From contig OX597823.1 of the NCBI GenBank assembly GCA_951406725.2, positions 31,806,001-31,870,000 on the forward strand: 64,000 bases of DNA. Reading direction: 5' to 3'. The first letter of the stretch is position 1. Each line of letters starts with the position of its first letter. The notes under the pieces are model-generated. The model was given only the letters and a program-made list of their open reading frames with translations. It searched no databases and was not told the DNA's origin. The stretch comes from Octopus vulgaris. Taxonomy: Eukaryota. Of the stretch, positions 1 through 64,000 are shown piece after piece. The position numbers and the translations under genes were made by a program.

Positions 1-297
1 GCCCCAAGCCGATCAAATAGTTGTGAGTGTATTTGGTAAACAGAAATTAAAAGAAGCCCATTGTATGTGTGTGACGGGGGTTGTGGGTGCAAATCTATGG
101 GCATCTGTTTGTCCCCCATTCCAACTTGACAACTGGCATCGGTGTATTTGCATCCCTGTAACCTAGAAGTTTAGCAAAACAGACCAATAGAGCAAGTACT
201 AGGCTATGAATTAAGTCCTGGGGTTGATTTGTTTGATTAAAACTCTTCAAGGTGGTGCTCCAGTGTGGCCACAGTCAAATGATTGAAACAAGCAAAA

Positions 298-300
<3 letters not shown>
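1..300 (+). mobile_element. SINE family A, diverged 3' portion
   Basis: Matches the 3' two-thirds of the family A copy at 1117-1505 (…aagaagccc…cttgacaac…ggtgctccag…ggccacagtcaaatgattgaaacaag). Confidence 0.8.
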
Positions 301-365
<65 letters not shown>

Positions 366-515
366 ATACTAAATAATTAGGGTTCAGCAGAACCTTAATT
401 ATTTAGTATTACTTAAGTTTACCATGAAATGGTCCTTTTTTCATGCCGAATTCTACTAGGTGAAAATTATTGATTACTTCTTAATTAAATAATTTTACCC
501 TTTGTTATTATTGAT
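366..515. mobile_element. Short repeat with terminal hairpin, same family as 51359-51745 (Penelope-like remnant?)
   Basis: Hairpin atactaaataattagggttc-agca-gaaccttaattatttagtat, followed by aaatggtcctttt…gtgaaa…aattttaccct, which is also at 51670-51735; embedded in (TA)n. Confidence 0.55.
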
Positions 516-1116
516 ATATACGTGTGTGTGTGTGTGTGTATATATATATATTGATATATGTGTGTATGTATGTATGAGTATATATATATATATATATGGC
601 AGGGTGTTTTTAAACGTGAAATCTTCCCTTCACCTGCGAAAGTTAAGGAAATGAGAAAAGTGATTGGAGGTGGAGGATAGCAGGAGTGGTGGATAAAAAT
701 TTGATTCAGTGAGGTGAGCATTAACTCCTACATTCTGCAGTTGTAAGCAAGCATGGAACCTAAAAGAGATTTTGGAAGGGGGCGAAATGGGGTGGGGTGC
801 ATATCCGACACGCCTTCTTGGACATTGTCAGTTACTGACTCAATATTTTCCACCTACATTTTGTGATCACAAACCGAAACGTGTAATATATATATATATA
901 TGGAGAAAAAAAATTAAGATAGAAAATGCTAAAATAATTTTATAAAAAACATTTCAGTACCGGTTTCCATAATTGAGACTTTTTCAACTCTAAGTATGGA
1001 AAACAAATTTTGGAAAAATTAAAAGAAAAGATTTTTTAAAAGAATATTTGCATAGTGTTCAAATACAAGTGGCATTTTCCATTTTCCTTGTTTCTGTCTG
1101 TCTCTGTCTATATATA

Positions 1117-1505
1117 GGCGTAGGAGTGGCTGTGTGGTAAGTAGCTTGCTTACCAACCACATGGTTCTGGGTTCAGTCAGTCCCACTGTGTGACACTTTG
1201 GACAAGTGTCTTCTACCGTAGCCTCGGGCCGACCAAATTCTTGTGAGAGGATTTCGTAGACGGAAACTGAAAGAAGCCCGTCGTGTGTGTGTATGTGTGT
1301 GTGTATGTATTTGTCCTTCACTATTGCTTGACAACCGATGTTGGTGTGTTTACGTCCCTGTAACTGCTGTTCGGCAAAAGAGACCGAGAGAATAAGTACT
1401 ACGCTCACAAAGAACAAGTCCTGATTTAGGATTAGGATTTGTTCCACTGAAGGCGGTGCTCCAGCATGGCCGCAGTCAAATGAAACGAGTAAAAGAATAA
1501 AAGAA
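1117..1505 (+). mobile_element. SINE family A, full length (tRNA-derived head, CORE-like centre)
   Basis: Head ggcgtaggagtggctgtgtggtaag…gggttcagtc with A/B-box-like motifs, centre (cc/ct)ttgg(g/a)caagtgtcttct, 3' tail aaacgagtaaaagaataaaag; more than 10 near-identical copies in the window. Confidence 0.9.
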
Positions 1506-1528
1506 AATATATATATATACACACACAA

Positions 1529-1574
<46 letters not shown>

Positions 1575-1588
1575 TTGTGTGTATATAT

Positions 1589-1625
<37 letters not shown>

Positions 1626-2799
1626 AGGACGATGCTGTTGGCGTTGTATAAAAAATGTCAACAAGTCGTCATCGGGAACAACTGTAAAAGTGAACAGTTT
1701 AAAAATTAGAACTAAATAAACGCACGTGCTTTCTCGGTTCTCACACACCTACACACACCTTCATCGCCATGTTATGCGTAAAGGGATTGTCTGACAAATG
1801 TGCGTGTGTGAGAGAGAGAGAGAGAAAGAGAGTGGGTGTTTGTGTGAATGAGGGTAGATCTATGAGTAGGTGGGTGGAAGTGTGCATGTGTGTGTGTGAT
1901 TACGCTACGTCGTGGGACATAAAGACGACGCAACATAACCAACAGCAATATAAACAAAACACACACACACACACACGATAGGCTTCTCTACAGTTTCCGT
2001 CTCAGAAGATGCTAATTAATTAACCCTGCGTCATGGAATCAAACGCGGAGCCGCTTCGTTATAAGATAAGCTCCTTGATTATAATAAAGTCGTGTCTAAT
2101 TAAAACAATAAGAAACCTTAAGTTTCAACCTGCAATAACAAACTATGAACGAAGTACTTCAGGAACATCGTACTCTTTCCACGTTTGTAAACAGAAGCGT
2201 AAACCAACCAACACACACACACAATCATGTATGTGTGTCACCGATTAACAACCATTGTTACTTTCTTTTTACGTTCCCGTTTTGTAAATAAATAGCAGAC
2301 TCGTGCCCCAGCATGACCACAGGCCACGGACAAGACTCACACGCCCACAAACACGTGTGTACATTAATGTGTATACATACACATATGAAAGGGGAGAACG
2401 TACAAATTGTACACACAACACACACACAGATGCGTGTGTCCGTAGCAGACAGGTTTACGAAGTCGAAGGAAGTTTTGGAATGCAGAATCCAAGATGCAAA
2501 ATTGGAAACTTAAACAGGATTTTTAACAAAAGAACTATCTTAACCATTCTTTGTCTTCTTTATATTTAGTTGTTTTTTGGGGTTTTTTTTACTATTATAG
2601 TTATTACACACATAAACACACACACGTAATAACAGCAATACTTAAGAATAAACTAAATCAAACACACAAACTTGCAAAGATAAATAATAGTTAACATATT
2701 GTATATAAATTTTAATTTATATGTATACATTATAAATAAATTTTATAGATATAGGTAAGTACAGGAGTTGATTAGTTTGACTAAAATTCCACAAGCCGG

Positions 2800-3087
2800 G
2801 GGAAAGACTACCGTCCCCCCTCCTACCCCCCTTTTTTTAAAGAATTATTACTTTTTTTCTAAATATGAAGAAAAATACGAACATTATGATTCGGACAAAA
2901 ATTTCTAAACATTTCTGTAGTTACGATTAGGGGGTTAGGGTTAGTGTTGGGGAAAAAGTCAAAACTGAAGAATTTTGGGGGGAAGAGGGGAAATTTAACA
3001 ATGCCGATTTTTGACATTGTAAAAACAGGGGTTTTTGGCAAATTTGGGAGAAAATGTGTGGGGGGGGGGCGGTCAGAAGTCTTTCCC
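2800..3087. mobile_element. MITE with GGGAAAGACT terminal inverted repeats and 7-bp TSD, inserted in a family A SINE tail
   Basis: gggaaagact (2800-2809) / agtctttccc (3078-3087); aagccgg duplicated at 2793-2799 and 3088-3094; flanks rejoin into a SINE A 3' end; internal ggggttagggttag. Confidence 0.8.
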
Positions 3088-4514
3088 AAGCCGGTGCCGT
3101 AGCGTGGCCGCAGTCTAATGATTGAAACATTGAAACGTGTAGAAGACTAAACGCACACACACTTTCCTCAGTCACATATCACCAACTTTATAAAGGACGT
3201 TGATAATACTTAAAGAGCCGTCAAGAAAGGGGTAGAAAACTTTAACTGTAAGAGAAAGGCAAGTTTGAAGGGAAAGGTAGAAACGGGTTTATTGGAGGGG
3301 AAATTTATGCCCCTCCAGTAAAACAATTCTTTTTTTTATCTCAATGTAGGAGTTAACGGATGGCTGCAGATTCGAGATCGGTTCGTAAGACTTCGTCAGA
3401 AGAAACCGGAATGAGTGAGTAAATGTGTGTGTGTGTAAATGAAAGAACAAACAAACTAACAGAAGATATGACTGTGATCTTAATTTAGTTTTTAATTAAT
3501 ACCCAGTAATAATGGTCTGCTTGTGTATGTGTTAAAACATGTTTATGATAGCAGAGAGGAAGGGAATGAATGGTCGTAGGGTCGATTACAGCAACTGCCA
3601 ACGACATAATTTTGAGGGAGCGGTTTGAATGGATTACATCAGCACCAGGTATTTAGCTTACATACCCGTCTCCCCCGCCACCAACCCGTACCTGCGAAAT
3701 TGATTTAAAGCTAAAGCACGGCGTCAATTCAGAAAAGTTAAAAACTCATAACGCTGTCGTTTCTGCCAGTTTTTAGCCACGTTCAAATCCTAATTAGATA
3801 CACTTTTCTTTTCATCGCCAAGAGGGTCAAGCTCTGAAATGAGCCCCTTCCCCCTCCTACTGGCTACTTTAGAAAGGGTTACTGTTTAGAGGTACTTTTT
3901 AAAGCATCATCGAAGAAAACTTCACTTTGTTTACGGCGATACATCACCATCACCATCAACACAGCGGAGGTAAAGAATACACACACCACCCGTTTTCGGC
4001 GGTTAAGGTTACGTGTGCGTATTCTTTACCTTCGCCCACCAAACACGATTACAATAAAACTTGGGCCAACGAAGGCCTCTTCGTGGAAGCTTGAACTGCT
4101 AGAAATAGCAGCCAAGTCCCACAGATCATCCTCCACGCTGTCTTAAATAAGGAAAGGATGCTTTCATTAATATCATGTTACATAAACCTTAAAATGGTAC
4201 TATGGCCATGGTTGGATTGCTTTTGACCTAAACAACAACTATTATGAACCTCACAGAAGTTAGTTCACTACCAGCACAACAGCGAAATACACTCTTTGTC
4301 GTCACCGCTAGAAATAACAGCCAAATAATCCTCAAATTATACTCGGCTCTCTTGGAAAGAGGATACACTAAACCTGGAAACAAGTCGAGATGGTCATGGT
4401 TGGAACACCCTTCTTCACAGACCAGTTTGAATTACGGTCGACCTGAGGCTAAACTAATACGATACTATAATAAAGCGCAGAAAAGTTTTTAGCAGTCTGC
4501 CTCATCAGCTGTAT

Positions 4515-4790
4515 ACTTTTATGTAACATCATCTTGTACAAGTGATGTAGCAGCGTAATACTTAATGCAAAACAGCTGTGGTACGACTCGGATACATCTG
4601 TTATACAGCTGCAAGACCAGCATAACACAATGTCGTAGTACCAATGCAACACAGTTGTAATTAATACTTAGTGTAACACACCGTTGTGGAACCACCAACC
4701 TAACACAGTTGTAATACCTCTGCAGCACAACTGAGTTAGTAAACCACACAGGTGTGCTACTAATTGTTACATAACCACACACACAAAGTG
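4515..4790. repeat. Degenerate minisatellite (taacacagttgtaa-like units)
   Basis: Recurrent variants caacacagttgtaa, taacacaccgttgtgg, taacacagttgtaatac, aaaacagctgtggtac. Confidence 0.5.
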
Positions 4791-4894
4791 AAACTTACTA
4801 TAATTGTACGCACTGGACAGGTATACATACCTTGTTGACGTATTAGCGTGCATGTGAAAGTTTTAAGCATGTAACTGCGTGTATGTGTATATAT

Positions 4895-5088
4895 ATTCTT
4901 TTGTTTTCTTTGTCAAATGACTGCGGCCACGCTGGAACACCGACTTTTGTCGAACAAATCGACCCCAGGACTTATTCTTCGTAAGCGTAATACTTATTCT
5001 ATCGATCTATTTTGCCAAACCGCTAAGTTACGGGGACGTAAACACACCAGCATCGATTGTCAAGCGATAGTGGTAGGGACAAACACAG

Positions 5089-5138
<50 letters not shown>

Positions 5139-5307
5139 GACGGGCTTCTTTTAGTTTCCGTCTACCAAATCCACTCACAAGGCTTTGGTCGGCTCGAGGC
5201 TATAGTAGAAGAAAGACTCTTGCCCAAAGTGCCACACAGTGGGACTGAACCCGGGTTGGTAAGTCCCATGTGGTTGGTAAGCAAGCTACTTACTACACAG
5301 CCACCAC
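4895..5307 (-). mobile_element. SINE family A
   Basis: Reverse complement of family A along its full length. Confidence 0.9.
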
Positions 5308-5994
5308 TTCAAAACAATTTCGACAAATACCAAAGTATGCGGTACTTTCACATAAATACCTAGAATTGTTTTACTATTTCGTTTTCCTTATAGACTCTCT
5401 TAGATTCTTTTTCTGGAAAATGTATTCGCGGTGAATTCCTTTTAAAAAAATAGTTACATTTCAGCATAAATTCTAAATAAATTGTAAATAGATAAAAATC
5501 TGTTTAATATTCATCGATTTAGCCTGGCTGTTAAAAATCTTCCTATTCTAAATACAGCACACGCTGTTCCTGTACTCACACAGCAGATGAGTGTAAGACA
5601 ATGTATGTGCGTGTATGGGTATGTGCGTGTATGGGTGTGTGTTTGCGTCGGGCGTGTGCACGCGCGAACAGAAAAAGTACTTTTAACAGTCACCTATATC
5701 GCAATGTATGAACGTAATGAGATAGGATTCGGTTTCATTCATTAAAGCGCTATCATTTTAATTACAACTTAACAACTGGCGAGGTGTACACATTATATAA
5801 TATAATGGTGCTGCTCCAGCCTAATATATATATATATATATATAATGTGTGTATGTATGTATATATATATATACATATGCATGTATATGCATGGATATAT
5901 ATATATATATATATATAATGTGTGTATGTATGTATATATATATATACATATGCATGTATATGCATGGATATATATATATATATATATATATACT

Positions 5995-6265
5995 CGTTAC
6001 TTGTTTCAGTCAGTTGACTGTAGCCATGCTGGAGCACCGCCTTTAGTCGAGCAAATCGACCCCCAGGACTTATTCGGTCTCTTTTGCCGAACCGCTAAGT
6101 TACGGGGACGTAAACACACCAGCATTGGTTGTCACTTTGACAAACACAGACACAGAACACACTTACAAGGCTTTGGTCAGCCCGAGGCTATAGAAAACAC
6201 TTGCCCAAGGTGCCACGAGTGGGACTGAACTCGGAACCATGTGGTTCGTAAGCAAGCTACACGGC
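5995..6265 (-). mobile_element. SINE family A, internally deleted
   Basis: Family A reverse-complement blocks with internal gaps. Confidence 0.8.
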
Positions 6266-6287
6266 CATTTCTATATGTATATATGTA

Positions 6288-6330
<43 letters not shown>

Positions 6331-6554
6331 GTATATCATGTATATATGTATATATTTATATGTATGCATCTATATATTTATGTATGCACATGTATGCATC
6401 TATAGATTTATGTATGTATATATATATATATTTATATGTATGTATGTGTGTATATATATATATGTGTGTGTGTGTTTGTATATCATATATTTACATGTAT
6501 GCATCTATAGATTTATGTATGTGTGTGTGTGTGTGTGTATGTATATATATATGT

Positions 6555-6592
<38 letters not shown>

Positions 6593-6659
6593 TAGATATA
6601 GATATATAGATATAGATATATATATATATATATATATATAGATAGATAGATATAGATAT

Positions 6660-6697
<38 letters not shown>

Positions 6698-6749
6698 TTA
6701 TGCGTGTGTGTATATATATAATGTTACATCTCTTAGGTACGTAGTGTTG

Positions 6750-7385
6750 ACAATGAAATGATATTTATGAGGGAGAGAAAGTGGAAGAATGTGAATAGAG
6801 AGGAAGAGGAGGGGGAGAAGGAGGGGGACGAGGAAACGTGAATCAACGACAGATCCACGCATGTAAATGGTAGTTGTGGCGGCGATGGTGGTGGAACGAG
6901 ACGCGCGTGAGAGCGCGTGTGCGCGAGTATGACATGTATATTGAATGAATTTTACACACTCACACAGATACAAGATAAAAATATAGAGAGAACTTAAACG
7001 AAAGGCTAGCTTACATAATTGCATGTGCACACACACACACATGTGTGTGTGTGTGTCTGTATGTGTGTAAAATACACACACACACACACAATACAAATAG
7101 GAAACTTTAAGCTACACCCCCCTCACCCAACCCACACACTCCAGTACTGAAAAAAAATCTTTGTGAGGGGGGGGAGCGGAGTAAAGAAACTATAAAGCGA
7201 AAACTTGAAAGAAAAGAAATTGCGTGAGTGTATATTTATAGTTCACAGTATAGGTGAAAATAAATTTGCGTATGTGCTTATGCAGTGTGTGTATGTATAT
7301 AGACAGGTCTGCGCGCGCGCGCGTGTATGTAAATATACATTCACAAATGTGTGCGTGCGTGAATATAGATAGACACACGCCTGCG

Positions 7386-7423
<38 letters not shown>

Positions 7424-8253
7424 CAAACAGAGAGATATATAGTTACGTATATATATAACATGCATATATACCAAACGCACACTCACAGTACATAGACGTT
7501 ATATATACACAGGCACATACACACACACATGCCTTCAAACTTTTTGTACAAGATAAGGAGTAACAGTGAAACCATAGACATACTTTCATATACCTGTGTG
7601 TTTTATAGTGAACATGCAAATAACTTAGAGACCATAACAACGAAACGGTCTTGTAATTAATTAGCCACAAGGGCGACACATTACGCTACAGGGAGATTAC
7701 GAAAAACGGACGTACTTAACATAGATTCGGTTACGAGTTAACGAAAGAAAAACTGGATGAAAGCGAACCAAACTTTATATCAAACAATAAGTCACACAGA
7801 GACATACGTACACCATTTAATAAAAATTAACAAATTTTTGGGTTTTTTTTTTTATCGGCCACAAAAGGGTAATTAAGAAAGATCTTCAACTGACGGGGAA
7901 ACCTGACGCAAAAGAACAGAGCCAATATACAAAAATATATACACCTAATATTCAATGAAACAATACGGTAAAGCAAACACACATACGAGCGCGCGTATCT
8001 ACACACGCAGAGTGTACATATTTGAACTAAGAGACAGTATAGAACTTAATAACGATCAGTAGTAATAATAATAATTATAATAATAATAATAAATACTAAT
8101 AATAGGTCACTCACCTTTTTACTCATGTCGCAGTCTGTGAAGTGATACGGTAAATATCAAGAATTGGCGACATGTACAGACAATAATAGCTGGGCCAGTT
8201 CCTATGAGGTCCTCCCTCAAGACGTAGATTGGGGTACGTGTATGTGTGTGAGA

Positions 8254-8296
<43 letters not shown>

Positions 8297-8447
8297 TGCA
8301 GGGTAGCTTTCTGGCTATGTAGATGTGGATTTGTGATAATGATGATGATGATAAACAGGAATAGAAACTTCTTTCGTAGATGTTTTTGTGTAATAATTAC
8401 TTCTCCGGAATCAGATATAGCTCTGACCGTACATTATATACGTAGAC

Positions 8448-8497
<50 letters not shown>

Positions 8498-9500
8498 AGA
8501 TAGTGTGTGTGTGAATGTGCGAAGAAATGAAACAACGAAGACGTTACTAATAAAGGAAGAGGTAGATTTCGAAACAGGAATGGAAACAAAATACAGTTTT
8601 GATATAATCAAATCTGTTGTATATGTCGATGTATAATATATGGCTTGGGTTCAAAGATAGACGAACGGATAGTTAACATAGGTAATATGATGGGATGTGC
8701 GTGTGGAGAGACAGACAGATAGATAGATGCATGGATGGATTGACGGATGTTAACGAAGCATGTGTGTGTGTGTGTAACGTATATTTTTTGCGCCGTTCAC
8801 TCGGGCCTTTAACCTTTCAAAGACTTCATAAACAGGAGTGCCTGGCTGCAATTCGTTATTAAAAGTTGCTGTGGTTGTTGTATACAAATGTTATGTATGT
8901 GTGTACAATATACATATATGTGTGTGTGTGTTTGTGTTGGTGAGGTTATATATATATATATAAATTTGTGTATATACTTATATATATGTATACACACAAT
9001 ATATATATATATATATAAGTATATATATATTGAAACAACAATCCAGCAATAGAATTCTCGAGCTGTGCACTTTCACCAGCAAAACAACATTTAGTAAATA
9101 AAAACGACCCCGGCTGAAGGTGGTGACGAGGGCGGAGGAGGAGAAGATGAAGGGGAGGAGCAGCAGCGAGCGGGAGATGAAGGAGGAGGAGGAGCAACGA
9201 CGGCGACGGGTGGCGAAGGAGGAGGAGGAGGTGCTGCGAATAAGTGAACGGGAGGAGACATCGTAGAATTAGAAGGAGGAGGAGGAATCGCGTAAAGAGA
9301 AGGGGAGGCTATTACGAAATAACATAAAATGAATGTAAACATATAAATAATAACAAAAAAAAAAATTCTTGTGAACGAAACAAAACAAGAGAAGTCATCA
9401 ATGAACGGTGTTTCAAGATGTGTAGAAATCGTAAGAACACACACACACAAATAATATGCGGGAAAAATGCATAGGGAAAAATATTTATAGTACTTTTAAT
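6750..9500 (-). promoter_or_regulatory. CpG-rich, SINE-free promoter / 5'UTR-like zone with GGA-rich tract (9100-9310)
   Basis: Many intact CpGs (gcgcgcgcg, cgacggcgacggg), no SINE copies, adjacent donor at 8114. CpG density judged by eye. Confidence 0.4.
8115..8126 (-). CDS. Putative first coding exon (Met-Ser-Lys-Lys, phase 0) of an unidentified minus-strand gene
   Basis: Minus strand reads gcgacATGAGTAAAAAG|GTGAGTgacc: consensus splice donor right after an in-frame ATG, in unique, SINE-free, CpG-rich sequence. No downstream exon identified. Confidence 0.4.
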
Positions 9501-9729
9501 TGTACTTATATATATATATATATATATATATATACGCACACACACCCATGCTTATCTATATAACTGGACACCTTGATATATTCAAATATATTCACGAATA
9601 CAAGTAAATATGCAATCTTGTATATTGCTATATATTGTATGCATATGTGTGTGTATGTGCACTGTTAGTGTATATTTTTACATATATAAATGCAACAATA
9701 TTTTATATACACACACACACACACACACG

Positions 9730-9767
<38 letters not shown>

Positions 9768-9965
9768 CACACACATATATATATATATAGATATACATAT
9801 ATACACGCGCGCGCAGATAGGTAAGCATACATACGTACATAGAAATGTATAGATTTACAATCACATATATATATATTTATATATTTATATACACACATGT
9901 ATACATATCTATACATTCATATTTATACACACATACAAATATATGCAGCGTGATCTATCTATCTA

Positions 9966-10012
<47 letters not shown>

Positions 10013-10080
10013 CTGTTTGTTCTTCCTACTTGTGCAGAGTCGCTCAAACTTTTATAAGGAGCGGGTTACACCAGAGTAAA

Positions 10081-10216
10081 CACATAAATGTGAAACAAGG
10101 TGGAAAAAAAGAGTACTCAAATACCAGTGGTAGAGTAATATGGTTTATTTAAAGCAGCAGAAAATTCAACAAAATCTGTTACTCTGAGTTTCTCGTTGCC
10201 GTTCATCAGACAGTTT
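10081..10216 (-). mobile_element. HHR-bearing short repeat, family E
   Basis: cacataaatgtgaaacaaggtgg…tactcaaatac…ctgttactctgagtttc…ttcatcagacag is shared with 28288-28418, 31545-31620 and 33241-33420. Confidence 0.7.
10176..10213 (-). ncRNA. Type I hammerhead ribozyme motif
   Basis: Minus strand CTGT-CTGATGA-ACG GCAA CGA-GAAAC TCAGA GTA-ACAG: intact CUGAUGA and GAAA cores, stem I CUGU/ACAG, stem II with GNRA loop (one A·A mismatch), stem III ACU/AGU, GUA cleavage triplet. Confidence 0.7.
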
Positions 10217-10538
10217 GGAGTGGCTGTGTGGTAAGTAGCTTCCTTACCAATCACATGGTTCAATTCCACTGCGTGGTACCTTGGGCAAGTGTCTTCTACT
10301 ATAGCCTTGGGCCGACCAAAGCCTTGTGAGTGGATTTGGTAGACGGAAACTGAAAGAAGCCCGTCGTATATATGTATATGTATGTGTTTGTGTGTCTGTA
10401 TTTGTCCACCCACCCCCAACATCGCTTGACAACCGATGCTGGTGTGTTTACGTCCCCGTAACTTAGCATAGAATAAGTACTAGGCTTACAAAGTCCACGG
10501 CCGCAGTCAAATGACTGAAACAAGTAAAGAGTAAAAGA

Positions 10539-10540
<2 letters not shown>
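10217..10540 (+). mobile_element. SINE family A, internally deleted
   Basis: ggagtggctgtgtggtaag…aaacaagtaaagagtaaaagag. Confidence 0.85.
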
Positions 10541-10590
<50 letters not shown>

Positions 10591-10636
10591 TTACCCATGC
10601 GTGTATCTATATATGTGTGTGTGTCTGTCCGTATAC

Positions 10637-10673
<37 letters not shown>

Positions 10674-12109
10674 ACACACTATGAATATACATGTTATGTG
10701 CAGATATCTATATACATTATCCTTATTTACTCTTTTACTCTTGTTTCAGGTATGTGATTGCGGCCATGCTGGAGCATCGCCTTTAGTCGAACAAAGAAAC
10801 CCCAGGACTTATTCTTTGTAGGCCTAGTACTTATTCTATAGCTTCTATAGCTGGATGCACTTCCTAATACCAACCATTTTAATGCGTTAACTGGGTGCTT
10901 TTCAAATGGTACCAGCAACACTGAGGATCCCAAATAATTTGTCAAACAAGACCCCTCAACAGTGGGGGAAGTATTGAGGAATAGAAAAGATGGAGTGGGA
11001 GTGAGAGAGAAAGGCAAGGGGAGAGACAGGTGGTGAAGATACGAGAGGAGACAGCCCCCCCCCCGTACACCAAAGTTATAGGGTGGTGTATGTAGTGAAG
11101 TGTGGACTGGGGATGGAGTGGAAAAGGATGGAGTGTGGAGGGGTGGAGGTCACAAAACTTCGAAAGGAGAAAGGGAGTTAGATGTGGGGGAAGGGGGAAA
11201 AACAAGTGGTGAACATGGGTCGATTGAGTGGAGGAGGGGTTTCACAAACATGGACTTTACTTTGCTGAGTGTGTTTTCTCAATCCATAGTATATCACCAT
11301 TTGTCTTGATCCTTAGTCATCTTATCAGTGAGGCTCAGATCATTTCTCACCAATTCATCCCCCATCTTCCTAGGTCTTCCTCTCACACTGGTTCCCCCCC
11401 CCCCCCGCATGTAGAGATCACACACATTATATATATATATATATACAAAATAAGAAAATGGAGGAATAGATTCCTTTCAAACATCAACTTACAGATAATA
11501 CCAATTCATATAATTTATTAACTAATTAAATAGGAACATCCAAATCCAACAGAATAAGACAGAATAAAACAATATACATCAATGAGTAAGATAATACCAT
11601 AAAAATAATACATATAAAATGGATCATAACCCTTATCTCACTTTGTATATTGCATATTAAGTTTTTATAGAAAATGTGCATGTGTGTGCATGCAGTGTTA
11701 TTTTCGAAATTCCTTCGTAAGCACCAACAGGCATTGGAAGCAGAAACGGCTGTAAGAAATGTTATGTCGTTTTGTATTAAAAAATAATCATCAGATCTGG
11801 TCCAATTTGTTTCTTTGTTGATCAAAAGTTTTCTCAATTTTCTGATTATTCAAATTTAATTCCTGATAAACTTTTTGCTTATTCTGTTGTTACCTATACT
11901 CTATGAGCATAGTGTGCCTGCATACCCATGCCCAGGGAGAGCACAGGTAAATGATACCCGTAGTAAATATGGATACTTTTATCCTTTAGTCGGTTACTAC
12001 AACTGCTAACTCTGCTTACCTATCATCATCATCATCGTTTAACGTCTGCTTTCCATACTGGCATGGGTTGGACGGTTTGATTGCATGAAAAACAGACATT
12101 AAATGATTA

Positions 12110-12730
12110 TGATGGTGTTTACGTCCCCGTCACTTAGCGGTTCGGCAAAAGAGACCGATAGAATAAGTACTGGGTTTACAAAGAATAAGTTCCAGGGTCG
12201 ATTTGCTCGACTAAAGGCGGTGCTCCAGCATGGCCGCAGTCAAATGACTGAAACAAGTAAAAGAGTAAAAGAGTATATGCACAAACACACATACATATAT
12301 ATATGTGTGCGTGCGTGTGTGTGTGTGAACGTGTCACTCTCTCGTTTCAGTCATTTGACTGTAGCCATGCTGGAGCACCACCTTTTTAGCCAAATAAATT
12401 GACCTCCAGGACTTATTCTTTGTAAGCCTAGTAATTACTCTATTAGTCCTTTTTGCTGAACCGCTAAGTTACGGGCACATAAACACACCAACATCAGTTA
12501 CCAAGTGATGGTAGTGGGGGTGGGGTGGGCAAACAAATACACACACACACACACACATATATATATAACAGCCTTCTTTCAGTTTCCATCTACCAAATGC
12601 ACTCACAAGGCTGTGGTCAGTCCAAGGCTATAGTAGAAGACATTTGACCAAGGTCCCATACAGTGGAACTGAACCTGGAACCATGTGGTTGGGAAGCAAA
12701 CTTCTTATGACACAGCCACTCCTGCACCTA
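12110..12730. mobile_element. Two family A SINEs tail-to-tail (3' part on +, full copy on -)
   Basis: 12110-12275 is the + 3' half; 12340-12730 is a reverse-complement full copy. Confidence 0.85.
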
Positions 12731-12749
12731 TATTTATATTTATATATAC

Positions 12750-12797
<48 letters not shown>

Positions 12798-13147
12798 TCA
12801 CACATACAAGTAAATGTGAATAATCATAGTTACGTATGTGTACACAGACACATGCACGCACATACGTGTTTGGCATAAGTATCAGAAGAACTTCATATTG
12901 TTCTTAAAGTCATCTTATATCAGCCATGGACCACTATCATCCACCCTTCTTTGCCACTCATATTCACTAGTATGTGCCTCTGTACAGTGATATACTGTAC
13001 AGCTCTCTCTCTCTCCACTTTTACTGCCTCTACCTTCCCTCCTACGCCTGTCATTTCCCTATCCTCAATTTTATTATTATTATCATTATGCACTTCTTCA
13101 CTGTTTCTGTGCTGCCAGTCAGCACCTACTCTCCCCCAAGCCACATT

Positions 13148-13623
13148 TATATATTTTTGAGATGAGGAATCATGTACATTATTCACACCGGACAGAGGTG
13201 TCCTCACCTTGTTTGTTGTTACCACAACATTCCGGCTGATGTACCCTCCAGCCTTCATCAAGGTGTCATGGAATTTCGATCCCCAACCCTTTATATGACT
13301 AATGGGGTACTCTGTTCTCATTCCTAAGGTATTCTTTTTTGCCTACAGGCATATAGTGTAGCGGATAAGAGCATGGGCTACTAACCCTCAAATTCTGAGT
13401 TCAATCCCTGGCATGGACTAAGGAAATAATATCAGCAGAAAAAAATTACATCAGCAAAATAAAATACCTTAGGGATGAGAACAGTGTACCCCATTAGTCA
13501 AATAAAGGGTTGGGGACTGAAATTCTACCAGAACACCTGATGAAGGCTGGAGAATACTTCAGCCAAAACACTGTGGAAACAACAAACAAGGTGAGGACAC
13601 CTATTCATCCATTGTAAATAATG
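13148..13623 (+). mobile_element. Composite element D: inverted HHR unit, tRNA-derived head, HHR unit
   Basis: 13178-13333 is the reverse complement of 13463-13623; head 13348-13412 has A-box TAGTGTAGCGG and B-box GAGTTCAATCC; HHR-like core acac-ctgatga-a-ggctg…cagcc-aaaac at 13533-13570. Confidence 0.75.
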
Positions 13624-13939
13624 GTTGATATATGTTTATATGTATATACATGTACATTTACATGTGTATGTACATATGTGTGTGTGTATGCATATATGTA
13701 AATATTTGAATGTGTGTATATATGTGTATACATTTGCATATATGTACATATTTGTATGTACATATATTTACATATGTAATTGTGTGTGTGTACACACATG
13801 CAGACATGCAAACAGGTGAGTGAATGAAAGAAATCTGACACTCAAAACATTCTGCTTAAGTTGGATTTATGAATAGAGAATATAAAAGTTATGCCCACTT
13901 TTGAATTCCTTTCAAAACGCGTGTGTGCGTGTATGTGTG

Positions 13940-14995
13940 TGTGTGCAACTCTTTGCTTGAGTGGGCCATAGAACCAATGCCAAAGTAGACATTAGAGCAC
14001 AATGCTGTTTTAGGACCCACCAGATCCTTTCAAATCACTCAAACCACACTAGCATGGAACATAGGAGTGTGAGTGGATGAACATTCTCCAATCCATTCTT
14101 ATTCTGGCTACTATATTTTCAGAGCAACCACCTCCCTTGCTAATTACATCTCCTACGTAACAAAGACTATCAACTACTACTAGTGAGCCATCTAGGCATA
14201 TAAGCGAACCTATTTCCAGTGATTTCCTCAAACATGCAGATCCAGTGCATCTATCACATATGAAGCTTATGTCCTCTGCAGGTCTGCCTCTGATTCTGTT
14301 ACATCTATCGTATGTCCATCACTAACATTAAATATAGCATATAGAGTTTACACTTACTCCTTCTCGGCATATCAAGTGAAGCCATTTTCCTCATGATACC
14401 CAGGCCCTGTCTTCTTTCCTATTCACTGAAACCTTAAACTCTGCAAAGCTTACCTTAAGACCTCTCAATTCTAGCTTTATCATCCATGCCCAGAATTTCC
14501 TCTCTAATTCCCCAGTAGATTGAGCTACAGTATATAGAAATTCCCATGGACAAGCCAGTCTTAAACACTTCTAGGATGGTCTGTAGGACTATGATGAATA
14601 GGAGAAGACAAAATTGAGCTTTGATGGACTCCAACTCTCTTGCTAAATTCATAACTGAGGTCGTTGTTGACTCTTACTTAACTTACTGCATCTTTGTACA
14701 AGGCTTGTACAACTCGCACAAGCCATTCATTGCATGTAATCTCCTAAGTGACCACCAGATTACCGAATGTAGTACCCTGCTGTCAAATGCCTTCTTGAAG
14801 TCAACAAAAACCTCAAATAACAGTTTACACTTGGCCAAGTATTTCTCCTGCTGTTGCCTGACTAGTAGAATCACATCCATGGTACCTCTTCCAGCTCCAT
14901 CCTATCATGAACCAACTGTACTACAGCTCTCTCTCTCTCTCTCGCCTCCCTCTCTCTCTCGCCTCCCTCTCTCTGACTGTCATAACCTGATCCAG
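13940..14995 (-). mobile_element. Decayed RTE-clade LINE reverse-transcriptase fragment
   Basis: Minus ORFs MDVILLVRQQQEKY…FVDFKKAFDSRV (RT motif), LLFIIVLQTI and SLCYVGDVISKGGGCSENIVARIRMDW, broken by frameshifts. Confidence 0.85.
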
Positions 14996-15191
14996 TACTT
15001 GATTTCTCAACAGCTTTTCTCTCTAAAACATCTCTTTTGCCTTATATATATATATATATCAGGTTATGACAGTAAGAGAGAGGGAGGTGAGAGAGAGAGA
15101 GAGAGCTGTAGCACAGTTGGTTAATGATAGGATGGAGCTGGAAGAGGTACCATGGATGTGATTCTTCTAGTCAGGCAACAGCAGGAGAAAT
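14840..15191. repeat. Inverted duplication of the LINE fragment end
   Basis: 14840-14991 (tatttctcctgctgttgcctgactag…cataacctgat) is the reverse complement of 15057-15191. Confidence 0.85.
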
Positions 15192-15204
15192 ATATATATA
15201 TATT

Positions 15205-15354
15205 GGCTATGTGGTAAGTAGCTTGCTTCCAAACTGCATGGTTCCAGTTTCAGTCCCACTGTGTGACGCCTTGAGCAAGAGTTTTCTACTATAACTTTGG
15301 GCTGACCAAAGCCTTGTGAGTGGATTTGGTAGATGGAAACTCAAAGAAGTCTGT

Positions 15355-15393
<39 letters not shown>

Positions 15394-15590
15394 GTCTGTA
15401 TTTGTTCCCTCACACACCATCACTTGACAACCGATGTTGGTGTGTATACATCCTCATAAACTAGCTATACAGCAAAAGAGACCGATGGAATAAGTACTAG
15501 GCTTACAAAGAATAAGTCCTGGGGTCAATATATTCGACTAAACACGGTGCTCCAGCACGGCCACAGTCAAATGACAAACATAAAAGAATA
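15205..15590 (+). mobile_element. SINE family A
   Basis: Family A consensus with CpG decay. Confidence 0.85.
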
Positions 15591-15764
15591 TATACAAACA
15601 CACACACACACACACATACACACAAATATATACATACATATATATGCATACATATATCCTTCTACATGTACACACACAAACACAATTTCATGTTCACTCA
15701 TGTTCCAAACAACAGCTTAATTAAGATAAAATTGTTTTAATAAATTCTTCATTTTTTCAAAATT

Positions 15765-16181
15765 CGTCATCAGCTCCAGCTCGTATCCGAGTATTGGGTT
15801 TGTCAGTCTCCATCCAATCTCCCCGGCAGATGACTGTGCCGAATGTGACTTTGGAGTCGTCCAAGTCGGTGGTAAAAGAGTCGTGGGCAGAATTCGCACG
15901 GGATGGTTGGTGTGGGTCGAGGATTTTAAAGATGCTCCTTTCTTCTCCTGCATTTTACCTCCTAATTCTGTTGTCTGTTCTGCTCGAAGGAGCTGGCTCC
16001 AATGCAGATAGCAGTCCTCCAGACTGTCTTATCTATAGCTATCTGTTCCAATGAGGATGGCTGGATGTTAGTTTGAACCAGGATCAAAATTGAGCTGGTC
16101 TTTAAAATGGAATTTCGAGTCTCCTCTGTGTCTTGTTCCAATTGCAAGTTCATCATAGGGCATGGTCGTTTTAAGAGACGC
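15765..16181 (-). mobile_element. 5'-truncated RTE LINE 3' end flanked by ~52-bp direct repeats
   Basis: Minus ORF …QTNIQPSSLEQIAIDKTVWRTAICIGASSFEQNRQQN resembles the RTE C-terminus; cagcttaattaaga(t/c)aaaattgttttaataaattcttcatt…caaaatt at 15713-15764 and 16182-16234. Confidence 0.75.
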
Positions 16182-16861
16182 CAGCTTAATTAAGACAAAA
16201 TTGTTTTAATAAATTCTTCATTATTCTCAAAATTAATTAAAACAAAACTAGTGTATTTCAACAGAAAGGACTGTCACCTTGCCTCATCAAAACTATCAGT
16301 AAATAACAACAACAGATGTTTGTTTTCAATGACACTAACACCACTACTGCAAGCGATGCATATAAATAGAGTTGCAGCCAATAGCCTGAATGTGTGAAAA
16401 ACATTTCAGCTGCAAAACATTCTGATCCTTAAAACATCTGGACGATTTCCTGTGTAAGACACCAGATAATACTGGCACTAACTGAGAAGATCAGAAGTAG
16501 AGTGGAACGATAAACTGCAGAATAGACCAAATACTAATGTGAAGTAAAATGGTGCAGCAGCATAGGGAGTAATGGACACGTAGCTGACACAGGAAAAAGA
16601 TCAACAACACAAAAAAATATTTCCGTCATATTCAAGAAAGGTAACGCAAATAAAATATGCCAGAGTAGTCTCCCTTAGACATTCTAACACTAGCGTTGTG
16701 CGTTGAGTTAAGAATTTTATTTTTAAAAGCATTTCCTGGTTATGGGGTAGTGTGAAATCTTCTCCTTTGATCAACCTTTTTTCTTTTTATTTGTTGACCC
16801 CTTTAATTCTTATTTTATTGTGGTGGACCCTCAAAACTTTTCGATGTTATTATATGTTTGA

Positions 16862-17260
16862 GGTGCAGGAGTGGCTGTGTGGTAAGTAGCTTATATACCA
16901 ACCACATGGTTCTGGATTCAGCACCACTACGTGGCACCTTGGGCAAGTGTCTTCTACCATAGCCTCGGGTCGAGCAAAGCCTTATGAGTGGATTTGGTAG
17001 ACGGAAACTGAAAGAAGCCCGTCGTATATATATGTACGTGGGTGTATATGTTAGTGTGTCTGTGTTTGTCCCCCTCCCCTCCCCACATCGCTTGACAACT
17101 TATGCTGATGTGTTTACGTCCTCGTAACTTAGCGGTTCGGTAAAAGATACCGATAGAATAAGTACTAGGCTTACAAAGAATAAGTCCTGGAGTCGATTTG
17201 CTCAACTAAAGGCAGTGCTCCAGCATGGCTGCAGTCAAATGACTGAAACAAGTAAAAGAG
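16862..17260 (+). mobile_element. SINE family A, full length
   Basis: Near-consensus copy. Confidence 0.9.
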
Positions 17261-17409
17261 CTAAATATAATCAGGAATTGTATTTTAAAATATGTTTAAA
17301 TATTTGGTGTATTTTAAGAATAAATCTTAAATGAACCCCCGCAGGTTCTATGGAGCCCAGTTGAGAACCATTGCTCAAAGACAAATTTTACCAATAGGAG
17401 TTCAATCTG

Positions 17410-17665
17410 CTGGTGGCATGTAAAAAGCACCATTTGGGCATGGTCGATGCCAGTACTGCCTGACTGGCCCTCATGCCGGCAGCACATAAAAAGCACCCAC
17501 TAGGCTCTTGGAGTGGTTGGCACTAGGAAGGGCATCCCGCTGTAGAAACTTTGCCAGATCAGATTGGAGCCTGGTGCAGCCTCCTGGCTCACCAGCCCTC
17601 AGTCAAACCGTCCAACCCGTTCAAGCATGGAAAGCATACGTTAAACAATGATGATGGTGATGATG
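17410..17665 (+). mobile_element. Retroposon family C with (GAT)n tail
   Basis: aaaagcacccact…gagtggttggc…aggaagggcatcc…gcatggaaagc…ttaaacaatgatgat; many copies in the window. Confidence 0.8.
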
Positions 17666-19134
17666 ACACACACATTGAATCAATAATTATTTCAATCCTT
17701 TATATTAATGAAATATTGAGGCACAGTCAAGGTTATGTGTTAACGTCTTTGCTTTGTAACCATGTGGTTTTGAGATCAGTTCCCCTGAACAGTACCCTAG
17801 GCAAATGTCTTTTACTACAGACCCAGGTTGACCAATGCATCATGAATGGAGTTAGTGAAAGGAAACTGTATGGAAACCTATCGAGTGTGTGTGTATGTGT
17901 GTGTGCACAAATGTTTTATTCTACTCTAGGTACAAGGCCCGAAACTTTGTGGGAGGGGTCCAGTCAATTAGATTGACCCCAGTACACAACTGGCACTTAA
18001 TTTATTGATCCTGAAAGGATGAAAGACAAAAGTTGACCTCAGCGGAATTTGAACTCTGAACGTAAAGGCAGACAAAATACCGCTAAACATTTCACCCAGC
18101 CTGCTAACACTTCTACCAGATTACTGCCTCATTGACAATCTACTCCTTCGTCCATCACCAACTAAGAGCAAAATGGCAATATAATGTTTACATTGCTTAT
18201 CGACGCAATGGATGGTCCTTTTGTGCTTTGAAGACCATTGTCTTTAATGTTCACTTTTCCACGCTTGAATGTGTCAGACGGAATTTGTTGAAGCGGATTT
18301 TCTATAGCTGGATGCCCTTCCTACTGTCAACCTTCCCTTGTTTCCAAGCAAAGTAATACTTCCCATGGCCAGATGTGGTTTTTACGGAAGGTTGAGGAGG
18401 GACAACATTGCTTGAGCAATGGTGATGCTCATTTACAAGCACCACGTGATGTGAAGGCAAAGGATGCCTCACACACACACACACACACACACACTCACAT
18501 ATGACAGGCTTCTTTTAGTTTCCATCTAGCAAATTCACTCACAAGACATTGGTCAGCTCAGGGCTATAGTAGAAGACTCTTGCTTATAGGACTGAACCCA
18601 GAACCGCATGGTTGGGAAGCAAACTTCTTACAACACAGTCATAGCTGCACCTAGTATGCATGTGAGTGGGTGGATGTATACGCGTGTGTGTCATTGTTTT
18701 GATGCCCGCTTTTCCATGCTAGCATGGATCGGACGGAATTTATTGAGGCAGATTTTCTACAGCTTGATGCCCTTCCTGTCACCAACCCTCACCTGTTTCC
18801 AAGCAAGGTCATATTTCGCCACAGCCAGATGTATCTGCACAGAAATGAATATCACTATATTTAAGGGTATTTGGCTGTTGTTTGCAGCAGGTCAGTTGAT
18901 CACTTAGTGCACAGACGAACAACTTGCATTTGTAACAATCTACTTTTTTTCCATTTTTTCACATTTATTTCTCATCTTCATCATTTAGCATCCACTTTCC
19001 ATGCTGGCATGGGTTAAATGGTTTGACTGGAACTAGTAAGCTGAAAGCCCTTCCTAATGCCAACCACTCCAAGAGTGTAGTGGGTATATTTTACATGTCA
19101 GTGCCACCAGCCATGACTAGAAATATCTTATATA

Positions 19135-19370
19135 ATTATTTCTTTATTGCCTACAAGGAGCTGAACACAGAGGGGACAAACAAGGACAGACAAAAGGATT
19201 AAGTCAATTACATCAACCCCATGGCACAACTGGTACTTATTTAATCAACCCTGAAAAGATGAAAGGCAAAGTTGACCTTGGCAGAATTTGAACTCAGAAC
19301 ATAATGGCAGACAAAATACCGCTAAGCATTTCGTCTGGCATGCTAACGATTCTACCAGCTTGCTGCCTTA
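19135..19370 (-). mobile_element. SINE family B
   Basis: Reverse complement of family B (see 37350-37581). Confidence 0.85.
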
Positions 19371-19389
19371 TATAATTGTCACTGCTTGT

Positions 19390-19750
19390 ATCATCATCAT
19401 CAAGTGTTTTAAATCCAGGTTTTGTCCCTGTTAACGGGGGTGGCCAGATCGACCTCAATACCATAGCATCCATCCTCACACCATCTTGCCCAGTTTGGGG
19501 CGTCCTCCTTTTTCAAACCAACCCTCCGAATCTCCTCCTCCACCTGTCCCCTCTACCTTTTCCTTAGTCTGCCTCACTTTCATGCTCCATTTACCTCAAA
19601 TGCAATCACCCTCCTCAGTACATGCTCTTCATCCCTCCTCAACACATGCCCATACCACCGCACTCCATTCGCCCTTCCCAACCATTCTACCGATTACTCC
19701 AACCCCAGCATCTCTGTCAAATCCTCAGTCCTCCTCTTATCAAACAGTGT
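19390..19750 (-). mobile_element. RTE LINE 3' end with (GAT)n tail, same family as 57990-58480
   Basis: Homologous to 57990-58360 (catgcccataccaccgcactccatt = reverse of NGVRWYGHV). Confidence 0.85.
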
Positions 19751-20503
19751 ATGACAGTGACAAATATTTACAACTATCATGTGTGTGTGTGTGTGTGTGT
19801 GTTATTTTTATTATTATGATTTCAAACAGTCTGATTCAGCCCCATGCAACTTAAAGCTTTATAGGTTTCTTATGGAAACCTATCTCGTTGGGGTCAGTTA
19901 ACCAAATGGAGTGTAGCAGGAAGTTGAAGATGGCTCAGTTTCCATCTACCAAATCCACTTATATGGCTTTGGTTAGCTCAGGGCTATAGTAGCAGACACT
20001 TGCCCATGAAGCAATGAGGTGGCAATGAGCTCCAAATCACACAATTAGGAAGCAAACTTCTTAACCACAGAGCCACACCTGCAAATGGCATTCATCTCTT
20101 TGTCTTGCATTGCATGACAGTTCGAAATGATTTTCTGTTATACAAGCTGTGTCATTCATTCCCAACCTCCTGCAAAAATATGTCAAGCCAAGGTAAATAT
20201 TATCTGGCTTGGTGAGCGATAATATTTACCAAGCCAGATAATCCCAAGGTGCGACTGCATGTGTAGGCCATGTTATGTTTCTGTGGAAGACATCACACAT
20301 GTGATTACCAGCTGTCCTAAAATGTCGTCATGGTACTACCTCCCTCTGTGGCACGATGTTGTTGCTAAAACCAAGCCAGATAATATTTACCAAGCCAGGT
20401 GAGCGATGGCAACCAGAAGGACACCTGGCCATAGGAAATCTGTCTGAATAAGCCCCCTTCCAACCCATGCCAGCATGGAAAAGTGTTGAGGATGATGATA
20501 ATG

Positions 20504-20540
<37 letters not shown>

Positions 20541-22086
20541 TGTGTGAGCGTGCTTGTGTGTGCATGTGTATACACGTATATGTTTGTGTCTTCTTCCTGT
20601 ATGGATGATGACTGAAAACAAGGACAGCACCTTTAGAAACTTTGTCAAACTGAGAAGTGATTTGTTTCTCAGCTTCTAAACTATCTTTTTGTTAATCATA
20701 TGCTGTTGACAGTGCAGCAACAACCTTCACACAAATACACAGCAATACAGGAATGTGAAGTTAAATAAGGAGCTTCTACGTAGTCACTCAACCCGCTAGA
20801 AATAGCTGCCAAATCTCTCAAAACACATACTAATGTCTTTAAAAAGGGGAAGGAAAGAGATGCTGTTGTCCAAGATGTACAAAATGAAGGGACAGTCAAC
20901 ACTGGAAAGCTTTTCCTCATTGGTCAGCTCAGTCATTGCTGACCCAGAGCTACAAAATATGTTCAAAGAAATCACAGTGGATCTCAAACATGGCTCTCAT
21001 GGTTAATGCAGTTCAATGATTTCACTGAGTGGTGAGTCAGTCTATCATTTTATATTGTGGTTAGTTCTGATTTCATGACTGAAAGTGAAGGACAAATAAA
21101 GCTAACCACCACCATTCTTACACCCCATATATTAATACATACACCAATACTCATTAGATGGAGAGGTGATTAGATTATCTTAGATGACATTCCAAGGGAA
21201 TCTTGCGGAATCCGTTCCACACAACTACAATAACTGAAAGCATAAAAAATGCACAGGAATATTAGATGCACCCTAATTTCAGTAGTGCATATGCAAGGAA
21301 AAGAATTTTAATGCATTAAAGCATATAACATAGATCTAGATTCACATACAGGACCTGGGAGTATTTTTTGAGACATGTTTTGGAAAAAAAAAGTGCACCT
21401 TTTATACCATCAAATACAGCAACTTCACAAGATAACAGAATAATGTCATATTCTGAAATACTACCCCATTGTTTCTTAGTGTCCCTGTCCATCTGTCCCT
21501 CTCTCTCTCTCTCCCCCCCCTCTCTCTGTATCATGGGACCAATTAGCAAGGGAAACCCCACGCAAACCTTATTTGGAAGTATTCTGATTATCATCATCAT
21601 TGTTATTATTCATTGCCGGAATCAGATGGACTTCATTAGGGTGGGTTTTATTTGGGCGGATGCTCTTCCTGTCGCTGACCCCCACCTGTTTCCAAGCAAA
21701 GTAATATTTCCAATGCTGAGGCAATGACTTGAAAAGCTTACGTAGGTTATACTGACTCCAGTATTTCACAAGTGGTGCTTATTTCATTGATTCCTATTTA
21801 GCGAACAGCTAAGTTAGCGTTTTTGATAAAGGGATGCAATTCAGTACAGGTTTTTCACAGGTGATCTGGCAGAGAAAGCTTTTTACCATTTTGCTCAACC
21901 CATGAGAAAAAACAACCAAATTTTTCTTCAAATCATGCATCCTACTAACTTAAAACAAAATGACAGCATTAGAAAATCTACTACAAACAGGCAGAGTGGT
22001 CAAAGCAGGAATGTCTTTGATCATAGATTTCTTTAAGCTCCATGTAAACAACAAAAAGCACTCATTCACTATAAAAGTCACTCCAA

Positions 22087-22532
22087 GGCAGCAAGATGGC
22101 AGAAACGTTAGCATGCCTGGTTAAATGCTTAGCGGTATTTCATCTCTCTTTACATTCTGAGTTCAAATTCTACCGAGGTCGACTTTGCCTTTCATCCTTT
22201 TGGGGGGTTGATAAATTAAGTACCAGTTGCATACTGGGGTCGATCTAATCGACTGGTCCCCTCTTCAAAAATGTCGGGCCTTGTGTGTGCCTAGAGTAGA
22301 AAAGAATATTATTCCTAGTCAGCAAGCTAGCAGAAAAGGTAGCACGCCGGGCGAAAAGCTTAGTGGTATTTCGTCTGTCTTTATGTTCTGAGTTCAAATT
22401 CCACCGAAGTCGACTTTACCTTTCATTCTTTTGGGGTCAATAAATTAAGTACAATTTGCATACTGGGGTTGATCTAATTGACTGACCCCCTCCCCCAAAA
22501 TTTTGGGCCTTGTGCCTAGAGTAGAAAAGAAC
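22087..22532 (+). mobile_element. Two tandem family B SINEs
   Basis: Each reads …ggcagaaa…gttagca…gagttcaaatt…tttcatccttt…cctagagtagaaaaga. Confidence 0.85.
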
Positions 22533-24538
22533 ATAAAAGCCTCTCTCTCTTTCCCGTCTCTCTCACATCATGCTAACCCTGCTCCAGTTGCAGCCCTCCA
22601 CTCATTGATATTGATTTCCCAAACAGCTTGTGAATTTGGCACAAGACTAGGGAGGTCCTTTGAAGGGGAGGGGTGTAAGTTGATACCATCAACTCCAGCA
22701 CATGAATGGTACTTTACTTTTATCAATCCCAAAAGGATGACTCTGAGTGGATAAATCTTTCACCTGTATTGCCATCCTAAATAAAATTGAGACTACCACA
22801 GAACCCCTGTGCCAGGGGTTGGCAACAATTGACCAGCTGGGGAGCTCTCTGTAAGCATCAGACTTTTAATAATAATTTTATACGTTAAATGTTTTGTGGA
22901 AAAGCTGGGATGGCTTTTAAAAAGTCTTTTGTGTTAGGATTTAATTTTTAACTCTCATTGTCAGAAAAATAGAAGGACAGGGAATTCACAGGGAAACGTT
23001 ATACGAAAGACATGATTTAATGCTGGCAGTGCCCCAGCATGGCCACAGCTTTAGGATTGAAACATGTAAAAGAATAATAAAATAATAAAGTATTTCTAGG
23101 TCATGAGCAAATGTGAAAAAAAAAAGATAAGAAAAAAGTAGGTTGCCACAAATACAAGTTGATTGCCAATGCACTGAGTGATCGGCTGACCTGCCACAAA
23201 CGACAACCAAATACCCTTAAATACACCCTACTATCTTAACAAAAGACAGGATAGTCATGGCTGGGATGCATTTGATCATAACAGCACATGGCTAAACAAT
23301 AACCAATGTCTTTACATAACAAGTAAATCCGCCAAGATAACAAAACATGATATTATGTAATTCTACACACTGCTAAGTACCTGCCCTGCTTTTGATCACA
23401 GATTTGCATGATCAGGTTTTGACAGGAAGCCAAACAACAACAACAACACACACATATATACATCAATACATACATACGTGTGTGTGTGTAGGTAGGTAGG
23501 TATGCGTTTGTTAAATGTGGAAAGCTTGAAACTGCTGAATCAGCATTTAGTAACTGACAGCTTGAACTAGAAATATCTGACTCAGCGGTTTCTCGGTTAC
23601 GCAGACATCATCAGTCAGGCAGAGGCACAGCAGTCGATACAATCTTGTTCGTAGCTGTCGCAGTTATGCAAACAGTGTGTGTGTGTGTATGTGTGTGTGA
23701 GCATATGCATGCTTAGAAATGTATGAAAGCTGATTAGGAAAGACTGAACAGGTAAAGACAAAAGGAGGTGAGATAAATAAAAAAAATTAAGAATGTACAC
23801 AGTAAAATGTGAACATAGTAATAAGAATGATTAAAATTAGAGCTTAATCGGAGAATAGATAACGAATGTTTTATAATATGCATGAGTGTGTGCACTAGTG
23901 CACACATGTCTATGCGCATCTTTACACACACACACACACCATCACTTTAACATATACTTTTCTATGCCCACATGGGGCTGGTGAGAATTCATTAGGGCAG
24001 ATTTTCTATAGCCAGATGCCCTTCCTGTTGCTAACCCACACCTGTTTCCAAGTAAAGTATTTTTTTTCCCCACGACCAAACGGATTTCCACAGATGATTT
24101 GAAACGAATAACAACACTTGTATGGCAATTAAACTCATTCACAATGAGCAAATTATATCAAGACAAGACAAAAATACAACCAAACACATGCATCTATACA
24201 TACACATTTAAATACATATGCATGCGAGCCAGGGCTGTGGAGACAAAACAAAAACTTCGACTCCAACTCCTCTTTATGTAATTAAGTGATTGTGGTCTAC
24301 ATATCTCATAAAGCATATGCATACGTTTGTGTTATAACTGGTTTATATTAAAGAATAAAGATTTTTTGAGTCAGAATCAGAGTTGGTATACTTTTACGGA
24401 CTCCGATTCCAGATACCCCTTAACTGTTTCCGACTCCACACAAGTGTATTACAATATCTATATAAACACACACAAGTATTTTAATATATACATATAAAAG
24501 TGACACACAGAGTGTATTGTAACGCACACTCACGTCTA

Positions 24539-24591
<53 letters not shown>

Positions 24592-24914
24592 CAGGTGTGA
24601 CTTGTTTCAGTTGCCATCCACCAAATACACTCATCCAGAGAGCTTATGGAGACAAATGAAACCCCAAACCTTGTGGATGGACACACACACACACAGGTAT
24701 GCATAAGTACATCTTTATTTTTTTACCTTTTTTTTTCTATTTCAGTCATTAGATTGTGGCCATGCAGGGGCACCACCTTGAAGAAATTTGGTGAAATGAA
24801 TTGACTTCAGGACTTATGTTTATCAACCCCTTTTGGTGAACCGCTAAGTTACAGGGACGTTAAAAATACCAACACCGGTTGTCAAATAGTAGTGGGAGAG
24901 AAATACAAACACTA

Positions 24915-25205
24915 CCGGCATTCCATCAGTTATGACAACGAGGGTTCCAGTCGATCCAACCAACGGAACAGCCTGCTCGTATAATTAATATGCTAGTGGC
25001 TGAACACCCCACAGACATGCTTACGCAGGGAGATTCAGTATGACACAGAATATGACAAAGCGGGCCCCTTTGTATAACAGCTACAACTGGAGCAATGCAA
25101 AATAAAGTGTCTTGCTGAAGGACAAACACAATGCACCACAAGAAATTGAACTCCTGACCTTACGATCATGAGCTAATTACCCTAACTACTAAGCCACATG
25201 CCTTC
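24915..25205 (-). mobile_element. SINE family F, diverged
   Basis: Reverse complement of the 52275-52655 3' region (gacaacgagggttccagtcgatcc…ggaacagcctg) plus a tRNA-like head. Confidence 0.6.
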
Positions 25206-25752
25206 TCATAACACACACACATATGACAGTTTCCATTTACTAAATCCATTAGCAAGGCTTTGGGCGGCCCGAGGCTATAGCTGAAGACACTTGCCCAAGG
25301 TGCCATGCAGTGGGACTGAACTTGGAACAATCTTCTTATCATACAGCCATATATCATCATCATCATCATTTAACAACCGCCTTCCATACTGGCATGGGTG
25401 ATATATATATATCATCATCATAGTTTAACATGAGCTTTCCATGCTGGCATGGGTGGGATGGTTTGACAAGAGCTGGCCAGGTAGAAGCTTGCACCAGATT
25501 TCTGTAACTGTTTTGGCAGGATTTTTACAGCTGGATGCCCTTCCTAACACCAACCACTCAGCAATGTGGACTTAGTGCTTTTTACATGGTACAAGCACAG
25601 GCAAGGTCAGTTTTGGCAAGGTTTTTACAGCTGGGTGCCCTTCCAAATGCCAACCACTTTACAGTGTAGACTGGGTGCTTTTGAGTGGCACCTGCACTGA
25701 CAGGGTCACCAAGTAACTTGCAAGACGAAAAAATCTCTTTTGAGAGGAGAGG

Positions 25753-25813
<61 letters not shown>

Positions 25814-27929
25814 CTTTTACTTGTTTCAGTCATTATACTGTAGCCATGCTGGGGCATTGCCTTGAACTTTTGTCAAATGAATTGGCCCCAGTACTTCTTT
25901 TTTGAACCTGGTACAATTCTATCAGTTTTTTTAACTGAACTGCTAAGTTACAGGGGATGTAAACACACCAACACCAGTTGTCAAGTAGTCATGGGGAAAC
26001 AAACACAGACAGAAACACACACATACATATATATATATACACGATGAGCTTCTTTCAGTTTCCATTTATCAAATACACCCACAAGGCTTTGGTTGGCCTG
26101 AGACTGTAGAAGAAAGCATTTGCCCAAGATGCCAGACAGTGGGACTGAACCCACAGTCATGTAGTTGGGAAGTAAGCTTCTAACCACTCAGCCACACCTG
26201 CGCCTATGTGTGTGTGGTGGGGGTGCACGCGTATGTATCAAGCCATATCCATCACTCGCAAAAGAGCATACCACATTAGCATGCACCATGCTTTCACTCA
26301 TTGGTTTAGATTTCCTTGTAGACTTCAACAGATGCAACCACTTGTCAGCCCCTTCATTCTAAACCCAGCAAACAGGTGAATGGTTAGTAAAATTACCTCC
26401 CCAAGGCTAGTACCATAAAATGACCAGCACACACTACAAAGTGATTTAGCAGATGAGCAGAGAAAGTGTAGGATTGTAATTCTCTTTTGTCCTGTCTTGC
26501 CATTATTCAGGCCCTCTCTCGAGTTGGTGCCATGAGAAAAAACGCCCTGTGCAAAGTGGTTAGGGATAAGAAGAACCTCACACAGTAGAAACCAAGTCAG
26601 ATGACCTGGATGAGAAGCACTAGCTTCCAAAATAAGTAACTCATACCATCTTGATCTGTCCAACCCATGAAAAGCATATAAATCAGATGAAAAAAATGTT
26701 TGTGTGTGTGGTTTTCCACAACATTTCATCTTCTCAATATCTCTTCTTGTCTTTCTTCTCTCACACCTTTCTTTCCTTCAATGATCCTGTCAGAATTCCT
26801 CCCCACCCAAGTCTACTGCTCCCTTCTTTTCCTCTTTTGTTCACACCTTCCACTCATATTCACCCTGTTCATACAACCCATCCCATTATCTTTCCACTCC
26901 CTACACATTTGGCTCAGTAACCTGATACTAATCCCTACTCTTTCTCTTATTTCCTTCCATACACCCCTTCACTTAGCACCTTCCCTGTTACCCTGTAACT
27001 CCCTTCACTACCACCTTATTGCAATTATAAAGCTTTTCTTCTCATCCTACTTTAATCCCCCACCCTGCATCACCCTGCCTAGAATCACCAGACACACACT
27101 CTCTTCTATCATTTCTCAGTTACAGGGCCCACTTTAGGACCTTAGCCTTGCAAGTTATGAAGTGGCCTTCAGGAGAGCTGGTACCATAAAGAAAAGCACC
27201 CAGTATGTTCTGTAAAGTGGTTGGCAATAAGAAGCTCATCCAGCCATAGAAACCATGCCAATGTAAACTCATTCCAACTCATTGGATGTTGAATGACCAA
27301 CCCATACTAGCATGGAGGCTGCACATATTTATGATGATAACAGTTTCAGCTTCAATCCCACTACATGGAAACTTTAGCAAGTATTTTCCACTATTGGCTC
27401 AAGGCCAACCAAAAATTCAATCATTTTCAATATTCTATAAAAACATGGCTTGGCATAGGGAAACAGATGAGGGCTCATGTCAGGGAAAACAGCCAGCCAT
27501 AGGAAACTTCGTCATCCTTTTTCATTCTTTGGACTCTTCCCTTTTTCCTTTCTGATAAAGAGCTATGCTCAAAATATCAAAAACCCTGTCTTTTTACTGA
27601 ACATCTAACTAATACATTCCTTGTTGCCTGTTATTGTTAATTTTAACGTTCGTTTACTTGATTTGACTATATATATATGTATGTATGTATATATTCAACA
27701 TAAACATAACGTCACAAGAAATTTGAAAAGCTAAATGCGAAACTGGTCTTTCTTTAAAAATTATGTCATTATAAGGGAAAAAAAATTTTTTTTTTTAAAT
27801 TTTCTAATATTCTTCAGACATATTGACGCAAATATATATATCTTTTAACATTCAAGCCTTCTGTCGTTTTCTCACTCTTTACTATTTTTTATATATTCAC
27901 CCACGTGCTTTCACAAACCAACTTTCTTA

Positions 27930-27975
<46 letters not shown>

Positions 27976-28287
27976 AAATAAAACATGCATATATACATAT
28001 ATATATATATATACAATAAATAAAACATATGCATATATACATATATGTACGTACCTACATCTACATGTATATACACATGCATATATGGGTACAGGACACC
28101 AAAAAAACGTTGAACACAATGAAAAACGAAAACATAAACACAAAACCAAGGAATTGGACATTTTTCTTAAGCAACGAAAAAATAGAGTACAGGACATACA
28201 ATACAAGGAAAATTCCCCTTCTTCAGTCGCCTATGTTTCATCTACTCTGCGTTTCGAAGGTCAAGGCGTGACACGACTTCAATAAAA

Positions 28288-28418
28288 AGCACATAAATGC
28301 AAAGCAAGGTGGAAAAAATAGTACTCAAATACTCAATAGAGTATGTTTTTCATTAAAGATGAAAACATTTTCACAAACTGTTACTTAGAGTTTAACACTA
28401 CCATTCATCAGACAGTTG
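28288..28418 (-). mobile_element. Family E copy with degenerate hammerhead
   Basis: Aligns to 10081-10216; retains ctgt-ctgatga…gta-acag on minus, but the GAAA core is mutated. Confidence 0.65.
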
Positions 28419-28479
28419 TTAACATACTCTACATCTATACACACACACATATATATTGCTGACGTGGATGATGATAGTA

Positions 28480-28922
28480 CCACCTGATTGGCACTCATGC
28501 CAATGGAATGTTATAAGCACATTTGAGTGTGATTGTTGCCAGGGCCATGGATTGGCTCCCATGTCGGTGACATGTGAAAAGCACCATTCGAGCATGATTG
28601 ATGCCAGTGTCGCTTTACTGGCATATGAAAACAACATTCAAGTGTGGTCGTTGCCAGTGCCGCCGAACTGACTCCCATGCAGGTAACACATAAAAACACC
28701 TTCTGAGCGTAGTTAGTACCAGAACCGCCTAACTGGCCCTCGTGCCAGTGGCACATAAAAGCACCCACTACACTCGTGGAATGGTTGGCGTTGGGAAGGG
28801 TATTCAGCTGTAGAAACTTTGCCAGATCAGATTGAGCCTGGTGCAGCCTCTGGCTCACCAGCCCTCAGTCAAACCGTCCAACCCATGCCAGCATGGAAAG
28901 CGGACTTAAAATGATGATGATT
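28480..28922 (+). mobile_element. Family C retroposon with degenerate internal tandem units
   Basis: Repeated aaaagcaccattcgag…tgccagtg units, then the conserved 3' body and gatgatga tail. Confidence 0.8.
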
Positions 28923-29410
28923 ATAAATATATATATTATATATATTCAAATATGAATGAGAAGCAGGTGAAGGGATATAAACACACATAGAAAGGTATGT
29001 ATTCTGCGAGTTGGTGAACTGGCTGTGATTATAGGTGTGAAAGAACATATTTACATATTCTCATCAATTCACTTGGTGTTAAAACACCTGAAAGTCACAG
29101 ACAAGCTAGATAACTCACATCAGACCCCATTCAGAAGTGACAGACATTAATGTCTCGTCATCTTTTTGACTTCTCAATACCACATACCCCCATTTCAGGC
29201 ATGTAGTATTGACAGGTCACACAGATGATGAAACATTAATGTCTACCACACGTGTAACAGAACCTGATGCAAGTTATCTCACTTGTCTATGACTTTTAGA
29301 GGTTTTAACACAAGGCAGATTGATGAGGTATTTTCTCATGCTTATAACTGCAGCCAACCCAAGAACTGGTAAAACATAACTTGTGCATGTGTGTTGCATA
29401 TTGTTTATAT

Positions 29411-29780
29411 CATCATCATCATCATCGTTTAGCGTCCGTTTTCCATGCTAGCATGGGTTGGATGGTTCTACTGGGGTCTGTGAAGCCAGAAGGCTTCATC
29501 AGGCCCAGTCAAATCTGGCAGTGTTTCTACGGCTGGATGCCCTTCCTAACGCCAACCACTCCGTGAGTGTAGTGGGTGCTTTTTACGTGCCACCCGCACA
29601 TGTGCCAGACAGAGCTGGCAAACGGCCACGAACGGATGGTGCTTTTTATGTGCCACCGGCACGAGGGCCAGGCGAGGCTGGCAATGGACACGAACGGATG
29701 GTGCTTTTTACGTGCCATCGGCACAAGGCCAGTCGGGGCAGTGCTGGCAACGGTCGCAAAACGGAAGGTTCTCTTACATG
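29411..29780 (-). mobile_element. Family C retroposon with ~60-bp internal tandem units
   Basis: (cat)n tail, conserved body, then ggtgctttttacgtgccaccggcac-type units repeated 3-4 times. Confidence 0.85.
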
Positions 29781-29784
29781 AAGT

Positions 29785-30310
29785 GATTTCATTACGCAAT
29801 ATTTTGATACGGAAAAACAATAAAAAACTCCAGCTAAGTCACAAGTATTTACTCACAATCAATTTTTATTCCCTGTCTTACAAGTGTTCAATGTGGCAAC
29901 CACCTGCAGCACAGCAAACATCAATGCGATAAGAGAATTCCTCCCAGACACGTATCAGCATATCAAAAGCAAGTTCATTGTGGAACTAAAGAATAAAATT
30001 GCTTTGGCTTGAGGCAATTCCAGAAGATATTGACATAGAATGGAAATGGAAAAAACTTTGATAAAGCATTCAACTAGACAGCCAAAGAAGTACTCAGTGG
30101 ATCGTGATATGCTGATACACGTCTGGGAGGAATTCTCTTACCACATTGATGTTGCCCGTGCTGCAGGTGGTGGCCACATTGAACACTTGTAAGACAGGAA
30201 ATAAAAGTTGACTGTGAGTAAATACTTGTGACTTAACTGGAGTTTTCTATTGCTTTTCCTTATTAAAATATTGCGTAACGAAATCGGTTCATTCTTTTTG
30301 AATAACCCTG
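29785..30310. mobile_element. Fold-back of a Tc1/mariner-type transposase 3' end, with right TIR ending cctg|TA
   Basis: 29785-29965 is the reverse complement of 30105-30285; right arm reads [27 protein letters not shown]; terminus ttctttttgaataaccctg followed by TA. Confidence 0.75.
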
Positions 30311-30346
30311 TATATATGTATATATATATGTATATATATGTATATA

Positions 30347-30420
<74 letters not shown>

Positions 30421-31494
30421 TTAATGACTAACAGGAAACATTTCAGATGAGAGTTTCTGTTAATATATATCAATATAAAAATGTCTTATTCAATAGCGCT
30501 GATAATATAAAACATTCATCACACTATTTTCCGTGTGTGCACTTCAAGCTTAGCAAATTTCTCGAATTTTAAACACTTCAACAACAATGTGAATAGTAAA
30601 CATTGTTTTCGGTGCACATGTACCAAAGCGGTCGTATGTAAACTGACTTTTTTCTTTAACTAAATTTCACAAATCTATTCCTGGTGTAGACACAAAACCC
30701 AAGATTTCTGAAAGAATGGTAATGGTGAAAATATAAGAGTGTGTGGTGTTCGTAATTTTCTTGTGGGCGTAAGTGAGGTAAGTGTAGTGGGATATATATA
30801 AAAAAAAAAAAAATTGAAATCCAGATCAGTGACTGCGTCTACCATTATTTAATGTCTGCACAACAACACGAGGGTTTCTCCCCCCCCTCCCCAATAATAG
30901 TAAACTAATCGCTTCATTATCTGTCTCGTCTTAATGCTGATGTAGCACTAACTTCAGAGTTCGTATGCCACTGGTGTTAATTTTGACTTTTGTGTCCGGG
31001 GATCGATAAAATAAATATCAGTCACGTTCTGAATTCGATTCTGTGGCCATGTTAAACAAAAAGCTAAAGGGCCGAGTAGGGAAGATGCCTGACATGTTCA
31101 TTTGCCAAGACTATTCGTGTTTTGACTCCAGATCTTAGGGTTTATTTATACAGGAAGTTAAATGAAACTGTCATGAGATGTACACCTCTCTCGGCCTGGT
31201 ATTGAGGAAAGAAATAGGAGTAGTTTACGACTACAATCTGAATGCTATACCCCGAGTACGGGGACTCGACTCAATGACATTCATCGAACATACACATATA
31301 GTTGCTTCACTATACAATGTATTCTTTTCAGTCTTACGGTTTTATGAAAATTTAGCTAACATTTCCAACAAGCCGAATGACCAGTTAGAGTTACCTTCTT
31401 TGGCTCAAGACGCTAATATTTTATCATGGGACAGTGACGAAAATGCGACTCCATGGTAGATCATACCTTGCAATATGAATATCCGGATGCATTG

Positions 31495-31543
<49 letters not shown>

Positions 31544-31546
31544 CAT

Positions 31547-31586
31547 AACTGTCCGATGAACGGTAACGTGAAACTATTTAACAGTT
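31547..31586 (+). ncRNA. Family E hammerhead motif variant
   Basis: AACTGT-CCGATGA-ACG GTAA CGT-GAAAC…TA-ACAGTT: 6-bp stem I, perfect stem II with GNRA loop, U4C core variant, degenerate stem III. Confidence 0.55.
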
Positions 31587-32387
31587 TGTGAAGATTTTTT
31601 TCAGCTTTAATAAATATAATTTAGTAAACATAATATAATTTTTATGGATATCTACAGTCGGTTTACGTAGATATGTATAGTCAACTGAATTTATTGAAAC
31701 AAAATAATAACAATTATAATAATTAATTCCAGCAGCATTTTTTTTGACGTACCTTTTTGAGTCTACCGGACCTTGATAACTTCGAAAGACGCTTATTGCT
31801 GGCCATATGAAGCAGACTTTTAATGTTCTTTTCGTCTATAAACTCTAAATTGTTGTCTTAGTGGTTCAATGTTCTTGTGATAACGGTCCTTCAATAAATA
31901 AATAAATAAATATAAGTATTTTTATCTACATCTATTCTAAATATACATAAATATATACATGTATGTACGTATAGATAGATAGATAGATAGATAGACAGAT
32001 AGATACATAGATTTCCTAGCGTTAATTTCTTTTACAGTAGAGGAAGCTAGAAGACACGAAAATCCTATAATATAACGAAATATGATAACTGTATTACAAT
32101 ATTTCTAGAGCTTCTCACCAATTATAATAATTCAGTGATGTGGTGTGGTCCAATGTTTACAAAATTTCGCACCGAAATACAGGATGTCATTTAACACCGC
32201 TTCGTTCAAAGACACCATGTATATTCATCGCCACCTTTAGCATTTAACTTTTTGGCAACTTTATTACTCTTTGTGTGTGTGTTTTTCTAGTTTAATTCAG
32301 AGTTTATTATTAGTTGTAATAATTTTCAGTTGAGTATCTTGTTTATATTTCTTAAACAACTTAATGATAAACGTTTGAGATATACAG

Positions 32388-32463
32388 GTGGTGATGTTAC
32401 GAAAAGTTATAGATAAAGCTGTACAATAGATGAAACTGAAAGTGGATATTAACTATTAAGTCG
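32388..32463 (+). other. Possible non-coding 5' exon ending at a consensus donor
   Basis: TCG|GTAAGT at 32463/32464 in a SINE-poor, CpG-retaining zone; only short ATG-stop frames inside; the 5' boundary is uncertain. Confidence 0.25.
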
Positions 32464-32503
32464 GTAAGTTCGGGCTTTGGAAAATTATATATTTATATAT
32501 ATG

Positions 32504-32534
<31 letters not shown>

Positions 32535-32711
32535 GCGATCTTACGGTTTATATATATATATATGTTTGTGTGTGTGTCGTGAGTTAATTGGGTTTTTTTT
32601 ATTGTATTATTTTGTTGAGTCACCTTTAATTATTTTTATTTTGTATGGTTTCCATAGAAATCATTTCGTGAGCAGCGTGAAATATTGCGTTTATCTCTCT
32701 TTCTCTCTCTC

Positions 32712-32760
<49 letters not shown>

Positions 32761-33054
32761 TTTAAGTCATAATATATGGATCACGTAATCCAGCAGTACT
32801 CATAAAAACAGTTGCTTAATGTATCGTCCTACAAAACATATTCAATGTATAGCACGATACAAGGGAAAATGATAAGGAGTGTATATGATAATATAAGTTA
32901 TTTGCATGTTTTTGAGTTACGAAACAAATTTGTCGTGAGATTTGAATTTTCTTCTCTTTTTTGTTAAATAAATGTCCATCTATATATTTCCCATTTCCCT
33001 AAGATTGCCCTAACTTTTTTTGCAATTAAGCGTCATTTTCTTGGAGAGGTGCGT

Positions 33055-33089
<35 letters not shown>

Positions 33090-33930
33090 ATGTATGTATA
33101 TAGTTAATCAAGAAACATATATCAGAAAGAAGCCGAAGCACACTCTAAAAAATAGACTAGTAATTATTACAATGGTATAAAATTTTGTTGTAATATATAT
33201 ATATATATGTGTGTGAGCTTTTTTATTATTAATAATCACAATTGCCCGACGGAGAACGTGAAACTCTGACTAGCAGTTACCTGGGGGCTAATGCAAATTC
33301 ACACACACACACACACACACGGGTAAGCACATAAATGTGAAACAAGCACATAAATGTGAAACAAGGTGAGAAAAAAATAGTACTCAAATACTGGAGAGTA
33401 ATACGCTTTTTTTTTTGGTTAATATAGGGCGTAACAAATATCAGAAAATCAAAAAAAAAATGTGTGTAATAGGTGTAAAACAACTTCCTATGAACGAATA
33501 TGAAAAAAAAAATTCGCACACGCGAAAGGGGGTGGGGGAGAGGCCTCGGAAAATTCACATCGGGAAGTTCCGAAAGCGTCTGAGGAGCTGACCCGGGCAC
33601 CAAAACAAAAAAAAAATAGTGTAATATGTGTAAAACAACTTGCTCTAAACGAATATGACAAAAAAAAAAATGCGCTCTCGCTGCAAAAATATCACAAAAA
33701 TCGGGTAGCTCCAAATCGGGGCTAATGCAGATTCGCACCTCATATTAAAAAATGCATTTTTCTGAAAAAGTTTATTCGGATTTCTAGGTTTTACGTGTCA
33801 GAGATTACGAATATGTAAAACAATTTTTATTTTTTATTTTAACCCCTAGGTTAGTGTTGAGACATATGGGGAGAACCGCTAAGTGACGGATTCGGCATAT
33901 ATCTCTACTGTAGTTTTGTGAGGTTTCAAA

Positions 33931-34576
33931 CTTTTCGCCGAACACCTGACTTTCACTTTATAAATTGTACTGAAGCCAACTTATTTTACATATGGCAGAT
34001 ATTCTCATACTGATAACTACTACCAATCCCCGTCCCAAAATAATGACAAAAAAATTCCACCCGCTTCTTTTCGCCGAACACCTGACTTTCACTTTGTTAA
34101 GCTCTGTTTGACGGTCACCAAAGGATTTATAAATTGTACTGAAGCCAACTTATTTGACTTATGGCAGATATTCTCATACTGATAAATACTACCAATCCCC
34201 GTCCCAAAATAATGACAAAAAAATTCCACCCGCTTCTTTTCGCCGAACACCTGACTTTCACTTTGTTAAGCTCTGTTTGACGGTCACCAAAGGATTTATA
34301 AATTGTACTGAAGCCAACTTATTTGACTTATGGCAGATATTCTCATACTGATAAATACTACCAATCCCCGTCCCAAAATAATGACAAAAAAATTCCACCC
34401 GCTTCTTTTCGCCGAACACCTGACTTTCACTTTGTTAAGCTCTGTTTGACGGTCACCAAAGGATTTATAAATTGTACTGAAGCCAACTTATTTGACTTAT
34501 GGCAGATATTCTCATACTGATAAATACTACCAATCCCCGTCCCAAAATAATGACAAAAAAATTCCACCCGCTTCTT
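33931..34576. repeat. 169-bp tandem repeat: three identical units plus one 136-bp deleted variant
   Basis: Units start cttttcgccgaacacctg at 33931, 34067, 34236 and 34405; identical ORFs at 34154 and 34323 are 169 bp apart. Confidence 0.95.
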
Positions 34577-34759
34577 TAATTACGGTGACAGCGTGAGGCC
34601 TGGTGATTAGGATGTTGTACACACATAATCACATGGTTGTGGTTTCGATTCTCAGTCCGCTTTGTTCTTGAACAAGCACTTTATTTCATGTCCCTTCGGG
34701 AGCAACCCTACAACGAACGTATATAAATTTCTATTTTCATTTATAACATAAGCCTGTAC

Positions 34760-35087
34760 ATTTTTTTTTCCTTTACTCCTGTTTGGAAAGTGACATTTGC
34801 TGAAGTGAGAACAGAAAGTGTAAAATGTATGTACGTGTATATGAATTGGACGTGTGTGTGCGTGTTGAGAGAGAGAGAGAGTGATTGAAGGTGTGTTGTC
34901 ATGTATGGATTTTTTTAGTTGCATGTATGTGTAAGTGGCAGTCGCTCTTTCTCTCACACACACATACAAAAAAACGATGTATGCATATGTATTTATGTAT
35001 GTACGTGTATATGAAAGATGATGTGTGTGTGAGAGAGCGAGTGTCACTTACACACATACATACAAAAAATACATAACAACACCCCCC

Positions 35088-35121
<34 letters not shown>

Positions 35122-35215
35122 GTCCATTTCACATATACTTACGTACATCTTTCACTTTCTGCTTTCACTTCAAAGCAAACGTCGCCTTCCAAAGAGGAGT
35201 AAAGAAATAAAAAAA
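34760..35215. mobile_element. Old fold-back / MITE-like element with ~140-bp imperfect inverted arms
   Basis: ctttactcctgtttggaaagtgacatttgctgaagtgagaacagaaagtg… pairs with …cactttctgctttcacttcaaagcaaacgtcgccttccaaagaggagtaaag. Confidence 0.6.
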
Positions 35216-35337
35216 AGGTTTTTAAATTTTACAGAAAAAAAATTGCCAGACTTTATTGGCAAATTTTAAAATTAACATAAACAACTGGCATCCCGTTCTA
35301 CGAATGCAGGTAATGTAACTTCAGCCCCTTAAATACC

Positions 35338-35569
35338 TATTTGTTTACTACCCACAAGGGGCTACACACAGAGGGAACAAACAAGGACAGACAAACGGAT
35401 TAAGTCGATTATATCGACTCCAGTGCGTAACTAGTACTTATTTAATCGACCCTGAAAGAATGAAAGGCAAAGTCGACCTCGGCGGAATTTGAACTCAGAA
35501 CGTAGCAGCAGACGAAACACTGCTAAGCATTTCGTCCGACGTGCTAACGTTTCTGCCAGCTCGCCGCCT
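35338..35569 (-). mobile_element. SINE family B, young
   Basis: Near-consensus copy with intact CpGs; cttaaatacc occurs on both flanks. Confidence 0.9.
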
Positions 35570-35914
35570 TCGGCTACTTAAATACCATGGATACCAGGTA
35601 ACCTGTGCTACGAGTACTAGGCCTCCAGACAGTAATGACTTGCTTTACTTTTTTTTTTTTACTTCAGTTATGAAAAAATAATAGGACAACCCCTTAAGTT
35701 TACAAAATGTCCTTCGTTTCCATGAAACACTCTCATTTTGATATATCTTTTGTAAAGCCCTTCCTATAAAAAAAAAATTCATCACTTACGTAATCCAAAA
35801 AACCAGTTTTGTCACGCTGTGTCATGGCAACTTGAGAAATACATTAAAACTATTAAGAGAAACACTACCCTCTGGACCGTCTTCTGTCCATTTGTTTAAT
35901 GTGTATATTTATGA

Positions 35915-36367
35915 AAAACACTTTCTCCCGCACGCCCCTCATTTTCTCGGATCTTTTTTTTTTTTTTTTTTTTTTTGCCAAAAACCCCCGTTTTCGGATA
36001 CGAAGATTCCGGAAAATTGCCAAAAGTCGGCATTTTGAAATTTCTTGGACCCCCTTCCCCCACTCCCCCAAATTTGTCATTTTTTTCACTTTTTTCCATA
36101 ACCCTAACCCTAACTAGAAACTTTTTTGGAAATTAATTTCAGAATCATAATCTCCATATTTTTCCGCATATTTTGAAAAGAACAATTTCTCAAAAAAGTT
36201 AAAAATGAAGAAATAAGGGTTGGGGGTAATTTCAAAATGCCGATTTTTGCCAATCTTTTTGCAGATACTAATTCTCCGTAGCCTAAAACGGGGGTTTGTG
36301 TAGAAAAAAAAAATATTTAAAACAATGGGGTGTTTTTGGGGGGGGGGTGCAAAAGGAAGTCTTGCCA
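35915..36367. mobile_element. MITE related to 2800-3087, long imperfect TIRs and internal accctaaccctaac
   Basis: aaaacccccgttttcggatacg…aaaagtcggcattttgaaatt pairs with aatttcaaaatgccgattttt…cgtagcctaaaacgggggttt; ends ggaagtcttgcc, like the 3078-3087 terminus. Confidence 0.65.
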
Positions 36368-37349
36368 TATTTATTTCTATCTGCTTATATAGAACAACAT
36401 AGAAAAAATTGTCCTTTCTTAATGAAAGATGCTTTGGGGAAATCTGAAGGAAATTTAGTTACTACTTATAGTTTGTCAGTAGGTCAAGGGTCATAAGGAT
36501 TTCCGTGTGATAATCAGTCACATTAAAGAGGAAGTAATAAGTGGTGAGAGGAAGAGTTGACAATATATTGGCTTCGTGTGTGTGTGTGTGTTATCTATAA
36601 TCTATATCTATAAGAGAGAATTTGTATGTGTGTGTGCGTTCCTTATGCATTCCAAAACTGAGATGCCAATTTTGAAGTGTGGGGTATCAAAAGATGCAGT
36701 AAGCTTTCGGCTACCAACTAAACTATATTTTCATTCACATATTTGCATTACAAAAATTTAACATTGTTATTTTTCTTTTAGTTACCTATTGTAAACAACA
36801 TTTTATACCACCACCACAACGACGATGACGTTACATTTTCTTTGAGTGTGTTCATGCATTCGTTAGGCTGACTGACAAGTATACATGTGTGATAGTGTAT
36901 GTGTCTCTCAGTATACATACATTTTGGTGATGACTGACACACACACACAGATCTAAAGACTGAGGCAGACACACACGCGAACAGAGATAGGCTTGAGGTG
37001 TGCATTAATGTCTGTATGTGCATGTGTCTTGGTATATGCATGTCACTTTACAGTTTTTTAAATTCTTTGTATGTGAGGTTACTAACAGAGATTCTGAGGT
37101 CCTTAACATTTGTTGAAATCTTGGCAGTCAAAAGAAAACATAGAAATTAATTGCATTTAAGAAACTACATTTAACATTATAGTTAAATTACTAAAACTCA
37201 AGTGGGAGCATAAAGATAACAGGAGTCTATTTTATCTTCTTTTTTCCCTTACCTCTCTTGATACAAGATTTAGTTTAGTTTCAAATTGATGATAATACTG
37301 TTAGTTGTTCACCCTGATAAGAGAAGCCTCTATATAGTTTCAGAGCTTA

Positions 37350-37581
37350 GGGCGGCGAGCTGGCAGAAACATTAGCACGCCAGGCGAAATGCGTAGCCTT
37401 ATTTCGTCTGCTGTTACGTTCTGAGTTCAAATTCTGCCGAGGTCAACTTTGCCTTTCATCCTTTCAGGGTCGATAAATTAAGTACCAGTAATGCACTGGG
37501 GTCGATGTAATCGACTTAATCCGTTTGTCTGTCCTTGTTTGTCCCCTCTGTGTTTAACCCCTTGTGGGTAGTAAAGAAATA
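37350..37581 (+). mobile_element. SINE family B, full length with 18-bp TSD
   Basis: ggcggcgagctggcagaaac (A-box) … gagttcaaattc (B-box) … gcctttcatcctttcagggtcgataaattaagtaccag …; tatatagtttcagagctt on both flanks. Confidence 0.92.
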
Positions 37582-39119
37582 TATATAGTTTCAGAGCTTG
37601 TTAGAAATAACAAAGAAATCACTCTTTCCAATCAAACCTGACCGTCATAATTATTTCTACTTTTGATACAAAACTATCAGTTTTGAGGAGAGAGGAAGTG
37701 AATTGCATTGATACCTGTGCTGAACTAGTATTTATTTTAGTGACCCAAGAGGATGAAAGACAGAGTTGACCTCTGTAGAATTTGAACTGGAATACATAAA
37801 GAGCTAGAAGTGCTGCTAAGCATTTTGTTCTATTCACTAATGGTACTGTTAGCTCAACAACCCTACCATAATTTATTTCTGTATTGCCTGACTGGTAGTT
37901 AGAGGATGGAGGAGTTGCTATCTGCCAGTAGAGAGGGGAAGAAGAAGGAATGCACGGTGCTGACTAGAAAGAAAGAAAGGATAAAGGTGGCTCTGCCCTG
38001 ATTGGTTGTATGCAAATGAGTTTATTACTGGGTTCCGGAACTCTCGTGGGAAAAAAAATTTCACGTCCTGGAATAGAGAGGTCATGTCTTTGATGAGGCA
38101 TCAAAGGAATTTGCCAAATGTAGATGATTGATTCACTGGATGCTTAAGCAAACAATCAATTAGTTAATTAGTGAAGTAGTTAACCAATTGACAAATAAAG
38201 AAGTAAGATGGAACCAGTGTGTGTGTTTATTATTGGCATAATGACCCTCCCAAGATATATCAGCAGCTGTAACAACTATGCTACAGCTGCTATCCCTAAT
38301 ACAACTATGAAATAGGCCATGGTATATTGATTACTGACTGTTAAGTTTGGATCTTAAAAGTACATATTGTATGTCTAATTAATATTATGTTTTGTGTTGC
38401 TTCATTGTATAGCTAATTAAAATAACCTTTCATTGCCAGCTTTGTTTATCTCTATTCTTTACAGAGATTGATTTTTGAGATGTCTTATTATAAATTAGTA
38501 ATTATTATAAACTAGTGTCCCCCTCTTATAAAGATAAGTTTTACTAATGATAGGTGCAGGCAATCATGCAGATCCGTTAGAGTATCGGATACAATAATAC
38601 TTAGTGGTGCTTCAGGTTCTTTACATTCTGAGTTCAAATTTTGCTGTGGTCGTCTTTTCCTTTCAGGATTGGTAAGCACCAGTCAAGTATTGGAGTTGAT
38701 GTCATCAACTTCCCCCACCTCTCAAAACTGTTGGCCCTGTGCCAAAACTTGAGATTATTTTTAAGTGCAGGCATAGCTCAGTTCACTTCCCAACCTACTA
38801 CCGGCACTCAAACCTAATGATTGAGCCAAGCTCTCCATCAATGAAGGAGCTTCTACATGGCTGCTTGTTCTGCTCAATACAGCAGCCAAATCACCTTCAA
38901 ATCACATCTTACAGTTTAGAAAAGGACAAAGTAGATAATTTGTTGTTAATAATAATAATAATAATAATAATTGTGTACAGTGCTCAGGTGCACTACAACT
39001 CATCTAAAGTGTATATATAATCAGGTGAAGTTTCGGCGGATTTCGGAAAGCATGAGGGCCTTAAAAGATGCAGTGTCATGGCAGTCAACAACTGACGCAG
39101 GCAGTTTTTGCCTCTCTCT

Positions 39120-39516
39120 CTCTTTTACTCTTTTACTTGTTTCAGTCATTTGACTGCGGCCATGCTGGAGCACCGCCTTTAATCGAGCAACTCGACCCCG
39201 GGACTTATTCTTTTGTAAGCCTAGTACTTATTCTATTGGTCTCTTTTGCCAAACCGCTAAGTAACGGGGACATAAACACACCACGGTTGTCAAGCAATGC
39301 TAGGGGGACACACACAAACACATACACATACATACATATACATATACATATATACGACAGGCTTCTTTCAGTTTCCGTCTACCAAATCCACTCACAAGGC
39401 TTTGATCGGCCCGAGGCTATAGTAGAAGACACTTGCTCAAGGTGCCACGCAGTGGGACTGAACCCGGAACCATGTGGTCAGTAAACAAGCTACTTACCAC
39501 ACAGCCACTCCTGCCT
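39120..39516 (-). mobile_element. SINE family A, full length
   Basis: Near-consensus reverse complement. Confidence 0.9.
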
Positions 39517-40055
39517 ACAATAGAAAAATGGCTGGGTGGTCATGGTTGGTATCTTTTTGATCAGAGATCTACTCAGTCAGGGCTGACTTGAATCTAACCA
39601 AGAGCAAAACAAACTATAAATCTTATTACTTTCTCAGACACAAAACTCCCCCCCACTCCCTTCTCTCTCTCTATTGCTGCTTCTTCCCAAGAGGTAATGC
39701 CTGTACCCATGTACATTCTACCCTTGACTTCCATTTACTCTGCTTCAGTCTCTCTTCCTCATCATCATCATTTTTTATCACATGTGCTTTTACCATGTTG
39801 GCATGGGTTGGTTGAGACTTGTTAAAACTGTCTTCTTTTAACCAGATGCCCTTCCTGACACTTACTACTTACCATTTTTTTTTCCTGTTTCTTTCCATGT
39901 ATGCTACTTTCTTTCATGTCCTTGCATACCAAACCACCAAGCTACTTTGCTCTTATTTAGGTGGAACTGCTACAGCTCAAGTAGCATCAATGCAAAGACA
40001 TTTGGAGACACACTCACACCTACATATAAATCATCATCATATTCTTAAAACCCTG

Positions 40056-40279
40056 AAGGCAGTGAACTGGCAGAAACGTCAGCATGCCTGATGTAATGCT
40101 TAGCAGTATTTCGTCTGTCTTTATGTTCCGAGTTCAAATTCTGCCGAGGTCGACTTTGCCTTTCATCCTTTCGGGGTCAATAAATTAAGTAACAGTTGCA
40201 TACTAGGTTCAATCTAATCAAATGCCCCCCTCGCCAAAAATTTTGGGCCTTGTACCTAGAGTAGAAAAGAATATAAAAG

Positions 40280-40335
<56 letters not shown>

Positions 40336-40650
40336 CATGCTAACCCTGCTTCAGTTGCAGCCCTCAACTCATTGATATTGATTTCCCAAATAGCTTGTAA
40401 ATTAGGCACAAGACTAGGGAGGTCCTTTGAAGGGGAGAGGTGTAAATTGATACCATCAACCCCAGCACATGAATGGTACTTTACTTTTATCAATCTCAAA
40501 AGGATGAAAAATTCAAATTCTGTCAAGGTTGATTTTACCTTTCATCCTTTCAGGGTCGATAAATTAATTACCAGTTGCGTACTGGGGTTGATTTAATTAA
40601 CTGGCCCCACTCCCCCAAAATTTCGGGCCTTGTGCCTAGAGTAGAAAAGA
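40056..40650 (+). mobile_element. Family B SINE plus flank duplicated from 22320-22740, plus partial B copy
   Basis: Shared non-SINE segment catgctaaccctgct(c/t)cagttgcagccctc…gatattgatttccc. Confidence 0.8.
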
Positions 40651-41279
40651 TTCTTAAAATCGACTTTTCTTATAACATATTTTTGAAACCCGTTTGCATG
40701 GATTGGACAGAATTTCTTATACTGGGGCCGTTTCTGGCTGTATGCCCTTCCTGTCACTAACCCTTAGGTTAGTGACAGCAAGAGATGTTTTCTCGTCCAT
40801 GACCAAACATGTTTTCATGGAAGACTGGAAACAAACAATATGACTTGTGTAAGGGATAATGCTTGTTTACAACTTATGTTATAACCAAGGTAAGGATACA
40901 GAGGCACACACATACACACTTATGTGTGTGTGTCTTTGTTTTTAACTTCATTCCCACCACCACCACCACATAACTGGTGTTGGTTTGTTTACATCCCTGT
41001 GTCTTTGCAATTCAGCAAAAGAAACCAATAGATTAGGAACCAAACTTCAGAAAAAAAACATACTGACACTCATTCATTTGACATTTGACTAAACCCTTAA
41101 ATACAAGACTCCAGCTTGGCCACAGTCCAATGACTGAAACAAGTAAAAGATAAAAAATAAATAAATACAAAACTTTGGCTCTTAGAGTATTTACCATTTA
41201 CCGTCTGGTCAGAATTAACTTAGATTCATCCTTAATTGTCCCATGAAATTCTACCCTTTTGCTGATAACAGGCTTAACA

Positions 41280-41475
41280 ACATCATCATCATCATCATTG
41301 TCGTTTAATGTCCTCTTTCCATGCTGGCATGGGTTGGATGGTTTGACTGAGGGCTGACGAGCCAGAAGGCTGCACCAGGCTCCAATCCGATCTGGCAATG
41401 TTTCTATAGCTGGATGCCCTTCCTAACGCCAACCACTCTGAGTGTAGTGGGTGCTTTTTACGTGCCACCGGCACA
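41280..41475 (-). mobile_element. Family C retroposon
   Basis: (cat)n tail plus conserved body. Confidence 0.85.
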
Positions 41476-41624
41476 AGAGCAAACATATATATATATACAA
41501 TTGTATAAGATATGTTTTTACAAAATTTAAACAAAGATGCTAATTTTAAAGAGTTATAATAGTGATAAATCTTCCAAGAGTGCCTTCTACATAAAAAGCA
41601 AATAGTTAAGTGCAGGTTGCCATT

Positions 41625-41805
41625 TTTACAAGGGGGTGCTGAAAAGTTCTTGGCTTTAGGTAAAAGAAAATACAGGAGGATCAGTTTATTATGATTTTGT
41701 GCAACATATTCCCCTTTCAGATTCACACACCTATTGCAGTGATCCTTCAGTTTTTCTATGCTCTGTAAAAGAACTCAGAAGGTTGGGCCTCCATCCAGGA
41801 TCTTT
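41625..41805 (-). mobile_element. mariner transposon 3' remnant
   Basis: TIR-like tacaagggggtgctgaaaagttc; minus translation WMEAQPSEFFYR…RCVNLKGEYVAQ resembles the mariner transposase C-terminus. Confidence 0.75.
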
Positions 41806-42984
41806 TTAGTACCCTCTCATAATATGGTGAGCCGAAACTAGTTTTTAATTAATTGAAATTTTAACTATAATGAGAAGTATAGTTATTAGTGTTGATAAAA
41901 GTTAGTGTCAAAAGAGGCAAATATGAGAATTCCTAAAATTTTAGTTGACCTAAAATGAAATGGGGGGGGGGGGGGCAGGGGGCAAGTCTCGTACCTATGG
42001 TAACATCTCTGACAGGTTTTGGTTTTATTGGACCTCTCTAGCAAAGCATAGTCAACACGCAGCTACTAAAAGCTCAGAACAAGTAAAATAGTTTTTGTTG
42101 CTTTTTTATGTAGAAATATTTCACTGATTAGGCAATTTCAATTAATGACTAGAAAATTTGCCAACGCTTCTTTTTCCTGAAGAATCCACTTTGCTAATTG
42201 TTTTGATATTTTCTCTGCTAATTGATGTTACTATTTCTCTGAAAAATTGATGTTGATATTTAGACACACTGATACATTGCCAATAATTGGTTGCTTAGTT
42301 GGATTTTTTTTTTTAAGATTGTAATTTGATAGACAATTAGTAAAGTAAAAGCAAAACCCTAAAAGCATGTTGTTTCTATGTCTGTACCCCTTCACATAAT
42401 CTGCCCCTGATGATTCTCTCCCCACTCTTTCCACCCTGTATTCCCTCCCCCCATCTCCACTCACTGCATTCCCTCTCCTCCATCTGTCCAGTCCTCTCTA
42501 TAATTTTCCCTCCCTATAATTTGAGGCTACACCTTGACACATCTTTCTCTCTCTCTCTCCCTCTCCCTCTCTTCTCTCATCTCTTTTTTCCAACTGGAGT
42601 TTCTATGCATCTCCCCTCCAGCAAGACAATTGTTTCTGTCCTATTCATATTCTAACCCCTCATCACCTGGCACAAAACCACCTCCATCAATATTGCCCAA
42701 CCCTCTCAGTCAAGAGATCTTATCTTGCAAGTTACTTGGTGACCTCTCGGGTGCTGGCACCACATAGAAAACACCTTGTACATTGTAAAGTGTTTGGTTT
42801 TAGGAAGGGCATCCAACCATAGAACCCATGGCAAAGCAGACCGTTGTGCTTGGTGCAGTCTTCAGGTTTGTCAGTTTCTGTCAAACAGCCCAATCCTTGC
42901 CAGCATGGAAACCTAATGTTAAATGCAGATGACTGTATGTCACACTTCAGTCAGTTATATATATTTGCAATTGTCAATAACCTT

Positions 42985-43080
42985 ATAATCTCAACGTCTT
43001 CACATTGGTCTTCAGTACTTTGTCCCATATCTTCCTGGGTCTCCCTCTTCCACAAGTTCCATCCACTTTAAGTGATCAGC
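42985..43080 (-). mobile_element. Small RTE LINE fragment
   Basis: Minus translation LKVDGTCGRGRPRKIWDKVLK (GRPR-W motif). Confidence 0.6.
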
Positions 43081-43361
43081 AAATATATATATATATATGT
43101 ACATACATGATGATGATGATGGCACACATACACACACATATCTATCTATCTATTTATCAGGCTATCTACCTACCTATATCTATCCATCTCCATTGGATTT
43201 GACAAGTTCTAGAGAGGAACGAAAGTGCTAATAATAATGAAGAAATAAAAGGATTTTTTTCAAAAATTCTGACTACTTTTTTCTCAATATATATATATGT
43301 GTGTGTGTGTGTGTATTTATCTATACACAAGCACACACACAAACATATATATATATATAGA

Positions 43362-43715
43362 GTGGAGGTGCAATGGCCCAGTGGTTAGGGCAGCAGACTT
43401 GCAGTCGTAGAATCGTGGTTTCAATTCCCAGACCAGGCATTGTGAGTGTTTATTGAGCGAAAACACTTAAAAGCTCCACAAGGCTCTGGCAGGGGGTGGT
43501 GGCAAACCCTGCTGTACTCTTTCAATACAACTTTCTCTCACTCTTTCTTCCTGTTTCTGTGGTACCTGTATTTCAAAGGGGCCAGCCTTGTCACACTGAA
43601 TCTACTGAACTACACTAGGGGTACATGTGTCTATGGAGTGCTCAGCCACTTGCACATTAATTTCACAAGCAGGCTGTTCTGTTGATTGCATCGACTAGAA
43701 CTGTTGTCATCGTAT
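43362..43715 (+). mobile_element. SINE family F (tRNA-derived head)
   Basis: ggtgcaatggcccagtggttagggcag…ggtttcaattccc head; body shared with 52275-52655. Confidence 0.85.
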
Positions 43716-44169
43716 ATATATATATATATATATACACGCACACTTTTACAAGAAAAGAGGAGACAGAGACTTTGAAGTGTCAGCCTTTGTCAGACTTTGA
43801 AGATTTATAAAAGTCTGGTAAATACGTACTAAAAAGTATTGAGTAATTCTTCTGCTTTTACATATTTGACAAAAATACGCGCGCGCGCACACACACACCT
43901 GACTTTTATCTAAGCGGTCAAAGTTAGAGTTAGCTACATACCTATCAGTGACTTGTACCCTTTCTTTTTATTTCTATTTCTAAGAATTATTGATAATGGA
44001 TTTTTTAGAAAAAAGGTTTTTATGTTATCTTCTATCAAAGAAATGAATGGATGGATGTTATAGTTTCTTCACTAAATTTGACCTATAACCATGACCTGAT
44101 CTTTTCATAGTGTTCAATACACTTGCACTAGCTGCTTGTTTTCAGCTTTGCTGAAACCTTTGTATATAA

Positions 44170-44214
<45 letters not shown>

Positions 44215-45514
44215 CGTACACATACACATAGAGAGAGAGAGTATGACTGCTGACATAATTTCACTGCTGTATTACTTGTATGGGTGAGTTAAGTTTGTGA
44301 CATTTTCTTTCCGTCTCGCTATTGTTGTCATTTATATCTATGATGAATGCTTGGGATCTTGAAAGTGAACAATCTCTCACCTATTGTCTATTGTGTTTGT
44401 GGTGTGTGTGTGTGTGTGTTGCATACATAATGCCTGGATTGTCTACTTAATATTTGTGTGTAACATACATACGCACACAAATACACATTAGTGATGTACT
44501 GGAAGAATGAATACTCAACAAGGGAAAACTGAATGAATTGTTCTTTTTAATATAAAATTTTGTTATGTTTTGGCCTCTGAGGTTTCCTGCTAACAGAGAT
44601 CAGCAATTTTTTTCAAGAATTCAAAATACATCTGACACTCTCATCAACTTTAAGGAGAGGTGAGAGAGAGAGACTCTTTTACAATTGGCAGATGTAAAAG
44701 TACAGTTGTAACTCTGGCAGATTGGTAGGAACCAGGACTACAGGTATGATTGACGTACCAAAGTATTTAGTAATAGAGACACCCATAACTTACTTAGCGC
44801 TTAACCCTTTTAGTAGTAATCATCCAAGATCACCTCCTTCCAATTCTATGATACATGACTATTCATATCAAATTAAAATCTTTCTTCATAATTTTATGGA
44901 AGAACTATTTATATTCCAAATACCAAGAAATGAAAGAAATTTACTCTTTAGTAATTCCAAAATTACTAAAAACATAACATATTTGGTTGGAAAATTTGTC
45001 ATAAAAGAACTCAATAATATTATTGAAATTGTTTATATCTGTCAGCTGAACCTATCCCTTGTAGGTATCTTATCCGGCGACATAGCCTATTAAACCACTG
45101 ATCTTTTGGTTAAAAGGTTTCACACACTGACGACTAAACTATCATTTCTTCAATAAGAAAATTCAACATCCGTAACCCTCTTGAGCACCCAGGTCAATTG
45201 AGTGGCCCAAGTGATATAGGACTTTGAGGCTGATCCATCAGTCCAATAGAACAAATGTTGTGAATGGCTAATTTTCAAGTGTAATAGCTTATCAGAGATG
45301 ATCTTTCAGTAGATGTATCGCAATGGAAAGAAAATTTGGTCTTTTTGGCTACACATGCCAAAGCACTGTGTGTCTCAAAAAGGTTAATGACTGTACCGCC
45401 ACCCTTTTGGTTAAAAGGATTGACATCCTAATGACTGAAACTTCTAATCCCTTTGGTTAGAAGACCTGACATGCTAATGATGGAACCATCAATATTATGG
45501 ATAGAAGATATGGA

Positions 45515-45720
45515 GGGCAGCGAGCTAGCAGAATTGTTAGCACGCCGTGCGAAATTCTTAGCAGTATTTTGTCTTCTGTTACGTCCTGAGTTCAAACTCT
45601 GCTGAGGTTGACTTTGCCTTTCATCCTTTCAGGATTGATTAAATAAGTACCTGTTACGTACTGGGGTCGATGTAATCAACTTAAACCCTTTGTTTAGCCC
45701 CCTGTGGGTAATAAAGAAGT
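45515..45720 (+). mobile_element. SINE family B with TSD
   Basis: atggatagaaga(t/c)at on both sides. Confidence 0.85.
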
Positions 45721-47199
45721 AATAATGGATAGAAGACATAAATCTGTGATGAGTCACTCTCGGAATGGTTGGTGTTAGGAAGGGCATCTGGCTGTAGAAA
45801 CATTGCCAGATCAGATTGGAGCCTGGTGCAGGCTTCTGGCTTGCCAGTCCTCAGTCAAACCATCTAACTCATGCCAGCATGGAAAATGGACTTTAAACGA
45901 TGATGATGATGAGTTAGTCACCTGTGAGTGTCTGTAAAAGATTATTAGAAGTACTAGTATTTCAGTATTACTTAATTATTATACTGTATTAGTTACTGTA
46001 GCTCCTTACTAAAAATGGTTTTTTTTAAAAAAGCACTATCGAAACGAGATCGATGCTAGGCCTACGTGACTGGCTCCCGGTATGTGGTTAAGAAACTTAC
46101 TTTGAAATCACATGGTTCTGGGTTCAGTCCTAATGCACAGCATTTTGGGCAAATGTCATCTACTATAGCTCTGAGCCAGCCAATGCCTTATGAATGAATT
46201 TTGTAAATGAAAACTGTGCTGTTGGTTTGTTTACATCCCTATAACCTACTGGTTCAGGAAAATAAACCAATAGAATAAGTACCAGATTGACAAAAATATG
46301 TACCAAGGTTGGTTTGTTCGACTAAACCCTTCAAGGTGGTGCCCCAGCCTGGTCGCAGACCAGTGACTGAAACAAGTAAAAGAATAAAATATGTTCAGCA
46401 GATTTTAGCCCTTGGCATCCATTTCATTTTAGAGAATCATTTTAATTAATCATAACACCCACATATCTATATGTTTGTTAATTATAATTAAATTTTCTAG
46501 TCTATTCTAATCTGCTGAATATAATTTCTTCCTCATTATCTATAATTACACCAGTGATTCATTAAATTATTCTTTTGTTTTACTATTTGCTGCGTAGCAT
46601 CTTTTTGTTTTTTTCTACATCAGTTTTGCTTGTTCATTGTCGTTAATAGATTAATATTAATTCAATGTTTATTAAATTCCTGACATGACAGCTATTTTGT
46701 AACATACATGTACAATAGGAAGAACACAACCAAGGTGGATGGTGTGGGAGGTGTAGATCTGGTAGACTTATTCATGCTGGTATCTAATGTTTGATGTGTG
46801 ATCTTCAGAAAGATTTACTTTTCATGTGTATGTATGTGTGTGTTTATATGTATATATATATATATGTGTGTTTGTATATATGTATATACGCATATATATG
46901 TATATATATATATATATGTGTGTGTGTGTTTGTATATATGTATATACGCATATATATATGTATATATATGTGTGTGTGTGTGTTTGTATATATGTATATA
47001 CACATATATATATATATGCATATATATGTATATACGCAGGAGTGGCTGTGTGGTAAGTAGCTTACTTACCAACCACATGCCTGCACCTTACACGCATACA
47101 CACACCTATATACCTACTTAGGCTAATATCTTTCTATCTTATATGACACACTAAACAACAAGCTTCCCCTAGTATGGTCATTCTGCTGCAGTTCTTCCT

Positions 47200-48240
47200 A
47201 GATTGTCCATCACCAGATGTTCTTAGGTTCGCTATTTTCCATGTCCACATCATTACAAGCTTTGCCTGTTAAGTGTTTGATAGGTTCAAAATATGAGCCG
47301 CCAGGTGAAATCATCACCCTGAGGTCTTGCAGTAGCTGAGATTTGCTTCCGAGTTATATTTCCTCATTTGTCATTCAGTCTCAGCAAGTAACTTTGAAGA
47401 TCTCCTACAAGCATCAGTAGTGGACTGTGTCTAGCATTGTCACCAATTTCACAAGCATTTCCCATGTTTTACTGCCATACAGAACTGTTTGTAGAACTAT
47501 TGCACTTTGTAGCCAGACCTTCACATCAGCACTGCTGTTGTCTGTTGTTGCCCAGATTTGATTCACATGCTGGACTACAGCCCAATTTTACTAATTCTGT
47601 TTTTGCATCACTTTTTCTGTTTTAATCTCACTAATCAACACACTGTCTGGCTAAAAGAAATAATCCACATCCTCCACAGCTTGCTATCCATTGAGAGATG
47701 GACAGCATTAATCTACAGCAGTGCTACTCTAAGTGGTGGTCTGCAGACCAGTGCTGATCAATGAGCCATCAGCTGCCAGTACGTGGCGAGTTTCCAGGAT
47801 AGAAAGAAACATTATAAAATGCTTATGAAATGTTTATGTAATATTGTATTATTTGTTTAGAAAATAAATATTTAAAAAATTGTCAACTTTTATTATATTC
47901 ACTATATATATTGTTTCCAGTATAAATAAATATTACTAAGAAATATTACCGGTCCATGGCACATTGGAAGAAAAAACTTCCAGAATGCCACATCAGATAG
48001 TTTGAGAAGCACTGATCTACAGCACATTAGTCTTTTCACAACTAATTCACAGCCCAGTTTTTCCTGCTTGTTGTAATTAGTTCTTGCAGCTTTGCTCTTG
48101 TTTCTGGCAACAGGAGAGTGTCAACCGTGAAAGCTATGGCACAGTATCCTAAGGCGCTATTCATCACTTCATCTTCTGCCTTCTTGGATCTCTATCTCTC
48201 TCTTCCACTTCACCTGGGTGATTGATGACATGTAGTGCTA
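47200..48240 (-). mobile_element. Heavily decayed RTE-type LINE fragment, interrupted by a hAT MITE
   Basis: Minus translation TVLYGSKTW…MTNEEI resembles the RTE LLYG(S/C)ETW…(I/T)NEE region. Confidence 0.6.
47719..48014. mobile_element. hAT (Charlie-like) MITE with 8-bp TSD
   Basis: TIRs cagtgctactctaa / tttgagaagcactg; atctacag duplicated at 47711-47718 and 48015-48022. Confidence 0.85.
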
Positions 48241-48254
48241 GAGACAGCTCACAT

Positions 48255-48413
48255 CAGGTGTGGTCCCAGCAATTTTTCTAAGGGAGGGCACAAGGTCAGA
48301 AGGGAATACAATTCCAGGGGAAAAGAGCATAATAACATCATTTAGAAGGGTGCACTTCTTTTCTCAAAGGGGGCACGTGTCGCCCCCTCCCGCCCTACTT
48401 GGGTCCACCCCCT
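48255..48413. mobile_element. Possible PIF/Harbinger-type MITE
   Basis: aggtgtggtcccag … ttgggtccaccccct imperfect terminal inverted repeats with G/C-rich subterminal blocks. Confidence 0.4.
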
Positions 48414-48517
48414 ACACATGTACATAGGCAGTGAAAAACATTAAAAGCAGTAAAAATTGGTCTCATTTAAATCTCCACTTGTTACTTGGCTCTTGATATC
48501 TTCTCAACTCCCTATCA

Positions 48518-48593
<76 letters not shown>

Positions 48594-48597
48594 CTTA

Positions 48598-48735
48598 ACC
48601 AGGTTTGAAGATTCCCCAAGACGCCCAATGAAGGCTGGAGGGTATATCAGCCAAAATGTTGTGTTAACAACAAACAAGATGAGGACAAATATCTGTCAAA
48701 TGTAAATAATTCCTCATCTTTTAAATATAGAACAG
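48598..48735 (+). mobile_element. Solo HHR unit of element D (core mutated)
   Basis: ccaaga…atgaaggctggagggtatatcagccaaaatgttgtgttaacaacaaacaagatgaggac…aattcctcatc…aaatatagaac, matching 55866-56020. Confidence 0.8.
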
Positions 48736-48879
48736 CATTCTTTATGTCTTTCTTAACATGGATATATTATAGAAAACCACAACACTGCAGTATTTGTCTT
48801 GAGAAAGCTTCTTGCATCAATACATAAGACTAAAAAGCACAGAATTATGTGTTTATTCTTTTTCTTTCATTCTTCTGCT

Positions 48880-49083
48880 AGTTTTAGTCATTTGACCATG
48901 GTCATGCTGGAGCACCGCCTTTAGTCGAGCGAATCAACCCCAGGACTTATTCTTTGTAAGCCTAGTACTTATCCTGCTGGTCTCTTTTCCTGAACTACTA
49001 AGTTATGGGGACGTAAACACACCAGCATCACGGTTGTCAAGCGATGTTGGAGACAAACACACAATCACATATACACACATGCA

Positions 49084-49124
<41 letters not shown>

Positions 49125-49255
49125 GACGTGCTTCTTTCAGTTTCCGTATACCAAATCCACTCACAAGGCTTTGTTCGGCCTGAGGCTATAGCAGAGGACA
49201 CTTGCCCAAGGTGCCATGCAATTGGACTGAACCCAGGACCATGTGGTTGGTAATG
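48880..49255 (-). mobile_element. SINE family A
   Basis: Reverse complement of the consensus. Confidence 0.85.
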
Positions 49256-49271
49256 CTTACACACTCATATA

Positions 49272-49679
49272 TATATTTCTTTACTATCCACAAGGGGCTA
49301 AACATAGAGGGCACAGACAAAGGGATTAAGTCGATTACATCGACTCCAGTGCGAAACTGGTACTTTATTTATCGACCTCGAAAGGATGAAAGGCAAAGTC
49401 TACCTCGGCGGATTTTGAACTCAGAACGTAGTGATGAGAGAAATACCTATTTCTTTACTATCTACAAGGGGCTAAACATAGAGGGGACAAACAAGGACAG
49501 ACAAAGGGATTATGTCGATTATATTGACCCCAGTGTGAAACACTTACTTTATTTATCGACCTCGAAAGGATGAAAGGCAAAGTCTACCTCGGCGGAATTT
49601 GAACTCAGAACGTAACATCAGACGAAATACCGCTAAGCATTTCGCCCGGCGCGCTAACGTTTCTGCCAGCTCGCCGCCT
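49272..49679 (-). mobile_element. Family B SINE with tandemly duplicated 3' part, 17-bp TSD
   Basis: Two tandem B bodies; ttacacactcatatata on both flanks. Confidence 0.9.
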
Positions 49680-50436
49680 TACACACTCATATATACGCAC
49701 AGATTGCTTGCTCAGGTTTCTGATTCTCCGTTTAGTCGTACGCACAGCATAGTCACATGGTGGTAGTAGCAGTGCTGTTGGCCTTTCTTTCATGTTGCTT
49801 GGTTTTTTTCTTTTCTTTTCTTTGTCTCACATTGAAAGCCTGAACAGTGGCATGAATGAAAGAACAGACAGACAGAAGAGGGGGGAGAAAAAAAAGACAT
49901 AGAAATGAAGAATTGATCAGGCAATCCAAATGCAATCCTTAATTGTGAATCCATTGTTACTGGAGTACATTTTTCAAAAGTATTTAGGTTCATTATTTGG
50001 AATTGTGGCAATATGTCTTCTTAACATAACATTATAAACTTAATTGTTTAATTAATTTAGCTCTTTTCACGCTCAACAACAGACACAATGTTTCGCATAA
50101 TTACTTGATTCATCAATTTCTTTCTTCGTATTTTTTTTTATTTATTCATTTGTTTAGTTTTCTGCATCAATTATTTCAGCTTCATCTGCAAAAATGTGCA
50201 TTTATGCATTTGCATGTTGTATGTGTGTATGTGGCCTGGTGCATGTGTATATATGCATTTGTGGTGATAATGTGTATGCGTATGTGAGTGTGCATGTAGG
50301 TGGTGGTGGTGTGTGTTTGTGTGTTAGTGACATAATTAAGTCATTGTTTGATGTTTCTGCACCTAAGACACTTTTCCTTAGACATTCTTCAGCTTCCTAG
50401 AATAATTGTATTTCTTTGGCCTAAATCTGTGAAAGA

Positions 50437-50570
50437 GCTACTGCTGCTCCTGCTGCTACTACTACTACTACTACTGCTGCTGCTGCTACCACTACTTCTA
50501 CTACTACTACTGCTGCTGCTACTACTACTACTACTACTACTACTAATACTACTACAGCATACTACTCATA
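50437..50570. repeat. (CTA/CTG)n microsatellite
   Basis: Directly visible. Confidence 0.95.
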
Positions 50571-51326
50571 ACACCCTTTACTCTTAGTTAAATATAGCCA
50601 TCTTCTTAGACATGATTTTCAGAGATTTCTCAAAGGTGAAATCCAGATGTTGAGAAGCTCATCTCATGAATAAGGATGATCTTTAAACTGACAATGTTCT
50701 TTTATAAATACCATTTCCTTCGAGTGAATATATGAAATCTACCTCTATATTCTACAATACCTACAATACTTTTTCAGTAAGATATTCCCATGAAGTTGGC
50801 TCTGGCACCTCACAAAAAGCAAAGTCCACTTAGTTAAGTGGTTGGCATTAGGAAAGGCATCCAACTATAAAAAAAAAAACCAACCCTGCCAAACAGACAG
50901 TGGAGCTTCACACAGTCCTCTGGTTTCCCAGCTCCTGTCAAGCTGTCCAGCCTATGTCCACATGGAAAATGGTTGTTGATGATGATAAGTAAATCTACTT
51001 TGTCAGAAATTGAACTGAGTGTCTGAGAGTCTTATTAACATCAGTGAGAATGATGGTGAGATCACATAAAACAGTCTTATTGTCGCTGTTTTACTTTTTA
51101 TTAACAGTTAATGCGACAATATTTACCCTTATTAAGTCCTTTCCGACCTGCTTCCATAGCATCTCTCTCATTATTTTCCTCTCTCCAGACTTCCGTCTGT
51201 TGGAACACTTTATTGCCTCTGATGAGTTTTCCTTCAATAATTCTGACTGAGTTTACAACTAGTCTAAAATTACAGTTGCACATATGGTCAATTAAGACGA
51301 GGAACTAATATGACAGTGCAGTGTGT

Positions 51327-51358
<32 letters not shown>

Positions 51359-51366
<8 letters not shown>

Positions 51367-51648
51367 AAAGGGCTTAGTAAAATAAATTACTTTGCCGCAT
51401 ACTGAACTCATTAGAAATAGCAGCTAAAAAACTTTTTTAAGCTATTTCTAATACTTAAAGAAAATCTCTCTCATATATAGCGTTTGCTTAATTCAACTCA
51501 CAGTTGTGAGTTGAATTAAGCAAACGCTATATATGAGAGAGATTTTCTTTAAGTATTAGAAATAGCTTAAAAAAGTTTTTTAGCTGCTATTTCTAATGAG
51601 TTCAGTATGCGGCAAAGTAATTTATTTTACTAAGCCCTTTTATATAAT
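51359..51648. repeat. Perfect palindrome: 144-bp arms, 2-nt spacer
   Basis: 51359-51502 is the exact reverse complement of 51505-51648 (centre caactcaca-gt-tgtgagttg). Confidence 0.95.
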
Positions 51649-51826
51649 GTAATAATTTGAATTCGCCTTAAATGGTCCCTTTGCATACTGAACACTTGGT
51701 GAAATTGATTAATAATTAATTAATTTTACCCTCAATTGTTGAAATTATATATATATATATATATAATGGTATATTTGCAACCAAATACGCACATGAACTA
51801 TGATATATATATATATATATATATAA

Positions 51827-51869
<43 letters not shown>

Positions 51870-51871
<2 letters not shown>

Positions 51872-52268
51872 CGCAGGAGTGGCTGTGTGGTAAGTAGCTT
51901 GCTTACCAACCACATGGCTCCGAGTTCAGGCCCACTGCGTTGCATCTTGGGCAAGTGTCTTCTACTATAGCCTTGTGAGTGGATTTGGTAGATGGAAACT
52001 GAAAGAAGCCCGTCATATATATGTATATATATATATATGTGTGTGTATGTTTGTGTGTCTGTCTTTGTCCCCCTAGCACTGCTTGACAACCAATGCTGGT
52101 GTGTTTACGTCGCTGTCACTTAGCGGTTTGACAAAAGAGACTGATAGAATAAGTACTGGGCTTACAAAGTATAAGCCCTGGGGTCGATTTGCTCGACTAA
52201 AGCCGGTGCTCCAGCATGGCTGCAGTCAAATGACTGAAACAAATTAAAAAGTAAAAGAATAAAAGAGA
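51870..52268 (+). mobile_element. SINE family A
   Basis: Near-consensus copy. Confidence 0.9.
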
Positions 52269-52274
52269 TATATT

Positions 52275-52755
<481 letters not shown>

Positions 52756-52862
52756 TAGATATATATAGATAGAGAGATATATATAGATAGAGAGATATAT
52801 ATAGATAGATATATATAGATATATATAGATAGAGATATATATATAGATAGATATATATAGAT

Positions 52863-52919
<57 letters not shown>

Positions 52920-53051
52920 GTGCACACACACACATACACACAGCAGACGTGGCTGTGAGGTAAGAAGTTTGCTTCCTAACTACATGATTTCAGGTTCATA
53001 TATACTATACTTGTTCCACATCCTCGCGTTGTTGTGTTTTCATGTTTGGAT

Positions 53052-53087
<36 letters not shown>

Positions 53088-55087
53088 CACACACATACAC
53101 ACACATATATATATATATATGTGTGTGTGTATGTATACATATATATATATATACATATATATATATGTATGTATATATATATTTATACACACACAGACAC
53201 ACACACACACACACACATGATAATTTGGTGGTCCCAGGGAGAAGAGAGGAGAGGGTGTTATGAACACTGTAACATGCAGGTGTGTAGAACAATAATAACG
53301 GAGGAAGAATGGCTGACAAGTGAGGTGGTTCTGGATAACAAGAAAGAAAAGTGGTAGCAAGGAGAAAGAGGTGCAGTGTGAGGAGGGGCATTGATTGAGG
53401 TGCTCATTTATGCATATATAATTTATATAGACACACACGTGTGTGTGTGTGTGTGTGTGTAATAACTGACAGACATCTGAAACACAACAATGACTATATA
53501 TATTTACTGAACAGCTGCTGTGTATCTTTTTTTATTCTGTACATTAAATGTGAAACTAATGAAATTAACTCTGAAATTTGATGTCAATCAAAAATATTGA
53601 TTTAAGATGATTTAATTACATTCATAGTATTTGTTTTAGTACTTTAAAAAACACCCCCATGTTGGGTAAGTTCATTTGAATGTTATCCATCTGTTTTCTC
53701 ATGCTAACATTGATTTGACAAATGCATATTATAGAGTTATTGTTTCACCACTGGACACTTTTCCTGTAGCTAACCCTTAACTTTTTTTTTTTTTTGAGAA
53801 AAGGATTTTTAAAAAAAATTTCTCTCCTGGAAAACAATGCTAGAAGACAGCTTGTTGGCAAGGGATATCAAGAAATGTCACATCACTAATTTGAACTCAA
53901 TATCTTCTTGCTAAGATGCAGAAGGTAAACATTCACATAAGGATACACATGCTCACACACACGTATACATATGTATATGTCTCTATATGTGTGTGCATAT
54001 GTATATATATTATATATACACACACACATATGCACACAATTGGCTTCTGTGCAATTTCTGTTTGCCAATTCTATCAACCAAAACTCATTTATAGGGGCCA
54101 CTTTAGGTCCTTAATCTTGCGAGTTGCAAGATGATCTTCCTAGGACTAGTATCATGAAAAAGTGTGCAGCACTCTTTATAAAGTGGTTTGCATTAGGAAG
54201 AGCATCCAGCCCTTAAAACCATGCCAAAGAAGATATTGGAACTTAATGCAGTTCTCCACCATGTCAGATCCTATCAAACCATCCAACTCATGCCAACATG
54301 GATGACAGATGTTAAATGTTTATACATATTACCTACATAAATAAATACATACATACATATATACATGTACCGCTCTCTCTCTCTCTAACTGGGTAACCAT
54401 GTACCTCTATGGCAACACACCTATTTCTGCCTCTCTATTTCTCTGTTACACTCTAACCTTTCATCATTTGATACTGGATCACCTCCTCCTAATGCCCCCT
54501 CTGTTGTGGCAAGACACCTGCTTCTGTTTCTCTGTCTCTTTATCACACTCTAACTTTCATCCTCTGACACAAATGCCCTGCCCCTCTCAGAATTCCTTGT
54601 CTTGTGAGTTACGTGGTTATCCTGCCAGTGCTGGTTCCACGTTAAAAGTATCCAGTAACATGGTTGGTGTCTGGAAGGGCATCCAGCTGTAAAAATCTTG
54701 CCAAAGCTAACCTCGCCTGTGCTAGTATCATGCAAAAAGCACTGGGTCCATTCTGCAGACTGTTTGATGTTTGGAAAGGCATCCAAAACAAATACAAGAG
54801 CCTTGGGTAGATTTACTACTTTACCAGCTCCTACCCATGTATACATGGGAGATGGACGTTAAATGATGATGATGATGATGATATGCTCGAGATATGAGAC
54901 TAGAAAAACAGCCAACAACTGATGAAGGGTCGTTCTTTATGTTGTTTGTCTTGTTTTCCATTTGTTCAAAAGAATAGTTCATGTTCCAGGTACTCGTACT
55001 TCGTATTTTTTTATTTTACACATTTCATGACGTCCTGTGCCCACATATGCATATATATACGTATAGATGTAAGTATGTATATATACG

Positions 55088-55185
<98 letters not shown>

Positions 55186-55254
55186 TGTATGTATATATGT
55201 ATGTATATATGTATGTATATATGTATGTATATATATATGTATATATATATATAT

Positions 55255-56132
55255 TGAAATATTAGTGCTAAGCAGTGTTTAGGCATAAGCAAAATATAGA
55301 TTAGTTGAAATATGTTTTGTGAAGTATTTCAACTGCTAAAAGCCAAATACACTGCAGTTACCATGGATAATATATCTCTCTTATAGGGTGTTTTCACACC
55401 TTTTTACCATAAGAATGATATATTTTCAACAGTAACTGCAGTACATTATTTATATTTACCGGATATTTGTCCTCATCTTCTTTGTTGTTAAAACAATGTT
55501 TCGGCTGATATACCCTCCAGCCTTCATCAGGTGTCTTGGGGAAATTTCGAACCTGGGTTCTCATTCCTAAGGTATTTTTCGATATCATCATCATCATCGT
55601 TTACATTATTTACATTTTATGGATAGTTGTCCTCATCTTGTTTATTGTTGACTCAAAGTTTCAGCGGATATACCCTCCAGCCTTCATCAGTTGTCTTGGG
55701 GAAATTTTGAACCTGGGTTTTCATTCCTACGGTATTTTTCAATGTTGTTGTTGGTGGTGGTATCGTCATCGTCGCCGCCGTCATCATTGTTGTTGACTAT
55801 CTGGAATTGAACTCAGAATCTTGGTGTTAGTAGCCTGTGCTCTAACCACTACGTAATAATAACATAGAATGAGAATCCAGGTTCGAAATTTCCCCAAGAC
55901 ACCTGATGAAGGCTGGAGGGTATATCAGCCAAAATGTTGCGTTAACAACAAACAAGATGAGGACAAATATTTGTTAAATGTAAATAATGTACATAATTCC
56001 TCATCTCTTAAATATAGAACTGTAGTAACTGCAATGTATTTGTCTTTTAGCTGTCGAAATATGTCAGAAACATATTTCAACTAACCCAAATTTTGCTTAT
56101 ACCTAAACACTACTTAGCACTGACTTTTCAAA
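55255..56132 (-). mobile_element. Composite element D: tRNA head plus two tandem HHR units on -, inverted HHR unit on +, outer inverted arms
   Basis: Head 55853-55796 (-); ccttcatcag cores at 55521 and 55681 (160-bp spacing); inverted unit 55866-56020; 55255-55361 is an imperfect reverse complement of 56025-56132. Confidence 0.8.
55490..55535 (-). ncRNA. Minimal type I hammerhead motif (best-preserved family D copy)
   Basis: GACAC-CTGATGA-A-GGCTG gagggtatat CAGCC-GAAAC-ATT-GTTTT; consensus across copies gives GAAAC GTT GTGTT (palindromic stem III, stem I GACAC/GUGUU). Confidence 0.65.
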
Positions 56133-56444
56133 ATATACACACACTCACTCACACATTACATACAGATAAAGGATTATTGTTTGAATACTGATTTTGCATA
56201 CTACAAACAAGAGAATTCAGTACTGTATGTCAAGGGGATACATCACCTTACTTGAAAATAGATGAAGGTTTGTGACAGTTAGGACATCCAGCTGTAGAAA
56301 ATGTGCCTCAATAAACAATGTCTGACCCATGCAAACATGGAAAACTTGACATTAAAACAGTGACCATAATGATGATTCATACACACACAAATACTTTTAT
56401 ATACATGCGTGTGTGTGTGTGTATTTGTGTATCGCTGATGTATA

Positions 56445-56820
56445 ATCTTTTCTACTCTTGGCACAAGGCCCAAAACTTTTGGGGAGGGGGGCAGTCGATT
56501 AGACCAACCCTAGTACACAACTGGTACTTAATTTATTAACCCCGAAAGAATGAAAAGCAAAATCAACCTCAGCAGAATTTGAACTCAGAAACTAACAGCA
56601 GATAAAATACCTATTTCTTTACTACCCACAAGGGGCTAAACATAGAGAGGAAAAACAAGGACAGACATTATATCGACCCCAGTGCGTAACTGGTACTTAT
56701 TTAATTGACCTCGAAAGGATGAAAAGCAAAGTCGACCTCGGTGGAATTTGAACTCAGAACGTAATAGCAGACGAAATACGGCTACGCATTTCGCCCAGCG
56801 TGCTAACGTTTCTGCCAGCT
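56445..56820 (-). mobile_element. Tandem family B SINE
   Basis: Two B bodies in tandem. Confidence 0.85.
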
Positions 56821-57989
56821 TTTTGCTGATGTATAATAGAAAAATATGTAAGAATCGATAAGAAACCACAAAATGTTTTTTCTTTCAAAGTTTCTTGTGA
56901 CATTTGTTCTGCACCAAGTTACAGTCACTCTCTTGTCACTGTCGCCATCAGAAAATAAGTAACCTATCTATAACCAGTAACACTGCTGTTTGTCAGTTAC
57001 TGTATAATGTCAAAATATGATAGATGCATGCGTGTATATGCTAGTGTATACAAAGCTCCCTTAATTAATTAATATTGTAAAAGTCATCAAATTAATGCCA
57101 AATTTAAAAACAAATTAATGAAAGAAAATGTTGGGCCACAAGAAATTCCAAGATGGAAAAAAGATTTTAGAAAATAGTTTCCAAGCAACTGCTTGATCTA
57201 AATAGCTATTTTACACTCCACTTGGCACTTCTTTGAGAATGGGGGGAAGGAAGGGGTTAGGGTGCACTTTCTCTTTCCCCAACTGTGCTGTGCTTATGTT
57301 AAACCAAACAACCCAGAACCACCGACCCTGTGGGAGAGAACATCTTTCATTATCACACCATATGATAACTCTTGTTATTCTCTTTCACTCCAGATACACT
57401 CCTCCCCCCTCTCTTACTCTCTTTTTTTCTCATCTTCTTCTGGAATTCTGCTGAGTATATTGTTTTTACCATTTCCCAACATCCAGTCTATTCTTTTTTA
57501 AACTCTCAGGATTGGATTTTTTGCCTTTCTCCCCCCCATCCCATCAAATTTTTAGGGTCTTCCAGCCCCAACTTGCAGATACATTATTTCTATTTAGGTT
57601 AAAAGGAATATTTTGCTTTTGTCTGATTGTGTGTGTGTGTGTGTGTGTGTGTGTATTCATATATGTCTATGTGCATTTATAAATATATGTGTGTGTGACT
57701 ACATAGACGCGTGAGTATGTATGCTTGCATATGTGTGTCTGTGTTTATGCAAATGTACATACATACCTCTATGTGTGTTTGTGTGTGTGTGTGTAAACAG
57801 TCATGGCTGTGTGTTTAAGAAGTTCACTTCCCAACCACATGGTTTTGAGTTCAATCCCACTGCATGGCACCTTGGGCAAGGGTCTTCTACTCTAGCTCAA
57901 GACACACGAATGCCTTGTGATCAGATTTGACATACAGAAGCTAAAATACAGGTGGATGAGCATGTGTTTGTATGTGTCTCCTTGTCTTC

Positions 57990-58480
57990 ACATCATCATC
58001 ATCATCATCATCCATCATTTTAAATCCAGGTTTTGTCCCCGTTGCAGGGGTGGCTGTATCTACCTCAATGCCATAGCAACCGCCCTCACACCGTCTCGCC
58101 ATCTTGCTCGGTTTTGGGTGTCCTCCCTTCTCAAGCCCAGCCCTTCCAATCTCCTCCACCTGTCCCCTCCACATTTTCGTCAGTCTACCTTGCTTCCGCT
58201 GTCCATTTACCTCAAACTCTAGCACCCTCCTCAGAACATGCTCTTCGTCCCTCCTCAACACATGCCCATACCACCGCACTCCATTCTCCCTTGCCAGCCA
58301 TTTCACTGATTCCTCCAACCCCAGCATCCCCATCGAGTCCTCAGTCCTCCTTTTATCAAACAGCCTCATGCCACACTTTTCTCTCACCATTGCTCTCTCA
58401 GTTCTTTTCAAAATCGCCATCTCTCTCTCCCTCAAACACCATGTCTCACTCCCATACAGCATTGTAGCTCTCACACGTGA
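57990..58480 (-). mobile_element. RTE LINE 3' end with (GAT)n tail
   Basis: ORF 57941-58474: MLYGSETWCLRERE…RTERAMVR…VRWYGHVLRRDEEHVLRRVLEFEVNGQRKQGR, typical RTE C-terminal region. Confidence 0.92.
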
Positions 58481-59204
58481 TATTAGTAAACCTACTTCAT
58501 GATCAAAGAAGCAGTGTCATTCATTTCCAAACTTCCATGAAAGTGTGTCCAACCATAAGAAAAATATTACCTTTCTTGAGAGCAGGTGAGAGTTGTTAAC
58601 AGGTAGAGCTTCCAGCTATAGAGAATCTGCCTTAACAAATCCTGTCTGACCCATACAAACCTAGGAAAGTAGATATTCAAATGATGATGATGATGTCTAT
58701 GTGTGCACGTGTAATGTATATACCTTTCATCTTTTACTTGATTCCATTATTGGACTGCAGCCATACCGCAGCACCATCTTGAAGGGTTTAGTCAAACAAA
58801 TTGGCCCCAGTATTTATTTTCTAAGCCTGATACTTATTCTACCAGTTTCTTTTGCCAAAGTGCTAAGTTACAGGGATGTAAACAAACCAACACTGGTTGT
58901 AAACACACACACACACACACACACACATATATGGTTTTGGTTGGACCAAGGCTATAGTAGAAGACACTTGCCCAAGGTGCTATGCAGTGGGACTGAACCC
59001 AGGTCCATGTTGTCAGGAAGCAAGCTTCTTACCACACAGCAATGCTTGCATCTATATATGTGTCTATCTTATTTTTAAATGGCAGATGTTACAAAGTGCT
59101 TCAGGGGCCAAGCGTTTTGTGTACGGCACCTATCAAACCACTTGTTCTCAAGCAACTTTGTAACTTCTGTACCAATTAAAAACAAAAGGTATATATACAC
59201 TCAT

Positions 59205-59410
59205 GATGATGATGATCATCATCGTTTAACGTCTGCTTTCCATGCTAGCATGGGTTGGGCAATTTGACTGAGGACTGGCGAACCAGATGGCTGCACCAGG
59301 TTCCAATCTGATCTGGCAGAGTTTCTACAGCTGGATGCCCTTCCTAATGCCAACCACTCCGAGAGTGTAGTGGGTGCTTTTACGTGCCACCGGCACAAGG
59401 GCCAGTCAAA
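59205..59410 (-). mobile_element. Family C retroposon
   Basis: Near-consensus body. Confidence 0.85.
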
Positions 59411-59570
59411 TAGGTGTCCTCATCTTGTTTGTTGTTGCACTTGCATCAAACACTGTTTACAAAACTGCTTTGTTGTATTTAACAGCTTGATAAATGGTGA
59501 AATAAATTAATATTCCAACCAGGAAACCATGGGTAGCTGCATGAAAATCATGCCACACTGATGCGTGTGC

Positions 59571-59607
<37 letters not shown>

Positions 59608-61934
59608 ATAAATTATAAAGAAGGTGTTGAAACTTCTAAGGGATAGATGTATCCAGAGGCACTCCTGGTGATTACCTCAGTATGTATGGTCCTTGTTATA
59701 ATGTATACGGCAGCAGGTAATTTAAAATACATAGTTTAATGTATATAAAGACGATAAGAAAATGGAGAAATAAATAACAATAAGAAGTGAATCTTAGGTA
59801 TTATAAAGCCATTATTTAATTAATCAATTAGTTAATTAATTAAGTAAAATGCAGCTCGGATAACAGAGTCAACAACTATTGAAAAGGTTGCAAGACACAA
59901 CGAAAAGTATAGAAAAATAAATAAATGAATGGAAACTTTACCGGTGAGTGTGTTAAATAACAAGGCACTAAAAGAGAATGACTACCCAGACACAACAAAA
60001 TATGCTTCAACACATGAACTCACATAAAGAATCTTGCAAACTAAATCCAAAAACGAAATATACATATATATATATATAAACATACATACATACATACATA
60101 CATACACACACTTACACACATACAACGAGCTTCTTTCAATTTACTTCTACAAGATCAAGTCACAAGGCTTTGGTCAGCCCGGGGCCCATGGCTATTGTAC
60201 AAGGCACTTAACCAAGGTACAACACAGTAAGATTGAATCCCCAAACCATGTGGTTGAGAAGCAAACTTCTTAACTACGCGGTCATGCTTGTGCCTATATA
60301 TTAAAATCGTCAATGAAATTGTGTGGTCATAAGGAAATATTACCTTATTTGGAAACAGGTAAGGGTTTGTGCCATGGAAAATCTGCCTCAACAAATTCTC
60401 TCTGAGCCATACAAGCATACAAAAGTGGACACTGAAACAATGATAAGGATTGAGGTGTATTTTATATATTAATACGCACAATGTATGTATAAATAGGAGT
60501 TATTTATGCATTTAATTTTAACTAAAGAAGCCCTCAATGCATAGGGTATTTATTTTCACACAAGAGAAAGATTGAGAATTGTTAAAACAATAGGTGTGTG
60601 TGTGTGTGTGTTACATTAGTAGTTTGACATCTGGAAGTAGCAATTTCTCACTTAAGCACAACACCACTGACTTGTAAATGGTAGGGCTTCTTTGCTAATT
60701 GAATTTTAGCCTCACTGCATTACTAAGACTCTCTTCCAAAAGAACCCCAGTGGAATTTGAGCACTTAACACACACAAAAAAAAGGTACCTAAGTAACTTA
60801 ATACTACTACAAGATGTTTACTCTGGAACTGTCTGAGACTGTCTCTGACACACTGGTTCCACCGACATCTGGATTTAATCGGTGATATCAGCAGTTGTTG
60901 AGGAAATTTTAATTCACTTTTTCTTTTAATTTTTTTTTGTGTTCTTGACACAAAGGTGTCAAGAACAACATGTTTGGTGACTTCACTGATTCCAAAGAAA
61001 TTTGGTTAATCTAAACTGAGAAGGTTCTCACACAATTGTGCTGCCTTTAACAATAGACTTTTTACTTTTTATTTATGCATGTAGAATTAACCGTTTATGA
61101 AGCCAAGAAGAAAACTATTTTGTTTTCCTTTTGTCTTGTTTTGTATCAGTTCATATGTAAAATGTGAATGTTTTCAGAATCCCTAGGAGGCATTCTTAAG
61201 TAGAAGTTGTTAGCTCCAATCAGGATTTTATAGCATTACGTGAACGAGAGATAATTCTACCCCCAATGCTTGATAATATGCCAGTCTTTGACTGGTAACA
61301 ATTAGTAATATTATCTGATATATAATAGAAATACTTCCTTGATCTACTGGGGAGTTTGAAGGACCACTGGTGTTTAAGTGTGTGGGAGATTAATCTTCTC
61401 TGGATGAGATACTGGCTTATTGCAGCTAATACTTCTCAGATGATCATGTTTACTGAACTGAACTGTGGTGAGGTAGAATAAACCGTTCTGTTCAGGAATG
61501 TGACAAAACACCCGCAGTAGATTTGAACATTAAACCTCTGAGTTAGTATACTTATGTGTTATCCATCCAGCCATCTCATCTCTTTCGATAATCCTTTGTT
61601 GATAACTGTTCTTCATTGACAGCTAGGTGAACTAAGGGAATGTAGAATAAAGTGTTCTACACAGATATGCAGCAAAACTTGGAAGAAGCTTTAATACCTC
61701 TCAAAGTAATGCTGAATGGTTCCATATTTTCTACAGTCGGACGCCCTTCCTAATGCCAACCACTTCACAACGTGCTGGGTGCTTTTTTTTTTTTGTAACA
61801 CCAGCACTCATTAGACTGTTATGCAACTTACAAGACTGAGATAATTTTCATCTGAGTGAGGCCACAATAGAGACAGGCAGCTTTATGCTATGAGTTGAGA
61901 AATTATACATTCACATCAATGGAAATTGTAGCTG

Positions 61935-62309
61935 TGATACCAGTGCCGGTGGCACATAAGAGAACCATCCGAATGTGGCCATTGCTAGCGCCGCCCCTAC
62001 TGGCTTCCATGCCGGTGGCACGTAAAAAGCACCATCCGATCGTGGCCATTGCCAGCCTCGCCTGGCCTCCGTGCCAGTGGCATGTAAAAAGCACCATCCA
62101 ATCGTGGCCGTTTGCCAGCCTCATCTGGCACGTAAAAAGCACCCACTACACTCATGAAGTGGTTGGCGTTAGGAAGGGCATCCAGCCGTAGAAACATTGC
62201 CAGATCAGACTGGGCCTGGTGCAGCCTTCTGGCTTCCCAGACCCCAGTTGAACCATCCAACCCATGCCAGCATGGAAAGCGGACACTAAACGATGATGAT
62301 GATGATGAT

Positions 62310-62310
<1 letters not shown>
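61935..62310 (+). mobile_element. Family C retroposon with ~60-bp internal tandem units
   Basis: gtgccggtggcacgtaaaaagcaccatccg-type unit x4, then conserved body and (gat)n tail; closely matches 29411-29780. Confidence 0.9.
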
Positions 62311-62341
<31 letters not shown>

Positions 62342-62499
62342 ATATGTGTGGGGTGGGGTATATATGTCTGCATGAATGTCTGTGTATATATATGGTTTAT
62401 TTGTCAGTTTACATTTTCTGTATTTACAGGTGTGATCTCAAATCATTATTAAGTATTTTTAATTCTGGACATGTACAAGTTGGAATCTAGTTTGGGACT

Positions 62500-63020
62500 A
62501 TGTACTCAGTCCTGGAGCTAATCCACACATAGTCTGACATTAAACCAATCAAAGACATCATCTAGACATGAAGGTAGAGATGGGTGGAATGTGTCCATAA
62601 ATCTCCTCTTTGATCTTGTACTCATGCCATGAGATGCTATGAGCCCTCATGATAATGCTGCTGTATGTACCATCATGATAATCCTGGTTTTTGTACAAAT
62701 CAAAGTAATCTTGAAGCTCCTTCTCCACCGTTTTGGTTTTTGCCCTGTAGACAAGAATGTTCTCACCACATGCAAGGTAGGGTTTACTGCCATTGATATG
62801 TTGACCACTAGACAATATCAGACGTTTTATTTTGGAGGTTTGCACAACCTGGATGAGGACAAGAAAAACCACATTGATGTTATAAACAACTACACATGAA
62901 GTTGAGGGCCCACCAAAGCTTACGAGGGGTAGAGACTAATGACATGGTATGATGGGATAGATCTTGGTTGCAGCCTCTCAACAGAGTAAAAATGGTGTTA
63001 TTAGTTGCAACAGCATCAGC
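62500..63020 (-). mobile_element. Decayed RTE-type LINE fragment
   Basis: Minus ORF …ENILVYRAKT…DGTYSSIIMRAHSISWHEYKIKEEIYGHIPPIS resembles RTE LDGxYxRxLRxAxNxSW…EELYGxLPPIS. Confidence 0.65.
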
Positions 63021-63620
63021 TGTAAGTATTGTAAGTATATAATGCACAGGTGAAATTAATAGTTTGGAAAATTATAATCTGATTAACAAACAACTAATCT
63101 TAGCCATTGAAGAGGTCTTTGTTGCAGCAGCAGTAGCAGCAGCAGCAGTAGCAGCAGCAGCAGCAGAAGACTGGAGCTTTTTAGATTTTTACATTTTCAA
63201 ACTTAAGAATGTTGTGCTATGCAAATGATTTGATACATGGTTCAAATTGTATGAGAAGTTCTTGATTGAAAACATTTTCAGATATAGAAGAAGAAAAAAA
63301 AACTGATTAAAACTCATGATGTTGAATTCTTCAACTTTAGTCTAAAATCAGCATCTTCATCTTCATTCTCTCTCAGATATTTTTTTTTTCTTTACTTTTC
63401 TAGCAGAATTCACAAATATATTTGTACTAAATGCTATCTTAAGGAATCAATTTCTCTTCTGATAAAGAATTAAATCCTAATTAATTTACTGAACTATGAA
63501 GAAGCGTCACCGTTTCTTAATTCTTTAGATCCTCTATTTTTACTAAAATTATATAGTTTTTGTTATTATTGTTCTTATTCTTTCTGCAGCTATAAATAAG
63601 ATCAATGAGTTTAGTGTGTG

Positions 63621-63656
<36 letters not shown>

Positions 63657-64000
63657 TGTGTGTGTATGTGTGTGTGTGTGTGAAGAAATTCTATAAATGT
63701 CTTTAACAATACAGGAAAGTAAATCAAATCCAGTATCAACTTGAAGAATGGTAAAGTTTTTAATGCCATGCTTTGATCTGTAAGCATTTTCTTGGCTCTT
63801 TAACAATTTTTCTTTTTCCCTTTTTTTTTTTGCTTTTTCCAGCTAAAGTTAAAATTTCTTGTTTGTCGTTTTGTTTCCTGTTGTTCTTTTTCTTTTTTGC
63901 TATATTGATTTTTCTCCTTCAAATCCTACTTTTCCGTTTATTTGCTGTCATGATTTGTGACAAAATACTGTTATTTGTTAAATGAACTGGATGCCCTCAA

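What the first reader, a model, noticed from the sequence alone, without database searches (positions are those of the whole stretch)
13148..13623. Independent second locus with the same inverted-unit / tRNA-head / HHR-unit layout
Seen: 13178-13333 and 13463-13623 are inverted copies around a tRNA-like head (13348-13412, same gggctactaac…gagttcaat motif as at 55.8 kb). Both arms share a subfamily-specific segment (gtaccccattagtca…aaagggttgggg) absent at 55 kb. Inference: the arms arose together, and the 5' inversion is a recurrent product of the integration mechanism rather than chance nesting. A read-through transcript would form ~155 bp of dsRNA.
Basis: partly seen in the sequence, partly recalled or inferred. 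Interest (0 to 1): 0.7.

Follow-up and report, generated by a model that had tools for sequence, protein, structure and literature searches.

The report
Penelope end-repeat with tRNA-derived start
This 477-base palindrome is one decayed, back-to-back insertion of the end repeat of a protein-coding Penelope-type jumping gene, a layout already described for such elements; the unusual part is that the repeat begins with a tRNA-derived sequence that likely acts as a promoter for its many short copies.

Summary
Observation confirmed: the arms are 83% alike around a tRNA-Arg-like head. The unit is not a stand-alone SINE. [quoted passage not shown] The 'HHR unit' holds the first ~60 codons of the ORF, and the 'subfamily-specific segment' is an in-frame 9-codon indel. 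The inversion is mechanistic. 43 of 58 head-anchored copies have an inverted piece at the 5' end (0 of 58 at the 3' end). 52 of 59 classifiable pairs carry the 34-nt tail on exactly one arm. 36 of those 52 have outer target duplications of 8 bp or more (2% in controls; none at this locus). All this is published PLE anatomy. Not found in my searches: a tRNA-derived box at the pLTR start, where 46 of 58 copies begin, likely a Pol III start. Against Pol III reading the whole ORF: 6 of 8 ORF-start copies run upstream of the box, and T-run depletion is not significant. The scan has already reported this family at other loci in this genome.

The parts
13147..13177 (-). one-sided 'tail' (element positions about +278 to +307; +1 = first base of the tRNA-like box); in long copies it is the sequence that runs on into the ORF body
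13178..13342 (-). inverted, 5'-truncated pLTR arm (element +109 to +277); holds the ORF start codon (13321-13319) and a decayed hammerhead motif (about 13222-13267; extra T in the core, GAAA changed to GGAA)
13339..13342 (.). 4-bp microhomology (TTGC) joining the inverted arm (+109) to the forward copy (-8 to -5)
13339..13623 (+). forward pLTR copy, element -8 to +277, ending without the tail
13347..13421 (+). tRNA-Arg-derived box; A-box-like 13354-13364 (decayed), B box 13399-13407
13475..13623 (+). start of the element's ORF (ATG 13475-13477); includes the subfamily A in-frame 9-codon segment (about 13484-13512)
13534..13575 (+). minimal hammerhead motif, decayed in this copy (core CTGATGA 13537-13543 intact; GAAA changed to AAAA, helix III palindrome lost)
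55442..56023 (.). second insertion, subfamily B: two tandem arms and head on the minus strand (55442-55852), tailed arm on the plus strand (55855-56023), 10-bp TSD at 55431-55440 and 56024-56033
48599..48733 (+). solo 5'-truncated subfamily B arm with tail

Best explanation
The block 13147-13623 is a single old insertion of two head-to-head pieces of the terminal repeat of a protein-coding Penelope/Poseidon-type retrotransposon, likely made when both nicked target strands primed reverse transcription on element RNA at its two start sites and the two cDNAs were joined at a microhomology. Shown: the repeat continues upstream into an RT plus GIY-YIG-like ORF and downstream into the ORF's N-terminus; pairs carry the tail on one arm and TSDs outside; at this locus each arm holds sequence the other lacks. 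Inferred: two primings about 34 nt apart (tail end and +277), staggered nicks of about 8-13 bp, and a template whose 5' end lay at about -7, most likely a Pol III transcript from the tRNA-derived box at the pLTR start. Short copies are likely by-products of the same source elements, not a separate SINE lineage.
For: ORF linkage: upstream of heads lies the ORF C-terminus; RVT_1 scores 34.6 bits against a 29.6 cut-off in L187; the C-terminal frame is 39% identical to P0007 across its Pfam GIY-YIG domain; partial tandems run pLTR, tail, ORF; ATG at +130 and an in-frame A/B indel. Inversion: 43 of 58 at the 5' end, 0 of 58 at the 3' end; 3 of 10 insertions in a 1-Mb fixed-position sample. Tail: of 70 unique pairs, 52 one-tail, 3 no-tail, 4 two-tail (all 5' pLTRs that run on into the ORF), 11 unclassified. 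TSD of 8 bp or more in 36 of 52 against 2.0% of 2652 mismatched pairings. Subfamily agreement in 57 of 59 pairs; shared non-CpG variants 37 against 19.5+-3.7 (A) and 8 against 2.1+-1.3 (B). Tail on the more truncated arm in 23, on the longer arm in 19, equal in 10. 5' ends: 46 of 58 between -18 and +8, 12 exactly at -7, none from -19 to -44. Short and long copies are not separable (nearest-neighbour p 0.68 and 0.67). PMC11167929 reports both strands cut and extended and two RT start sites that bound the tail.
Against: No TSD is recognisable at this locus, and 16 of 52 pairs lack one of 8 bp or more. The arms here share no private variants and are no closer than other copies. The head-anchored sets are the best-scoring 30 of 867 and of 1373 candidates, so 74% is probably high (3 of 6 head-bearing copies in the fixed-position sample). 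RNA reads fall on both strands about equally and show no start peak. Palindromes at pLTR 5' ends occur in rotifer PLEs, where the passages I read describe a TATA/Inr-type promoter instead, so the fixed 5' end need not be a Pol III start. The element's own C-terminal frame gave no Pfam GIY-YIG hit. Only 5 long B copies entered the lineage test.
Confidence: 0.85

Rival explanations
1. Fold-back self-priming: one cDNA snaps back on itself (or synthesis runs on an antisense template) and copies its own sequence; the endonuclease then resolves the hairpin and leaves the tail on one side.
For: A native hairpin spans -7 to +5, and short palindromic fold-backs at the head start occur (429 RNA reads with such loose ends at that place). 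PMC3846280 and PMC8557442 propose self-priming and EN-mediated resolution.
Against: In 23 of 52 pairs, this locus included, the shorter arm has the tail that the longer arm lacks, so neither arm can be a simple copy of the other's cDNA. A longer precursor trimmed by the endonuclease is not excluded.
Confidence: 0.2
2. The short head plus HHR copies are an independent tRNA SINE lineage that parasitises Penelope enzymes.
For: 46 of 58 head-anchored copies start at the box and carry only the first ~60 codons; B box matches in 57 of 81 copies; precedent of tRNA plus hammerhead SINE-like Sm-alpha.
Against: The same sequence is the pLTR of ORF-bearing copies in both subfamilies. No diagnostic positions in A (0 of 227) and one at p 0.009 of 206 in B; distances within and between short and long copies are alike.
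Confidence: 0.15
3. Chance nesting of independent insertions, or a MITE-like DNA transposon with terminal inverted repeats.
For: The window is repeat-dense (3164 inverted pairs); no TSD at this locus.
Against: About 10 insertions per Mb predicts about 0.03% neighbours within 60 bp in this orientation, against 43 of 58 seen and 0 of 58 tail-to-tail. Arm lengths vary freely, ends are asymmetric and copies run into an RT ORF.
Confidence: 0.02

Closest known systems
EN+ Penelope-like elements, e.g. Adineta vaga Pen2a (PMC3846280, passages read) and the general scheme in PMC8557442 (passages read)
   Same: pLTR overlapping the ORF start, partial tandems, adjacent inverted pLTR head-to-head, 30-40 bp tail on one arm, 8-10 bp TSD round the whole insert, palindrome at the pLTR 5' end
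   Different: Pen2a's pLTR has a putative TATA/Inr promoter; here the pLTR begins with a tRNA-Arg-derived A/B box about 55 nt before the ATG, and most head-bearing copies start at it
Poseidon PAc of Anolis carolinensis (PMC11167929, parts 1-2 of 4 read)
   Same: RT then C-terminal GIY-YIG; hammerhead at the ORF start; two internal RT start sites bounding the tail; both strands cut and extended
   Different: no tRNA-derived box in the parts read; here the ATG lies 34-61 nt before the hammerhead core, not at stem II
Minimal hammerheads of metazoan PLEs (PMC4209133, part 1 of 4 read)
   Same: short helix I (3 bp in A, 5 bp in B), an unpaired A before helix II, palindromic loop-less helix III; dual motifs 100-700 bp apart on opposite strands were noted in Schistosoma
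   Different: helix II is 6 bp here against 7-8; both motifs at this locus are decayed
Schistosoma Sm-alpha / Sj-alpha (second-hand in PMC6765202 and PMC2770079, passages read)
   Same: tRNA-derived Pol III promoter joined to a hammerhead
   Different: described as non-coding SINE-like tandem repeats; here the unit is the end repeat of a coding element and inserts as inverted pairs
TRIMp3 elements Helenus, Ajax, Cassandra (PMC10886601, passages read)
   Same: small-RNA-derived promoter inside a terminal repeat
   Different: non-autonomous LTR elements, whose autonomous partners are expected there to use Pol II; here the box sits in the repeat of the autonomous element

Membership tests
EN+ Penelope-like element (C-terminal EN type) | RT ORF linked to the repeat | tested here: met
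   RVT_1 over cut-off in 1 of 4 frames, just under in 1; linkage
EN+ Penelope-like element (C-terminal EN type) | C-terminal GIY-YIG endonuclease | tested here: met
   indirect: 39% identity to P0007 over its above-cut-off GIY-YIG domain; no direct Pfam hit on the element's own frame
EN+ Penelope-like element (C-terminal EN type) | pLTRs from partial tandems, overlapping the ORF start | tested here: met
   L228, L298, L306, L308; ATG at +130
EN+ Penelope-like element (C-terminal EN type) | inverted 5'-truncated copy and one-sided 30-40 bp tail | tested here: met
   43 of 58; 52 of 59 one-tail; tail 34 nt
EN+ Penelope-like element (C-terminal EN type) | short TSD round the whole insert | tested here: met
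   36 of 52 pairs against 2.0% control; not seen at this locus
EN+ Penelope-like element (C-terminal EN type) | minimal hammerhead motif in the pLTR | tested here: met
   helices and core in the majority sequence; strict pattern intact in 4 of 81 copies; no Rfam hit; cleavage not testable here
EN+ Penelope-like element (C-terminal EN type) | RT phylogeny within the Penelope/Poseidon clade | not tested
   no named PLE proteins were returned; the clade name rests on domain order and recalled motifs
tRNA-derived SINE | tRNA-derived head with A and B boxes | tested here: met
tRNA-derived SINE | transcription by Pol III from the head | tested here: inconclusive
   genomic 5' ends cluster at -7; RNA reads show no strand bias or start peak
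tRNA-derived SINE | non-autonomous lineage distinct from its partner | tested here: not met
   short and ORF-linked copies intermixed
tRNA-derived SINE | LINE-derived 3' end with poly(A) or simple-repeat tail (recalled) | tested here: not met
   3' ends are two fixed internal sites of the PLE ORF start
Non-LTR retrozyme / Sm-alpha type | non-coding tandem repeats with a hammerhead in each unit | tested here: not met
   copies are dispersed singles or inverted pairs tied to an ORF; tandem arms are rare (L005, 55 kb)
L1-type twin-priming 5' inversion (recalled) | inverted part is a different, upstream segment of the RNA | tested here: not met
   both arms repeat the same 3' segment

The most novel reading that the evidence does not exclude
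A protein-coding Penelope element has made a tRNA gene its own promoter and is read by RNA polymerase III through its whole ~2.6-kb ORF (0-1 runs of four T per 2 kb in ten long copies), so that it is an autonomous retrotransposon and the source of its own SINE-like copies at once.
Probability: 0.15. Interest if true: 0.75.

Novelty: new variant of a known kind. Interest (0 to 1): 0.4.

Why it matters
Two things add value. First, a tRNA-derived box built into the pLTR of an autonomous PLE would give SINE-like copies without a LINE partner, and such copies are easily mis-annotated as SINEs. Second, an estimated 13,000-52,000 insertions form a natural data set on the unsettled PLE integration mechanism; the one-tail rule and the non-nested arms favour two coupled primings over simple fold-back. 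The palindromes would form dsRNA where they are transcribed.

Tried and rejected
Rfam and ARAGORN (only at -ps70, subfamily A only) do not call the head or the hammerhead. PDB sequence search: no hit. T-run test: mononucleotide shuffles expect 3.7-5.4 runs of four T against 0-1 seen in ten non-independent copies, but a codon-aware null expects only 2.2-3.0 and 20 tilings gave p 0.04-0.92, mostly above 0.1, so it is not evidence for Pol III. Sequencing-run search: no RNA holder listed; one raw-read RNA run under another species label gave reads on both strands and no start peak. The hammerhead core counts were dropped because the slice cut the subfamily B motif. No TSD was found at the finding, also not within 12-17 kb for the flank words tried. 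No host exon was evident among 37 frames of 120 aa or more, judged by eye. My first reading, that the box lies in a 3' UTR, was dropped. Literature searches that returned nothing describing a tRNA-derived PLE pLTR, judged from listings and the passages read. Repbase, Dfam, subscription papers and all supplements were not seen; the repeat library behind PMC13282606 and the supplement of PMC8557442 could hold this family.

Full report
Observation. The arms are real: 13177-13342 and 13454-13623, 83% identical over 171 columns. A further ~31 bp on the left (13147-13177) has no partner on the right. The head between them matches the one at 55.8 kb. Rfam and ARAGORN do not call it. The subfamily A majority aligns best to this genome's tRNA-Arg(TCT), score 63 against at most 42.5 in 300 shuffles; subfamily B scores 52 against tRNA-Arg(TCG) (27 distinct tRNA sequences from 30 loci, not all isotypes). 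Element coordinates below take the first base of the tRNA-like box as +1 (window 13347).

What the unit is. The host genome has 2.8 Gb in 227 contigs; earlier notes call it octopus-like, which I did not establish. Upstream of many heads lies the decayed end of an ORF whose stop is about 30 nt before +1. Open frames from such copies hit RVT_1 (1 of 4 over the cut-off, 1 just under). The C-terminal frame is 39% identical to P0007 across that protein's GIY-YIG domain. In long copies head, arm and tail run straight on into the ORF's N-terminal region, some preceded by another endonuclease end, which is the partial tandem of Penelope-like elements. So head plus HHR unit is the pLTR, and the finding locus (subfamily A) and the 55-kb locus (subfamily B) come from two related source elements. 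Contigs of runs under four other species labels bridge the ORF end and the head.

Is the inversion more than chance? I sampled 100 fixed-position 10-kb stretches: 10 insertions, 3 with an inverted partner, that is 4.8-18.4 per Mb. Head-only searches gave 60 loci; dropping the finding itself and one duplicate left 58. Of these 43 have an opposite-strand piece of 30 bp or more within 60 bp of the 5' end, and 0 have one at the 3' end. Random co-insertion predicts about 0.03% (my arithmetic). These loci are the best-scoring heads, so 74% is probably an upper figure.

One event. Pooling all loci fetched up to and the window gave 82 divergent pairs, 70 after removing duplicates. Of 59 with both ends classifiable, 52 have the tail on one arm only. 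Three have none next to the arm (in two a tail piece lies further out beyond a later insertion), and 4 'two-tail' cases are 5' pLTRs that run on into the ORF. An exact direct repeat of 8 bp or more flanks 36 of the 52 pairs against 2.0% of mismatched pairings. The 55-kb pair has a 10-bp TSD; the finding has none that I can recognise. Its inner junction is a 4-bp microhomology.

Here the arms differ by 15.2%, and from other A copies by 14.7% on average; family means are 13.2% against 14.2% (A, 29 pairs) and 9.3% against 10.1% (B, 17 pairs). That is what arms copied from one source and then decaying separately should show. Arms agree in subfamily in 57 of 59 pairs and share non-CpG variants above permutation: 37 against 19.5 in 35 A pairs and 8 against 2.1 in 30 B pairs. 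None is shared at this locus.

Mechanism. PMC11167929 (parts 1-2 of 4 read) shows for anole PAc that both strands are cut and extended and that RT starts at two internal sites bounding the tail. That fits the two fixed outer ends here (+277 and +311 in A). The tail sits on the more truncated arm in 23 pairs, on the longer in 19, equal in 10. At this locus the left arm has the tail and the right arm has the head, so neither is a copy of the other's cDNA. I infer two coupled primings joined at a microhomology. Fold-back with endonuclease trimming (PMC3846280, PMC8557442; passages) remains possible and probably explains short palindromes at the head start.

The tRNA-derived box. In 47 of 58 head-anchored copies the script put the 5' end at -18 to +8; one (L074) is ORF-linked through a deletion, leaving 46. 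Twelve end at -7 and none between -19 and -44; the downstream side is censored by the query. This points to an RNA 5' end just before the box, likely a Pol III start, but RNA reads did not show it. Short and long copies are not separable (45 A and 36 B copies, only 5 long B), so I do not call it a separate SINE. For the bolder reading, that Pol III reads the whole ORF, which I took from earlier notes: T-runs are scarce but not significantly so under a codon-aware null. Of 30 copies holding the ORF start, 8 reach the box region; 2 begin there (one is the query locus) and 6 run upstream (2 of them through deletions), against 46 and 12 for head-anchored copies (p 0.004). Long templates therefore mostly began further upstream, though possibly at an earlier box.

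Comparison with what is known. Inverted pLTR, one-sided tail, TSD, ORF overlap and minimal hammerhead are all described for PLEs. A tRNA promoter with a hammerhead is known from schistosome Sm-alpha (second-hand), and small-RNA promoters in terminal repeats from TRIMp3. Part 1 of 5 of bioRxiv 10.64898/2026.07.22.740005 derives retrozymes from pLTRs. Passages of PMC13282606 and PMC6962438 list cephalopod Penelope and SINE classes without this link. Nine searches found no description of a tRNA-derived pLTR; repeat databases and supplements were not seen.

Verdict. A real, decayed copy of a known kind of insertion, from a PLE family with an unusual tRNA-derived pLTR start. New variant of a known kind; interest 0.4.

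Noticed in passing
window 55248-55440 and 56024-56137: The 55-kb insertion landed inside an older hairpin element whose two ends are ~113-bp inverted repeats (MITE-like), which makes the palindrome there look longer than the PLE insert.
   Followed up: partly
window 55442-55743; L005:1782-2225: Tandem arms (two and three copies) within one insertion, probably template jumps near the RT start site.
   Followed up: no
L166, L201, L216 (after the AAT run of the subfamily B linker): A different coding retroelement has inserted into the (AAT)n linker in several copies; likely a microsatellite-targeting non-LTR element (recalled: Dong/R4-like).
   Followed up: no
L168, L169, L173, L178, L179, L183, L184, L188 (contig C31): Eight 95-98% identical 3.4-kb loci spread over megabases of one contig: a duplicated segment carrying a PLE copy; left out of the lineage and T-run tests.
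   Followed up: no
L282, L283, L287, L290, L291, L296, L297, L302: Copies that hold the ORF start, then jump to a 3' pLTR piece after 250-450 bp: internally deleted mini-elements.
   Followed up: no
window 57941-58516 (minus strand): 191-aa frame that looks like the C-terminal end of an RTE-type LINE (recalled motif; not scanned).
   Followed up: no
window 51356-51651: Near-perfect 147-bp inverted pair with a 2-nt spacer; may be microsatellite-derived.
   Followed up: no
L257-L280: Many of the genome's tRNA hits are variant Lys(TTT) and Thr copies, suggesting amplified tRNA-derived repeats.
   Followed up: no
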